In this document: positions 1-64,000 of the stretch, piece by piece | Position numbering within the stretch: position 1 is the first letter of the stretch | Layout: the number at the start of each line of letters is the position of its first letter | Assembly (NCBI GenBank): GCA_951406725.2 | Contig: OX597835.1 | Location: 12,152,001-12,216,000, forward strand | Source: Octopus vulgaris | Taxonomy: Eukaryota | Length of the DNA: 64,000 nucleotides | Reading direction: 5' to 3' | Program-made: the position numbers and the translations under genes | Notes under the pieces: model-generated | What the model was told of the DNA's origin: nothing | Seen by the model: the letters and a program-made list of their open reading frames with translations, nothing else | Database searches by the model: none

Positions 1-72
1 TGTCGGTATCTGCGCAGGTCATCCTAGGTGACTCTTCAGGCAATGACCCAACCAGTTCTAACCTCCGCGAGA

Positions 73-389
73 GTGGAGGCACATGGCCTAGTGGTTAGAG
101 CAGCGGACTCGCGGTCGAGGGATCGCGGGTTCGAATCTCAGACCGGACGATGTGTGTGTTTATGAGCGAAACACCTAAGCTCCACGCGGCTCCGGCAGAA
201 GGTAATGGCGAACTTCTGCTGACTCTTTCGACACAACTTTCTCTCTCACTCTTTCCTCCTGCGTCTTGCAGCTCACCTGCGATGGACCGGCGTCCCGTCC
301 AGGTGGGGAACCTATACGCCCAGGAAACCGAGAAACCGGCCCTTATGAGCCAGGCATGGCTCGAGAAGGAACAAACAAACAAAAGAAAC
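73..389 (+). mobile_element. tRNA-headed SINE, family-C-like head with a different 3' tail, 12-bp TSD
   Basis: A box TGGCCTAGTGG and B box GTTCGAATC. The first ~185 bp resemble family C. The tail CCTGCGATGGACCGGCGTCCCGTCCAGG ends in (ACAA)n. TSD ACCTCCGCGAGA at 61-72 and 390-401. Confidence 0.9.
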
Positions 390-614
390 ACCTCCGCGAG
401 ACGCTTCCTCATCCGCCGACACCATAAAGCACGAGGCCGACCAACACGATCACTACAGCCGGATTCTCTAAATTATTGCGAAACCCTACGTTAACAGACG
501 ATCAAAATAGTGGGAGGATACAATGATGTACTTCCCTGGTGCTACATGTGTATCGGCTTCTCGTCAAAGTGTGCTGGAAGGATTTCCTTCATGGTCTTTG
601 ATTTGCATATATTT

Positions 615-720
615 TGTACCACTTTCATCGACCCCAAAATGGACCAATGGCATAGTTGGCCTCGGCTGGATTTGATCTCAGAGCACAAAAAGGTCGGAAC
701 AAATACCACAAGGTACTTTT
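615..720 (-). mobile_element. old family-A (Meta-domain-like) SINE fragment
   Basis: Diverged match to the ATCGACCCC...AGGCAAAGTCGACCTCGGCGGAATTTGAACTCAG core of family A. Confidence 0.55.
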
Positions 721-899
721 ACCCCACTCTAAAGATTCTGTTCCTTCGCTACCTTAACAATAGAAACATTGATCTACATCAACCGTATTTCATTCATCGA
801 AGTTAATATATTTTACATGGAAAGAAATTTTAAATAAAGTTTGAGCAGAGAAGAATTGCATGTGAAGGAAGCATTTTACAATTGTTAACATCTTTCATA

Positions 900-2000
900 A
901 GTACTTTCAACTTTTCAATCTTTCTTAAATACTTTATATCCTCTCAATTTATCGACTTCATTGTTTGCTCCATTCTAAATTAGGACCTTTTATACAACAA
1001 TATATAGCATTATTCTTGAAATGTTTAACTAAGAATTGCTTTCATTTTTCTTTTGAGTTAAAAATGTCAAAGAAAAGCAGTTCTGGTTGTTTGCCACAAT
1101 AACTTTGGTCTTGCTTTTCAATTATTTTGTCTCTGGACAATAAACTCTTAATGCGGTATGTCTTATTTTTAGAAACTATATATTAATTATGAAAGTATTG
1201 CAACAATAAACTTTCGCCTACACAAAAGAAGATATTCCTGTAACATCATCATAACTTTTATACAACCAGTATCTTGTGTTTGCTTTACGTGCCAGAATCT
1301 TTGAGGAGATAATATTTTATGAATGCACCTTATCGCATGGTTAGAAAATTTGAAGGATACAGAAAAGGACATTAATTATCTTCATATCAACGAACGGGTA
1401 TTTCGGGTATTTAATATTAATGGATATTTATTCGACTCAATTATTAAAATATCATCAAAATGCAGATATGGCCTGATCTGTATTCATCAACACACAATTC
1501 TAGGTTTACTGTCATCAGAATTAAATTTCTGAGACCTAATAGTCATCCAACTTTCCAATTTTCACAAGTGAGTTTTCACTGAAATCTAATTCTTAAAGTG
1601 CAATTTAAAATTACGACAAAAATTGGAACATCTGATCCATATAACTGGAGGAAATTGAGAAATCTATGAAGATAATTAATTGCTAACACAATAAGTGAAA
1701 TACAATTATTCGGATATTATATCATATCCGAATAGTAGTAGTAAATATATTCTTGGGTTCCTGCATTTACTTTCGCGTTTATACCTAATAGAAAACTAAA
1801 TATGGAGACAGAGCGCCCACAGATTACTTACAATGTACTGTTAGAGTCACTTCTACTTATATTCGAAATTCATTAACGTCACAACTCATTTCAATAGCGG
1901 AAGGAAAAAGAGGATCGCCTTGGAGTATTAATAAAGTAACACTGTTCCAATCGCCGGTTGAAATATTTGAATTCCATATACACTGTCGGCTTATAACATG
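900..2000 (-). pseudogene. possible highly decayed Penelope-like RT fragment
   Basis: Minus-strand frames give HFDDILII (YxDD-like) and KQTQDTG (KPTxTG-like) in the expected order, with many stops. Recognised by eye only. Confidence 0.3.
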
Positions 2001-2281
2001 TATAAACCACGCGTTACTTTGTCATCTGCACACAGAGAGAAACACAAGTACACACACACATACATACACACTTTTATATGTGTGCGCGTGTGTGAGAAAG
2101 AAGGCGAGAGAGGCTGAGTGTGTATGTATATGTATATGCAATATACATATGTATACAACCGTATATATACGTATAAGACATATACAAGCTATGAAAATTT
2201 ATATATAGATATATACTGTATATATACACACACATATAAATGAATAAATATATATATATATATATACAGTATATATACAAA

Positions 2282-2470
<189 letters not shown>

Positions 2471-2529
2471 ATGCATATATACATTTTTACACACATATAT
2501 ACAGATACAGATACAGACACAAACAACAC

Positions 2530-2693
2530 GACGGACTTTCACACACTTTGTTTCGACCGAATTCCACTCGAAAGATGTTGGTCAAATGAAAACTATGAGA
2601 GAAGTCACGTGTTCAAAGTGTAGTGCGATGGGATCAAACCGGATGCACGTGTTTCTGAAGCGAACTTCTTAACACCACAGTCTTGCCAGCGCC
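2530..2693 (-). mobile_element. old family-B SINE 5' fragment
   Basis: Diverged match to the family-B head, ending ...ACCACAGTCTTGCCAGCGCC. Confidence 0.55.
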
Positions 2694-4852
2694 AATATTT
2701 CTGTCAATTAGTTTATTTTATTCATAATATTTCGATATTTTAACACTCCAATATGTGTATTATGCATTAATCCAGTTAATCATTTCTCTTCCGTTTTCAA
2801 TTTCATTTTCTAATATCTCTGAACCCCAACAAGGTTTCTTGTACGAATTTACATTTGGCTTCACGCGACTACTCTACAGCGTACTCATTATTATTGCAGG
2901 CACCATTAATAATCTCATTGCCTTATTATCTGGAAGATTGCTTCCCACAGATTCCATTCGCTACTTCTCACTTTGTGAACACGATGGAGCAATTAGTTGC
3001 ATTGTATTTTAACTCAAATTTTCTGAAGAATAGCTTCGTTTCACACAGGTTTCCAATAGGAGAATTGCTAGTTCACTGCATTTAAACTCCACACCGACAG
3101 TTCTTCTTTGGTTTATATCGGACTCGTTCAAAAAAATGTAGCTTGTTTTAATTACGATGCATAAGCGCTACATAGTTGTTTCTTAATTAGGATTCACTGA
3201 TTTTCTTCATGGGTGATTTCGTTGGAAATCAACGCAAGAATGGAAAATAAATTATTATTCTCCATATTACCCAAAAACATTGGTAAACCTTAGACATACT
3301 TAGGCTGGGTTCTCATATTTTAATATTCTCTCATGTTCTCATCATATCCTCACAAATCCCTTTGTCTGAAGAAGAGAACTGTTTAATGCAAGAGAAATTG
3401 ATTTGTCAACAAGAATCTTAACTGATTAATTACATATGCATGTCTGCACTTTACTCCTAATCCACAGGATAAAGGTAAACAGGCCACACACACAAGCACA
3501 CACACATACACACACTTACACATACATGCGTACACGATCATATGTGCATGGTCATATAAAACGATACATACCATCATAACCAGAGCGACAGAGATTCGCA
3601 TGGAGATACAAGTACAGAATCACATTACATAAAACGAAATGTATAAAGTATCATCGATATATATAGGCTTGATGAATAAACTCTAAATCACGTGTCTAGT
3701 TTTTTTTTGTTTTTTTTTTTTGTTGTTGTTTAATCGGTTTCCTTCTTTGTATGAAGATGGTAGGGGAAATAGGTGGCAGTGCTGAAAAAGGTGTGAAGGA
3801 GGAATAGGAAAGAAGCATTATAAAATGAGATGGATTACATAGATAAATAGATAGTTGGGAGATTAACACAGAGGAATTTTAGATGGGAAACTGTTCTGAG
3901 AAAAGGGATTAGGTAAAGTGTTTAGAGCAGAAGTGAGCGCTGTAAGGATAATGAAATGATTGGAAACGATTGTGTTTGTTGATAAAGAGTAAATGGATAT
4001 GGAGGAGTTATATCAAAATTTCTTGTGTAAGCCAGAGAAGTTTCTTCATTGTATCTAACCTCGGTTCTTGTCGTAAATCCTGCACATAATCATTTCTCCA
4101 CAAAATTGTATTTTTCTGGACATGCATCTCTCTCCATATCGCTCTTCAGAAAGAAATGTGCGGAATTTAAAGCTGGATATCAGTTGTGTTGGCAACTCCA
4201 GTCAACCATTATCTTCCGGATTACAAGTGCTTGTAAAATATAGATTGGGTATCATCCCTTTCCACCAAGTACGAATTAATATATTACATACAACCATACA
4301 TATACCTATGTGCATATGAACGTGTGTTTTTATGTAAATGTATGCGAACGAGGCAGAAACTAAGAGAAGTGTATACAAAATATATATCAAGCCCGATTTG
4401 GATAAAAGTCTTTTGTTTTATGAGGGGATATTTAGTTCTATGTTTATGTTCATCGAGAAGTTTAATGCGTTTCTGTCAGTTTCCTCATCTTATTTCAATA
4501 CTATCTTGTAAGAGCTTCATTAAATTGCTCTAACGCTGTAGACGCTGTTTGCTACATCCTTACACAATTATTCTAACGTTATTAACTTTTTCTATCGTTT
4601 GTACTAGTTCTGAATGCTTTAGTTAATGTATTTAATGCAACTGGAAACATGGGATAATATAAAAGTCTTCGGGCAATGTTTGTTCAAGGAAGGAATCAAT
4701 AAGGAAAATTGTTATATATTGATTCCTTCTTCATAAAATAGTAAAAACTGTCCTACCACTAAGAATGAAACGTAATAAAGATATACAACAGAATAGAAAG
4801 TGAAAAATTGCTTTAATTGAAGCTACAGCTGTCACGTATCAACATCTTGACT

Positions 4853-4945
<93 letters not shown>

Positions 4946-6627
4946 CATATATATATATATCTTATTCCACGGTACACAATGGCTAATTTAGTTACTGCCA
5001 GTTATTTTACGGAGAAAATTGTGAGTTATTTTGACGTATTAGTTGTTGTTGTTGTCAAAAATAACTAATCGATCGATCGATGATAATATTTAATTAGTAT
5101 TGTCATCTTAATTATTGGAGCATGTTGTCCTAAGTTTGTGAATTGTAATATTTCAGCCCCGGTTTATAAATAAATTCCCATGAATCAACTGTCCAGCTTT
5201 GATTCGAGAAACGAATATTTTCACAAACTTTACTGGTATTCTTGAGAAATATATGCATTGTACCAAATTCAATTTTCATCGCTGAAATGAATAAACCTGA
5301 TCGTTCAATGATAGTGACCAGTGGTCATGGAAGGCCAAGTAATTGTATATATTGCACAATTTATAAGATGTATAAATATTTATCCTCTCCTAAGGTGTTT
5401 CTTGTAGGAAGATTTGACTGCCGTTGGTAAAGAATGTAAAGTAAATATTAATATGCTTATCTGTAAATAAATTTGGTATCCAGCATCAGAGGAATCTCCA
5501 TCTCAATTAAGTTTCTGGGAATACTTCGGTTGCACACGTTTTCATTCTACAGAACTTTGTAAAACTGTTCGTAAAACGCAGTGAGAAGAGAGAAACAGAT
5601 TGATACTTCCTGACAAACATTGCCAACAAAGTGATGGAGAATTTTGGTCAGGAAAAACAAAGGTTTGCGAAATTCCCCTACATCATGAACATGAGGGTAA
5701 AATCCATTTGCTCGGATAAAGACTGAAGACCTTGGGATGTGGTTCCATAAAGTAACAGAGAAATAGAAAGGAACTTCTTATAGAACTGCACAACATCCGC
5801 TGCAAGATTTTTCTCACTCTTTCTTCTTGTTTCTTATCCCCGACTTCCTACGCAACCGCTGAGCCTGGATTCGCATTCATCCATCCGTCGATGCTCTCGG
5901 TGTCGGGGGGGGGGGGGGGTGACCTGCTTTCTCTTCTGCGGGTCTTACGAATAGCAAAGGACCACGTTTCGGACTTCTCCCACTACAGACGGGACGAAGA
6001 CCGCTTCGCTCAACAAACAAACAGACAAACAAACAAGCAGCAGCCGCACAATCACAGCGCCATTTTGCACCAGCACCCCCCACAAGAACAGCCATGTATT
6101 TCATGTTCGACGGTCGAACTCCCTACAGTTTTACGCCATCTGTTTCATTAAACGTGCTTCGATCTCCTCCATCAGGAAGAGTTAAGAAGGTGACTAAAAC
6201 CGTTCTTTTAGGAATATTTCATCGTATTCCTCAAACAATCGTAACTCATGACCCGTTTTTCCAAATGTTTCACACGCAATTGAGCAGAAGAAAAACAGAG
6301 GCGACAAACAGAGCCCTCTACGGGAGTTAGATCAAGGGAAACGCCGGTTATGGTCAAATGCCAAAGGATATTTACCACAGTTTCTCAATACTTCCCTCCA
6401 CCATCCCTAAACAAAGATGAAAGACCACCTTGGCATTTTATTTTCTCTGTAGCTAGTGTAAGTAATACATGTCCATTTGTTGTTAAATCTCTCTCGAATA
6501 ACAGGAATTATCACCATAAAAACCATACCGTTGTTTTCGCACAAACAAAACAATATACACACACACAAATTGAATCTCAAACCAGTATCAAAAAACCTAA
6601 TTAAGCACAGATTTACGAGATACAAAT

Positions 6628-6727
6628 CGATTTTACGCCTATGTCGGTTATAAATATTCCGATTTTTGCGCCTCTGTTGGTTATAAATATTCCGATTTTC
6701 GCCTGTGCTGGTTATAAATATTCTGAT
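6628..6727. repeat. ~32-bp minisatellite, 3 copies
   Basis: CGATTTT..CGCCT.TG..GGTTATAAATATTC repeated three times. Confidence 0.9.
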
Positions 6728-7330
6728 GTTTTGTCAGTGAAACTACCTGCCAATAGAAATAGCAGCAAGTAGCTATTCCGCAGTCATTCAATTGTAACCT
6801 TAATGTAATCTATAGGAGGGCTCAATGTATCTTTGAATAAAAGACTGGTCTTCCAGTTCCAGATGCACTCCATCCGAAACCCTTCCATGCTTCCTGTATT
6901 TCGATTGTTGTTTATTCACCAGGTTTTGTTGAAGCCGACATGTTCTTGAACTCTCGGCCAGAGACTTTGGCTGCGTTTTCCCAAATCCAGGACTTCTTTC
7001 TTGTTTAGGGAACTTCTTAAAAATTCTACAATACCTACAATGAGAGTAAAAAGTACAACAAAGAAAACAAACACTTAAGTGACAAATTACCTGAAAATGT
7101 TTTGTTGTTTTTGTAAAATCTCAGAAGTGTCTCTAAACATAGAAGAACGAAAAGGACAGTGTAGCAAGCGTGTCCGGACTGTTATACTGCATGTCGAAGC
7201 TTCAAACTCTCGGCACCAAGTCTCGTATGTGTCTTAGGTCTGTTCACATAAGATGAACGACTTCTATCGAACGCATGAATTCTGTTTGTTCATTCAAATA
7301 GTAATACTTAATACTTTCTCTCTCTCTCTC

Positions 7331-7732
7331 TCTTACTTGTTTCAGTCATTTGACTGCGGCCATGCTGAAGCACTGCTTTTAGTCGAGCAAATCGACCCCA
7401 GCACTTATTCTTTGTAAGCCTAGTACTTATTCCATCGGTCTCCTTTGCCGAACCGCTAAGTTACGGGGACGTAAACACAACAGCATCGGTTGTCAAGCGA
7501 TGTTGGGGGGGGGGACAAACACAGACACACAGACACACAGACATATACACACACATACATACATGTATACGACGGGCTTCTTTCAGTTTCCGTCTATCAA
7601 ATCCACTCACAAGGCTTTGGTCGGCCTGAGGCTATAGTAGAAGACACTTGCCCAAGGTGCCATGCAATGGGACTCAATCCGGGACCATATGGTTGGTAAG
7701 CAAGCTACTTACCACACAGCCACTCCTGCGCC
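7331..7732 (-). mobile_element. family-B SINE (tRNA head, CORE-like CCTTGGGCAAGT, internal TA/TG microsatellite)
   Basis: Full-length match to copies at 26954, 35309, 44740 and 59907. Confidence 0.93.
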
Positions 7733-8764
7733 TATACAATGTTACCCCAAAATATATTTTTTGATTCCCCTATATTAATAGATAAACTGGGATTAAACGG
7801 TTGATATGTTTTTTTTTTTTGCTTTTTCATCTTTTAGCGGAGTAGTTTTCAGCAAGATTAAGATTCAAAAAATATTTTCGGACACTTTAAATGTAAATGA
7901 CTGACATGTCTTGCATAAAGCATGGAAATATTTTTCCGAAGAAGTCAACAAGTTAGTTTTAGATTTGTTAACAATAGGAATCTCATTTTCTGAATAATTC
8001 ACATGATGTATATTCGCAACATCTTGAAAACAAAATGTCGACACAAATATTTTGTTGAAGACGCCGTGTGCAATTTGGCGGCGACAGTAACTACTATATC
8101 TTAAAAACATTTTTCTTTCCATATTTCATTCGAAATAGACCAATTTATCTTTAAAATAATAAAGAATTTAGTAACATAACTTCATCGTTATTAAAATAGT
8201 GTTTGGAATGTAAATTAGCATGGAACTTTAATACATAGTTTTAATTTATATCACTTTACTCTTTTCTTACCTTATTACTGTGTTTCAATTACTTCTTGAA
8301 AATAATGAAGAAATTAGTAAAATCGATTTGTCATTATTAAGTTGGTTTCTGGAATACAATGTAGCACGAAATTATGATAGAATACTTTAATTTAGATTTC
8401 TTTAAAACAGTAAGGTTTCATCACAGAACCAGAGGCGGCCCCAGCCGTGGTGGTAGCGAAAGATCTACATAAGATTCGATATGTTTCATATAATCAATTG
8501 TTTAGTAGCATCGTGGTTTCGATGGTTTATATTTTGGGGGCAACGAAGTATGAACGCTGCTACCAGTTACCGCTGAAACCGTCGGTGGGTTGACGCCATG
8601 TCTTCGTTGCAGAACTGCATTGACGCTATTCGGCTTACTGTGTTTTTACTTCGACACATACCTATATATTATAAATGCATACACTCACACAAACATATAT
8701 ATATTTATATGTTTACACACACGCACATATCTATATACATATCTATATATGAGTATATATATGC

Positions 8765-8796
<32 letters not shown>

Positions 8797-8974
8797 TTAG
8801 AGAAAAAAACACCATTAAGCAATTCAAACAATGATAGACGTAAACCAAATCATAAATTTAAAAAATGATATATATTTTTATAAAACATATAACTAGATCA
8901 CAAAAAGTATAAAAATGAATAATCGATATATAATATATATATTATATGTTGATATATAGTATATATATATATAT

Positions 8975-9190
8975 ACTATATCGCCATGTTGATTCGCTAG
9001 CTTCTGCACGCATTTTTTTTCTCTCCTTGTTTCTTTCCGTGTTTCTTTTCTGTGTATCTTTCTGTTGAAGAGCGTAGGCTCGAAACGTAAAAGACTTGTT
9101 TTATTTATATTCCTGAGCGCCATACTAATACAATTGTTTGTTTGTATTCCACCTGCCTTCGTCTTTTGTTTATTTTCATAAAGCTTCCCG

Positions 9191-9192
<2 letters not shown>
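8975..9192 (+). mobile_element. hammerhead-bearing module between (TA)n tracts (Penelope-like pLTR/retrozyme-type)
   Basis: Pyrimidine-rich leader, hammerhead motif at 9057-9094, and a U-rich tail running into (TA)n. Confidence 0.7.
9057..9094 (+). ncRNA. minimal type-I hammerhead ribozyme, A6U core variant
   Basis: TCTTT-CTGTTGA-A-GAGC(GTAG)GCTC-GAAA-CG-TA-AAAGA. Stems I and II pair perfectly and stem III is the ACGT palindrome. Confidence 0.7.
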
Positions 9193-9231
<39 letters not shown>

Positions 9232-9306
9232 TTAAATAGAAATTCAATTGATTCCTTAGTTTGTTGTTCTCTCTCCTTCTCTATCTCACTTTCTCTCTCT
9301 ATGTAT

Positions 9307-9350
<44 letters not shown>

Positions 9351-9435
9351 TGTGTGTGTGTATGTATACATACATATATATACATGTATATATTCATATG
9401 TATATATTCATATATACATACACATATATACATAC

Positions 9436-9467
<32 letters not shown>

Positions 9468-9851
9468 AAACGTACAGATATGTACATATACGACGGTAGG
9501 GCCTAACGGAGGACCTACTGAAGCAATCACCTGAAGACGTGTGATAATGATTACACGACATCTCACCAATGTATTAAAGGTGTAAAAACGTGTCGGAACA
9601 ATTGTACTGATTTCAAATAAAGAATATTGTTCATCCATTTTCATCGGTTATCTATTTAGATAAACTCTACGGATACTATGGAATTCCTGGTATACAGCCA
9701 GTGGCAAGAGCATTTCCACTGTATAACGACATCAGGTAGCCAATAGCAGTGGACGAGCCTTGCGTAGCATAGTACAAGCTTTTTACCTAAATCTTATTTA
9801 ACTACACACACACACACACACATACACACATATGTATGTATATATGTATAT

Positions 9852-9911
<60 letters not shown>

Positions 9912-9939
9912 GTATATATGTATATGGATATATGTATAT

Positions 9940-9996
<57 letters not shown>

Positions 9997-10145
9997 TACA
10001 TATATACATATATATATACATATATATTTATATATACAGACATACGTTTATAAACAAGTATGTATATACACACATAAGTATATATATATATATAATATGT
10101 GTGTATATATATGCTTATATATATATATATATATATATGATATGC

Positions 10146-10188
<43 letters not shown>

Positions 10189-10239
10189 TCCAGAACTAAT
10201 TGAAATTTCAAACTGTCGTTCATATTTCTCGATTACTAA

Positions 10240-10288
10240 ATAAACAAACATTGCATTGTGTGTTTGTGTGTGTGGGAAAGAGAGAGAT

Positions 10289-10335
<47 letters not shown>

Positions 10336-10834
10336 GAGATCAGTTGTTTTCATATTCCAGAATATTCCAGATTCTGAGCAGCCATTCAGTCAATGATTTG
10401 AAAACACATGTTTGAAAACACACGATACAAACGACAATTCAATTCCAAACAGTGACGCACTCATCGCCCACTTGAAAGTTCTGTGTGATTGTAAACACTG
10501 AACACGAGCAAGTTGCCAGCAATATATTCCTGCATTTCTCTACACTTTCAAATAGCAAAACTGTTATTAAATCTTGTTATTTTCTTTCTGAAATAATTTT
10601 ACGTAAGAAAGAAATCAACACTGTGTAAATATTTCCATATATTTCAATACATGGATATCGCTTTTAATATGAGTTACATAAGCAATGCGTCAACCAAAAA
10701 TCAATATCTATTTGACAATATTTTTAATAAATAAATATTTCTAATAAATATGATTGAATAACAGAATTTTAAAATACAATGTTACGTAGCTTTTCTAAAT
10801 TTAGGACTACACACTTTATTAAGCTAGCATGGTG

Positions 10835-10923
<89 letters not shown>

Positions 10924-10994
10924 TAATTATATATATATATATATATGTAAGTGATCTACTTCTAGCATATGGCTGTCCACATTTAGCCCTTTAA

Positions 10995-11047
<53 letters not shown>

Positions 11048-11274
11048 AGGCGGCGAGCTGGCAGAAACGTTAGCACGCCGGGCGAAATGCGTAGCCGTAT
11101 TTCGTCTGTCGTTACGTTCCGAGTTCAAATTCCGCCGAGGTCGACTTTGCCTTTCATCCTTTCGGGGTCGATAAATTAAGTACCAGTTACGCACTGGGGT
11201 CGATATAATCGACTTAATCCGTTTGTCTGTCCTTGTTTGTCCCGTCTGTGTTTAGCCCCTTGTGGGTAGTAAAG

Positions 11275-11329
<55 letters not shown>

Positions 11330-11477
11330 TGCATACATACATATAAATATATACATACACCTACATACACATATAGAGTTGTCTGTGCGTGTTTCTGTGT
11401 GTCTGTTTTCTCGTATATATGTTTCAACCGAAACAAACATTGCATTGTGTGTTTGTGTGTGTGGGAAAGAGAGAGAT

Positions 11478-11524
<47 letters not shown>

Positions 11525-11603
11525 GAGATCAGTTGTTTTCATATTCCAGAATATTCCAGATTCTGAGCAGCCATTCAGTCAATGATTTGAAAACACATGT
11601 TTG
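10240..11603. repeat. local near-identical duplication of ~174 bp (10240-10413 and 11431-11603)
   Basis: AAACAAACATTGCATTG...(GACA)n...GATTTGAAAACACATGTTTG is present twice. Confidence 0.92.
11049..11278 (+). mobile_element. family-A SINE (Meta/Sauria-like central domain)
   Basis: Head GGCGGCGAGCTGGCAGAAACGTTAGC, B box GAGTTCAAATTCC, and core GCCTTTCATCCTTTCGGGGTCGATAAATTAAGTACC. Confidence 0.92.
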
Positions 11604-12284
11604 GCTATAACTCTCTAAAAATGCTTTATAGTTATTTCCCTTACAAACCTGAGCAACGCCGGGCGATACTGCTAGTATTTACATATAGTATATAATGTAA
11701 TATCATATAAACACAGACACACACACATATACATGAAGGTGTTGCAGTCTGTTTGAGGCATACAGGTTTATGTAATAAGCATTGATTTAGAAAGACACAG
11801 CTGTGCATTGTGGGAAGTTATGTATGAATATAAACAAAAATTAAGCATTCTATTAAAACAATAATATTTCTAATAATATTTCTTGAAATATTCTATAAAA
11901 TATAAAGACTTCATTTATTTTAAAATATATAATAATAAATTAATATTTCTGTGGAAAATTTTTTCTAGGAGAGAAGAAAATTGTAAAAAAAAAAACAAAG
12001 TAACATCTTGGAACGTTTCAAGTTTGGGATGAGGCGTAAAACCGCGAATCATTAAAATATGGGAAAAAATCGAATCACAGATCGTATCTTAAGGGTTAGT
12101 TTTGGTTTTGTGTTAATTTTGAGTTCTTTTGCTGTGAATTTCTTGTTTAGCAGATGAGATGAATTTAGCAGGTGCATGAGACGAGAGGGAAACAAAAACA
12201 TTGTGTTGTGGAACCCCCGGTGAGAGTGGGTAGGTGAGCCAAAAGACTTCGCACAGTTTTTTTTTTTCGTTGCTGAGGCTTATA

Positions 12285-12332
<48 letters not shown>

Positions 12333-12348
12333 AGTACGTATGTGTAAG

Positions 12349-12389
<41 letters not shown>

Positions 12390-13037
12390 TGCATACATAC
12401 ATATAAATATATACATACACCTACATACACATATAGATATATATGTTTTATATTTACATATAGTATATAATGTAATATCATATAAACACAGACACACACA
12501 CATATACATGAAGGTGTTGCAGTCTGTTTGAGGCATACAGGTTTATGTAATAAGCATTGATTTAGAAAGACACAGGTGTGTATTGTGGGAAGTTATGTAT
12601 GAATATAAACAAAAATTAAGCATTCTATTAAAACAATAATATTTTAATAATATTTTTGAAATATTCTATAAAATATAAAGACTTCATTTATTTTAAAATA
12701 TATAATAATAAATTAATATTTCTGTGGAAAATTTTTTCTAGGAGAGAAGAAAATTGTAAAAAAAAAAACAAAGTAACATCTTGGAACGTTTCAAGTTTGG
12801 GATGAGGCGTAAAACCGCGAATCATTAAAATAAAAAAATCGAATCACAGATCGTATCTTAAGGGTTAGTTTTGGTTTTGTGTTAATTTTGAGTTCTTTTG
12901 CTGTGAATTTCTTGTTTAGCAGATGAGATGAATTTAGCATGTGCATGAGACGAGAGGAAACAAAAACATTGTGTTGGAACCCCCGGTGAGAGCGGAAAAA
13001 GACTTCACACGGTTTTTGTTCGTTGTTGAGGCTTATA

Positions 13038-13070
<33 letters not shown>
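11320..13070. repeat. tandem segmental duplication (~11320-12330 and ~12380-13070)
   Basis: The ~650 bp block TATTTACATATAGT...GAGGCTTATATGTATG(TG)n and the upstream GCATGCATAC...CACATATAGA block are both repeated at high identity. Confidence 0.95.
11378..11675 (+). mobile_element. Helitron-type insertion with 3' hairpin and CTAG terminus
   Basis: CCTGAGCAACGCCGGG hairpin (11648-11663), then CTAG at 11672-11675 followed by T. Absent from the paralogous site at 12431-12460. Confidence 0.7.
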
Positions 13071-13073
<3 letters not shown>

Positions 13074-13169
13074 CAAATCTTTAGGTTAGTTAAAATATAT
13101 TTTGTATACACATATATATATATACCTACACACACACACGTGTTTGGCGGGTGTAAATGTACAGATATG

Positions 13170-13298
13170 TGTATCAGCTGAAATTGCGAGGATGATCCGG
13201 TTCTTGACTGAAGATTGAATCCTTCGAATGTCCCGTCCGTGTTTTTTGTATCGTCTTCTAAATGTTTTGCGTTCTTGTCCCAGTTTGAATTTCTTTAC

Positions 13299-13300
<2 letters not shown>
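13170..13300 (+). mobile_element. 3' fragment of a TA-associated element family (related to 29455-29590 and 33600-33850)
   Basis: ATCAGCTGAAATTGCG...CTTGACTGAAGA..TTCGAATGTCCCGTCCGTG...CGTCTTCTAAATG...CAGTTT running into (TA)n. Confidence 0.75.
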
Positions 13301-13363
<63 letters not shown>

Positions 13364-13388
13364 TTTTGTGCATTTTGATGTTGACATA

Positions 13389-13491
13389 AGTTCCTTGCTT
13401 TTCCTGATGAGAAAGCGGCATAATGTACTCCTTATTCCTTCGCAATTAGGAATATGCAGCCTTCGAAACATATGTCGAAAATAAAGGAATT
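13389..13491 (+). ncRNA. intact type-I hammerhead ribozyme
   Basis: TTTTC-CTGATGA(13404-13410)-stem II GAAAGCGGCATA/TATGCAGCCTTC-GAAA(13465-13468)-CATATG-TC(cut after 13476)-GAAAA. Stem I extends through TTCCTT/AAGGAA. The module lies between two (TA)n tracts. Confidence 0.9.
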
Positions 13492-13516
13492 TTGTTAATT
13501 TGTCGTTCAACTCCAT

Positions 13517-13607
<91 letters not shown>

Positions 13608-13794
13608 CATACATATACAGCGATAGGGCCAAACGGAGAACCTACTGAAATAATCACCTAAAAAGGAGTATATGTGTGAATGACAAGTGTGAGTCCAAAC
13701 GTACCACACACATATTTGAACTAGTAATAACATTACAGTTACACACTTCACTGCTTCGTGCTCCCCCTCCGTAATTTGCTTACGGTGGACTGTA

Positions 13795-13890
13795 ACTCTT
13801 CTAAAGGCAAATTCACTGCAGCGACCGTGGAGAAAAAAATTCTCTTTTATGGCAAAGGGTGTAAAAACACCATATCTGTCTCGTGTTGCT
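13795..13890. repeat. dispersed repeat also present at 56061-56155 (probably retroelement-derived)
   Basis: CTAAAG.CAAATTCACTGCAG..ACCGTGGAGAAAAAAATTCTCT.TTATGG.AAA.GGTGTAAAAA.ACCATATC is shared by both sites. Confidence 0.8.
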
Positions 13891-14109
13891 TCTCTATTCA
13901 GATTCCTTGATGCGGCGTTTCTGTCTCTCTAGACCTTCCTCTAATACTGTTCAATTTATCCCCACCTGGCGGTCCAATAGCGTAATTACTTCAATGTTGT
14001 TGAAGGTTTTGTCAGTTAAAGCTGCGGCATTAAATCTGCCCAGAGTTCCCACTGTTCGGTATTTCTAGTTGGGGAATGCTAAAGAGCCAGAAATGCTGCG
14101 GATGTCTAC

Positions 14110-15220
14110 CACAGTTGACAGCAGAACGAGAAAATCCCCGGGGTGTGGTAGGGATAATGTGTAAAGACCCGAACAAGTGGGCCTTATAGATAATTTGAGG
14201 TCCGTAACTCTGCCCAATATAGATTACAAGATTTGGGCCAAGGTGCTATCCAAGGGATTGCGTACGTAGTCGGTAAACTCGTCGATGACGCGCAGACATG
14301 CGCTATCTCAAACAGATGTATCCACGACAACTGTCGGTGTAAGTTCCACACTGGAGTTTTATAGGAGATTCGTGGCGGGAAAGAGCGACAACGTTCTTGA
14401 GGAAACTCTGGGTGTTGGCAGAAATCAATTAGTTGGCTTATTCCAGAGGAATTTGGGGCCGGGACCTATGGATAATTTCCAGAAATCCTTGGAATGGCAA
14501 TGCTACCGGGGTGCTCTGCTGTTTCGAGCCAAGCTCTACAGACACGGAAGCGCTGTCAGATGGACCTGCCCTAGATGTGAGCGATGAAACCGTTCTGCAT
14601 GCATGCATTCATCTAGTGTTCGGACATTGCTGACTTATTGTGCTTTGTCAAACAGATGTTGAAGCAAGTAGAACGGACCCGATTATCGGCCGAGTCCATC
14701 GTGAAGATCGCCTCACAAATTTTTTATGGCCATGAAGGGAAGGTATTTCTACTCTGCCTGGTGGCTGTGGCGAAAGAAGTAATGTGGCGGACGAGGTTGA
14801 ATGGACTGAAGACAGATACCTTCCTTTTCGGTTAGGGCCGGCATCTACCCTTTCAAGTTACACTTGAAAAGGACAGTAAGAGAGGAGAGGGATGAGTTGC
14901 CTTCCCGCTTCCAATAATTTTGTTGTAAGGTGAGTGGATATAGCGATGATGCACCTGCTGGCCTGAGAGAATGGAGAGAAAAAGAGACCCGTTCGAGATG
15001 CCCTTGACGTTCGAGGTGCCCTTGCTGTTCGGGGTGTCCAGGATGTGTTGGGACTTTGGTTGCCCCCAAATGGAACTTCCCACTCTTTTCGGGAGTTTCA
15101 TTGTTCGAATTTTTTGTTAGTTGTTATTGTTTTTTTTTTACACTTAACATGCAATATTTGTAAATCCTTTATGTTTTAGCGTCATTTGTTTTCGTGTACG
15201 GCCCTTGTGACCAATATAGA
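14110..15220 (+). pseudogene. Tx1/L1-clade LINE ORF2 remnant with internal deletion
   Basis: RT N-terminus DNLRSVTLPNIDYKIWAKVLSK...AQTCAISNRCIHDN is joined directly to a C-terminal zf-RVT-like WQCYRGAL...CPRC..DETVLH. Frameshifted. Confidence 0.85.
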
Positions 15221-15227
15221 AAGAATT

Positions 15228-15303
15228 ACTATTATTATTATTATTGTTGTTGTTGTTGTTGTTGTTGCTGTTGTTGTTGTTGTTGTTGTTATTGTTCTTC
15301 TTC

Positions 15304-15334
<31 letters not shown>

Positions 15335-15360
15335 TGTTGTTGTTGTTGCTGTTGTTGTTG

Positions 15361-15392
<32 letters not shown>

Positions 15393-15522
15393 GGTGGTGG
15401 TGGTGGTAGTGGTGGTGGTGGTGGTGGTGGTGGTGGTATTGGGAGTGTTTTTGTTACTGCTATTGTCGCTTCTAATATTATTATTGTTGTTGTTGTTGTT
15501 GTTGTTGTTGTTTCTACTATTA
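15228..15522. repeat. compound (TTA)/(TTG)/(GGT) trinucleotide array
   Basis: Direct reading. Confidence 0.97.
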
Positions 15523-15589
15523 AGAATTAACTCAACTCATATCATCTGAATCATATAGCAATTTCCGGAATATATATTTTTTTAATTTG

Positions 15590-16800
<1,211 letters not shown>

Positions 16801-17569
16801 GATGACCATATATGTACGTATTGTACTTTTCAAACAGTCACTCTATTCGTTGATGAGAATAATTTTAAACATAGCATTTAGTTTTCTCAGCAAAACTTTC
16901 TTGTTTCAATAACATTCACTATTTTTAAAGATTAATTACATTTAAATTTTTGCGTAGAATCCTCACATTCCAATTTGCTAGATTATTTTGCCAATATGTT
17001 ATTATTCATTTATGCATCGCAATCATTCATTCCCTCCAGCCGTAATTTCTTACATTTTGTTATACACCGTATATACATTGTATATATATATATTGTTGGT
17101 TATTTTATTTAATTTCACGCCTGGTAAATTGACAGAAGCAGGAACACGGCTTCAATATTCCATACAAAATATTAACAAAACCAACTGGAAGTTCTTGTGG
17201 AGCAGTTTTGTTCGAAATAAAAGCGACGCTGACATGAGAAGAGGTATATGGTTTTATGCTTGAAAAAAGATTATCGCCTAAAAAAGCTATAAAAATGTCA
17301 ATAAAACTCAATAACAAGAACATGCAATATTTTTTTTTTAAAGAGTAAAGTTGAAAAGTGAAAAGCATTTTTTTTTATTTAAATTTCGATCAAATTCAAT
17401 TTTTAATTGAAAGAAACTAGGCTCAGACTCATTTCTAGTCAAATTCCTTAAATTCTTTTCCCTTTAGCTAAATACCTGTAATTGTTGTACGGATTGCTAC
17501 AAGTATCATCTTGTACAGCTGGCTCGGATTTACCCGACTGGAACGATTCCGCCTCCGGTCATGATACGA

Positions 17570-17867
17570 CATTAGTATTCGAGTCGTCACCAGGGTAGAA
17601 TTCCATGTCCACACAGAGCTAGCGGGTGAAGGTTTTAACTGGATAACTGATCTGTGTACATTCATGCTGGGGTCTCAGGTGTCCATAGTGTGCTTATTGA
17701 GTCTTCGTGATTGTAATAATTGTATTCACACTTTGAAGCACGTATATATATATGACACCCGACACCCCAGCATGAATGTACACAGGTCAGTCATCCAGTA
17801 AAAACCTTCACTCGCTATTTCTGTATGGACACGGAATTCTGCCCTGGTGACGTCTCGAATACTAATG
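17570..17867. mobile_element. foldback/MITE-like inverted repeat, ~114-bp arms
   Basis: 17570-17683 is the imperfect reverse complement of 17754-17867, with a 70-bp spacer. Confidence 0.85.
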
Positions 17868-17964
17868 CCATATAAGACGCTATCGTAGGTTAAATTCAAC
17901 TTACGTTGAAAGTCAACAAAGCTAGATTTTTATATCGTAATTTTACAGACGAATTTGTCGCCGG

Positions 17965-18033
17965 GCAGTTTAGCTCAATGGTAAAGCACTTGACACGTAA
18001 TCACAGAGATGTGAGTTCGAGTCTCATGGCTAT
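17965..18033 (+). pseudogene. tRNA-like sequence (Thr-CGT-like), pseudogene or orphan SINE head
   Basis: A box TAGCTCAATGG, anticodon loop CA-CGT-AA, T arm TGAG-TTCGAGT-CTCA. Acceptor stem is poor. Confidence 0.55.
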
Positions 18034-18559
18034 AAAATATGGATAGTTTATCCTGTTCATGCTATATTATTAGCTTTATCCTGCGTTTGAGAAATAAAAT
18101 TATTTCCTTATCTGTATACATGTATGCACACACACATTTATATATATATATATAATGATATATATCCCCTCCTACTTTCAGAAGGCCTTGTAAAGGGTAA
18201 CAGTTTCTGAGATGGTATCTTCAAAGACATTGATATCATAAGACAACCTGTGTTATGGTTGGAAGTGAAATTTTGTTATTTAAACCGATTTCTTCCATTT
18301 TGTCAATTGATGTGTGGACATAGCATTTACAGATGACGAACAGGAATGTTTGAAATGTATCACCTGGCAAGACATCATTAATGATGTTAAATAAATCGTC
18401 TTATCCGTCCACTGATCGTACATTAGTTCTTGTTTTTGTCATTACTATTTTTACTAATTCTTGAGATAATCCGTTTGTAAGAAGAATTTGCGCTATTTTT
18501 CCTTTTTTCTCTTTTTTTTTTTTTTGTTTTGGTGAATTAGTCGACAGGACTGGCAAAGT

Positions 18560-19510
18560 CTACAAACAATTGATTGATTGTTCTTGCTACTAAGATCCTC
18601 CCACCCGAACCATTTTGCCTGAAACTATTCGTAAAGGCGTCTCAGTTTCTTGTACATCAACACCTTGATGCAAATACTCTTGCTCAATGTAAAAGTAAAC
18701 TTTATAATTTGAAGCCACACCGAAATAACCTTTCTTGGAGAAGCAATTACAACCCTCATACAACTTTTTAGTTGTGTTTTAATTGTAAACAACATCAGAA
18801 TATTGAAGCAGGGTTTATTGTAGACCTCTTTTTTCCAAGCTTCTGGCTATATTATACCAAATTCAGCTGCCTATTTTGTTTATCATTTTCAGTACGCTAG
18901 TGAATTCATCGAATTCATCTAGTGTGAAATTACAAAGTTTACTGTCAAGACCATGCTTAATAGAAATTTCCAACGGTTCATCAGAAAATGCACAGAGATC
19001 TGCGAAATATTCTTTCCACATATTTAGTCACTCCTGCAAACTTCTAGTTTTGACTTAATTGTATTTTCCCCTCTTTCTAATTTCGTTAGCAACTTACCAT
19101 GTTGCCACGTCAGGAACAACTGTTTGTTTGAGGCCGTATGTACATTCAGATTCACTTTTGTTTAAAATGTCTTTCAGTTCTTCGATTTCACAAGTGTAAC
19201 CTTTGGCCAAACAGTTTTCAATATATTATATTATATATATTTGTTTTCAATATATTATGTTATATTTATTTGTTCCAAATGAGCAACACTCTTTCATTGG
19301 TTGATTCAGAATCCCTTGGGAAGCGCCGTTTGATTTTAGGAGGGATTCTCCTCCTGGTCATTGAAGAGAGGAGAAAAAATTGTTTCATGTTACATTTAGG
19401 GAGTTGCTTTCAGTTTCTTTTTCCGTGCCTCAAACCTGCATCCGAACAATATGATTTATTGTTGAAAAATGTCTTTGTTTTCAGAGTAAGTTTGTTGCGT
19501 GCAGGGGAAT
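18560..19510 (-). pseudogene. RTE-clade LINE remnant (end of endonuclease to RT N-terminus)
   Basis: Minus frames give LNMWKEYFADL, PEAWK, FSKKG, NY and QNG motifs in RTE order, with many lesions. Confidence 0.65.
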
Positions 19511-19569
19511 TTCGACATTTACTGTTTGCTGGCGCGTGAGCTTAGCTGAAATCTGATGGATGGTATATA

Positions 19570-20400
19570 ATGATCAAAGGTGCCCCCTTCAGCGGAATTG
19601 CATGCTTCGCAGAATAACACGGAATCAGCGGCAGCAGCTTTCAATCGATACATTAATATACATTCAAGAACATGGCTTTTCCTATGATGAATTAGACTTA
19701 AAATACCAGCGGTTTCTAACAAAATTGGACTTTCATACCGAGGTCAGCATGGTAAAAGCTGAACATGGAAGCACTCCGTCGGTTACGACGACGAGGGTTC
19801 CGGTTGATCCGATCAACGGAACAGCCTGCAAGTGAAATTAACGTGTAAGTGGCTGAGCACTCCACAGACACGTGCATCCTTAACGTAGTTCTCGGGGATA
19901 TTCAGCGTGACACAGAGAGTGACAAGGCCGGCCCTTTGAAATACAGGTACAACAGAAACAGGAAGTAAGAGTGAGAGAAAGTTGTGGTGAAAGAGTACAG
20001 CAGGGATCACCACCATCCCCTGCCGGAGCCTCGTGGAGCTTTTAGGTGTTTTCGCTCAATAAACACTCACAACGCCCGGTCTGGGAATCGAAACCGCGAT
20101 CCTATGACCGCGAGTCCGCTGCCCTAACCACTAGGCCATTGCGCCTCCAAGCTGAACATACTCCACAAACGAAATGATAGGAATGGTTTTTAGTCCTCGA
20201 ACATGAAAATTTCTAAGCTTATAGCAAAACTGATCATCACAACATCATAGGCAAACTTTTCACAGCGGTAATCTCTTACTACTACCAACCATTTAGTGTG
20301 TTTTATTCACAAGAGATCTGAACTGTGTTCCCGTATCTATTCTAACTGTTTTATAGTCCAACTTGACTACAGGTTCATAAATATAAGATGAATGGAGCCC
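19570..20400 (+). pseudogene. RTE-clade APE endonuclease remnant, interrupted by a SINE
   Basis: IDTLIYIQEH...ELDLKY before the SINE and IGMVFSPR after it. Confidence 0.6.
19767..20148 (-). mobile_element. family-C SINE, full length, 11-bp TSD
   Basis: TSD AAGCTGAACAT at 19756-19766 and 20149-20159. tRNA head GGAGGCGCAATGGCC.AGTGGTTAGG with TCG at the anticodon position. Confidence 0.96.
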
Positions 20401-20794
20401 GGTGGTTAAATGTATGCTTCTTAAACAACGTAACCGCATGTAAATGTGTTTACCTGTTATCACAAACATCTCCCGTTACTTTTGGGAGTTATTTCATGTC
20501 GTAAATCAATGTATCGATATAGAAATCAGTAAATATAGTGGCGATCACGTTTCTCTCAAACAGGATATCGATATTGTGTGGCAGAGGCGGCTTGTAAGAA
20601 ATCATACAACGGTGCTTATAATCTTCCTTTAACAACATTGAAATATGTTAACGCTAATCGTACAAAAGAAATGGCAAAACAGTGGCTAAATTCCCATAAA
20701 TATTTTGTTGGCTTTTTCGCATTCTTAGTTCTAATTATGCTGTAGAAGATTTGGGTGTTTTCTTTGACGTTCAAAACACGCGCGCGCGTAATAT

Positions 20795-21045
20795 ACTCTT
20801 TTACTCTTTTACTTGATTGTCATTTGATTGTGGCCATGCTGGAGCACCGCCATTTAGTCGAGCAAATCGACCTCAGAACTTATTCTTGTAAGCCTAGTAC
20901 TTATTCTATCGGTCTCTTTTGCCGAACCGCAAAGTTACGGAGACGTAAACACACCAGCATCGGTTGTCAAGCGATGTTGGGTGGACAAACACAGACACAC
21001 AAACACACACACATACATATATATATATACATGTATACGATGGGT
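20795..21045 (-). mobile_element. family-B SINE, 3' half
   Basis: Match to family B, truncated just past the internal microsatellite. Confidence 0.88.
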
Positions 21046-21679
21046 TTGTTGATCATGAATGCATAAAATGGCGTGTGTCTCTATACGAACTGTCCAGTTT
21101 CCATTTATCTGTTACATCTGGCGACTTCTTTCATTAATGTCTCTACTATTAATCTGTTTGGATTTAATAATAAGAAGCTCATTAATGTCTCTACTATTAA
21201 TCCGTTTAGATTTAGGAGCAAAAAGCGAATATATAGGCCATATTTGTTAAGTTTGGAGTTAGATATTTATTCATATCGGATCGAGTTACATTCATAATCT
21301 TCGGTGTTTAGAAATTATAAATTTTCTCACTTGAATGTATTTTTACCTCTTTAAATCAATCTGATGTTCCATCTGATACTGTAAATTTTAAATCAAAGAA
21401 AAAATATTATTTCTTAGATCTGTTCATCGATATGACATCATAAGACAGACCTTCACAGACATACATATAATGGATGACTCGTAGTCTCATACACAAAGAT
21501 CGGAGTAAGAATGTTATTACAATAAAATTAATAGAGAAACGCAACACATCTTGTGACGGAAAGTTTATTTGAACTAGAAGTAAAAATAATAATCGAATTT
21601 ATGGTAAATTTAGCTACATCGGATTTCGTTGGAATTAGAAATTATCTGTGTATTAAATTTCCTATTTCCAAAGACTTCA

Positions 21680-22130
21680 AAATAAATTAAGTTTGCATTA
21701 ATGAGATATCTCTGATTGAGAGAATCGATTTAAAAACAAGACGGCCATAATATCTCGCGAGTTTCTCAAGATGATGGTGGTGGTCATCTTGGAGTACTAA
21801 ACAATAACCGTATTTCCGATAGGATTTCAAAACATCGTTTAATGATTTCCTGCAATTCTTCAGTGCTATTGTTAGAAAGTAATTTCCAACTCTAAAAGAT
21901 GTTCTGCAAAGATAGACCGGCATAATTGTTGTTGAATGGCATAAAATGAGTCGTTCAATTGATTAATTCGACAATCGTCGAACATTTTTGTCTTTGTCAT
22001 TAATATTATTGTGTTTGCGAGTTCACACGGTGAAGACGAATTTTTTTCCAGTTCGTTTCCTACAGTTTTGTTGCTTAAATGCAGAAATATAGCAGCGACC
22101 ACTTGATTCACAGCTGTTCAGAGACAGATA
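21680..22130 (-). pseudogene. possible RTE LINE C-terminal remnant
   Basis: IQQQLCRSIFAEH (RRLRFAGH-like) and LNDVLKSYRKYG...LARYYG resemble the RTE C-terminus. Confidence 0.4.
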
Positions 22131-22874
22131 GAGAGTGGATCGTAAATTTAGAAGAGCAAAACTTCTTTGCTCAAATATATTGTACGGTCAGCAAGCTGAG
22201 AGCAAAACTTACATACTACAAACTCCTCTAACGAAGCTAACAACAAATATGTGTGTGTATGTGTGTCCGCGTGTGCGTGGCTTAATGTCGGAGAAATGAG
22301 AAAGGACGGATCAATAAACACCGTCAAGGATATAGATTTTTATTTAAACTGAAACAGAGTTTTTATATGTGAACATAATTTTGAATTAAATGCAAGTCAC
22401 AAAGATATTTTTTCGTAGCAGATATGTTACTTCAAAGCTTGACAAAAATATATGAAGTAAAACTTTGTTATTTATAAAACGAAACTCAATCTACTGGACT
22501 TGGTTAAAAATATAAAATCAGATTTTGAATTCTGTACCCTTTAGTAAAATGACGTTGGGTTAAAAACACTAGGGTGAGAAAAGTTGCAACAGTTTAGTAA
22601 AGTAACGGTCGACAGTTCTACATACTGCCCAGAGCCAACTTATTTACACATAAACTCTCACTTTTCTGTAAGCAGATATAACAGAATGGTTGTAAGCAAC
22701 GACAGTGCTGCCATACAAACGAGTGTTTTACTGAATACAATATAACTCGACATTTTACGTGATAGCTTCACATTAACAAGAACAGAATGATAAAATGGAC
22801 ACTGCGTGGTGTTTAGATTGTGTGCAAAGAATGTGACTGCATAAGAATTGGCGTTGATGGAAGTAGCGACAAGT

Positions 22875-23261
22875 GGAAGCACTCCGTCGGTTACGACGAT
22901 GAGGGTTCCGGTTGATCCGAATCAACGGAGCAGCCTGCTCGTGAAATTAACGTGTAAGTGGCTGAGCACTCCACAGACACGTGTACCCTTAACATAGTTC
23001 TCGGGGATATTCAGCGTGACACAGAGAGTGATAAGGCCGGCCCTTTGAAATACAGATACAACAGAAACAGGAAGTAAGAGTGAGAGAAAGTTGTGGTGAA
23101 AGAGTACAGCAGGGATCACCACCATCCCCTGCCGGAGCCTCGTGGAACTTTTTAGGTGTTTTCGCTCAATAAACACTCACAACGCCCGGTCTGGGAATCG
23201 AAACCGCGATCTTATGACCGCGAGTCCGCTGCCCTAACCACTGGGCCATTGCGCCTCCACT
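22875..23261 (-). mobile_element. family-C SINE, full length, 14-bp TSD
   Basis: TSD AAGTAGCGACAAGT at 22861-22874 and 23262-23275. Confidence 0.96.
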
Positions 23262-24011
23262 AAGTAGCGACAAGTATGTCGTGGATGTATAGAAGGAAGT
23301 GTGTGCCGGACAGAACAGAGCCCTAAAGAACACCAGAGTGTATTAGGAATGGAGCAGAAGGACTGCGTTAACAAATCCCGCAATGGTACTATCCGATAAG
23401 AAAGTAGAGATCCATGAGATGATGAGAAACAGACAGAGACTGTAGACAAGATTCTTTTGTAGAAGGATTGCACACCAAACATGGTCGGCGTCTTTACTGA
23501 CATCAGGAATAACAATGCTGCTTTCCCAAGAGAATCCAAAGATAGCTTTCGGCAATGAAGCGATTTGATTTATAGAAATGAACTGTTTGTAAGAAGAGCA
23601 ATTAACGGGAACATATGAATAATATTCGTCAATTTACGATAGTGACTATTACATAAAAATTAATGAGAATTTCTAAATAAATTTCTTCATTTCCAACGAA
23701 TAAGTACCCATTACGTACTCTGGCTGCTTAAATAAATGTGTGCTCTCTCCCCACCCCCATAGAAAGATAATATTCTGTACCACAGGTCTCTACTTAGAAG
23801 CATAAATATTGTTTTCTTATGCGAAATCAACAACCTGTAATGGTGGAGCTGAGCCAACTGAGTCAACCTAGTATATAACTGGTATGTCATTCATAGACAA
23901 CATAAAATACAGCACTTAGATATTTCAAGAACGTTTGGCCATCGGTAATCTTTCGTTTCTAGTACTTCACTTCTCCCTTCTTTGCGCTACCATTAACTGA
24001 AATGTTTTCTA

Positions 24012-24228
24012 AGTCGGCGAGCTGGCAGAATCGTTAGCACGCCGGGTGAAATGCTTAGCAGTATTTCGTCTGTCATTACGATCTGAGTTCAAATTCCGCC
24101 GGGGTCGACTTTGCCTTTCATTCTTACGGAGTCGATAAACTAAGTACCAGTTGCTTACTGGGGTCGATCTAATCAATTGCCGCCACCCCCCAAAAAAAAT
24201 TTCCGGCTTTGTGCCTAGAGTAGAAAAG
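24012..24228 (+). mobile_element. family-A SINE, alternative tail subfamily
   Basis: Family-A head and core, with the tail CCCCCCAAAAAAAATTTCCGGCTTTGTGCCTAGAGTAGAAAAG (as at 59275-59320). Confidence 0.88.
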
Positions 24229-25862
24229 TTAAAGATCAACAGAAATGTATTCTTGAAATAATTCATAACTTCAAGTCTGTCTTAATCCAACAAAACCACA
24301 GTCATTCAGTGAGTTCAGAATGAAATGCTAAGCCCTTTCCTAATTCTGCAACCCAGACTGTGTTCCTACTTCGTGTACAGACTTCAAGACTATTTAAATA
24401 CTCAGACTTCAGAAAAAGTATTCATTTTCTTGTTAACCGTTTTTAAACAGGTAATATTTTTTACAATTGTTGAAGTAGATGCATGTATAAAAGGAGGGTG
24501 TGGAGTACAGAACCAAAGCAAATAAGTTATCTGATTTTATTCTGTGAAAGAAGGTACTTCATCTCACCTATGCCACAATTATTACAATAACAAGGTCACA
24601 TAATCTTTCAAACTTGCCTAAAAAAATCAAAAGATGTAATAGCTTACAAAATCATAGATATAATAGCTTGTCTTTTTTTTTAGAATAAAATGTCTTATGT
24701 TTTATTGAAAGGAAACGCAAAAGGATGATGTTCATTTCTCCTCACACGTACAATTAACTTAAGTTACATGGTTTGATATAAATATTGAGAAGTATCTCAG
24801 TAAACCTTTTGCGATTAAATGCCAAAACATTTATCTACATTGTTCGAAACAGACGTAAAAAAAAACAAGACCAATAGCTAAAAAAATATAGCTGCTTGTC
24901 TTTAGTTCATGTAATTTGTAGAGCTGTCGATTGTGAACAGAGAATTTCTTCAAATAAATAACTTAAATATTGGACGTCTTTATTTCTAGTGGACTTCCGC
25001 TTTTGACAAATTTATGGTGATATATGCTGTGTGCGCGTGTTTGTATGTGTGTATGTGTGTGTGTTTTCTTGTTTATTTTCTTGTGTGTCTATGTGTGAGT
25101 GTGTTTTTGTGTGTATGTATGTATTCGTGTAGTAAATGTCTTTGAACATGCTTTTCTGATAAAATCATCCTTCTGAAAAGTTTTTAGCAATGCAATAATA
25201 TTCAACAGATGAGAATTCCATTAATATTTGATTCAAAAACGCATGATTGCAAAAATGTGTGTTTATTTAAGGTTTCGTGTTAATGGATTTTTAAAATTAA
25301 ATTGGTAAAATGAAGTCAATATATCGTGACTAGAGGTGAATTTTGACATTTTGGCAGGGCGCTTTTTCGGAGAAAATCACAGCTAGAATTCAATATTTTT
25401 TTCTAAAGCGTTTTCCTTTAATTGCGTAATGCTTTCAAATGCTTTCGTTCTTTGAGTTCTTGTAATGAATCTATCCTCTCACTACATCTGTAATAATGCA
25501 TTAGGTTTGTGTTCTTCTGGTGTGTTTATACCGCAGTTGGAGATCAGTGAATTTTAACCTCCCACACAAAGATTCATATATTCCGTCTGCGAAGCAAGTC
25601 ACTCGAAATAAATTTAAATGAAAATTACGTGAAACGGAGTCGAATAAATGAAGGCATATAAGGTTGATACATGTTGCTATTATGGAGTAACAAGGACGTG
25701 CTTAGAGCCTTGATAATAGAATTTACAAATAATCACTTAACGCAAGTTGATGTAACGAAATAGCTTATAAGCCATCTCTCATGTTTTGCCATATGTATGC
25801 ATGTGTATGTGTGTATACATACACACATACATATATGCATATATGTATGTATGTCAGGTCGC

Positions 25863-26271
25863 AATGGAGGCGCAATGTGTATGTGGAGGCGCAATGGCCC
25901 AGTGGTTAGGGCAGCGGACTCGCGGTTATAGGATCGCGGTTTCGATTCCCAGACCGGGCGTTGTGAGTGTTTATTGGAGCGAAAACACCTAAAAGCTCCA
26001 CGAGGCTCCGGCAGGGGATGGTGGTGATCCCTGCTGTACTCTTTCACCACAATTTTCTCTCACTCTTACTTCCTGTTTTGTTGTACATGTATTTCAAGGG
26101 GCCGGCCTTGTCACTCTCTGTGTCACGCTGAATATCCCCAAGAACTACGTTATGGGTGCACGTGTCTGTGGAGTGCTCAGCCACTTACACGTTAATTTCA
26201 TGAGCAGGCTGTTCCGTTGATTCGGATCAACCGGAACCCTCATCGTCGTAACCGACGGAGTGCTTCCGTCC
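25863..26271 (+). mobile_element. family-C SINE with duplicated 5' start, 12-bp TSD
   Basis: TSD ATGTCAGGTCGC at 25851-25862 and 26272-26283. Confidence 0.95.
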
Positions 26272-26469
26272 ATGTCAGGTCGCTCTTGGGTACTACTGGT
26301 AACATGTAACCCAGTACAACCTGTTGCATGGTCGTGTCGTCGGCGACTAGACTGGTAACTCCCATCAACCTTGCTTGGTGAGGAGGGTGATTGTTGCACA
26401 AAAATAAGACCTGTCAAAGGCCGGAAGAGCTCATGCGTAGTCAACGGTCATCCAACGGTATGTGTATAT

Positions 26470-26688
26470 ATGGCAGAAACGTTAGCACGCCGGGCGAAGT
26501 GCGTGGCCTTATTTCGTCTGCCGTTACGTTCTGAGTTCAAATTCCGCCGAGGTTGACTTTGCCTTTCATCCTTTCGGAGTCGATAAATTAAGTACCAGTT
26601 GCGCACTGGGGTCGATGTAATCGACTTAATCCCTTTGTCTGTCCTTGTTTGTCCTCTCTGTGTTTAGCCCCTTGTGGGTAGTAAAGAA
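26470..26688 (+). mobile_element. family-A SINE
   Basis: Match to the copy at 11049. Confidence 0.92.
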
Positions 26689-26953
26689 GTATATATATGT
26701 ATATATGCATGTATGTATGCGCGGGGACGTGGAAATACCTGGGTTGGTGTCCAGGTGCGCAGTTGGCCCACTGGACAACGTCTCTCTAGAAGAGGGAAAC
26801 TCAGAGAGAAAACTTGCGACACTGACAATATTTAATGATTTAAACTGGTTTTTCTTACCGAGTTTATGTTGTCCATGTTTGGAGAGTGGGATTGGATTTG
26901 TACAAATCCTTTCCTCGCCATAAAGAAAAATCATCATGCACGGGCATCCAACA

Positions 26954-27379
26954 GGCGCAGGAGTGGCTGTGTGGTAAGTAGCTTGTTTACCGACCACATG
27001 GTTCCGGGTTCAGTCCCACTGCGTGGCATCTTGGGCAAGTGTCTTCTACTATAGCCTCGGGCCGACCAAAGCCTTGTGAGTGGATTTGGTAGACAGAAAC
27101 TAAAAGAAACCTGTCGTATATATGTATTTATATATATATATATGTGTGTATATATGTTTGTGTGTCTGTGTTTGTCCCCCTAGCATTGCTTGACAACCGA
27201 TGCTGGTGTGTTTATGTCCCCGTCACTTAGCGGTTCGGCAAAAGAGACCGATAGAATAAGTACTGGGCTTACAAAGAATAAGTCCCGGGGTCGATTTGCT
27301 CGACTAAAGGCGGTGCTCCAGCAAGGCCGCAGTCAAATGACTGAAACAAGTAAAAGAGTAAAGAGTAAAGAGTAAAGAG
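26954..27379 (+). mobile_element. family-B SINE, full length, (AAAGAGT)n tail
   Basis: Match to other family-B copies. Confidence 0.94.
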
Positions 27380-27529
27380 GCATCGCTTGAAAAGAAAACG
27401 TAAGACCTATCACAAAAATAGCTGGACGTAGCCTTCGCGGGTGTGGGACTTTCGATATCAGGCGACGGCAATACTTGAACACGCGTTCGCAGCCATCATG
27501 TATGTATTATTCCATTGAAGCTGAAACAA

Positions 27530-28000
27530 AATAATAATGAACAGACCCAGAAATTAGTTGGTCCACTGTTTCTATCCCACCGTTGCAGTATCGGCACTTT
27601 GGGTCTACACCATTTTTCATCACATTGGCTTGATAGTTCTGGGTCAACAATCTCTGATCTTCGGCAGCCAAGACAAAGCCTTCACTCTCTGCCTTTAGCC
27701 CTGAGTTCCGTAGCCACTGATGGGTGTACTTCTGGTCTACATCAGCTTGTTTGCTACGGGCCACATATTTGCCATGCAGAGGTTTTTGTTCCCACTTATC
27801 AGCCAATTGTTCAAACGCATTTTGTTTTGGTATTGATTTCACTTTCTTTGCAACTACAGTTGCTGCCCTTCCCTTTTGCTTTTCAACCGGGGTTTTATGC
27901 ATAAGCTCGCTTGAAAATTTTTTGCTCTTCATAATAGAATTAAGTTACGTCTTTCATGGTTTTCAACGAGGTTTTTTTCACAGCAATATCATACTGACCC
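27530..28000 (-). pseudogene. R4/Dong-clade non-LTR retrotransposon fragment (pre-endonuclease CCHC region)
   Basis: WEQKPLHGKY...WLRNSGLKAESEGFVLAAEDQRLLTQNY...CRYCNGGIETVDQLISG is the characteristic R4/Dong pattern. Confidence 0.85.
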
Positions 28001-28032
28001 GTTCATTATCCAACTAATTATGGTATACATTC

Positions 28033-28255
28033 AATATTATGGTCATAAATAAGGCGGCGGCAAGCTGGCAAAATCGTTACTGCGCCGGACTTTGCGGCAT
28101 TTCGTCCGTCTTTAATTTCTGAGTTCGATTTTTATCGAGGTCTATTTTGTCTTTCATCTCTTTTGAGGTTAATAAAAAATACCAGTTGAGAACGGGGGTC
28201 AATGTAATCGACTTGCCCCCGACATCGCTGGTCTTGTGCCAAAATTTGAAATCAA
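28033..28255 (+). mobile_element. old family-A SINE
   Basis: Diverged match to family A. Confidence 0.75.
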
Positions 28256-29239
28256 TATTATCATTTCTAAAATCCTCAAGAATTTAACTTTAACCATATC
28301 GGGAATTGATGCATGAATATAAAAGTGTTTGTTAACCTCCAAGACTTTCTAAGATTACGGTAAATCCAGGTAGAACCAATTTACAAGTATATAACTTTAC
28401 TAAACGAATGCAGACTTACCAACGCTTTACAGAACTGTCTTTTATTGTATGACATAATCAGAGATTCGACTACCGAGGCCAATAACTTGGCTCCATTTCT
28501 GTGAAGTGTAAATCTTTTAACTTACATATCAAAACGATAATTAACTCATCTGATGGATTAAAAGGATATTTCAATACACAATAAGCGAAAACTTCAAATT
28601 GTATTTTTCACATTGTATGAGTGGAATATCTAACAACGCATTTAACTTCCTAAAATGACATCGTGAAAATGTCTTAGAGACACTTTTGATCTTATTAACA
28701 CGAATAGCTTTATACGAGTAGCGTTTCTTTGTTCACGTTTGATATTCAGCCGATGTTTTAAAGTTCAGTTGTAATTGTAAATTCTGATTTCCAAAGAGCA
28801 TCAACGTACATAATTATATTTCAAAAGTGAATAGTGTGAGCGTGAGATAAAAGACATTTTGGTTTTTGAAGATTTTCATTTTCATATAAATTGGTTTTCC
28901 TTAAAAGTATATTTTTTGTTAGTTATATTTATTTTTTGTGAAGGTGCTTGCTAATGATCAGGAGTTTTATCACTGAAAAAGCGAACACGTTTATTTCAGA
29001 AAATATCCAAGTTCCATGTCATGTGATTTAACCAAGGTCTCTTCGCTCCTGACTTGTTTGCCCCTCACCGGCTCGGCAGACGATCGAATAAGTATTAGGG
29101 TTTTCAAAAATAAGTACTGGGTTCACTTCTTCGACTAAACACTTCATGTGGTGTTCTAGAATGTCCGTAGTCCAATGGTTGAAACAAAAGATAAAAGACA
29201 CCTACGCACATACACACACACATATATTCTATTTATTTA

Positions 29240-29766
29240 TTCTTTCACTTGTTTCAGTCATTTGACTGTGGCCATGCTGGAGCACCACCTTTAGTCGAAT
29301 AAATCGACTCCAGGACATATTCTTTGTAAGCTTGATACTTATTCTAACGGTTTCTGTAGCCGAACTGCTAATTTACGGGGACGTAAACACACCAACATCG
29401 GTGTTCAAGCGATAGTGGGGGACAAACACTGAAACACAAACATATATATGTAAAAGTAAAAAAATATACAAACTGAGACAAGAACGTGAAACATTTAGAA
29501 GACGACACAAAAAACACGGACGGGACTTTCGAAGCCCTCAGTCATCAGTCAAGAACCAGATCATCGCAATTTCGGCTGATTAATCTTGATATATATATAT
29601 ATTCGATGGGCTTATTTCAGTTTCTGTGTAACAAATCCACTAACAAGGCTTTGGTTGGCCCGAGGCTATAAGTAGACGATACTTGCCGAAGGTGCCACGC
29701 AGTGGGACCGAACCCAGAACCATGTGGTTGGGAAGCATGCTTCTTACCACACAGCCACGCCTGCCC
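29240..29766 (-). mobile_element. family-B SINE with a nested insertion in its internal (TA)n
   Basis: Both SINE halves are present and 29455-29590 is foreign sequence homologous to 13170-13300. Confidence 0.88.
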
Positions 29767-29883
29767 CTATAAAAGTGTGAGATACTTACACCACCTGTAT
29801 ATATATTATATATATATATATATATATTTATATAATTATTTATATATATATTTAATTATTTATATATATATACAGAGAGAGAG

Positions 29884-29930
<47 letters not shown>

Positions 29931-30872
29931 AAAGAAAGAAAGAAAGAAAGAGAGAAAGAAAAAAAGAAAGAGATACAATTTCTTGAAGCACGGTCAAGAT
30001 GTCGACGACTAAAGAAGCAACCCTACTAAGCCTGCTTGGCAAGAACGTTGGTTTTGTTGGAAACCTTTCAGGACAGAGAATAAAACCAGTGAAAGAATGG
30101 ATGAATTCAGGAAAGTCAAGTCAACTGCCTGCCATCCAACAGCTGTGAGAGACCCTTGACCTTTGATTGAACCTCTGTCTTGGATAAGGTCTAAACTCTG
30201 GTCTAATTAATACCTGAGGCCTAGATTTCATCAAATGATGTAGACAAGTTCTTTCTGGGCACATGAATATGTTGTTTAGGAAGTGAAATTGGGCCTGTGC
30301 AAAGCCTCCACTTACTTTAAGCCTTAATGACAAGCATCACTTAATGCTTAACAGCTTCCCTTTGTATTGCTTACTATGGCTGGCCGTAGCCGCAAACAAC
30401 AAAACATTCAATGAAAAATTCCGTGACTGGATAAAAGCAACTGGCAACGTGGGTTGTAAGGTCTCTGAACCCCTTTTGCAAGAGGTGCCCACCTTTACCA
30501 CATAGGTACAAGAGAGTATAGGTCCCTTAAAGGACTGAAAGGTCGCATCCGTGCTGTTCGTGTTTAAGGGAACTCTGTCAAGCGATAGCACTGGTCGAAA
30601 TCGTGTTGCAGCCATTTGTGTATGTCAATATGCATGTCTGTGTCTGAGTGTTGTGGGTTTATGTGGACATTTATGTTTGTGTATATATATATATATATAT
30701 ATATGTTTGTGTATATATATATATATATATATATACGTATGTATGTATATATATGCATACATATATATGTATATATGTGTGTGTGTGTGTGTATATATAT
30801 ATATGTATATGTATTTATATATATATATATATATATATGCATAGATATATATATACACGCAATATATGTGTA

Positions 30873-30920
<48 letters not shown>

Positions 30921-30955
30921 GGATTTATATGTGTATATATATACACGTATTTATA

Positions 30956-31000
<45 letters not shown>

Positions 31001-31003
<3 letters not shown>

Positions 31004-31321
31004 GAAAATACCACCTTTTATCAATTCAAAATGAACAATTAAATTACACCATCTAGAAAATTACATATAATAGAAATATTAAAAATAAAATAGCAATAAC
31101 ATACCAATGATTAAGTAAATTGCAAAATAATAATAAAACCGTATGTATTTGGTAGAATTTATTTTTATTTTTATTTTTATTTTTTATTATTATTTTGCAA
31201 TTTACTTAATCATTGGTATATTATTATTATTTTATTTTTAATATTTCTATTATATGTAATTTTCTAGATGGTGTAATTTAATTGTTCATTTTGAATTGAT
31301 AAAAGGTGTTTTTTTTTCTAA
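31001..31321. repeat. ~138-bp inverted repeat embedded in (TA)n
   Basis: 31001-31138 is the near-perfect reverse complement of 31182-31321. Confidence 0.93.
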
Positions 31322-31412
31322 TTTTAATATATGTATATTAAATTTTGCGAAATCTGATTTAGTATTTCTAAATTGAATTTTTCCCTGTAAGTTAGGAATA
31401 ATATTCCCTCAA

Positions 31413-31469
<57 letters not shown>

Positions 31470-31524
31470 TATTTGTATTATATGAATTAGCCCTGTTTAT
31501 ATATATCTACTATATAGGTTACGC

Positions 31525-31585
<61 letters not shown>

Positions 31586-33130
31586 TGTATGAGACAGAAC
31601 ATATTTCAGTCGCTGTGAGCAGCCTAATATTAATCACTGCCCGTCGACAAAATAAAAAAATTTCGTACCAAAACAATTTTACTGAGATCAATTGATAAGA
31701 TAGAAAACTTCTTAAAAATCTATTGTACAATATTTCTCTCTAATAGTAGGATATAGCTAATGGCGATAGACATATACAATGTAATTCATCTCACATCAGT
31801 TTATACTTGGGGCAATTGCCTTAGATGCTGTCATGCTTTATCAGCATCTTTATACAAGTTGCTTGAATAAGATGTTCATTATTTAAATTGTGAAGAATAT
31901 ATTGAGAGAATATAGATTAGCACACACAGATGAACTATTTTCCTTCCATAATTTTCACTGAAGGTACTATATATGTATGTATATACATACATACACAGAC
32001 ACACACACAAACATATATATATATATGTATATATGTGCATAGATATATAGATACATACATACATACATACATACATACATACATACATACATGGATAAAT
32101 ATAGATATATATCTTGAGATTTTATCACTAGCTACTTTGCTTATATATATATGCGTATATGCATATATATTTTTTATATGTATATATATATATATATACG
32201 TGTGTGTGTATGTATATATAATATATATATATATGTATGCATATATACTAATGTACATATACATATACTTATATGTGTGTGTGTGTGTATGTGTGTGTGT
32301 GCGCGTGTGTGTGTGTGTGTGTGTGTGTCTGTAACGGTCAAACCTCCTTCTCAATTGATGCTGATGTACAATAGAGATATTGTTTTATGCTGATAAAGGA
32401 AATAATACTACAGGAGTGGAAGTTCTACTTGTCAAATAGAAAATCTACTCGGTAAAAATATAAATAAAAGAAACGGGAAAAGTTTAACAATTCTATTATA
32501 CCGACGGCATTTCAATAACTGCATAATTTCAATCGAAATTCTTTTTATTTATTTTTTTTTTAGCCACATTCTTGCAAGTATTGTAACTTATTCACTTATA
32601 CACTTACATCGTGATGAGCATCTCTCTAAAGACAGTGCTGGGCTAAATGTGTTAATATTCAATCAAATATTTAATATTACTTTGAATAGATCTGTGAAGT
32701 AATCAGTAAGTTATAATATGTCGTGACTGCAACATGATGGTGACACACTTTCACTAGTAAAAAGCAAAATACAATACCCCTGTGTTCTTCTTAAATGCAA
32801 CGATTTTATTAGATATCTGAGAATATGAATGTGTGTGTGCATATATCGGTTATCTCCTTCCTTCTTTCTTTTGTTTGTAGTTTCACCTGTTCAGCCACTT
32901 CTGCTACAATGCCTAACCTCCATGTATTAATATTCAATACTTCTTCTTGTCCTCTTTGAAATCGTTATCATTTCGGTTAACTCTTCCTTTCTATCTTTCG
33001 CTCCCAATGTGTATGAATATATTTCTATAGTCCAACCAGCTTTCTTTTTTCTTTATTTTATTTTCTTTTTTTTTTTCTTCTTTCTCCCAACCATTTTCTC
33101 TCATTTATTCTCCTCCTTGTTTACTATATA

Positions 33131-33165
33131 TTTTACTGATGAAGAACCTGCGTCCAAAACGTCTT
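33131..33165 (+). ncRNA. degenerate minimal hammerhead (G12A)
   Basis: CTGATGA-A-GAAC(CTGC)GTCC-AAAA-CGTC after a pyrimidine-rich leader. Stem I is lost. Confidence 0.5.
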
Positions 33166-33849
33166 TACATGCATTAAACTAATGCAACATTTGTTAAAAC
33201 TTCCCCCCTTGCGTTGTCTTCTGTGTTCATTGTCTTCATAATATACGCATACATATATTACGTGTGTGAATCTATATGTATACTTGTATATGTCTGTATA
33301 TATGAGTGTATGTAGATGTAGTTACGTGTTTGTTTATATATATATATATATATATACCTCTCTCTCTCCTTCCACGTGACCAGTATTCCGCCTCTTTCTT
33401 GGTTCGACTACCATCCGTGTACCATCTCTTATATTCCTTTCCATGCTTCTCATCTCTTATGTTCCTGCTGTAAGGCTTTACTTCCACACACGCCTGCTTA
33501 ATTTAATTCGTCCTCACTCGAAAGACACCTGTTGTTAATGTCCTGTTGCTTCTATTTGTAATTGTGTACTATTTCTCGTTTTTTTTTCTTCCTTGTTTTT
33601 GTATACATTCACTTGCTTTCTTCCAAAGAATCTAGTGCTCTTAGTTTAGATTTTCTTCGGGCCGGCCAGATTGGTCAGTCTTGAGTGTAACCGGCAGAAA
33701 CTGCAACGACTATCTGGAACTCGACTGACGATAGAAAGCTCCGAATGACTCTTCCTTGTTTTTTTTTTCCTGTCCTTTTTTGTATAGTCTAACTGTCCGG
33801 ATGTCTTGTTGTAGCCTGTTTCGTTCTTGTTCCATTTTTTGTTCTTTTT

Positions 33850-34556
33850 TCGGATTGGGGGGCAATCAGAAAGTCCTTCATCGACTGGTCTTTCACTCTC
33901 AGTTCCACTAACATTGAGACCGCATGGCAGAACTTGGAGAACATTGTCACCTATACATGCTCAAAACACGCTTCTATGAAATCCACTAGCACAAACACAA
34001 ACCAGCTCCCTAAAAAGAAAAGTACACTCATGAGGCGCATCAAAAGACTCAATAGAATGTTCAACCATTTAAAATACTCCCACATACAACATCCACATTC
34101 AACAACAATGAAAAGGTTGGAGCTGGAAAAGCTTCATCTGCAGACCGACATGAAAACCTCCATTGAAAATCAAAGAGCTGCAGAGGAACAATGGGTAATC
34201 AAAAACATTAAACAGAACCCAAAAGTGTTCTATTCTTATGCAAATAAGCATAGAACCGCTGTCTCACCCATTGGGCCATTGATCGATGATAACAGCATTC
34301 CCCAACACGATGCTAAAGAAATGGCAGAAGTACTGCAGAGACAATATTGCTCTGTCTTTAGTGATCCCACTGATATTGAAGTAAGAGAAGCGAACGAAGT
34401 TGATTCCCAACTCGGACCTCATAGCAGCAATAAATGAGGTCAAATACTATTCTGCTGTGGGCCCTGAAAGATTCCCCGCTAGTTTCCTACAAGAATGTAG
34501 ACACCAACTTGCAGTCCCTCTGACCAATCCCTGGAGGAATTCTTTAGACTCAGGTT
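33850..34556 (+). pseudogene. CR1-group LINE ORF2 remnant
   Basis: IKQNPKVFYSYA...IGPLID...AEVLQRQYCSVFS...SAVGPERFPASFLQEC..LAVPL. Confidence 0.88.
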
Positions 34557-34664
34557 ATAAAGTTTCCACGCAGTGGGACTAAACCCGAAACTATGTTGTT
34601 TGGAACCAAGATTTTACCACACTGCCATTTCTGTGCCTATATATATATATACATGTGTGTGTGC

Positions 34665-34744
<80 letters not shown>

Positions 34745-35308
34745 GTGGGGGAGAAAAGGAGCATCGTTGTGTATGTTATTGTTTATAAGATTTGAAAGAG
34801 AGCACTCTTTCTGCTTAATACGCTTATGACTCAATCCATTCTACATAATCCCATTGAATTCTGATTATATAAACGCATGGTTCTATTTGCTTCGATTAGT
34901 CTGCATTCACTTTCGCTTTGGTTTATATAACAACACACAAAAGAAAAATAGAAAATACAGACTGTAGACTCGTAATTAGCATTTCATATAAATTTCCCAG
35001 TACAATGAAGTTTATGGTGAATTTAAAACAAAATCTAAATTGAATTTACTATTTCGCTGTATATTTATTTCGAACACTAATCGAGTTAGTATGAAGACTT
35101 TGACCTTTAGGTGATCAGAGATTTTCTATGAAAGGGAGATTAATCCCATCAATTTGAGTCGTGATTGAATATCGTTTAAGTTGACCCCGGCATTCGAAGG
35201 AAGAAAGACAAGATCGATAGCAAGAACATTTGAACTCACATTGTAAATGATTGTAACTTGATACTCCAGGATCTGTTGATGAAATTTCCAAATTTGAATT
35301 AAATACAT

Positions 35309-35726
35309 GCGCAGGAGTGGCTGTTTGGTAAGTAGCTTGCTAACCAACCACATGGTTCCGGGTTCAGTCCCACTGCGTGGCATCTTGGGCAAGTGTCTTC
35401 TGCTATAGCCCCGGGCAGACCAATGCCTTGTGAGTGGATTTGGTAGACGGAAACTGAAAGAAGCCTGTCGTATATATGTATATATATATAAGTGTGTGTG
35501 AATATGTTTGTGTGTCTGTGTTTGTTCCCCCTAGCATTGCTTGACAACCGATGCTGGTGTGTTTACGTCCCCGTCAATTAGCGGTTCGGCAAAAGAGACC
35601 GATAGAATAAGTACTGGGCTTACAAAGAATAAGTACCGGGGTCGAGTTGCTCGACTAAAGGCGGTGCTCCAGCATGGCCGCAGTCAAATGACTGAAACAA
35701 GTAAAAAGAGTAAAAAAGAGAGAGTA
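35309..35726 (+). mobile_element. family-B SINE, full length
   Basis: Match to other family-B copies. Confidence 0.94.
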
Positions 35727-36639
35727 TGCGAAAATTCCAGTTTTTCATCCTTCTTCTCTCTTTCTTCAAGTTTTATTTTAAATTTTTAGTTAAAATTCTC
35801 GCCACTCCGTCTTCATGCTCCATCTTCTGTTCCCCCACCTACGTCCCCTCCGCCTCCGCTTCTTTATTATCCTTCTCATCTATTATTCAGATTCAATTTT
35901 TCTCCATTGCCACCGTTTGCCATTCCTTTACTTTCCTCATATCTCCAGATAGTTATAGCCCAACTGCGTCTGAACACCATTTTTATAGTTACCATCTATC
36001 TTATTCCCAACCAAGTTCAGCTTCACACGTGACTTTTCTAGCATTATCACCGCTACCACCGTCGGCATTCGTGAATCAACACCGTCTCCAACACTAAAAG
36101 AAACCAAAGACATCTCTAATAATATCCAATAATATTCAATAAAAAAAAATTGCGTGTTCCTTGTTCTTTCTTCGCCTAAAGAATAAAAATAACGACTAAA
36201 AACAACATGCCATGTATCGATCTAGCAACAATAAAATAGGAGAAACGTAATAAATATATCAACAGGTCACATTCGACGGGAATAATGGGGAAAACCGATC
36301 AGATGGCGCCAGCTTGGGTTCCCTTCTGACTTGTTACAATGTATTTGGGTAAAAGGTTTTTGCAACATTAAATTGAGGAATTATTACAATAACGTTTCGA
36401 AGTTTTTGCATCGACGTTATCATAATCATAATCATCGTCATCGTAATCCTCGTCATCATTATCGTCGTCGTCGTCGTCGTCGTTGTCGTCGTCGTCATCA
36501 TCAACAAAAACAACAACAAATGCATTTATTTTCCAGTTCTGTCATAAAAATTAGGCTACATAATAATAACAAAAAGACGGGGAGAAGGGGGAAGAGAGAA
36601 AAGGAGGGGGGTGAGGAGAAGGGGAGTGCGGAGGGAAGG

Positions 36640-36677
36640 AGGAGAAGAAGAAGAAGAAGAAGAAGAAGAAGAAGAAG

Positions 36678-36708
<31 letters not shown>

Positions 36709-36745
36709 GGAACAAGAAAATGAAGAAGAAGTGGAACAAGAAAAT

Positions 36746-36780
<35 letters not shown>

Positions 36781-36800
36781 AGAAGGAGAAGAAGAAGAAG

Positions 36801-36831
<31 letters not shown>

Positions 36832-36836
36832 GGAAC

Positions 36837-36867
<31 letters not shown>

Positions 36868-36904
36868 GGAACAAGAAAATGAAGAAGAAGTGGAACAAGA
36901 AAAT

Positions 36905-36939
<35 letters not shown>

Positions 36940-36968
36940 AGAAAAAGAAGAAGAAGAAGAAGAAGAAG

Positions 36969-36999
<31 letters not shown>

Positions 37000-37154
37000 G
37001 GAGCAAGAAGAAGAAGAAGAAGAAGAAGTGGAACAAGAAAATGAAGAAGAAGTGGAACAAGAAAATGAAGAAGAAGAGGAAGGAAGAAGAAGAAGAAGAA
37101 GAAGAAGAAGAAGAAGAAAAGAAGAAGAAGAAGAAGAAGAAGAAGAAGAAGAAG

Positions 37155-37185
<31 letters not shown>

Positions 37186-37243
37186 GGAGCAAGAAGAAGA
37201 AGAAGAAGAAGAAGAAGAAGAACAACAACAACAACAACAACAA
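36640..37243. repeat. (GAA)n array with higher-order GTGGAACAAGAAAAT units
   Basis: Direct reading. Confidence 0.97.
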
Positions 37244-37339
37244 CTCGGAAAGTAAAGTAAGAGGAAACGGTGTGAAGCATTTTTCCCGACGCCATAACAA
37301 TTCTGCCGGCTCACCGTTTCTTTTCTTTTTCCTGTACGC

Positions 37340-37816
37340 ACAAAGCCTGCAATTTCGGGGGAGGTTTTAAGTCGATTAGGATGAAAGGATGAAAGGCGAA
37401 GCCGACCTCAGCAGAATTTGAACTCGGATGGTAAAAACGTATGAAATGCAGCTAGGCACTTGGCGATAACTATTAATATCTATTTCTTTATTACCCACAA
37501 GGGGCTAAACACAGAGGGGACAAACAAGGACAGACAAACGGATTAAGTCGATTACATCGACTCCAGTGCGTAACTGGTACTTATTTAATCGACCCCGAAA
37601 GGATGAAAGGCAAAGTCGACCTCAGCAGAATTTGAACCTAGAACGTAAAGACAGATGATATACCTATTTCTTTATTACCCACAAGAGGCTAAACACAGAG
37701 GGGACAAACAAGGACAGACAAATGGATTAAGTCGATTACATCGACTCCAGTGCGTAACTGGTACTTATTTAATCGACCCCGAAAGGATGAAAGGCAAAAT
37801 CGACCTCGGCGGAATT
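37340..37816 (-). mobile_element. tandem family-A SINE units
   Basis: The body CTATTTCTTTATTACCCACAAG...GACCTC is repeated at ~37480-37650 and ~37663-37816, with an older piece at 37340-37465. Confidence 0.9.
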
Positions 37817-38806
37817 CCAGTACTGCTGCCATAGTCTCCTTTAGAGAGACTTAAAAATATTAATATTTCTATAGGTGGGATTGGTTGGAGAAAAGAACCC
37901 TTAAAATAGAGACCAAGAGCACTATTCTGGCAGCGCAAGACCAGGCTTTGGCGACGAACTAGCGGTGAACCTTAGGAAAGAGTAAGTGGCTCCGCTGTAT
38001 CGCATCTGTAATAGAGCGGACGAAACCATTGCAACGATCAGGTAGCGAAAGTGCTACATTGGAAACCATTAAAAGTGGTGGCCACATAGAGGCAAGGCGT
38101 GGTATGTGCACGAACCGCGGAGAGTGACGGAGATGGTGACCTGAAAAGTCCTGGAATTTCCGAATCCAAACAGATCAGGTGCTAGAGCATAACAGACATA
38201 TGTGCCCGTGTGGGGGGTGGTTGTATGTGTGTGTATGTGTGTGCATACACGTGTGTGCATATATGCGTACCTTCTTTGACAATAGAAATACATACGTGTA
38301 TACGTGTATACATATAAATATGAATACATATGCATACAAACATATACATATACGTGCGAGTGTGCGAGTGTGCATGCGTGTGCGCGCGTGCGTGTGTGTG
38401 CGTGCGTGCGTGCGTGCGTGCGTGCGTGTGTGTGTGCATGCGTGCGTGTGTGTGTGTGTGAGTGTGTATGTGTGTGTTTGTGTGTATGTGTGTGTGTGGT
38501 GATTGCTGCATCTTCACAGATGATTGGCGTCTCCTTGTACTTCTTCATTGTCAATGACATTTCTAATATCCATGACCTCCCAGACGACAATCCAATCCAG
38601 TTGCAGAACTACAACAGAACTGAAAAACCAAAACCTGTTGGTGGTGGAAAGCTGCAGATGAAGAACAAAACAAAAATTTTGAAGTCAAGGAAGGCGAGGA
38701 GGAAACCTACGTCGCCGACAAAAGTTGTAACTCACTGAGCATTTCCAACAGATTAGGTCTGTCCACGTTGCTAGTCTTCCTTCACCATTGGACTATTTAA
38801 CAGATG

Positions 38807-39189
38807 TGGAGGCGCAATGGCCCAGTGGTTAGGGCAGCGGACTCGCGGTCATAGGATCGCGGTTTCGATTCCCAGACCGGGCGTTGTGAGTGTTTATTGA
38901 GCGAAAACACCTAAAAGTTCCACGAGGCTCCGGCAGGGATGGTGGTGATCCCTACTGTACTCTTTCACCACAACTTTCTCTCACTCTTACTTCCTGTTTC
39001 TGTTGTACCTGTATTTCAAGGGGCCGGCCTTGTCACTCTCTGTGTCACGCTGAATATCCCCGAGAACTACGTTAAGGGTGCACGTGTCTGTGGAGTGCTC
39101 AACCACTTACACGTTAATTTCACGAGCAGGCTGTTCTGTTGATTCGGATCAACCGGAACCCTCATCGTCGTAACCGACGGAGTGCTTCC
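38807..39189 (+). mobile_element. family-C SINE, full length, 12-bp TSD
   Basis: TSD ATTTAACAGATG at 38795-38806 and 39190-39201. Confidence 0.96.
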
Positions 39190-39635
39190 ATTTAACAGAT
39201 GGAGTGACAAATGAGGTCACCATAAAGCGACATCTGTATGTCATTGGATTATAGTGATAAAGACTTGTACAACATGAGTACCACTCTTGGAGTCTCCGTG
39301 GTCAGTACCTATTGACCGGCCAAAGTGAGATGACCAGTAATCATGTGAAACCACAGGTTTTACATAAGTGCACCCCTTTCCAAGAAGGATGTTATGACAA
39401 CAGCTAAGGGTGTCTCAGTTCCGGTGATTGACACCAACCAAGGATATCTCTTTGTCTTCGTGCTCACATGGATGGTCATCACATATGCTGCTTAACCGAT
39501 ATTTGGCAGCCTCTCAGGTCAGAACAGACTTGGGAACAATATTGGCTCAGAGAGTTCCACACTCCTCAAAATCCTGGAACTTCCGAACTTCCGGAGGCAG
39601 TCAGAAGTCATACTCAGAACATATCTACATTTACA

Positions 39636-39897
39636 TGCATATATACACACACACACATACATACATATATACATACATGCATGCATGCATGCATGCATAC
39701 ATACATACATACATACATACATATTAACATGCATGCATGCATACATACATACATGCATGCATGCATGCATGCATACATACATACATACATACATGCATGC
39801 ATGCTTGCATATATACTTACATACATGCAAGCATACGTACATACATACATACATACATACATACATACATACATACATACATACATACATACATACA

Positions 39898-39931
<34 letters not shown>

Positions 39932-39935
39932 CACA
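39636..39935. repeat. (TACA)n/(TGCA)n array
   Basis: Direct reading. Confidence 0.96.
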
Positions 39936-40511
39936 CACAAATATTCATGTATACGTCACTTGAAAACGATGGCCGGATATTAACCTCAAGAGCACAAACA
40001 TTCATTGTTTCTTTTGAAAAATGTCTGCAAAATAGTCTCATCCAGCGTAGAAACTTCCTTAGCACGCTAGAACTTACTAGACCAGATCCAACAACGAGAA
40101 CAAAATGACTTCAGAAGCAACAAAGCCCAATGGCTGTCTTTTAAGTTTCCTCTCTCTCTCTGTTGTTGGTATCCATGTTTTAATGTTTGGTTTGCTTTAT
40201 ATTATTATCTTTCTTCTTCTAAGTTGTAGTTTTTTTCATATTTTCTGAATTATTGCTTTACATTTTTTTAATTTTATTTTATTTTATTGTTTTATATCAT
40301 TCAAACGGACATACTTGCAACATGAGTGAGGAAAATAATAAGACGATAGTAATCAGACGAAAATAAAGCCAAAAACATAAAAAAACATATGTGTGTGTGT
40401 GTGTGTGTGTGTCTGTGTGTGTGTCTGTGTGTGTGTCTGTGTGTGTGTCTGTGTGTGTGTCTGTGTGCATGTGTCTGTGTGTGTGTGTCTGTGTGTACAT
40501 ATATATATGCA

Positions 40512-40811
40512 TATATCACCTAGATACATACATACATAAATACATGTATACATGTATACGTTCATTTACACATTCATATAGAATGATGGATTTATATATA
40601 TATAAACATATATATACAAAGGTATATATGTATATACATATGTATGTGTGTGTGGGTGGGTGTGTGGGTGTGTACATATATGTGCATACATCACCTAGAT
40701 ATATACATACATAAATACATGTATACGTTCATATACATATTCATATAGAATGATGGATTTATATATATATATAAACATATATATACAAAAGTATATATGT
40801 ATATACATATG
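40512..40811. repeat. tandem duplication, period ~175 bp
   Basis: ATCACCTAGATA...TTCATATAGAATGATGGATTTATA is present twice. Confidence 0.88.
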
Positions 40812-41458
40812 GCTGTCTGTGTGTGTATGTGTGTATGTGTGTGTGTGTACATATAGTTATATGTATGCATATACGTATAAAAAAAATACAATAGCCAAAT
40901 GACAGTTTTGGTGGAACATGACCAGTAAAATGAACAAGAGCGAAAGCATGACGGAATACAGGAAAGATTGGAATCTCGAATGAAAGACACAAACGCTAAG
41001 ATAAAAAGAGAAGAGAAAAGCTATCAGTGGTCGGAAGCTGAAGAGGAAGAAGTAAAGAAAAAAAGAATATGAACACAGGGAAAGTGAGAAGGAAGGAAGC
41101 ATACAAATGAGGAAGGAGGAGGAGGGATAAGAATTGGGGTGTGGTGAGAGGAAATAACGAAAGACGAAATGTTAAGTGAAACGAAAAACAGAAGTTTAAA
41201 CGTGTTTAAAAAACTTTCATATGTTTCTCAGTGTGTGTGTGTGTGTGTGTGTTGGTGATACTGTATGTGTGTGTGTGTGTTTATGTGTCTATGTGTTAGT
41301 GTATATATCTGCGTGTGTGTGTGTGTGTCTATGCCTGTGTGTATATGCCTCTGTGTGGGTGTGTGTGTGTGGTGATATGTCTGTGTGTGGAGACGGTCAA
41401 ATATGTATGTTGATGGGTCTACGTATATGTGTCTGTAGTAGTAGTAGTTGTAGTAGTG

Positions 41459-41523
<65 letters not shown>

Positions 41524-41579
41524 GGTGGTGGTGCAAATGTTGTTGATGTAGAAAAACAAGAAGCAGCGAGAGGAGGAGA

Positions 41580-41706
41580 CGAAAGAGAAGAAAGAAGAGG
41601 AAAAAGAAGAAGAAGAAGAAGAAGAAGAAGAAGAAAAAGAAGAAGAAAAAGAAGAAGAAGAAGAAGACAAGAAGAAGAAGAGGAAAAAGAAGAGGAAAAA
41701 GAAGAA

Positions 41707-41738
<32 letters not shown>

Positions 41739-42041
41739 AGAAAAAGAAGAAGAAAAAGAAGAAGAAGAAGAAGACAAGAAGAAGAAGAGGAAAAAGAAGA
41801 GGAAAAAGAAGAAGAAGAAGAAGAAGAAGAAGAAGAAGAAAAAGAAGAGGAAGAAGAAGAAAAAGAAGAAGAAAAAGAAGAAGAAGAAGAAGACAAGAAG
41901 AAGAAGAGGAAAAAGAAGAGGAAAAAGAAGAAGAAGAAGAAGAAGAAGAAGAAGAAGAAGAAGCAGAAGAAGAAGAAGCAGAAGAAGCAGAAGAAGAAGA
42001 AGCAGAAGAAGCAGAAGAAGAAGAAGCAGAAGAAGAAGAAG

Positions 42042-42072
<31 letters not shown>

Positions 42073-42197
42073 GGAACAAGAAGAAGAAGAAGAAGAAGAA
42101 GTGGAACAAGAAAATGAAGAAGAAGTGGAACAAGAAAATGAAGAAGAAGAGGAAGAAGCAGAAGAAGAAGAAGAAGAAGAAGATGAAGAAGAAGAAG

Positions 42198-42228
<31 letters not shown>

Positions 42229-42260
42229 GGAAGAAGAAGAAGAAGAAGAAGAAGACGACG
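41580..42260. repeat. complex (GAA)n array
   Basis: Direct reading. Confidence 0.97.
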
Positions 42261-42810
42261 ACCGACTAAATATCATGCAACGGATACATAAGAAACAACA
42301 CACAAGCCAAAACAAAACAAAAATGATAAAAACAAAACAAAAATTCAAAAATAAAAAAATAAACAAGAAGAAAAAAAAAAATCAGTTTGATGCGTAAATA
42401 AATGAAGTCCTTTATTATTTCCAGTAATAAATAATTAAAAAAATGAATTGAATATAAAGTTACATAGAACGATATGTAATGAAATCAATTGTGAAATGTC
42501 TGTTTAGCTGCTGGAAACATGTCGGATATCATGCATTGATGGAAAACGAGGTTATATGAGTACAGAACAAATTCAATAAAACATGGCGGACCCGCCTCGC
42601 TAATCAACTTCCTGCAAGGACGATCAATTAACTTTGATGGAGGGACACGAAACAGAGATACCAGAAACTGAAATATAGAACAGACATCATCAACAACACG
42701 TGTTTTCATGAACAAAAACAATCTATGTGTGTCTGTACGTATACATATATCGATAAATAGGCATATACATATATCAATAAATATATACATATATATATAT
42801 ATCAATAAAT

Positions 42811-42868
<58 letters not shown>

Positions 42869-42884
42869 GTATATAGATACATAG

Positions 42885-42918
<34 letters not shown>

Positions 42919-43874
42919 CATATATATATATATATAATTTTATATATATGTGTATATGTATATAATATATATACATATACTTATATAGATAGATATGCAT
43001 ATATATATATATAATCTCTTGCAAAACAAATACGTGTGTGTGTGTATGTGTGTTTATGTATATATATATGTATGTGTGCATATGTAGACATATATATATG
43101 TACGTGTATATCTATGCATGCATATATGTGTGTGTGCGCGCGTGTGTGTGTATATTGGTATATATATATATATATGCATATACATACGTGCATATATGCG
43201 TGTGTATATTCAAATATACATACATATGTACATGTGTAGACATATGTAGATATAGATATAAGTAGACATATAATACACACACACACACACACACACACAT
43301 ATCTATATACACAATACATACACAGCAATGTTGCAGCCGTATGCTTGATGGAAAAGCCACATTCGCCATGTAACAACGATGATTGATTGACCTGTTAGAA
43401 ATAGCAGCGAAATATTCTACTAATTATATCTGATCGTCTCCAAGAAAGTAATTTAGTGGGTGGATGGGTGGTGGTGGTACCTGCGGTAATGGGGGAATTA
43501 ATGTTCTTATTGACTATTAGATTAGTTTATATTAACTGTCGGTCGGAACCAATGGAAGAAGTGTAACGGGTTTTATATTTGTTTTTGTATTTTGTTAGTA
43601 AAGGAAGTCGAGATTTAAACTGAAAAATCTATATATGTAGACATATATATATATATATGTAGAAATATAAATACACAAAAAGACACACATACACACATAT
43701 CTATATACACAATACATATCTACATAATATATACATACACTGCCTGCACCGCCGTATGCTTGACTGTAAGACACCGATAAAATTCCGCCAATCCAAACCG
43801 TAAATATTGAGGCTAAAGAATTAAATGAAATAATACATTTTATATATATATATGTATATAAATATATACATATA

Positions 43875-44282
43875 GGCGCAGGAGTGGCTGTGTGATAAGT
43901 AGCTTGCTTACCAACCACATGGTTCCGAGTTCACTCCCACTGCATGGCACCTTAGGCAAATGTCTTCTAATATAGCCTCGGGCCGACCAAAGCCTTGTGA
44001 GTGGATTTTGGTAGACGGAAACTGAAGGAAGCCCGCCGTATAAATATATTTGTATATATGTTTGTGTGTCTGTGTTTGTCCCACCCCACCACTACCACCA
44101 CCATCGCTTGACAACCGATGTTGGTGTGTTTACGTCCCCGTAAATTAGTGGTTCGGTTAAAAAAAAAACAGAATAAGTACCATGCTTACAAAGAATAAGT
44201 CCTGGGGTCGATTTGTTCGACTAAAGGTGGTGCTCAAGCATGGCCGCAGTCAAATGACTGAAACAAATAAAAAAAGAAAAGA
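43875..44282 (+). mobile_element. family-B SINE; its 3' half plus flank is duplicated at 45712-46035
   Basis: Match to family B. Shares the downstream flank GAATATATTATTGCCGAA...CTCAGAACACAAAATTT with 45712-46035. Confidence 0.92.
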
Positions 44283-44739
44283 ATATATTATTGCCGAAAA
44301 GATGAAACACAAAGTTAATCTTGGCGAGATTTGAACTCAGAACACAAAATTTCCAAAACAACTTTAACGTAATTCTTTTGAATCACGTTGAAAGTACATG
44401 CATCTCCGTGGAATACTCGGCTACGTCCACGTTAATTCAATGGACAAGAAACTTCAATTGCGCGAGTAGCTTTTTGCCAAAACAACCACATTTAAAAGCC
44501 TTGTTATTCTAAAACTGGAAACATCAGAGTTTTTAAATGGAGGCCAAAGAATTAAAAGAAACAATTCGTCCATTTTATGTATGACGATCGCCATTTCTTC
44601 ACTGAGAATGTTTACGCTATCAAACGTGGATCAAACATCTTTTAAGAAGATAAAATTATTTGAAATGCCTACAGAACGATTGATTACAATACATTCCAAT
44701 ATCTAAATGTATGTTTTATGTCTATAATGTACGCATATT

Positions 44740-44901
44740 GGCGCAGGAGTGGCTGTGTAGTAAGTAGCTTGCTAACCAGCCACATGGTTCCGGGTTCAGT
44801 CCCACTGCGTGGCATCTTGGGCAAGTGTCTTCTGCTATAGCCCCGGGCCGACCAATGCCTTGTGAATGGGTTTGGTAGACGGAAACTGAAAGAAGCCTGT
44901 C

Positions 44902-44959
<58 letters not shown>

Positions 44960-45185
44960 CTGTGTTTGTGTGTCTGTGTTTGTCCCCCTAGCATTGCTTG
45001 ACAAGCGATGCTGGTGTGTTTATGTCCCCCGTCACTTAGCGGTTTGGCAAAAGAGACCGATAGAATAAGTACTGGGCTTACAAAACAATAAGTCCCGGGG
45101 TCGGGTTGCTCGACTAAAGGTGGTGCTCCAGCATGGCCGCAGTCAAATGACTGAAACAAGTAAAAGAGTAAAAGAGTAAAGAGTA
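44740..45185 (+). mobile_element. family-B SINE, full length
   Basis: Match to other family-B copies. Confidence 0.94.
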
Positions 45186-46039
45186 TATGTTTAAAATATG
45201 GCTTTGTGGAAGTTATGCGACATCGTAACTCTGTTACCGTTAAAATCTATAACTTTTTGCAGGTTAAAGATAATAACGATGTGTGTGCGTGTATGTGTGT
45301 GTGTCTGTGGCTGTGTGTGTGTCTGTGGCTGTGTGTCTGTGGCTGTGTGTCTGTCTGTGTGTTCGGCATGTAAGCACATATATATATACACTATGTTTTC
45401 TTTTATTATGCAGATCAATCATTCCACAGTAAAATCCGATTTTCTTGAAATTTTTACGGGTTACGTAGGACTGTGTATTCCATGTCACGCGTACTTTTCG
45501 ACCAAATCGATGTATATTTAAAGCAGAAATGAAGAAAACCACGTTTATGGGGTGTTTCTTTTTATTGTGCAAGTTAACACATGCAAGCGACATCTAATGT
45601 GATTTCCATATAGAACAATACATAACCAACCAGACCATTAATATATATACGCCTATCTTCCACCGTATAATTATATTTACAAACAATTATGTACATATTT
45701 TACATCTTTATATATATATGTTTGTGTGTCTGTGTTTGTCCGACCCCACCACTACCACCACCATCGCTTGACAACCGATGACATCGCTTGACAACCACTG
45801 GTTGTTCGTTTACGTCCCCGTAAATTAGCGGTTCGGTAAAAAAAAAAAAGCAGAATAAGTACCACGCTTACAAAGAATAAGTCCTGGGGTCTATTTGTTC
45901 GACTAAAGGCGGTGCTCAAGCATGGCCGCAGTCAAATGACTGAAACAAATAAAAAAAAGAAAAGAATATATTATTGCCGAAGAGATGAAACACGAAGTTA
46001 ATCTTGGCGAGATTTGAACTCAGAACACAAAATTTACCA

Positions 46040-46940
46040 CCCAAACTTTAAATATTCTCTCTTCAACTGATTTTGTCAAATTCTCAACAATCTTACTTTT
46101 GATATTTCTTGCAGCAGTTTTTATTGCTTCCCATGGTTATTCCTTGTTTGGATATTGTTTACCATTAGAATATCTCTAAAGACTCCGCCGGTTACGACGA
46201 CGAGGGTCCCAGCTGATACGATCAACGGAACAGCTTGCTCGTGAAATTAACGTGCAAATGGCTGAGCATTCCACAGACACGTGTACCCTTAACGTAGTTC
46301 TCGGGGATAATCAGCGTGACACAGAGAGTGACAAGGCTGACCCTTTGAAATACAAGTACAACTCATTTTTGCCAGCTGAGTGGACTGGAGCAACGTGAAA
46401 TAAAGTGTCTTGCTCAAGGACACAACGCGTCGCCGGGAATCGAACTCACAACCTTACGATCATGAGCCGAATGCTCTAACCACTAAGCCACGCGCCCTCA
46501 CCCATTAGAATATACATCTTTTCAAATAACTGACCACAAATTCTCTATTGGGTTTAGATCTGGCGATTGGCGGGGGTGGGTTCATTCCATTGTCATATAT
46601 TCTTTGAAACTTTTATTAGCTAAATGGTTAATAGTACGTTTAGCAGAGTGTGAAGCGGCGTTATCACGCATAAATACGTTCTTTAACTTGAAACTTCGCG
46701 ATGTTGACTTGTACCAAATGGAAGAATTTGTCATCTAAAAACTTGCAATAATTTCCAGCGTTTATTTTGATTCCATCAGCAACCTTAAATTGGCCTGTAA
46801 TGTCTCCTCCAACTATACCAGCCCAAAACATGATTCCTACACTACCATGTGTTGGTTGACGCCTTCCATGTAACACCCAGCCTCTTTCCCATCCATTAGG
46901 TCCATCTAATGTTGCACTGCACTCGTCAGTAAAAATAAGT
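46040..46940 (-). pseudogene. Tc1-family (DD34E-type) transposase remnant
   Basis: FTDECSATLDGPNGW...IMFWAGIVG...DNAASHSAK...SPDLNPIENLW...WEAIKTAA. Frameshifted and interrupted by a SINE. Confidence 0.9.
46174..46501 (-). mobile_element. family-D SINE (tRNA + CORE-like head, family-C tail), 12-bp TSD
   Basis: Head GGGCGCGTGGCTTAGTGGTTAGAGC..GTTCGATTCCC..GTGTCCTTGAGCAAGACACTT, with a tail homologous to family C. TSD CCATTAGAATAT at 46162-46173 and 46502-46513. Confidence 0.93.
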
Positions 46941-46999
46941 AGTTTCGGTATGGAAAGGAACCATATTCGGAAAAAACTTATACAAGTCTTATATATAAT

Positions 47000-47086
47000 T
47001 ATAACAATAATTAAGGGTTTAGCAACGAGTTGCTAAACCACTTCGGTATGTGGTTTAGCAACTCGTTGCTAAACCCTTAATTATTG

Positions 47087-47091
<5 letters not shown>
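47000..47091. repeat. perfect 42-bp inverted repeat with nested palindromes
   Basis: Arms 47000-47041 and 47050-47091 with an 8-nt loop. Confidence 0.95.
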
Positions 47092-47118
<27 letters not shown>

Positions 47119-47122
<4 letters not shown>

Positions 47123-47405
47123 CTACATTTCGGGACGGTCGTCTTTTTTCTTGTCAAATAAACACACGCACTGTATATTCGTTCTTCACTTATTTATTAT
47201 TCGTCTTATTTTATCTTACGTCCATTGTCAGGAGGAGACACGTACGATGGAAGAGTGGCAGAAGAGGTCACAGGCGCGTGATGAAATATTTCCAGACAAT
47301 GAACATAAGATAAAATAAAACAAATAATAAATGAGTGAAGACTGAATATATAGTGCGTGTGTTTATTTGGCAAGAAGAAAATGACCGTCCCGATATGTAG
47401 CAATA
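47119..47405. mobile_element. MITE/foldback element, ~100-110 bp arms, TA flanks
   Basis: TATTGCTACATTTCGGGACGGTC... versus ...GACCGTCCCGATATGTAGCAATA. Confidence 0.85.
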
Positions 47406-47503
47406 TCTGCTTCAACACACGACTTCACATCAGGTATCTTGCAAAACAAATACATAAACGTGCATATATATATATACACACACACACACATATATATATA
47501 TAT

Positions 47504-47977
47504 GTAAATTTCGGTACTTAGTTGTGCCATTTATTTACTAATTTGTGTATTTTTCCCTCACGGGCTACTTTTTACTGGAAGGCAATACTTTGTATTGCAT
47601 TACTGATATTTTGAAACTTCTTCACCGTTTCTCGTAGTTAGCGTTCCGTATTTCAGTCGAGTGTGTTAGTATTAATGTGGTAACATCGTAGATTTCGTCT
47701 TGGTATATGTTTGGCTGAAGAAGGTAAAGCAAAATATTGGTGAGAGACATATCTTGCAAAACCTGAAACCTGCAGGCACCACATTATCCATTTTCCGGGT
47801 GTTTCATCTTTCAGATGTTCTCCCTGGAGGTAAGACGGTTTTTTTTCTCTATTTTGTTGCACACACGCATTTTTGCTAATACATACGCGGTGAAGCTACA
47901 CATTAGCGTCGTATTTTTACGTTCGCTATTTCCAGTAAATTTCGGTACTTAGTTGTGCCATTTATTTACTAATTTGT
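47504..47977 (+). mobile_element. retrozyme/pLTR-like unit (431 bp) with 43-bp terminal direct repeats, inside (TA)n
   Basis: GTAAATTTCGGTACTTAGTTGTGCCATTTATTTACTAATTTGT at 47504-47546 and 47935-47977, with an internal hammerhead. Confidence 0.85.
47712..47781 (+). ncRNA. type-I hammerhead ribozyme, U16.1C lesion
   Basis: TGG-CTGAAGA-AGGT..GCAAAATAT/ATATCTTGC..ACCT-GAAA-CCTGCAGG-CA-CCA. Confidence 0.8.
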
Positions 47978-48066
47978 ATATATATATATATATATATATA
48001 AATCTCGTGTACATTAAAACACATTAAGAGGCTTCCAAGTAGGAAAGCCTTGTGCTAGAAAGAGCA

Positions 48067-48136
<70 letters not shown>

Positions 48137-48146
48137 ACGTATTCAC

Positions 48147-48183
<37 letters not shown>

Positions 48184-48489
48184 CTAATTTTATTGTATTT
48201 TATAGTAGTTTTTTTAACTGTTTATATTATTTCATTGGATATAACTTTCTATGTGTATTCCATACAATAAGGTTACCCTGAAATAGAAGTTGCGGTTCTA
48301 TTGGTAAAATCTCAAATTTGTAATAATACATATATATATACATATACGTAAAGTATACTAGCCATCTCAATATGGCTAACCACTAAGGGTGGGTGTTACT
48401 CCTGGAGCTAAAAGCTACTGTAACACCCACCCACGTTGTCTAGCGGTTACTGCTTACGCCTCGTTCAGAGATTTATTATTGCTATATAC

Positions 48490-48569
<80 letters not shown>

Positions 48570-48611
48570 GTATATATGTATTATGTATGGGTGTTTATCT
48601 AGATATATATG

Positions 48612-48800
48612 TCTTAATATATAAAACTGAGTTTGTGTGTGTGTGTGTGAGTATGCATGCTTTTTTGTGACCACCGACATACACACATCTAAAGACAGAG
48701 ACACACACAGTGCTATCCACAAGTTTTCAACAGCCATTATTGCGTTTCTTATGAAAAAAGTGAATGACCGCCCTTCAAATGGAAAAGCCGCCATACTTTA
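48612..48800 (+). mobile_element. possible Helitron 5' end
   Basis: TCTTAATATATAAAACTGAGTTTGTGTGTG resembles invertebrate Helitron 5' termini. No 3' CTAG end was located. Confidence 0.35.
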
Positions 48801-48944
48801 TATTAATCACTGTGTTTGTTCTTTCTTATGTCGCAAGTGGGGGAGGGCGGACTTGGGGACCGGTTAAAGAATGTGTCGAAGAAGTAAATATGAACGTATC
48901 AGAGAATTGTAACGTAGAATGATAAAAGAAAGAGGTGAAACTGG

Positions 48945-49265
48945 TATGGAAGAAGAAGAGGAGGAGGAGGAGGAGGAGGAGGAAGAAGAAGAAGAAGAAG
49001 AAGAAGAAGAAGAAGATGAAGATGAAGATGAAGAAGAAGAAGAAGAAGAAGATGAAGATGAAGAATTGGAAGAGGAAGAAGAAGAAGAATTGGAAGAGGT
49101 AGAAGAAGAAGAATTGGAAGAGGTAGAAGAAGAAGGATTGGAAGAAGAAGAAGAAGAAGAAGAAGAAGAAGAAGAAGAAGAAAAAGAAGAAGAAGAAGAA
49201 GAAGAAGAAGAAGAAGAAGAAGAAGAAGAAGAAGAAAGAAGAAGAAGAAGAAGACGAAGAAGAAT
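48945..49265. repeat. (GAA)/(GAG)n array
   Basis: Direct reading. Confidence 0.97.
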
Positions 49266-50091
49266 GTGATAATGGGATTTTTCTTTATTCTTCTTATCTC
49301 TTAAGAACAATTTAAAATGTCGTATACTTGTTTTTATGAGGTTCTAAGGTCATGGTTTCCGGCATTTCTAAAGATAATCGAGTTTTTCGCATCAAATTTC
49401 AAATAACATAAATGTTTGCTGTGTTTATTTTCTATTCCTTTGATTTCTGATGATAATATTCATAGAAAATATATTCTGAATGGGAAAATATGTAATTGTA
49501 TAACATGAATAATAGTAATTGCCTTCATTATTAAATCTATTTTTTATATTAAAAGAGAAAGTAGATAACCTACATGCGTCTTACAACCTAAGTGACCTGT
49601 GTACAAACGTTATATTACAATTGATGGCGGAATATATTTTCGAAAGATTTCAACAAATAAAATACACCGTTTTTTTTTCTTCTTTCTGAAATTGATGATG
49701 ACGACGATGATGATCATGATTGCGTGGAGTTTAATAGAGGTTAAAGTTAACTTTCTACTGATTTGTGTGTGTTCAAATTTAGCTTTACGAGACATTGTTA
49801 AAGATTTATCACGCTACTTATGCTTTTGAGGCAAAATTTGAAAGTTTGTAATTGTTAATGAAATATTTGCAAACTTTTATTAATTTTTTTAAAAGTATGA
49901 ATTTTAATACGATATATATGATTCTTCAAATTTAATTTCGAGCTCAAAGATAATGGCCTTATATGCAGAATTAAAAAAGGTATATATTTAAAATGTGGTG
50001 TTAATAAATGAACGATCAAAAAAGAGAACTTAAGGGGAACAATTTTTAACAAATAATATATTAGTTAACGTTTTAATGGAAAGAGAAAACT

Positions 50092-50128
50092 GCTGAACGT
50101 TTCGGACATTAATCCTTCATCGGAGGAA
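50092..50128 (-). ncRNA. minimal hammerhead-like motif, U4C variant
   Basis: Minus strand CCGATGA-A-GGA(TTAATG)TCC-GAAA-CG-TT, with a pyrimidine-rich leader upstream. Stem I is weak. Confidence 0.55.
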
Positions 50129-50409
50129 AAACAAAAGCTTACAGGGAGTGAAAAGGGGAATTAGTCAGCGAGAGTGAGAGGGGGGAGGAGAAAGAAACAA
50201 ATAATAGGTTAGAACCCAGGTGGGAGTGCAGTTAAATGTTGGTGTATATTTGTAATATATCTTTAATTATAAGTTATTTAAATATATCGATATCTTGACA
50301 TTATTCGGGTACAAAATCAGTGTTTAATTTTCTGAGAGTGTTGTCATCTTATTCAAGAAATAGAGCAACGTCCTTTAGCCCAACTTCAAATATTTACTAA
50401 CATGTACAA

Positions 50410-50570
50410 AGCGTAGGATATGTGGAAAGGAGTTTACATCTCAACAACATGGTTCCGGGTTCAGTCCCACTGCGCGACACCTTGAGCAAGAGTCTTCTAC
50501 TATAGCCTCGGACCGACCAAAGCCTTGTTAGTAGATTTAGTAGACGGAAACTGAAAGCCCGTCGTATGCA

Positions 50571-50622
<52 letters not shown>

Positions 50623-50800
50623 TGTGTGTGTGTGTGTGTGTGACTTTGTGTCTGTGTTTGTTTCCCACTACCACTTGACAACTTGTGTAGGTGTGTTTAC
50701 GTCGCCATATCCTAGCTGTTCAGCATCAAGAGACCGATCGAGTAAGTAGCTGGCTTTAACAAAATAAGTCCTGGGGTCGATTCGTTCGACTAAAATTCCT
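50410..50800 (+). mobile_element. older family-B SINE with internal (TGCG)n
   Basis: Diverged match to family B. Confidence 0.85.
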
Positions 50801-51435
50801 CAACGAGCGCGCAAACACACACAATCACAGACGCATACACATCATATAGAAAATGTGACGTGGTGGTATAAAATTTTGTTTACTATAGTTGACTTATAGA
50901 AAGATTATAATCTTAAAATTTTGTAATTCAAATATATAAATGAAAGTAAAGTTTATTTGGTAGCCGAAAATGCCTCAGCATCACCACACGCTAACGACTG
51001 AAACGAACAAAACATAAAAGGTAGACATAAGATGCACACACAAAAGTTGCTGGTTGAGTTTCCACCCAACAAGAAGACACAGACATAGATGCATGCGACG
51101 GTCAACAAAAGTTTCGAATTTAAACACAAAAGAATCTAAATCGTCGCATTTCAGAAACAGAGCATATTTATGCCTCCAAAGTCTTATGAATTATTTCGCT
51201 GACAAAGTAAATATGATTTCCTAATCAATGTAATTCACATAATTTCCCTTACGCTGTATTTTGTAATAATGTAATCATTCACGCATAAAATCTATTATGT
51301 TTACAAATTATCTGAATTATATAATTGTAAAATAAATGTTCGTTACACACAGTGCGATGCCAAAGAAAACGGACGGTGATTCTTCTTCCGTTCAGTAGAC
51401 ACTATCAGCTCAAAAGTTACCCCGTTGATATATAT

Positions 51436-51466
<31 letters not shown>

Positions 51467-51751
51467 CGTGCGTGTGTGTGTATGTGTGTGTGTGTGTGTG
51501 CGCTTGTATAGAGAGAGGGATATATGTATATATATTATATATACTGATATACACACATTTATATGAATGTATCATATAGTTTATATATAATAAATGTATA
51601 TTATTATGTATACATATATGTCTATATATATATACATACATATACATATATATACAAGCATACATATGTATAACTATATAAATATAAGCATACATATGTA
51701 TAATATATATATACATATTTATATAAATTCATATATATATATATATATATA

Positions 51752-51815
<64 letters not shown>

Positions 51816-52532
51816 TTATATATGTATATATATACATATATACATATATGTATATATATATATATACATATATATACATATATATATATACATATACATA
51901 ATATATATGCACACACACACACACAGAGTGAGAGGGTCTGTCCTGTAGTTTATATTAGTTCTCCATACGTTTTACACTTATCCAACCATTCCAAATCTAA
52001 TTATATATCTTATGTCTTATGTATACATTATACACAATAAAAACAAATGGACGTCCGTCGCTTTCGACGATTAGTCTTTCAGTAATTCGGTGTAAATGTC
52101 AGAGTGTTACACAAACAAATGTCAATGAACGTGTTCTGTTTGCGCATGACAGCACACATTGATTACATAAATTTATATAAATTTATGCCGCAAGCACATT
52201 TGAGTTAATAATCCTTTAATTACGTTGCATTAATTAAACTAATTGTAATTATACTAATTGCACTAATTGGTTAAAAATTATTAGCAGCTAACTTGTTTCT
52301 CTGTAAAACTCGATGTCTACTGATCGACAGACTTGGTTAGACTGCACTAAGCTGATGAGGTTTAATATACCATAATGTATCTATAGTTCGTCCTAAACCA
52401 GGACTGCCATGTTATGTTGGCAAACAATCTTTACCCTGGAGTACTGTGGCTGAATATCTCTCGTTGAGAGATTTACAAATAGTAATTTTCTATTTTATAC
52501 ATGAGTGACAGATTTGCAGTTTCCACCTACAT

Positions 52533-52916
52533 GGAAGCACTCCGTCGGTTACGACGATGAGGGTTCCGGTTGATCCGAATCAACGGAACAGCCTGCTCGT
52601 GAAATTAACGTGTAAGTAGCTGAGCACTCCACAGACACGTGCACCCTTAACGTAGTTCTCGAGGATATTCAGCGTGACATAGAGAGTGACAAGGCCGGCC
52701 CCTTGAAATACAGGTACAACAGAAACAGGAAGTAAGAGTGAGAGAAAGTTGTGGTGAAAGAGTACAGCAAGGATCACCACCATCCCCTGCCGGAGCCTCG
52801 TGGAGCTTTTAGGTGTTTTCGCTCAATAAACACTCACAACGCCCGGTCTGGGAATCGAAACCGCGATCCTATGACCGCGAGTCCGCTGCCCTAACCACTG
52901 GGCCATTGCGCCTCCT
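52533..52916 (-). mobile_element. family-C SINE, full length, 15-bp TSD
   Basis: TSD AGTTTCCACCTACAT at 52518-52532 and 52917-52931. Confidence 0.96.
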
Positions 52917-52991
52917 AGTTTCCACCTACATGCTTTTACTAACAGGATTTGGGTCAAACCAAGGCATTGGTATACGGTATTTGTATAAAAA

Positions 52992-53225
52992 GGAGGCGAG
53001 GTGGCAGAAACGTTAGCACGCCGGGCGAAATGCGTAGCCGTATTTCGTCTGCCGTTACGTTCTGAGTTCAAATTCCGCCGAGGTCGACTTTGCCTTTCAT
53101 CCTTTCGGGGTCGATAAATTAAGTACCAGTTACGCACTGGGGTCGATGTAATTGACTTAATCCCTTTGTCTGTCCTTGTTTGTTCACTCTATGTTTAGCC
53201 CCTTGTGGGTAGTAAAGAAATAGGT
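52992..53225 (+). mobile_element. family-A SINE
   Basis: Match to the copy at 11049. Confidence 0.93.
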
Positions 53226-53427
53226 TATTTTTTTGCGATCATATAGGGACGGAGGTCAGTCCCACGACCATTTGATTGCGAAGTGAACGTCGTTACCACT
53301 AGGCTACGCCGTGGAACCCAAAAGGTCACTAAAATGTAAGCCTAAAGACTTAAGGAACTTGTTTTCCTTTTCTTTTTGCTTTTTCCTTTTCCCATCTTTT
53401 CCCTTTACACCTATTTACATTCCTCTA

Positions 53428-53512
53428 AATCATTCTGACGATGTTTGTTAAATTGAACGAGATAAATGCAATTTTATCTCGATTTGATAAACAGAAACAG
53501 CCGTAAATGGTT
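53428..53512 (+). ncRNA. type-I hammerhead ribozyme with intact core and long stem II
   Basis: AATCATT-CTGACGA-TGTTTGTTAAAT..CGAGATAAA/TTTATCTCG-ATTTGATAAACA-GAAA-CAGCCG-TA-AATGGTT. Confidence 0.85.
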
Positions 53513-53750
53513 CTAAACTACAATTAAACTGTAACTTTTTAAAACCAATGATCAACTTCGCATTGTTAATTATTGCTCCATTTCTTTTCTTTTCTATATA
53601 TATTAAACTATGGTTTTACCTTTAAATTACCAACTACTGTATACAAGGACTATACATAGTGAGGTAATACACCAGTAGTATCTACATTTATCCCTTGGAT
53701 GGTTGAATAACCTCTAACACATTGTGCTATGTGTGTGTATGTGCGTGTGT

Positions 53751-54131
53751 CTTGGTGGTAAAATGCGAATTAGCCACCCATATGATTTATAATTTTCACT
53801 TTTACCATTTATGAAATCAGCGTTCGATTTCAACGGAAATCTTATAAGCTGACAAGGCGAGGTGAGCTTAACTCTAGGCGCGGTGAGAGCCACTGATGAG
53901 CGTTAAGATGCGTTAAGCATCAGAATGCAAAATCATCGATGATCTGGCCCTATCTGCGACCGTAGGGAGATTGTCTCCCTTGTCAGCTCATTAAGATAGT
54001 GCTTTTTGTGGCTATTGAGTTATTTTGACTCTTATTTCTAGCAATACTGTGCTCATTAGGGCCCTTTTTCACTTTAGTGACGTATATATTTCTGCCTTGA
54101 GGTTGTAAAATTGCGAATTATCAACCCATAT
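53751..54131 (+). mobile_element. retrozyme/pLTR-like unit (~347 bp) with imperfect terminal direct repeats
   Basis: CTTGGTGGTAAAATGCGAATTAGCCACCCATAT (53751-53783) versus CTTGAGGTTGTAAAATTGCGAATTATCAACCCATAT (54096-54131). Contains an internal hammerhead and ends in (TA)n. Confidence 0.8.
53889..53948 (+). ncRNA. type-I hammerhead ribozyme, G12A lesion
   Basis: GCCA-CTGATGA-GCGTT.GATGC/GCATC.AATGC-AAAA-TCATCGATGA-TC-TGGC. Confidence 0.8.
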
Positions 54132-54167
54132 TATATATATATAATTAGCCACCCATATTGTGTATGC

Positions 54168-54206
<39 letters not shown>

Positions 54207-54217
54207 ATTAGCCACCC

Positions 54218-54309
<92 letters not shown>

Positions 54310-54318
54310 ATTAGCCAC

Positions 54319-54361
<43 letters not shown>

Positions 54362-55204
54362 TATACGCACATACACACGCATGCACAAACATACAGATAT
54401 GAATACACACATGTGTATATGTAAGCATATATTTATAAACAGAGAGACTGAGACAGACACAGACAGGCAGACAGACAGGCAGACAGACAGACAGACAGAC
54501 AGACAGGCAGGCAGGCAGGCAGACAGACAGACAGACAAACAGACAGGTGAATAGGCTGGGGGGCGGGCAGAAGAGAATGTAAGAGAAAGAAATGCATTTA
54601 TGGTTGCGTGTGAGACACACGTTCGTTTTATTGTTTTATTGGTGTCAGTCACAAGAGTGTGAACACACTGGCATGGCGTTCCCGAGGGTTTAGTCGATGA
54701 TATCGATTCCAACACCTCATGTATCGATTGTCAGTATTTTTGCCGACATCTGAAGGATAAAATGATGACTAGAGTCGAACGCAATTTCAGTGAGAAATAG
54801 AGTAAGAGAAACAAATGCCACGAGATATTGTATCCATTTCAATAGATTCAACACTTTACTTAGATATTTCTGTGTAATACTCTCGATAAATATGTCATAA
54901 AATTATTTTATTTGCAGCAGTTGATCCCCGCGAGAAATATTTATTCTTTTAATTAACGATAGACAACAGATTTATTGGATAATCCGAAAGTTAATATAGG
55001 TTATATTATTTTCCACATCTTTCAAACATCCTCTCATACACTTTACATTATCGCATACGGGCATTTCCGCTCTTCTTCCTTCATATACATACATGCATGC
55101 ATACATACAGACAGGTAGACTGATAGCTAGATAGACATATATATATATATATATACACGGGCATTCGTACATACATATATACGTGCATATATATACATAT
55201 GTAC

Positions 55205-55263
<59 letters not shown>

Positions 55264-55298
55264 TACATATATATGTATACATACATACATATATGTAC

Positions 55299-55336
<38 letters not shown>

Positions 55337-55409
55337 GTGTATATATATATATACATACATACATACATACATACATACATACATACATTCATACATACAT
55401 ATAATGGTC

Positions 55410-55565
55410 GAAATCTCTTCTACTCAAGGAACAAGGCCTGAAATTTTGGAGGCGGGGGCCAGTCGATTAGATCGACCCCAGTGCGCAACTGTACTTAATT
55501 TATCGACCCCGAGACAATGAAAGGCAAAGTCGATCTCGGCGGAATTTGAACTCAGAACGTAGAAA
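55410..55565 (-). mobile_element. family-A SINE fragment
   Basis: Match to the family-A core and alternative tail. Confidence 0.85.
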
Positions 55566-55799
55566 CAATAATGGACGAAATCATTCCTCCACTTCTTTTT
55601 CTTACCCATGCTCATGATCTGAGAATCTTTTCAGAGACAGCAAAATCAGAGCATGTTTGCGTATTCGAGTTTACGTTACGTACAAAATTGAGGACGTCAC
55701 AAAATGTAAACAACATGAAATACGATAATATAAAGTAGGGAATTCAAAGAACGAGAGAAACAAATGGAAAACAAGACAGCAGTACCAGTGCCAAGATGT

Positions 55800-56030
55800 G
55801 GCGAGCTGGCAGAAACGTTAGCGCGCCGGGCGAAATGCTTTACGGTATTTCGTCTGCGTTACGTTGTGAGTTCAAATTCCGCCGAGGTCGACTTTGCCTT
55901 TCATCCTTTCGGGGTCGATAAATTAAGTACCAGTTACGCACTGGGGTCGATATAATCGACTTAATACCTATGTCTGTCCTTGTTTGTCCCCTCTGTGTTT
56001 AGCCCCTTGTGGTTAATAAAGAAATAGGTA
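55800..56030 (+). mobile_element. family-A SINE
   Basis: Match to the copy at 11049. Confidence 0.92.
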
Positions 56031-56499
56031 TAAAGGAACTTTAGGTCAGTGGCATGTTTTAACCTCTAAAGACAAATTCACTGCAGTTACCGTGGAGAAA
56101 AAAATTCTCTCTTATGGTAAAAGGTGTAAAAATACCATATCCGCCAAGTGTTGCCCTTAATCGGGTTCTCCAATCTCTTTCACCTTCTAAATTTTTCTTG
56201 GTTGCCTCAAGTATATGAAAAACCCTATGGAAGCTATTGCTTGGTGTGTCGTTGCATAGCTTTTGATCCTCTGCTGTATACCATTAGTGGCTACCAAACT
56301 TGATGGCAAATGAGAATAAAATCAGTAAAAAAATAAACAAGCACGTATTTTATAGCTCGAGGAAAATTCTAGGATTTCTTCGAAGAGAAAAAATTAAATT
56401 TGCTTCTGATAATACATACATGGTGACCCAAAATAATGTATACGCTTTGCAAAGAATATGCTTTCTCAGTTGGGGACTGCCTTAACAGCACCTTCCCAC

Positions 56500-56767
56500 A
56501 GCACTGCATCGGGCGACATGGAAGCGTCGAATGACCACCTCATTCACCGAATTTAACACCGTAAGATTTATGAGAGAAAACCCAAGACGGTGGACGAATT
56601 AAAACAGTTCATCTCAGAAGCATTTATTTCCACGGGTGCAAATCGAAGTTTGTATTGTACAAACAAGTTTGTATCGATGAAAGCAATGTTCGAGCTTTTA
56701 CAAGATTAAACATATTAAAAGATAAATAAATTGTAACGTGTAAACCTATTTTGGGGCCACTCTGTAT
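56500..56767 (+). pseudogene. Tc1/mariner-superfamily 3' remnant
   Basis: PPHSPNLTP motif, KPKTVDELKQFI, and a TIR-like end GGGCCACTCTGTA. Confidence 0.6.
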
Positions 56768-56891
56768 ACGTTGTCCACTCGTAGTGACCATTTTAGTCCC
56801 AAGAAGTGGATTCCTCAGAAAGTTTTACATTATTGACCACTTTGCTCAATGCCTGAACAAAATAAAAAATTCATGATATCTTATGAAATAA

Positions 56892-56947
<56 letters not shown>

Positions 56948-57193
56948 GGTGGTGGTGGTGGTGGTGGTGGTAGTGGTGGTGGTGGCGACGACGACGACGA
57001 CGAAGATGATTATGATGATGATTATGATGATGATGATGGTGATGGTGATGGTGATGATGGTGGTGGTGGTGGTGGTGGTGGTGGTGGTGATCATGATCAT
57101 GATCATGATCATGATGATGGTGATGGTGATGGTGATGGTGATGGTGGTGGTGGTGGTGGTGGTGGTGGTGGTGATGGTGACGACGACGACAAC

Positions 57194-57239
<46 letters not shown>

Positions 57240-57304
57240 GTGATGGTGATGGTGGTAGTGGTGGTGGTGGTGGTGGTGGTGATGGTGACGACGACGACGA
57301 CGAA

Positions 57305-57345
<41 letters not shown>

Positions 57346-57412
57346 CGACGATGGTGGTGATGGTGGTGGTGGTGACGACGACGACGACGACGATGATGAT
57401 GATGATGATGAT
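56892..57412. repeat. compound (GAT)/(GGT)/(GAC) array
   Basis: Direct reading. Confidence 0.97.
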
Positions 57413-57987
57413 ATTGGTAAATTCTTACCACTCTCATATGAATCTTTATGAATCCTAACCTCATAAATTTCAAAGATCATTATAAACGAAAATCGTAATT
57501 CCAATTTTCGGGTGTTTTCTATCTTTAGTAAAAAAAAAAAAGCCTTATTAATATTCCTGTAATTTAAAAATCTTTAGTTTACCGACGCTATCATTACCAC
57601 GAAGAAAAATACATACATCTCGGTATTACTAATAAATCTAAACGTAGCTTCACAAATCCTAAAATGCAAATCAAAATAACAACCAAACATAAATACAAAC
57701 TAATCAGGCTCCAAAAAAAAAAAAATAGAAAACAACACTTAACGGCAATCCTTTAAAACTTACTTCGATGTGTCTACCGTTCCTTAGCAAATGCTATTAA
57801 ATACGTTGAAGAATGGTCTCAGTGCAATCGATCTAAAATGCATTGGGCTTTAGATTAATCTTTATTTAATGGATAAAAATATACCAACACCAGCTAATGT
57901 ACTGTTTTCCTTGCTAATGAAGCTTCTTAATTATAGTTTCTAACGTCAATAAATATACAACTGTTATTTTTAACATTATTATTATTA

Positions 57988-58053
<66 letters not shown>

Positions 58054-58187
58054 GTGAGAGAGCGCAGTTCATGCCATCAAAGTGACACTGGTGTAAAATA
58101 TACGAAGCCCAATATACCCATCATGACTACTCGTCTGATAAGGGTACACCAGGCACATTATTATTATTGTTGTTGTTGTTGTTGTTA

Positions 58188-58234
<47 letters not shown>

Positions 58235-58281
58235 CAGTAGTTTTATTTTTATAGCGTGCTTTCACTTCACTACCGAGCGCA

Positions 58282-58493
58282 ATCTGGTCTGTTGGCCTTA
58301 ATTTCTCTATCTGTGTGTATCGGCATATCCCAGAGTATGGTTGCTTTCTCGTTTTCTGTGACCTTTTCTGGTGTGTGCCTATACCATCTTTTTTCTATTG
58401 TTATTCCATAATGTTGACATAGCTTCCAATGTATGTAGGTTCCAACTCTGTCATGTCTGTGAATATATTCCTTCTTAGCCAGGACTGGGCAGC
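58282..58493 (-). pseudogene. R4/Dong restriction-like endonuclease fragment
   Basis: CPVLAKKEYIHRHDRVGTYIHWKLCQHYGI...ILWDMPIHTDREIKANRPD, flanked by (TAA)n. Confidence 0.9.
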
Positions 58494-58506
58494 TTATTAT
58501 TATTAC

Positions 58507-58795
58507 TTTTTTTTTCTTCTTTCAAATTTGCTTCCATTTCTTGCCGAGTGTCTTCCCGACTCCTAGGGCAAAGAAACTCATAGTATACATTGGTAGGCCA
58601 TTAAACCAAACTCAGTAGTTCGTTCATTTTTTTTTTTTTTTTTTTAAGTTAAATTAAAATACATGAGCAGCAACAGTTCCCAAATCGACAATGCTCTTCT
58701 CAATACGTGTGATGTACCAGTTAAGACAATCTTTTGCACTTCTTGCAGGGATGGTAAGCCAGGGATCATTCTCATATAATTTTCGGTTCCCTTCT
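58507..58795 (-). pseudogene. R4/Dong C-terminus plus 3' UTR
   Basis: KGTENYMRMIPGLPSLQEVQKIVLTGTSHVLRRALSI* followed by an A-rich tail into (TAA)n. Confidence 0.85.
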
Positions 58796-58839
58796 TCTTC
58801 TTCTTATTATTATTTTTATTTTTATTATTATTATTTTTA

Positions 58840-58913
<74 letters not shown>

Positions 58914-58923
58914 TATTTATTAA

Positions 58924-59320
58924 GGCGGCGAGCTGGCAGAAACGTTAGCACGCCGGGCGAAATGCGTAGCCGTATTTCGTCTACCGTTACGTTCTGAGTT
59001 CAAATTCCGCCGAGGTCGACTTTGCCTTTCATCCTTTCGGAGTCGATAAATTAAGTACCAGTTACGCACTGTGGTTGATATAATCGACTTAATCCGTTCG
59101 TCTGCCCTTGTTTGTCCTCTCTGTGTTTAGCCCCTTGTGGGTAGTAAAGAAATAGGTATTTCGTCTGCCGTTACGTTCTGAGTTCAAATTCTGTAGAGGT
59201 CGACCTTGCCTTTCATCCTTTCGGGGTCGATAAATTAAGTATCAGTTGCATACTGGGGTCGTTCAAATCAACTGCCCCCCACCCAAAAAAAATTCGGGCC
59301 TTGTGCCTAGAGTAGAAAAG

Positions 59321-59385
<65 letters not shown>

Positions 59386-59510
59386 GTCGGTGAGCTGGCA
59401 GAATCGTTAGCATACCGGATAAAACGCTTAGTGGCATTTCGTGCATCATAACGTTCTGTGTTCAAATTTCGTCGGTGGCAACTTTGCCTTTCATCCTTTC
59501 GGGGTCGGTA
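58924..59510 (+). mobile_element. family-A SINE dimer plus an older copy, within (TTA)n
   Basis: Full copy at 58924-59155, second body at 59156-59320, older copy at 59386-59510. Confidence 0.9.
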
Positions 59511-59906
59511 AGTAAAACAAATTCTAATTTAACTCTTTTCTCGATGTAATTGGCAATTCCTCCTCTCCCGTAATTGCTAGCTTTCGGACAAAATTCAAAA
59601 TCAATAATTAATGTTATCATTCATGTATATACATCACATAATCTTCTTGAGCAAGCAGAAATACTTTATAACTGACAAATGCTTCATTTCTTATAAATTT
59701 TGAATTAAATTCACTCTGCGACTCTGAAGAATTCAACAGAAGCAATTCGTTATGTCACCAGATTTTAAATCATAATTTCTTCTGCATTGCGCTAATGGCA
59801 AAATAGGTTATCGCAACTAAACACTATCGGCAAAACTACGAAAGTGTCGCCACGAATTTCCTTTCCTGTTACTCTTTTTAATGAAATACTCGGAAGACGT
59901 TTTCAA

Positions 59907-60328
59907 TACTCTTTACTCTTTACTCTTTTACATGTTTCAGTCATTTGACTGCGGCCATGCTGGAGCACCGCCTTTAGTCGAGCAAATCGACCCCGGGACT
60001 TATTCTCTTGTAAGCCCAGTACTTATTCTATCGGTCTCTTTTGCCGAACCGCTAAGTGACGGGGACGTAAACACACCAGCATCGGTTGTCAAGCAATGCT
60101 AGGGGGACAAACACAGACACACAAACACACACACATACACACATAAATATATATATACATATATACGACAGGCTTCTTTCAGTTTCCGTCTACCAAATCC
60201 ACTCACAAGGCATTGGTCGGCCCGGGGCTATAGCAGAAGACACTTGCCCAAGATGCCACGCAGTGGGACTGAACCCGGAACCATGTGGTTGGTTAGCAAG
60301 CTACTTACCACACAGCCACTCCTGCGCC
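59907..60328 (-). mobile_element. family-B SINE, full length
   Basis: Match to other family-B copies. Confidence 0.94.
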
Positions 60329-60519
60329 ATCTACAATAATGTAGATTACAATTGTAATTTCTTTTCTTATGTTATTGATTGTAATGTATATCCTCGAAAT
60401 TATACCACTGATACATTTTGTTTAAAATATGCGTTTAACAAAATGTGAGGTTGGAATGAACCTCAAAAAATTCTTTTCCATTTTTTCCAACATAATCGCG
60501 TTGTATACCATCTAAACTA

Positions 60520-61780
60520 TTGGTTTGGCAAGAAAGTTATTTCGCTTTTTGCAAATCGATAGTTACGATTTTTATAATGACTTTTGTCAATGTTGTGATT
60601 TTTTCCCTCTTGACATTTGATAGCCGTTACTTTTAGCTTACTTTAGAAGCAAATTGCGTAATTTTGTTTACAGCTGTTAGTTCAGTGTCTATTTTAACAT
60701 GGAATGCAAAAACGAACATGTTCACAATATTCTACATTTTTATTTCCGCAAAGACAGAGAAAGCGGCTGAGGTTCAGAAAAGAGAAATGTGAAGTTTATG
60801 GTATTGATTACTTAATAGAACGCATAAGTCAGAAATGGCTTTTAAAATTCCTCTCTGGAGATTTTTCACTCAAGGATGAACAATGTTCTGGTTCATCGAC
60901 AAAAGTTGATGACCGAATCAAAGCCATAATTGAAACTGCTTGTCATATAACTGTACGAGAGATTGCAGAAAGGTTAAATTTATCACACACAATTGAAAAT
61001 TACTTAAAATGCCTTGGATTCGTTAAGAAGTTCGATATTTACGCTCCGCATAAATTGAAGGCGATTCACTTTACACAACACATCAACATTTGCGATATGC
61101 ATCTCTTACGCAATGAAATCGACCTTTTTTTAATCGAATCATCACTGGTGATGAAAAAGGGATTGTCTACAATAACAGCAATCGAAAACGATCATACAAG
61201 TATAATGAACCAGCAGAAACTACATCGAAAGCTGAATTGCATTTAAAAAAGGTCATGCTGTCAATTTGGTGACATCATAAAGCTGTTGTGCATTTTGAGC
61301 TGCTTCTAAGGAACCAAACAATCAGTTCAGATGTTTACTGTCAACAACTAATGAAACTGGAGGAAGCTATCAAAGAAAAAACAGCCAGAATTGGCAAATC
61401 GTAAAGGAATCGTGTTCCGCCATGACAACGCTAGACCACACACGTCTTTGTAAACTCGTGAAACATTACTGGACCTTGATCTTGAACATTACTAGCCCTG
61501 ATCTTGCACCATCAGATTACCAGTTATTTTGAAGTTTACAAAATTCCTTGAATGCTGAAACTTTCAACAATGATTATGACCTGAAATTACTCTTGCTTCA
61601 GTTTTTGGCTGATAAGGACCAGAAGTTCTATGAGTGCGGAATCATGAAGTTGCCAGAAAAATGGCAAGAGATCATCGGACGAAATGGAAAATATATAATT
61701 GATTAAAGTTCATTCTTTGTATGAAAATAATTACTTTTATTTCGCACTAAAAAACAGAAATTACTTTCTTGCCAACCCAA
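60520..61780 (+). mobile_element. full-length decayed mariner (DD34D), 1261 bp, TA TSD
   Basis: TIRs TTGGTTTGGCAAGAAAGTTATTTC / GAAATTACTTTCTTGCCAACCCAA. Motifs TGDEK, HDNARPH and SPDLAPSDYQLF are present, with frameshifts and stops. Confidence 0.95.
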
Positions 61781-62465
61781 TATATACCTCCGGAAAATTT
61801 CATTGAAAAATAAGCATTTTTAAGAAAATTACGAGAACACAAATTAAGAAGTGGCACACACCTTTGGTTATGTATTGTTATCTCCCTGCATACATTATAT
61901 ATGACTCATCTCAAATCTTTCATAGCACATCAATTCATAAAAATAGTTTTAACATCAGCAACAGCCACAACCATTCAGGCAGAAGGATGGAACTTATTCT
62001 TTCACCAGCATGGGGTTAGTTTCTGACAAATGACGTCTACTAGATGATAACTTAACTATAAATAAAATATATCATTATTGATATGTTGATATGTTAACAG
62101 AAAGTCCATCTCTCAGATGTAACATCATTTTCGTGCGCCTGCATATTGAAAGAAAAAAATATGTTTTTAATACACAACGTCCCTGAGCTTTAAATAAGAT
62201 TTTATCGTCAGAAATATAGTCCAAGATGACCTGACAATTCGGATTTTCGTTCCTTGAATCATAATAATAAGAAGAATTACATACATTACCGACCACAGTT
62301 GATTTCAATTAGATTATTTGGTGTTTGTAATACAGAGAAATTTAATAAAATCGGTGCGAATCTTCTCGGTAAAATTAACGTGGCAAACATTTTACCCTTC
62401 CGCTAGTCCCCTTTATAGAATCCAATTTCTTCATATGAATACACACACACACACACACACACACG

Positions 62466-62537
<72 letters not shown>

Positions 62538-62625
62538 GAAATATTAAAATTACTAAGTCTCTCTTGGAGCTAATCAGCGACAGCTTTAGTCTTATATTTA
62601 TAAGACTGCCATATAAGTATGGCGA

Positions 62626-62746
<121 letters not shown>

Positions 62747-63316
62747 GTATATGTGTGTGTGTGTGTATGCGCATATATATTTACATACATACATACACAT
62801 GCACATATACATATATATATATATATAAATGATTTTGTTTTGCGTGACAATTTCAAATGTATCTCATAGAGCCTTTTTAGTTTATCTTCGCCTTTTTCTT
62901 TCCTCTCTATTATACAATAATCATAGAAGTCAATATCTCTTTGCGTTTAAGATTTCGATCGCTATTCAGCATTTCTTCTTTACTCAGACGTAATTAGAGT
63001 TATAAATAAGATCAATGTACAAAATGTATCTATACAGCACGAAACTCATCCCTATGGCGAATCATGTCCCAACTTGTAGCGATTAATAAGATATAAATAA
63101 CATTTGAACATATTAAAGTTCAAGATATTTCTCTTAAAATCGTTATTAAATAGAATGGTTGTATACTGTCAATCTAACAAGAACGTGATAGTAGGGAGTA
63201 CACCACCGCTGTATAGCCCTAGGAAGCATCGAACGCCTCCTGATGGCTTTGACACATTTTTCCCTGTGTCCTTATATACATATACGAAGGGGAGACAAAC
63301 ACCCCCGGCTGCCGAA

Positions 63317-63374
63317 ACTGCATCTAGGGACACGTGTTTCAGGATCGTTGTCCTTCATCGGCCTAAGACACAGT
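63317..63374 (-). ncRNA. type-I hammerhead ribozyme, U4C variant, all stems intact
   Basis: Minus strand ACTGTGTC.TAGG-CCGATGA-AGGA(CAACGA)TCCT-GAAA-CACGTG-TC-CCTA-GATGCAGT. Confidence 0.8.
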
Positions 63375-63589
63375 AAGAGGGCAGAGAATAGCTGAAAATA
63401 TTTTATAGATTATTCATAAAACTGTAAGTGGGGAAGCGTCATGTCGGTAAAAATCGCTCAGGTTTGGTTGGATCTGTACATTTACGAGGTCTTCATATTT
63501 AGATCAAAAGGTACAGAGAAATAAGTATTGAGAAGCTAAGACGTTCGACATTCTAAGGCGAAGTATAAATCAGATTTAGGAACAGTAAT

Positions 63590-63765
63590 ATCGGTTTCGA
63601 ATTTTGGCACAAGGCCAGCAATTTCGAGAGAGAATTCTCAACTGGTACATATTTTAACTATCCCTAAGTTGACCTGGGCCGAATTTGAACCTAAAACGTG
63701 AAGATAGACGAAATGATGCAAAGCATATTGGACGGTATCTTAACAATTCTGCCAACTGGTCACCC
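63590..63765 (-). mobile_element. old family-A SINE fragment
   Basis: Diverged GAATTTGAAC...GACGAAATG...TTCTGCCAACT. Confidence 0.65.
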
Positions 63766-64000
63766 TTAGGTAAGACAAGTAATATTCACTCATGAAGTGA
63801 GTCGGCTTCAGACAGTTCGAAGTTTTGGCTCAGGGAGTAAGTGACTCCAATATTCTCACCATTAGAATTCTTCATCGATAAAAAATATCAAACTACCGAA
63901 GTCTCTAATGATTAACTTCAACCTAAAATATACTTACGAGATATGAGAAGAAAAATGAGAAAACATCAAAAAATAAATTCAGGGTAGTACCTTGCCCCAA

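Follow-up and report, generated by a model that had tools for sequence, protein, structure and literature searches.

A hammerhead ribozyme motif between TA tracts of Octopus vulgaris belongs to a high-copy repeat family and is likely a truncated Penelope-like tail

Penelope-like elements (PLEs) carry hammerhead ribozymes near their 3' ends, in pseudo-LTRs (pLTRs), according to the passages of PMC8557442 that deal with these motifs. The same passages name (TA)n as the preferred target of the Neptune and Naiad endonucleases. One element from Octopus, Naiad_Ovul, is marked there '(TA)n; HHR_half_core'. Most PLE hammerhead motifs are single truncated copies, as the survey sections of PMC4209133 describe. 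In the activity sections of that paper, metazoan PLE hammerheads did not cleave as single motifs and cleaved at low levels as dimers. Consistent with this, hammerheads with a 2-bp palindromic stem III are described in the relevant part of PMC6765202 as dimer-dependent and weakly cleaving. A retrozyme hammerhead of the axolotl with a 2-bp stem III, HHR_Amex2, was 22% cleaved after 1 h when assayed on its own as a monomer, in an experiment reported in PMC7229834. Recently active Penelope families are recorded for Octopus vulgaris in PMC13282606; the word ribozyme is absent from the main text of that paper.

We focused on a 162-bp island that lies between two pure TA tracts. The window analysed here is a 64,000-nucleotide stretch of O. 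vulgaris DNA, and features of the island are listed in Table 1. With pure TA on either side, the island has the appearance of sequence inserted in a TA tract, in agreement with a sequence-only reading of the locus. That reading had also placed a hammerhead here, with a CUGAUGA/GAAA/GUC core, a predicted cut after 13476, AATAAA at 13480 and a palindromic stem III. The coordinates and the anatomy hold. No second copy of the island was found when it was compared with the window by BLAST.

Table 1. Features of the island and its flanking tracts (positions within the window)
Feature	Position	Strand	Basis
Left pure (TA)n tract, likely target site	13305..13359, 55 nt	.	Script and TRF
Island: 5'-truncated copy of the 3' end of a dispersed repeat family with many copies, likely Penelope-like	13360..13521, 162 bp	+	Contigs
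Stem I, 5' strand: 9 bp, 2x2 loop, 5 bp	13388..13403	+	Constrained fold
Core CUGAUGA, predicted to be hidden here by hairpin 13397-13402/13411-13416	13404..13410	+	Fold, pair probabilities 0.70-0.98
Long stem II: G10.1-C11.1, mismatches 13414.13461 and 13417.13458 (closed by common family alleles), distal hairpin 13435-13452	13411..13464	+	Constrained fold and family contigs
Core GAAA, 2-bp stem III with palindromic loop, triplet GUC	13465..13476	+	Predicted cut after 13476
Stem I, 3' strand, contains AATAAA 13480-13485	13477..13492	+	Constrained fold
Right pure (TA)n tract, followed as far as 13617 by decayed repeat (TACA)	13522..13603, 82 nt	.	Script and TRF

The island motif is a real hammerhead. 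All parts that define a type I core are present (C3-A9, G12-A14, A15.1-U16.1 and H17; three stems; open at stem I), with C3 at 13404, G12 at 13465, GAAA at 13465-13468 and C17 at 13476. A type I descriptor identified one match on the two strands of the window, which is the island hammerhead, against an expectation of 0.017 per window (mean of 60 block-wise dinucleotide shuffles). Not one of the 60 shuffles contained the full palindrome together with a 5-bp stem I. Hence, the call of a genuine hammerhead is borne out, and it is the only complete one that the descriptor finds in the window. Stem III consists of 2 bp closed by an AUAU loop; this 8-nt palindrome is predicted to form a duplex of -7.0 kcal/mol. 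In the constrained fold, stem II has three contiguous pairs beside the core and 10 pairs in 12 columns overall. Mismatches A13414.C13461 and G13417.A13458 interrupt it, and a 12-nt bulge and the distal hairpin follow. The description 'fully intact' is therefore right for the core and too generous for stem II.

Two results could be taken to favour chance resemblance in AT-rich DNA. There was no Rfam hammerhead match, either at gathering score in the 64-kb window or at E<=10 in 13250-13650. Furthermore, the folding z of the whole island is only -1.97, a modest value, and 8 of 200 shuffles folded equally well. The descriptor expectation argues the other way, as do the family contigs, in which the core is invariant and alleles that keep pairs occur throughout. 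Together these refute chance resemblance, which we consider scarcely credible.

The island is one of many copies of a dispersed repeat family and not a unique locus, a membership that the sequence-only reading had missed. Of the 24 sequencing runs listed, 20 contain at least half of its words; they come from 7 studies and carry 3 organism labels. Contigs were compared for four of those 20 runs: X2, about 76% of which was read, X3, X6 and X8. The first two are DNA-type runs and the last two are RNA-type by guess, since none of the runs that contain the words is recorded as RNA. Matching contigs numbered at least 1248 (X2), 664 (X3), 79 (X6) and 31 (X8), and were mostly 90-99% alike. Summed X2 depth, which is no measure of copy number, was 2.6e4-1.1e6 per bin once the one-base bin at the end is set aside; the longest X2 pieces have a depth of 37-64. 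The data suggest that the family has thousands of copies.

The ends of the contigs define the limits of the island. Loose ends before 13363 (7 X2, 9 X3 and 2 X6 contigs) are short, 14-30 nt, and share upstream family sequence. Because the family continues upstream of 13363, the island is a 5'-truncated copy. Behind 13521, the loose ends listed comprised 24 in X2, 28 in X3, 2 in X6 and 1 in X8. After a few extra bases, these enter (TA)n in X2 and X8 or AT-rich sequence in X3; the X6 pair are too short to judge. In X3, 13 contigs share a loose end behind 13517, with agreement 0.73, that departs from pure TA. Among the pieces listed, none reaches across the whole island. The predicted cut site is about 45-55 nt from the point where family contigs enter (TA)n. 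Among the loose ends listed for the four runs, no joint went back from the end of the family to its start. One opposite-strand joint, from 13413 to 13484, was present in a single X2 contig and resembles inverted truncated PLE copies; contigs as short as these cannot show pLTRs.

Pattern scans of metagenome_contigs and viral_contigs for relatives gave 0 matches. The family was not found in a search of openly available papers and of some of their supplements. Hence, the family is apparently new in print, while hammerheads of its kind, in PLE tails, have been described before.

Variation across the family was scored over 13398-13490, the span with listed changes, with alleles unphased. If a place is counted as variable from 3% upwards in a DNA-type run, 16 of the 93 qualify, and all 16 lie outside the 18 core and core-closing places (hypergeometric P = 0.022). 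No variant is listed at the six places of AATAAA. Both mismatches of stem II have alleles that repair them. Thus, 13414G restores a G-C pair (46% and 38% of depth in the DNA-type runs) and 13417U restores a U-A pair (13% and 36%). The 13398A allele pairs within the stem I loop; the island copy has a minority base at this place (about 20-25% of DNA depth). Pairs are kept as G-U by 13460U, 13472G and 13479G, and 13415A together with 13460U would make a compensatory A-U. Taken singly, 13399C, 13415U, 13449A, 13486A and 13490A each break a pair.

Allele frequencies differ between the types of run. At 13415, 13426, 13429 and 13486, alleles that make up 0-12% in DNA-type runs account for 40-86% in RNA-type runs; for 13426C the values are 9-12% and 74-86%. 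A minority subfamily or a few loci, of a sequence type other than that of the island, dominate the RNA-type contigs. One RNA-type contig, from X8, matches 13369-13473 with 0 differences. Hence, the sequence type of the island may also be transcribed somewhere.

The reading that we prefer, and hold to be probable, is that the island is a 5'-truncated copy of a high-copy family ending in (TA)n, likely the 3' tail of a PLE (its pLTR end), with a hammerhead predicted to perform poorly as a lone copy. The family has a dimer-type hammerhead near its 3' end, dispersed 5'-truncated copies and the (TA)n insertion bias of Neptune and Naiad types, all of which are PLE traits. No reverse transcriptase or GIY-YIG open reading frame (ORF) was found beside the island among the ORFs of the window, or in a Pfam scan of 148 of its 201 non-repeat ORFs. 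Since neither is tied to the family, PLE membership is assigned by anatomy and target, not by protein. By analogy with published PLEs, the element would encode a GIY-YIG endonuclease that nicks (TA)n. Reverse transcription would then start at the 3' end, stop early and leave a short tail, here of 162 bp. In master copies arranged in tandem (pLTRs), the palindrome of 8 nt would allow two hammerheads to associate and cleave the precursor RNA, and only there would the ribozyme do its work. At the island locus, with no partner in the window and a core-hiding hairpin that is predicted to arise first as the RNA is transcribed, it would be mostly a silent passenger.

Alternatively, the island could be a solo monomer from a family of non-LTR retrozymes, or from a non-autonomous family of SINE-like type, mobilised in trans by PLEs, perhaps via a small circular RNA. 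The 2-bp stem III with its tetraloop and the long stem I with its internal loop resemble invertebrate retrozyme hammerheads, and solo monomers are common among retrozymes, in the descriptions given by parts of PMC7229834 and 10.64898/2026.07.22.740005. No ORF was found for the family, and some of its alleles, such as 13426C, are much commoner in RNA-type runs. However, retrozymes are built of tandem 150-450-bp units, each with a hammerhead, and the locus has a single copy in the window and no go-back joint in the four runs. The listed 3' loose ends enter TA and not a next unit, and stem II greatly exceeds the canonical 4 bp. We regard a retrozyme or SINE-like origin as unlikely.

The ribozyme of the island would need a partner, because stem III has only 2 bp. 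Its predicted fold is in keeping with this. In the monomer ensemble, the 6-bp hairpin that buries CUGAUGA is already present in the shortest transcription prefix tested. A second predicted hairpin, 13462-13466/13475-13479, buries GAAA and the cut site. Pair probabilities are 0.00 for proximal stem I and 0.02-0.05 for stem III, and the predicted homodimer is likewise misfolded. The ensemble of hammerhead-competent structures is less stable than the whole ensemble by 6.1 kcal/mol, a gap that may be overstated because ViennaRNA disregards tertiary contacts of the core and the calculation had no known-active hammerhead as control. Natural alleles 13398A, 13398U, 13414G and 13417U each narrow this gap by 3.1-3.8 kcal/mol; 3 of 19 alleles tested singly widen it, by 1.1-1.6 kcal/mol. 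The island copy is predicted to be inactive, or barely active, as a lone copy. The proposal that it is likely an active stand-alone ribozyme is thus unsupported: the stem III type, the lack of a partner copy in the window and the buried core in the predicted fold all count against it.

In several RNA-type contigs the sequence stops at 13473, which is 3 nt short of the cut. We rejected these ends as evidence of cleavage. Position 13473 is 13443 + 30 and 13443 is a three-allele site, so the ends are a 31-mer assembly branch.

RNA-only changes were defined as those seen in RNA-type runs and below 0.5% in both DNA-type runs, the DNA coming from other individuals. Twelve of the 13 were T>C. By comparison, RNA-only A>G was absent from all 28 A sites; a Fisher test that takes sites as its units, although they are not independent, gives P = 9e-6. 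The changes at 13421, 13435, 13446, 13447 and 13462 are exactly zero in both DNA-type runs, and that at 13462 was seen in 11 X6 contigs and 1 X8 contig. When the minus strand is read, the A or U 5' neighbour favoured by ADAR is found at 10 of 12 edited sites and 3 of 11 unedited sites (P = 0.012). This pattern agrees with the scarcity of G just upstream in ADAR targets that is given in the sections of PMC5625713 on sequence context; editing of repeats, including Penelope in lizard, is also known from that source.

The T>C bias, with no A>G, hints at edited antisense copies and depleted sense copies. X6 and X8 are likely RNA in which copies read antisense have been A-to-I edited. In each run, the signal may derive from only one or two loci that are expressed. 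The bias could reflect loss of sense transcripts via cleavage or selection. If the flanks are transcribed, (TA)n insertions would become long double-stranded RNA, a possible ADAR target; for the (UA)n flanks in 13299-13617 a duplex of about 55 bp around the island is predicted, at -104.7 kcal/mol. A broader proposal is that the many TA-targeted tails filter insertion orientation across the genome. Host transcripts that read the tail in sense would be cut, in trans or by neighbouring copies, or purged, and mainly antisense copies, hyper-edited by ADAR, would persist in RNA. We think such a filter unlikely. A narrow literature search found nothing on strand asymmetry at hammerhead tails.

The sequence-only reading had proposed that the ribozyme, if it lies in sense within a host intron, would cleave the pre-mRNA; in a variant of this case, the transcript would end at the AATAAA nearby. 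In keeping with this, the core is complete and is the only descriptor match in the window, AATAAA has no listed variant, and HHR_Amex2 shows that a monomer with a 2-bp stem III can cleave (PMC7229834, in the assay cited above). In addition, all but one of the RNA-only changes are of the antisense-editing type, as expected if sense transcripts are cut. Conversely, the predicted monomer hardly forms stem III and does not form proximal stem I, and the predicted homodimer misfolds. PLE hammerheads are reported to be weak even as dimers in PMC4209133 and the review PMC6765202, and the island copy bears no mark of conservation beyond that of its family. Furthermore, no host gene was found: searched against Pfam, 148 of 201 non-repeat ORFs of at least 45 codons gave five weak matches, all below cut-off, in a search that short exons may escape. 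The window may be long intron or intergenic DNA. Since no host gene was found, pre-mRNA cleavage is without support, and we judge an active intronic ribozyme to be very unlikely.

The neighbourhood of the island is dense in microsatellites, SINE-like repeats and decayed mobile elements. Directly left of its TA tract is a copy (13173-13312, plus strand) of a second short family that ends in TA/CA repeats; the other copy, 85% identical, is at 29580-29442 on the minus strand. Core remnants are visible in both, CUGAAGA...GAAU at 13208 and CUGAUGA...GAAA at 29548, and neither passes the type I descriptor. To the right of the TA tract, 13598-13682 belongs to a third family and matches 9472-9550, where CUGAAGA at 9531 is followed by a degenerate GAAA half. 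The TA tract of the island seems to be a nest of three different tail-like insertions. By eye, UUGAAGA...GAAACGU at about 9060-9095 (plus strand) is like a minimal hammerhead with U3; it fails the descriptor. Just upstream of the island, 11676-12317 and 12451-13070 form a 640-bp near-tandem duplication, 95% identical. The stretch at about 13800-15200 has, by eye, the look of a decayed L1/Tx1-type reverse transcriptase, with no Pfam match. Long inverted-repeat (MITE-like) elements occupy 17564-17873, 46990-47101 and 47117-47406. At least three high-copy SINE-like families occur in the window, and there is a tRNA-like match at 46426-46495.

The role of PLE hammerheads in vivo is stated to be unclear in the discussion of these motifs in PMC8557442. 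As it stands, the present finding is of small weight, for hammerheads in PLE tails number thousands in animal genomes and have already been described. Even so, because the family is large, its core invariant and its editing signal one-sided, it would be a handy test case for whether PLE ribozymes cut host transcripts.

Domesticated intronic hammerheads of the amniote type are single-copy conserved loci within genes. The island belongs to a high-copy family and no host gene was found for it, which sets it apart from such loci in known genes, the introns of which are named in part of PMC6765202. Non-LTR retrozymes of animals are closer. Judged by the sections on these elements in PMC7229834 and Li, Clavereau and Pollet 2026 (10.64898/2026.07.22.740005), the island shares with them a non-coding, low-GC, high-copy and PLE-related nature, and a type I hammerhead with a 2-bp stem III and tetraloop. 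In contrast to them, it is not tandem at the locus, listed 3' ends of the family abut (TA)n, and stem II is not the canonical 4 bp.

Clades of EN+ PLEs that target (TA)n, Neptune and Naiad, share more with the island in the account of Craig et al. 2021 (PMC8557442, in its treatment of these clades): insertion into (TA)n with no readable target duplication, 5' truncation and a hammerhead core near the 3' end. However, Naiads have an N-terminal endonuclease and no canonical hammerhead, and the hammerhead of the island is complete. The published octopus Naiads, Naiad_Ovul and Naiad_Obim, were rejected as its parent. Of seven island motifs compared with the supplement of PMC8557442, six had 0 matches and the seventh, a 9-mer, had one unrelated match.

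The closest architecture is that of metazoan PLE hammerheads with a small palindromic helix III, from Drosophila, rotifer, shrimp and mosquito, in the parts of Cervera and De la Pena 2014 (PMC4209133) that present these motifs. The island differs in having core halves 54 nt apart, a longer, bulged and extended stem II compared with the rows examined in Fig. S3, and no ORF linked to it. Like the Marsupenaeus and Saccoglossus-2 rows, it lacks an extra base between A9 and G10.1. As in the island, AAUAAA closely follows the cut in 6 of the 44 rows examined, counted by eye. The island and these PLE hammerheads both have type I topology, G10.1-C11.1, a long helix II and a short proximal helix I, between U-rich 5' and AU-rich 3' flanks. 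Both also occur as dispersed truncated single copies with a palindromic helix III, which implies action as a dimer.

Follow-up and report, generated by a model that had tools for sequence, protein, structure and literature searches.

Introduction

Penelope-like elements (PLEs) are described as carrying hammerhead ribozymes near their 3' ends, often together with a 30–40-bp tail, and those of the Neptune, Hydra and Naiad clades as favouring microsatellites, mostly (TA)n (PMC8557442). A palindromic helix III is reported to be typical of PLE hammerheads (PMC4209133). PLEs are abundant in Octopus vulgaris, for which a share of 6.83% of the genome is given (PMC13282606). Non-LTR retrozymes, described as tandem units of 150–450 bp (PMC7229834), have been proposed to derive from pLTRs (bioRxiv 10.64898/2026.07.22.740005).

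The purified PLE protein of Anolis was reported to cut both DNA strands with a preference for 5'-ATT-3', and was proposed to nick its own pLTR (PMC11167929). Its reverse transcription begins internally, at two sites that lie on either side of the tail and are non-homologous to the target; hammerhead cleavage was unneeded in vitro, where mutating the hammerhead did not block insertion (PMC11167929). PLEs are further reported to tend toward insertion into or next to earlier copies (PMC6765202), and rotifer PLEs to show 8–10-bp target duplications, microhomology joins and secondary insertions (PMC3846280). Slippage of L1 ORF2p duplicates non-A interruptions in Alu tails, a behaviour compared to that of telomerase; I factor and R2 are cited alongside (PMC3415434).

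Here we analysed a 64,000-nucleotide stretch of the O. vulgaris genome (contig OX597835.1; the window), which is eukaryotic and rich in microsatellites and repeats, and we describe a PLE-type end in it that is followed by three short copies of its own terminus.

Results

Anatomy of the unit

The stub- and tail-bearing locus was confirmed as real. An insert of ~380 bases (53751–54131) lies in a TA microsatellite, and its two terminal tails are spaced 347–348 nt apart, in agreement with the preliminary description of a ~347-bp unit with terminal repeats and a hammerhead enclosed by an inverted repeat, which we located at 53847 and 53978. The anatomy, observed directly, is as follows.

53728–53750, + strand: left flank, a degenerate TG/TA dinucleotide tract (target site); from sequence.
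53751–53783, + strand: left tail, version alpha, 33 nt, with a terminal hairpin at 53754–53778 that has a GCGA loop; from tail comparison and folding.
53790–53809, − strand: partial copy, inverted, of the 5' half of the tail; it ends at the AATT from which the stubs start; from sequence and duplex energies.
53847–53988, + strand: long hairpin closed by an 11-bp inverted repeat (53847–53857 and 53978–53988), with the hammerhead inside; z −5.77.
53889–53948, + strand: type I hammerhead fold with one core mismatch; own descriptor, no Rfam match.
54095–54131, + strand: right tail, version beta, 37 nt; from tail comparison.
54132–54142, + strand: 11-nt spacer of pure TA; from sequence.
54143–54158, + strand: stub 1, the 3' 16 nt of tail alpha, likely a remnant of an original right tail; exact match.
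54159–54205, + strand: degenerate block TGTGTATGCG, then pure TA, then GT; from sequence.
54206–54221, + strand: stub 2; exact match.
54222–54308, + strand: 85-nt pure TA tract plus GT; from sequence.
54309–54324, + strand: stub 3, with 54272–54324 an exact copy of 54169–54221; exact match and repeat comparison.

The insert amounts to ~1.1 units, i.e., one unit plus one tail, with no tandem array, and no second copy of the unit was found in the 64-kb window. There is no open reading frame (ORF) of at least 100 amino acids inside the unit; ORFs that overlap its end or the stubs are microsatellite read-throughs, and there is no convincing long ORF near the locus. Compared with shuffled sequences, the whole unit (53751–54131) folds with a z-score of −3.68, and its circular fold gave −4.2 and −3.5, indicating a strongly structured RNA. 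A 27-nt tail pattern had 0 matches in bacterial and archaeal genomes, and blastn against plasmids and phages returned no match.

Among the four possible right ends, only the one behind stub 1 has a flank similar to the left flank (score 9, against 0–1 for the other three); in two tests this likeness was not significant, being equalled by 49 of 313 control tract starts in one and by 27 of 312 in the other, and it gives a hint of a possible target duplication flanking 53751–54158.

Hammerhead and hairpin

The 11-bp inverted repeat closes a 143-nt hairpin of −63.1 kcal/mol, and 0 of 200 shuffles were as stable. Within it, our own type I descriptor identified a hammerhead in sense orientation, 187 nt from the unit's 3' end. 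Four matches to the descriptor were found in the window; that at 53893 ties for the top score of 11, the best in three shuffled windows being 8. All helices pair: a 4-bp stem I, the core at 53893–53899, an extended stem II (53900–53928) and a stem III formed by a 12-nt palindrome (53932–53943), with predicted cleavage after C53944. Positions 12–14 read AAA (53929–53931), so that the core carries one mismatch, G12 being present as A at 53929. Rfam returned no hammerhead at the gathering threshold or at E up to 10, and nothing but microsatellite-driven miRNA noise at this locus. The hammerhead noted earlier stands as a type I fold by our descriptor, but with an altered core and no Rfam match. 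G12 has a catalytic role in hammerhead ribozymes, and because this position is A, the present copy is likely inactive, judging from its sequence.

Relation to PLE ends and retrozymes

The unit has the marks of a PLE-derived pLTR, namely a sense type I hammerhead near the 3' end with a palindromic stem III, tails of 33 and 37 nt within the 30–40-bp range, and a (TA)n-type site. The PLE-type identity proposed in the preliminary description is thus upheld by the orientation and distance of the hammerhead, the 30–40-nt tail and the (TA)n target. The unit is a non-coding, hammerhead-bearing PLE-type end in (TA)n, an anatomy already known, and it would work like a solo, non-autonomous PLE end. It has no reverse transcriptase (RT) plus GIY-YIG ORF of the kind that marks an autonomous element.

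The endonuclease-positive PLE ends of Neptune, Hydra and Naiad (PMC8557442) are closest: they share the sense hammerhead near the 3' end, the 30–40-bp tail and the (TA)n preference, and they too show partial-tandem and inverted junctions. In contrast to them, our unit is without the RT/GIY-YIG ORF and has tails at both ends, in two versions; a ladder of 16-nt stubs is not described in the accessible parts of that source. Metazoan non-LTR retrozymes (PMC7229834; bioRxiv 10.64898/2026.07.22.740005) resemble the unit in their non-coding monomer of 150–450 bp, a range that includes its 347–348 bp, in the type I hammerhead, in the structured RNA and in their proposed PLE origin. However, a non-LTR retrozyme that is active by the definition of the bioRxiv report has two or more units in tandem, every one of them with a complete hammerhead, and an intact catalytic core; the present unit exists as ~1.1 copies rather than in tandem, and its core is not intact.

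Short-motif searches of the consensus files in the PMC8557442 supplement, where line breaks and cut lines could hide matches, found no match of the unit to PLE ends besides a 9-mer, and no autonomous partner of the unit was identified. This 9-mer forms the 3' end of the coral Hydra-2_Amil consensus, is also present in the stub sequence at 53769–53777 and occurs nowhere else in that file; it may be a chance match or may hint at a Hydra-clade partner. Unit motifs had no match in the PMC13282606 supplement, among whose files there is no octopus repeat library.

Hammerhead-bearing units are ordinary in this window, as seven other segments, six of them TA-adjacent, show hammerhead-like cores. A second hammerhead-type unit (47504–47976, +) lies between TA tracts and has terminal tails that are identical at 43 of 43 positions and form a hairpin (z −3.7), a long stem II and no stubs. 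Two different hammerhead-type ends, 13140–13304 (+) and 13360–13521 (+), are stacked in one TA tract; the former is 84% identical over 134 nt to 29450–29580 (−), with a weaker third copy at 33688–33764. More hammerhead-like cores were located at 8976–9191 (+), 9468–9790 (−), 16085–16403 (+) and 63361 (−), most of which adjoin TA tracts and none of which reaches the Rfam gathering score.

Three stubs of the far tail

The 16-nt terminus AATTAGCCACCCATAT occurs exactly at 53768, within the left tail, and at 54143, 54206 and 54309, precisely where the stubs had been placed by the preliminary description; a version with two mismatches is at 54116, in the right tail. Elsewhere in the 64-kb window it was not found at up to three mismatches. 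Shuffles gave a mean of 0.9 matches at that threshold, and 1 of 100 reached five. The derivation of the stubs from the element's end was borne out, as was the finding that they match the left (far) tail at 16 of 16 positions and the right (adjacent) one at 14 of 16. All of them begin at AATT.

The spacers of 11, 47, 87 and 41 nt contain 0, 6, 1 and 1 G/C bases, respectively. Spacers 1 and 3 are the TA tracts reported earlier, but the spacer between stubs 1 and 2 starts with TGTGTATGCG, with 6 G/C bases in 47 nt. The right flank of stub 1 differs from those of stubs 2 and 3. At its 5' junction stub 1 shows only ~1 nt of microhomology, which argues against a simple slippage product. A tandem duplication of stub 1 does not fit stub 2, since the degenerate block is present only once, and an additional switch or a deletion is therefore required.

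A GT precedes both stub 2 and stub 3, and the two lie inside an exact 53-nt duplication, in which 54169–54221 is repeated at a distance of 103 nt. We observed directly that this block, including the G of the flank, is common to both, and accordingly count them as one event. A G after five TA units was found at 32 of 1426 positions elsewhere, so that two independent junctions would both carry it with a probability of (32/1426) squared, or ~5e-4. Stub 3 is without the extra T that comes after stub 2.

Three simple schemes were rejected. Independent insertion of three 16-nt stubs at random TA tracts failed because none of the 113 pure TA runs in the window carries another stub, and a single unequal crossover from stub 1 to stub 2 because the degenerate block is unrepeated. 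Slippage between two AATT sites at the body start would need two extra substitutions in every spacer.

Two versions of the tail

The two tail versions, likewise observed directly, differ by three substitutions and two indels over 53751–53783. Two of the three substitutions form a compensatory change in a predicted stem, from G53757–C53775 in alpha to T54104–A54123 in beta, and the third breaks a wobble pair in beta. Three random substitutions would change both sides of a stem pair with P = 0.020–0.025, and a decay-only history, in which the left tail and stub 1 stay unchanged and the right tail is hit twice, has P of at most 0.037. The body start (53790–53809) pairs better with alpha, the duplex energies being −13.1 kcal/mol with the left tail and −8.2 kcal/mol with the right one. 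Alpha and beta are likely different templates; the evidence from these sequence comparisons is moderate, because the tail hairpins are weak alone (z −1.91 and −1.17), and the covariation comes from a single pair.

Repeated interruptions elsewhere in the window

Sixteen other TA arrays have two or more phase-breaking islands, and nine of them repeat an interruption. Across 22 other TA arrays, a phase-breaking 9-mer was shared by 11 of 121 island pairs within an array versus 35 of 2024 between arrays, and 11-mers by 5 of 78 versus 11 of 1407; these control arrays were chosen by eye and the island pairs are not independent. DNA slippage or template switching repeats interruptions in microsatellites. 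The present interruption differs from ordinary ones in consisting of a retroelement end whose 5' junction is non-homologous, but it resembles them, and our in-window controls, in being copied with its flanking repeat.

Microsatellite-bounded duplications of ~170 and ~770 bp also lie nearby. Local duplications of this kind, ~170, 770 and 1190 bp apart, occur in the regions 10242–12900, 40515–40810, 36635–37222 and 41586–42255, where, in addition, two (GAA)n arrays share an interruption that recurs many times in them.

Near the seven other hammerhead-type ends in the window, which belong to other families and were placed by eye, no terminal 16-mer stubs were found (0 of 7). One 16-mer matched only its own left tail, and two had distant low-complexity matches.

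Several other features were seen in the window. Short TA-flanked pieces of 17–35 nt at 43017–43033, 8794–8828 and 62535–62564 match the regions of 47437, 31290 and 37843, and are possibly very short truncated insertions. Long inverted-repeat segments that are 76–93% self-complementary abut TA tracts at 31001–31324, 47004–47087 and 47121–47402. A weak tRNA match of 29.5 bits (46426–46495, −) stands at the end of a dispersed repeat and is probably a SINE head. Broken reading frames at 60698–61690 (+) and 33793–34437 (+) presumably resemble a mariner transposase and a LINE fragment.

Discussion

A proposed insertion of a sister copy into the element's own tail

The account that we tentatively prefer, at somewhat less than even confidence and for this one locus, is that the insertion of a sister copy into the right tail, at its AATT, left stub 1 behind, and that stubs 2 and 3 are products of DNA-level copying within the TA tract, or else of misassembly. 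We infer that a nick was made, that a sister copy existed and in what order the events took place. In trans, a PLE reverse transcriptase would first have inserted an alpha copy with identical tails, like the neighbouring unit at 47504–47976. A GIY-YIG endonuclease would then have nicked the right tail of this alpha element at AATT, and the new 3' OH would have primed on a beta RNA running into (UA)n, so that TA and the beta tail were copied. The cDNA could have rejoined by homology within the body, or could have yielded a 16-nt target duplication. The product would read alpha tail, body, beta tail, TA and alpha stub. A template switch between TA tracts might then have copied the stub downstream as stub 2, and stub 3 might have been made from stub 2 by a duplication of 103 nt, whether genuine or introduced in assembly.

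Several observations favour this account. The compensatory stem pair and the low probability of a decay-only history point to a second template, and the body start pairs better with alpha. The stubs all start at AATT, and the Anolis PLE protein cuts 5'-ATT-3'. PLEs are reported to insert into or beside earlier copies (PMC6765202). Moreover, only the flank of stub 1 resembles the left flank, a likeness that is not significant against the controls. For stubs 2 and 3, the 53-nt identity, the shared G, the repeated islands and the nearby duplications favour an origin at the DNA level.

Other observations count against it. It concerns one locus, and no other copy of the alpha or beta family is present in the window. 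The ATT preference is that of an enzyme from a different PLE clade in vitro. The covariation is a single pair, with the neighbouring wobble broken in beta and weak tail hairpins. Stub 2 needs an extra switch or deletion, and the target-duplication-like match is equalled by many control tract starts. Poseidon PAc of Anolis (PMC11167929) offers a likeness in its tail, which is placed between two reverse-transcription starts in an AC-rich stem-loop, and in its ATT-cutting enzyme; however, that element is autonomous and of another clade, and repeated stubs are not described in the accessible parts of that report.

Alternative histories

The same pattern could have arisen entirely at the DNA level: the right tail would once have been alpha, template switching in the TA tract would have duplicated its last 16 nt, and the tail would then have decayed or undergone hairpin-templated repair. 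Repeated interruptions and local duplications are indeed common here, the change of G12 to A suggests some decay, and no second template is necessary. We nevertheless consider this history unlikely, given that the 5' junction of the stub has ~1 nt of microhomology and that both diagnostic changes fall on one copy (P ≤0.037), one of them compensatory (P ~0.02).

The preliminary description had explained the stubs by repeated abortive priming. In such a model, a PLE reverse transcriptase would, in one insertion, prime on (TA)n, copy 16 nt, slip, re-prime several times in the manner of telomerase and then copy the full unit. PLE reverse transcriptases are relatives of telomerase (PMC8557442), slippage at initiation has been reported in L1/Alu, with citations for I factor and R2 (PMC3415434), and the Anolis protein is predicted to be a dimer (PMC11167929). 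All stubs begin at one point and are found on the primed side, and simple tandem duplication of stub 1 does not account for stub 2. The slippage at 3' ends described for L1 ORF2p on Alu A-tails, and cited there for I factor and R2, is alike in its telomerase-like re-engagement of the RNA 3' end and in the duplication of tail interruptions (PMC3415434). There, however, the RNA that gives rise to the repeats is the one subsequently copied in full, whereas here the stubs mismatch the adjacent end. This weighs against reiteration, because the end of the template that is re-copied in reiterative priming is the one extended afterwards; an alpha-to-beta-to-alpha template switch, or a later replacement of the right tail, would be required. 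In addition, the spacers of 11, 47 and 87 nt are not uniform, the right flank of stub 1 is degenerate, unlike those of stubs 2 and 3, the latter two form one block, and none of the seven other hammerhead-type ends (of other families, placed by eye) has stubs nearby. The Anolis enzyme, moreover, initiates internally, at sites non-homologous to the target (PMC11167929). Repeated abortive priming was thus not sustained, and we judge reiteration in a single insertion improbable. Within the 64-kb window the stubs occur only here and are explicable by DNA-level copying or assembly error, the outcome that the preliminary description had named as refuting its proposal. Telomerase-like repeat synthesis is probably not needed for the stubs.

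Alternatively, the 3' end may have been inherited from a donor that already had the beta tail, TA and a stub, with read-through RNA and RT slippage in (UA)n duplicating the stub together with its G. L1 ORF2p does duplicate non-A interruptions in Alu tails (PMC3415434), and the shared G would be explained without a DNA-level event. Yet the origin of the first stub is only pushed back to the donor, and the likeness between the degenerate block that follows stub 1 and the left flank is a hint, not significant, of local target DNA; we regard such inheritance as likewise improbable. Least probable of all is an artefact of assembly or consensus in which stub 3, perhaps also stub 2, is one stub written twice from differing TA lengths in haplotypes or reads, for while an exact 53-nt copy separated by 85 nt of pure TA would suit it, stub 1 and the alpha/beta difference are left unexplained and stub 3 is without the extra T present after stub 2.

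Implications for PLE biology

We found no description of PLE stub ladders in the open-licence literature, although existing repeat libraries may already contain this family. RT slippage at 3' ends, by contrast, already has precedent in L1/Alu, I factor and R2 as covered in PMC3415434, and the mechanism suggested in the preliminary description is thus not unprecedented. As a single locus, the stub array is an oddity that known processes can produce.

A bolder reading, which we think quite unlikely, is that an endonuclease-bearing Penelope RT builds telomere-like ladders in chromosomes, either by re-copying 16 nt plus (TA)n in one event or by repeated homing at its own AATT. If it were true, stub ladders would be a genome-wide record of the cut site in vivo and a source of new interrupted microsatellites.

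Of assays on a full-length PLE enzyme we found one, from 2024. The compensatory pair suggests that the tail hairpin acts as a signal in cis. Should AATT-start stubs and alpha/beta chimeras recur genome-wide, they would map the cut site of the endonuclease and show, from sequence, homing of the element into its own tail.
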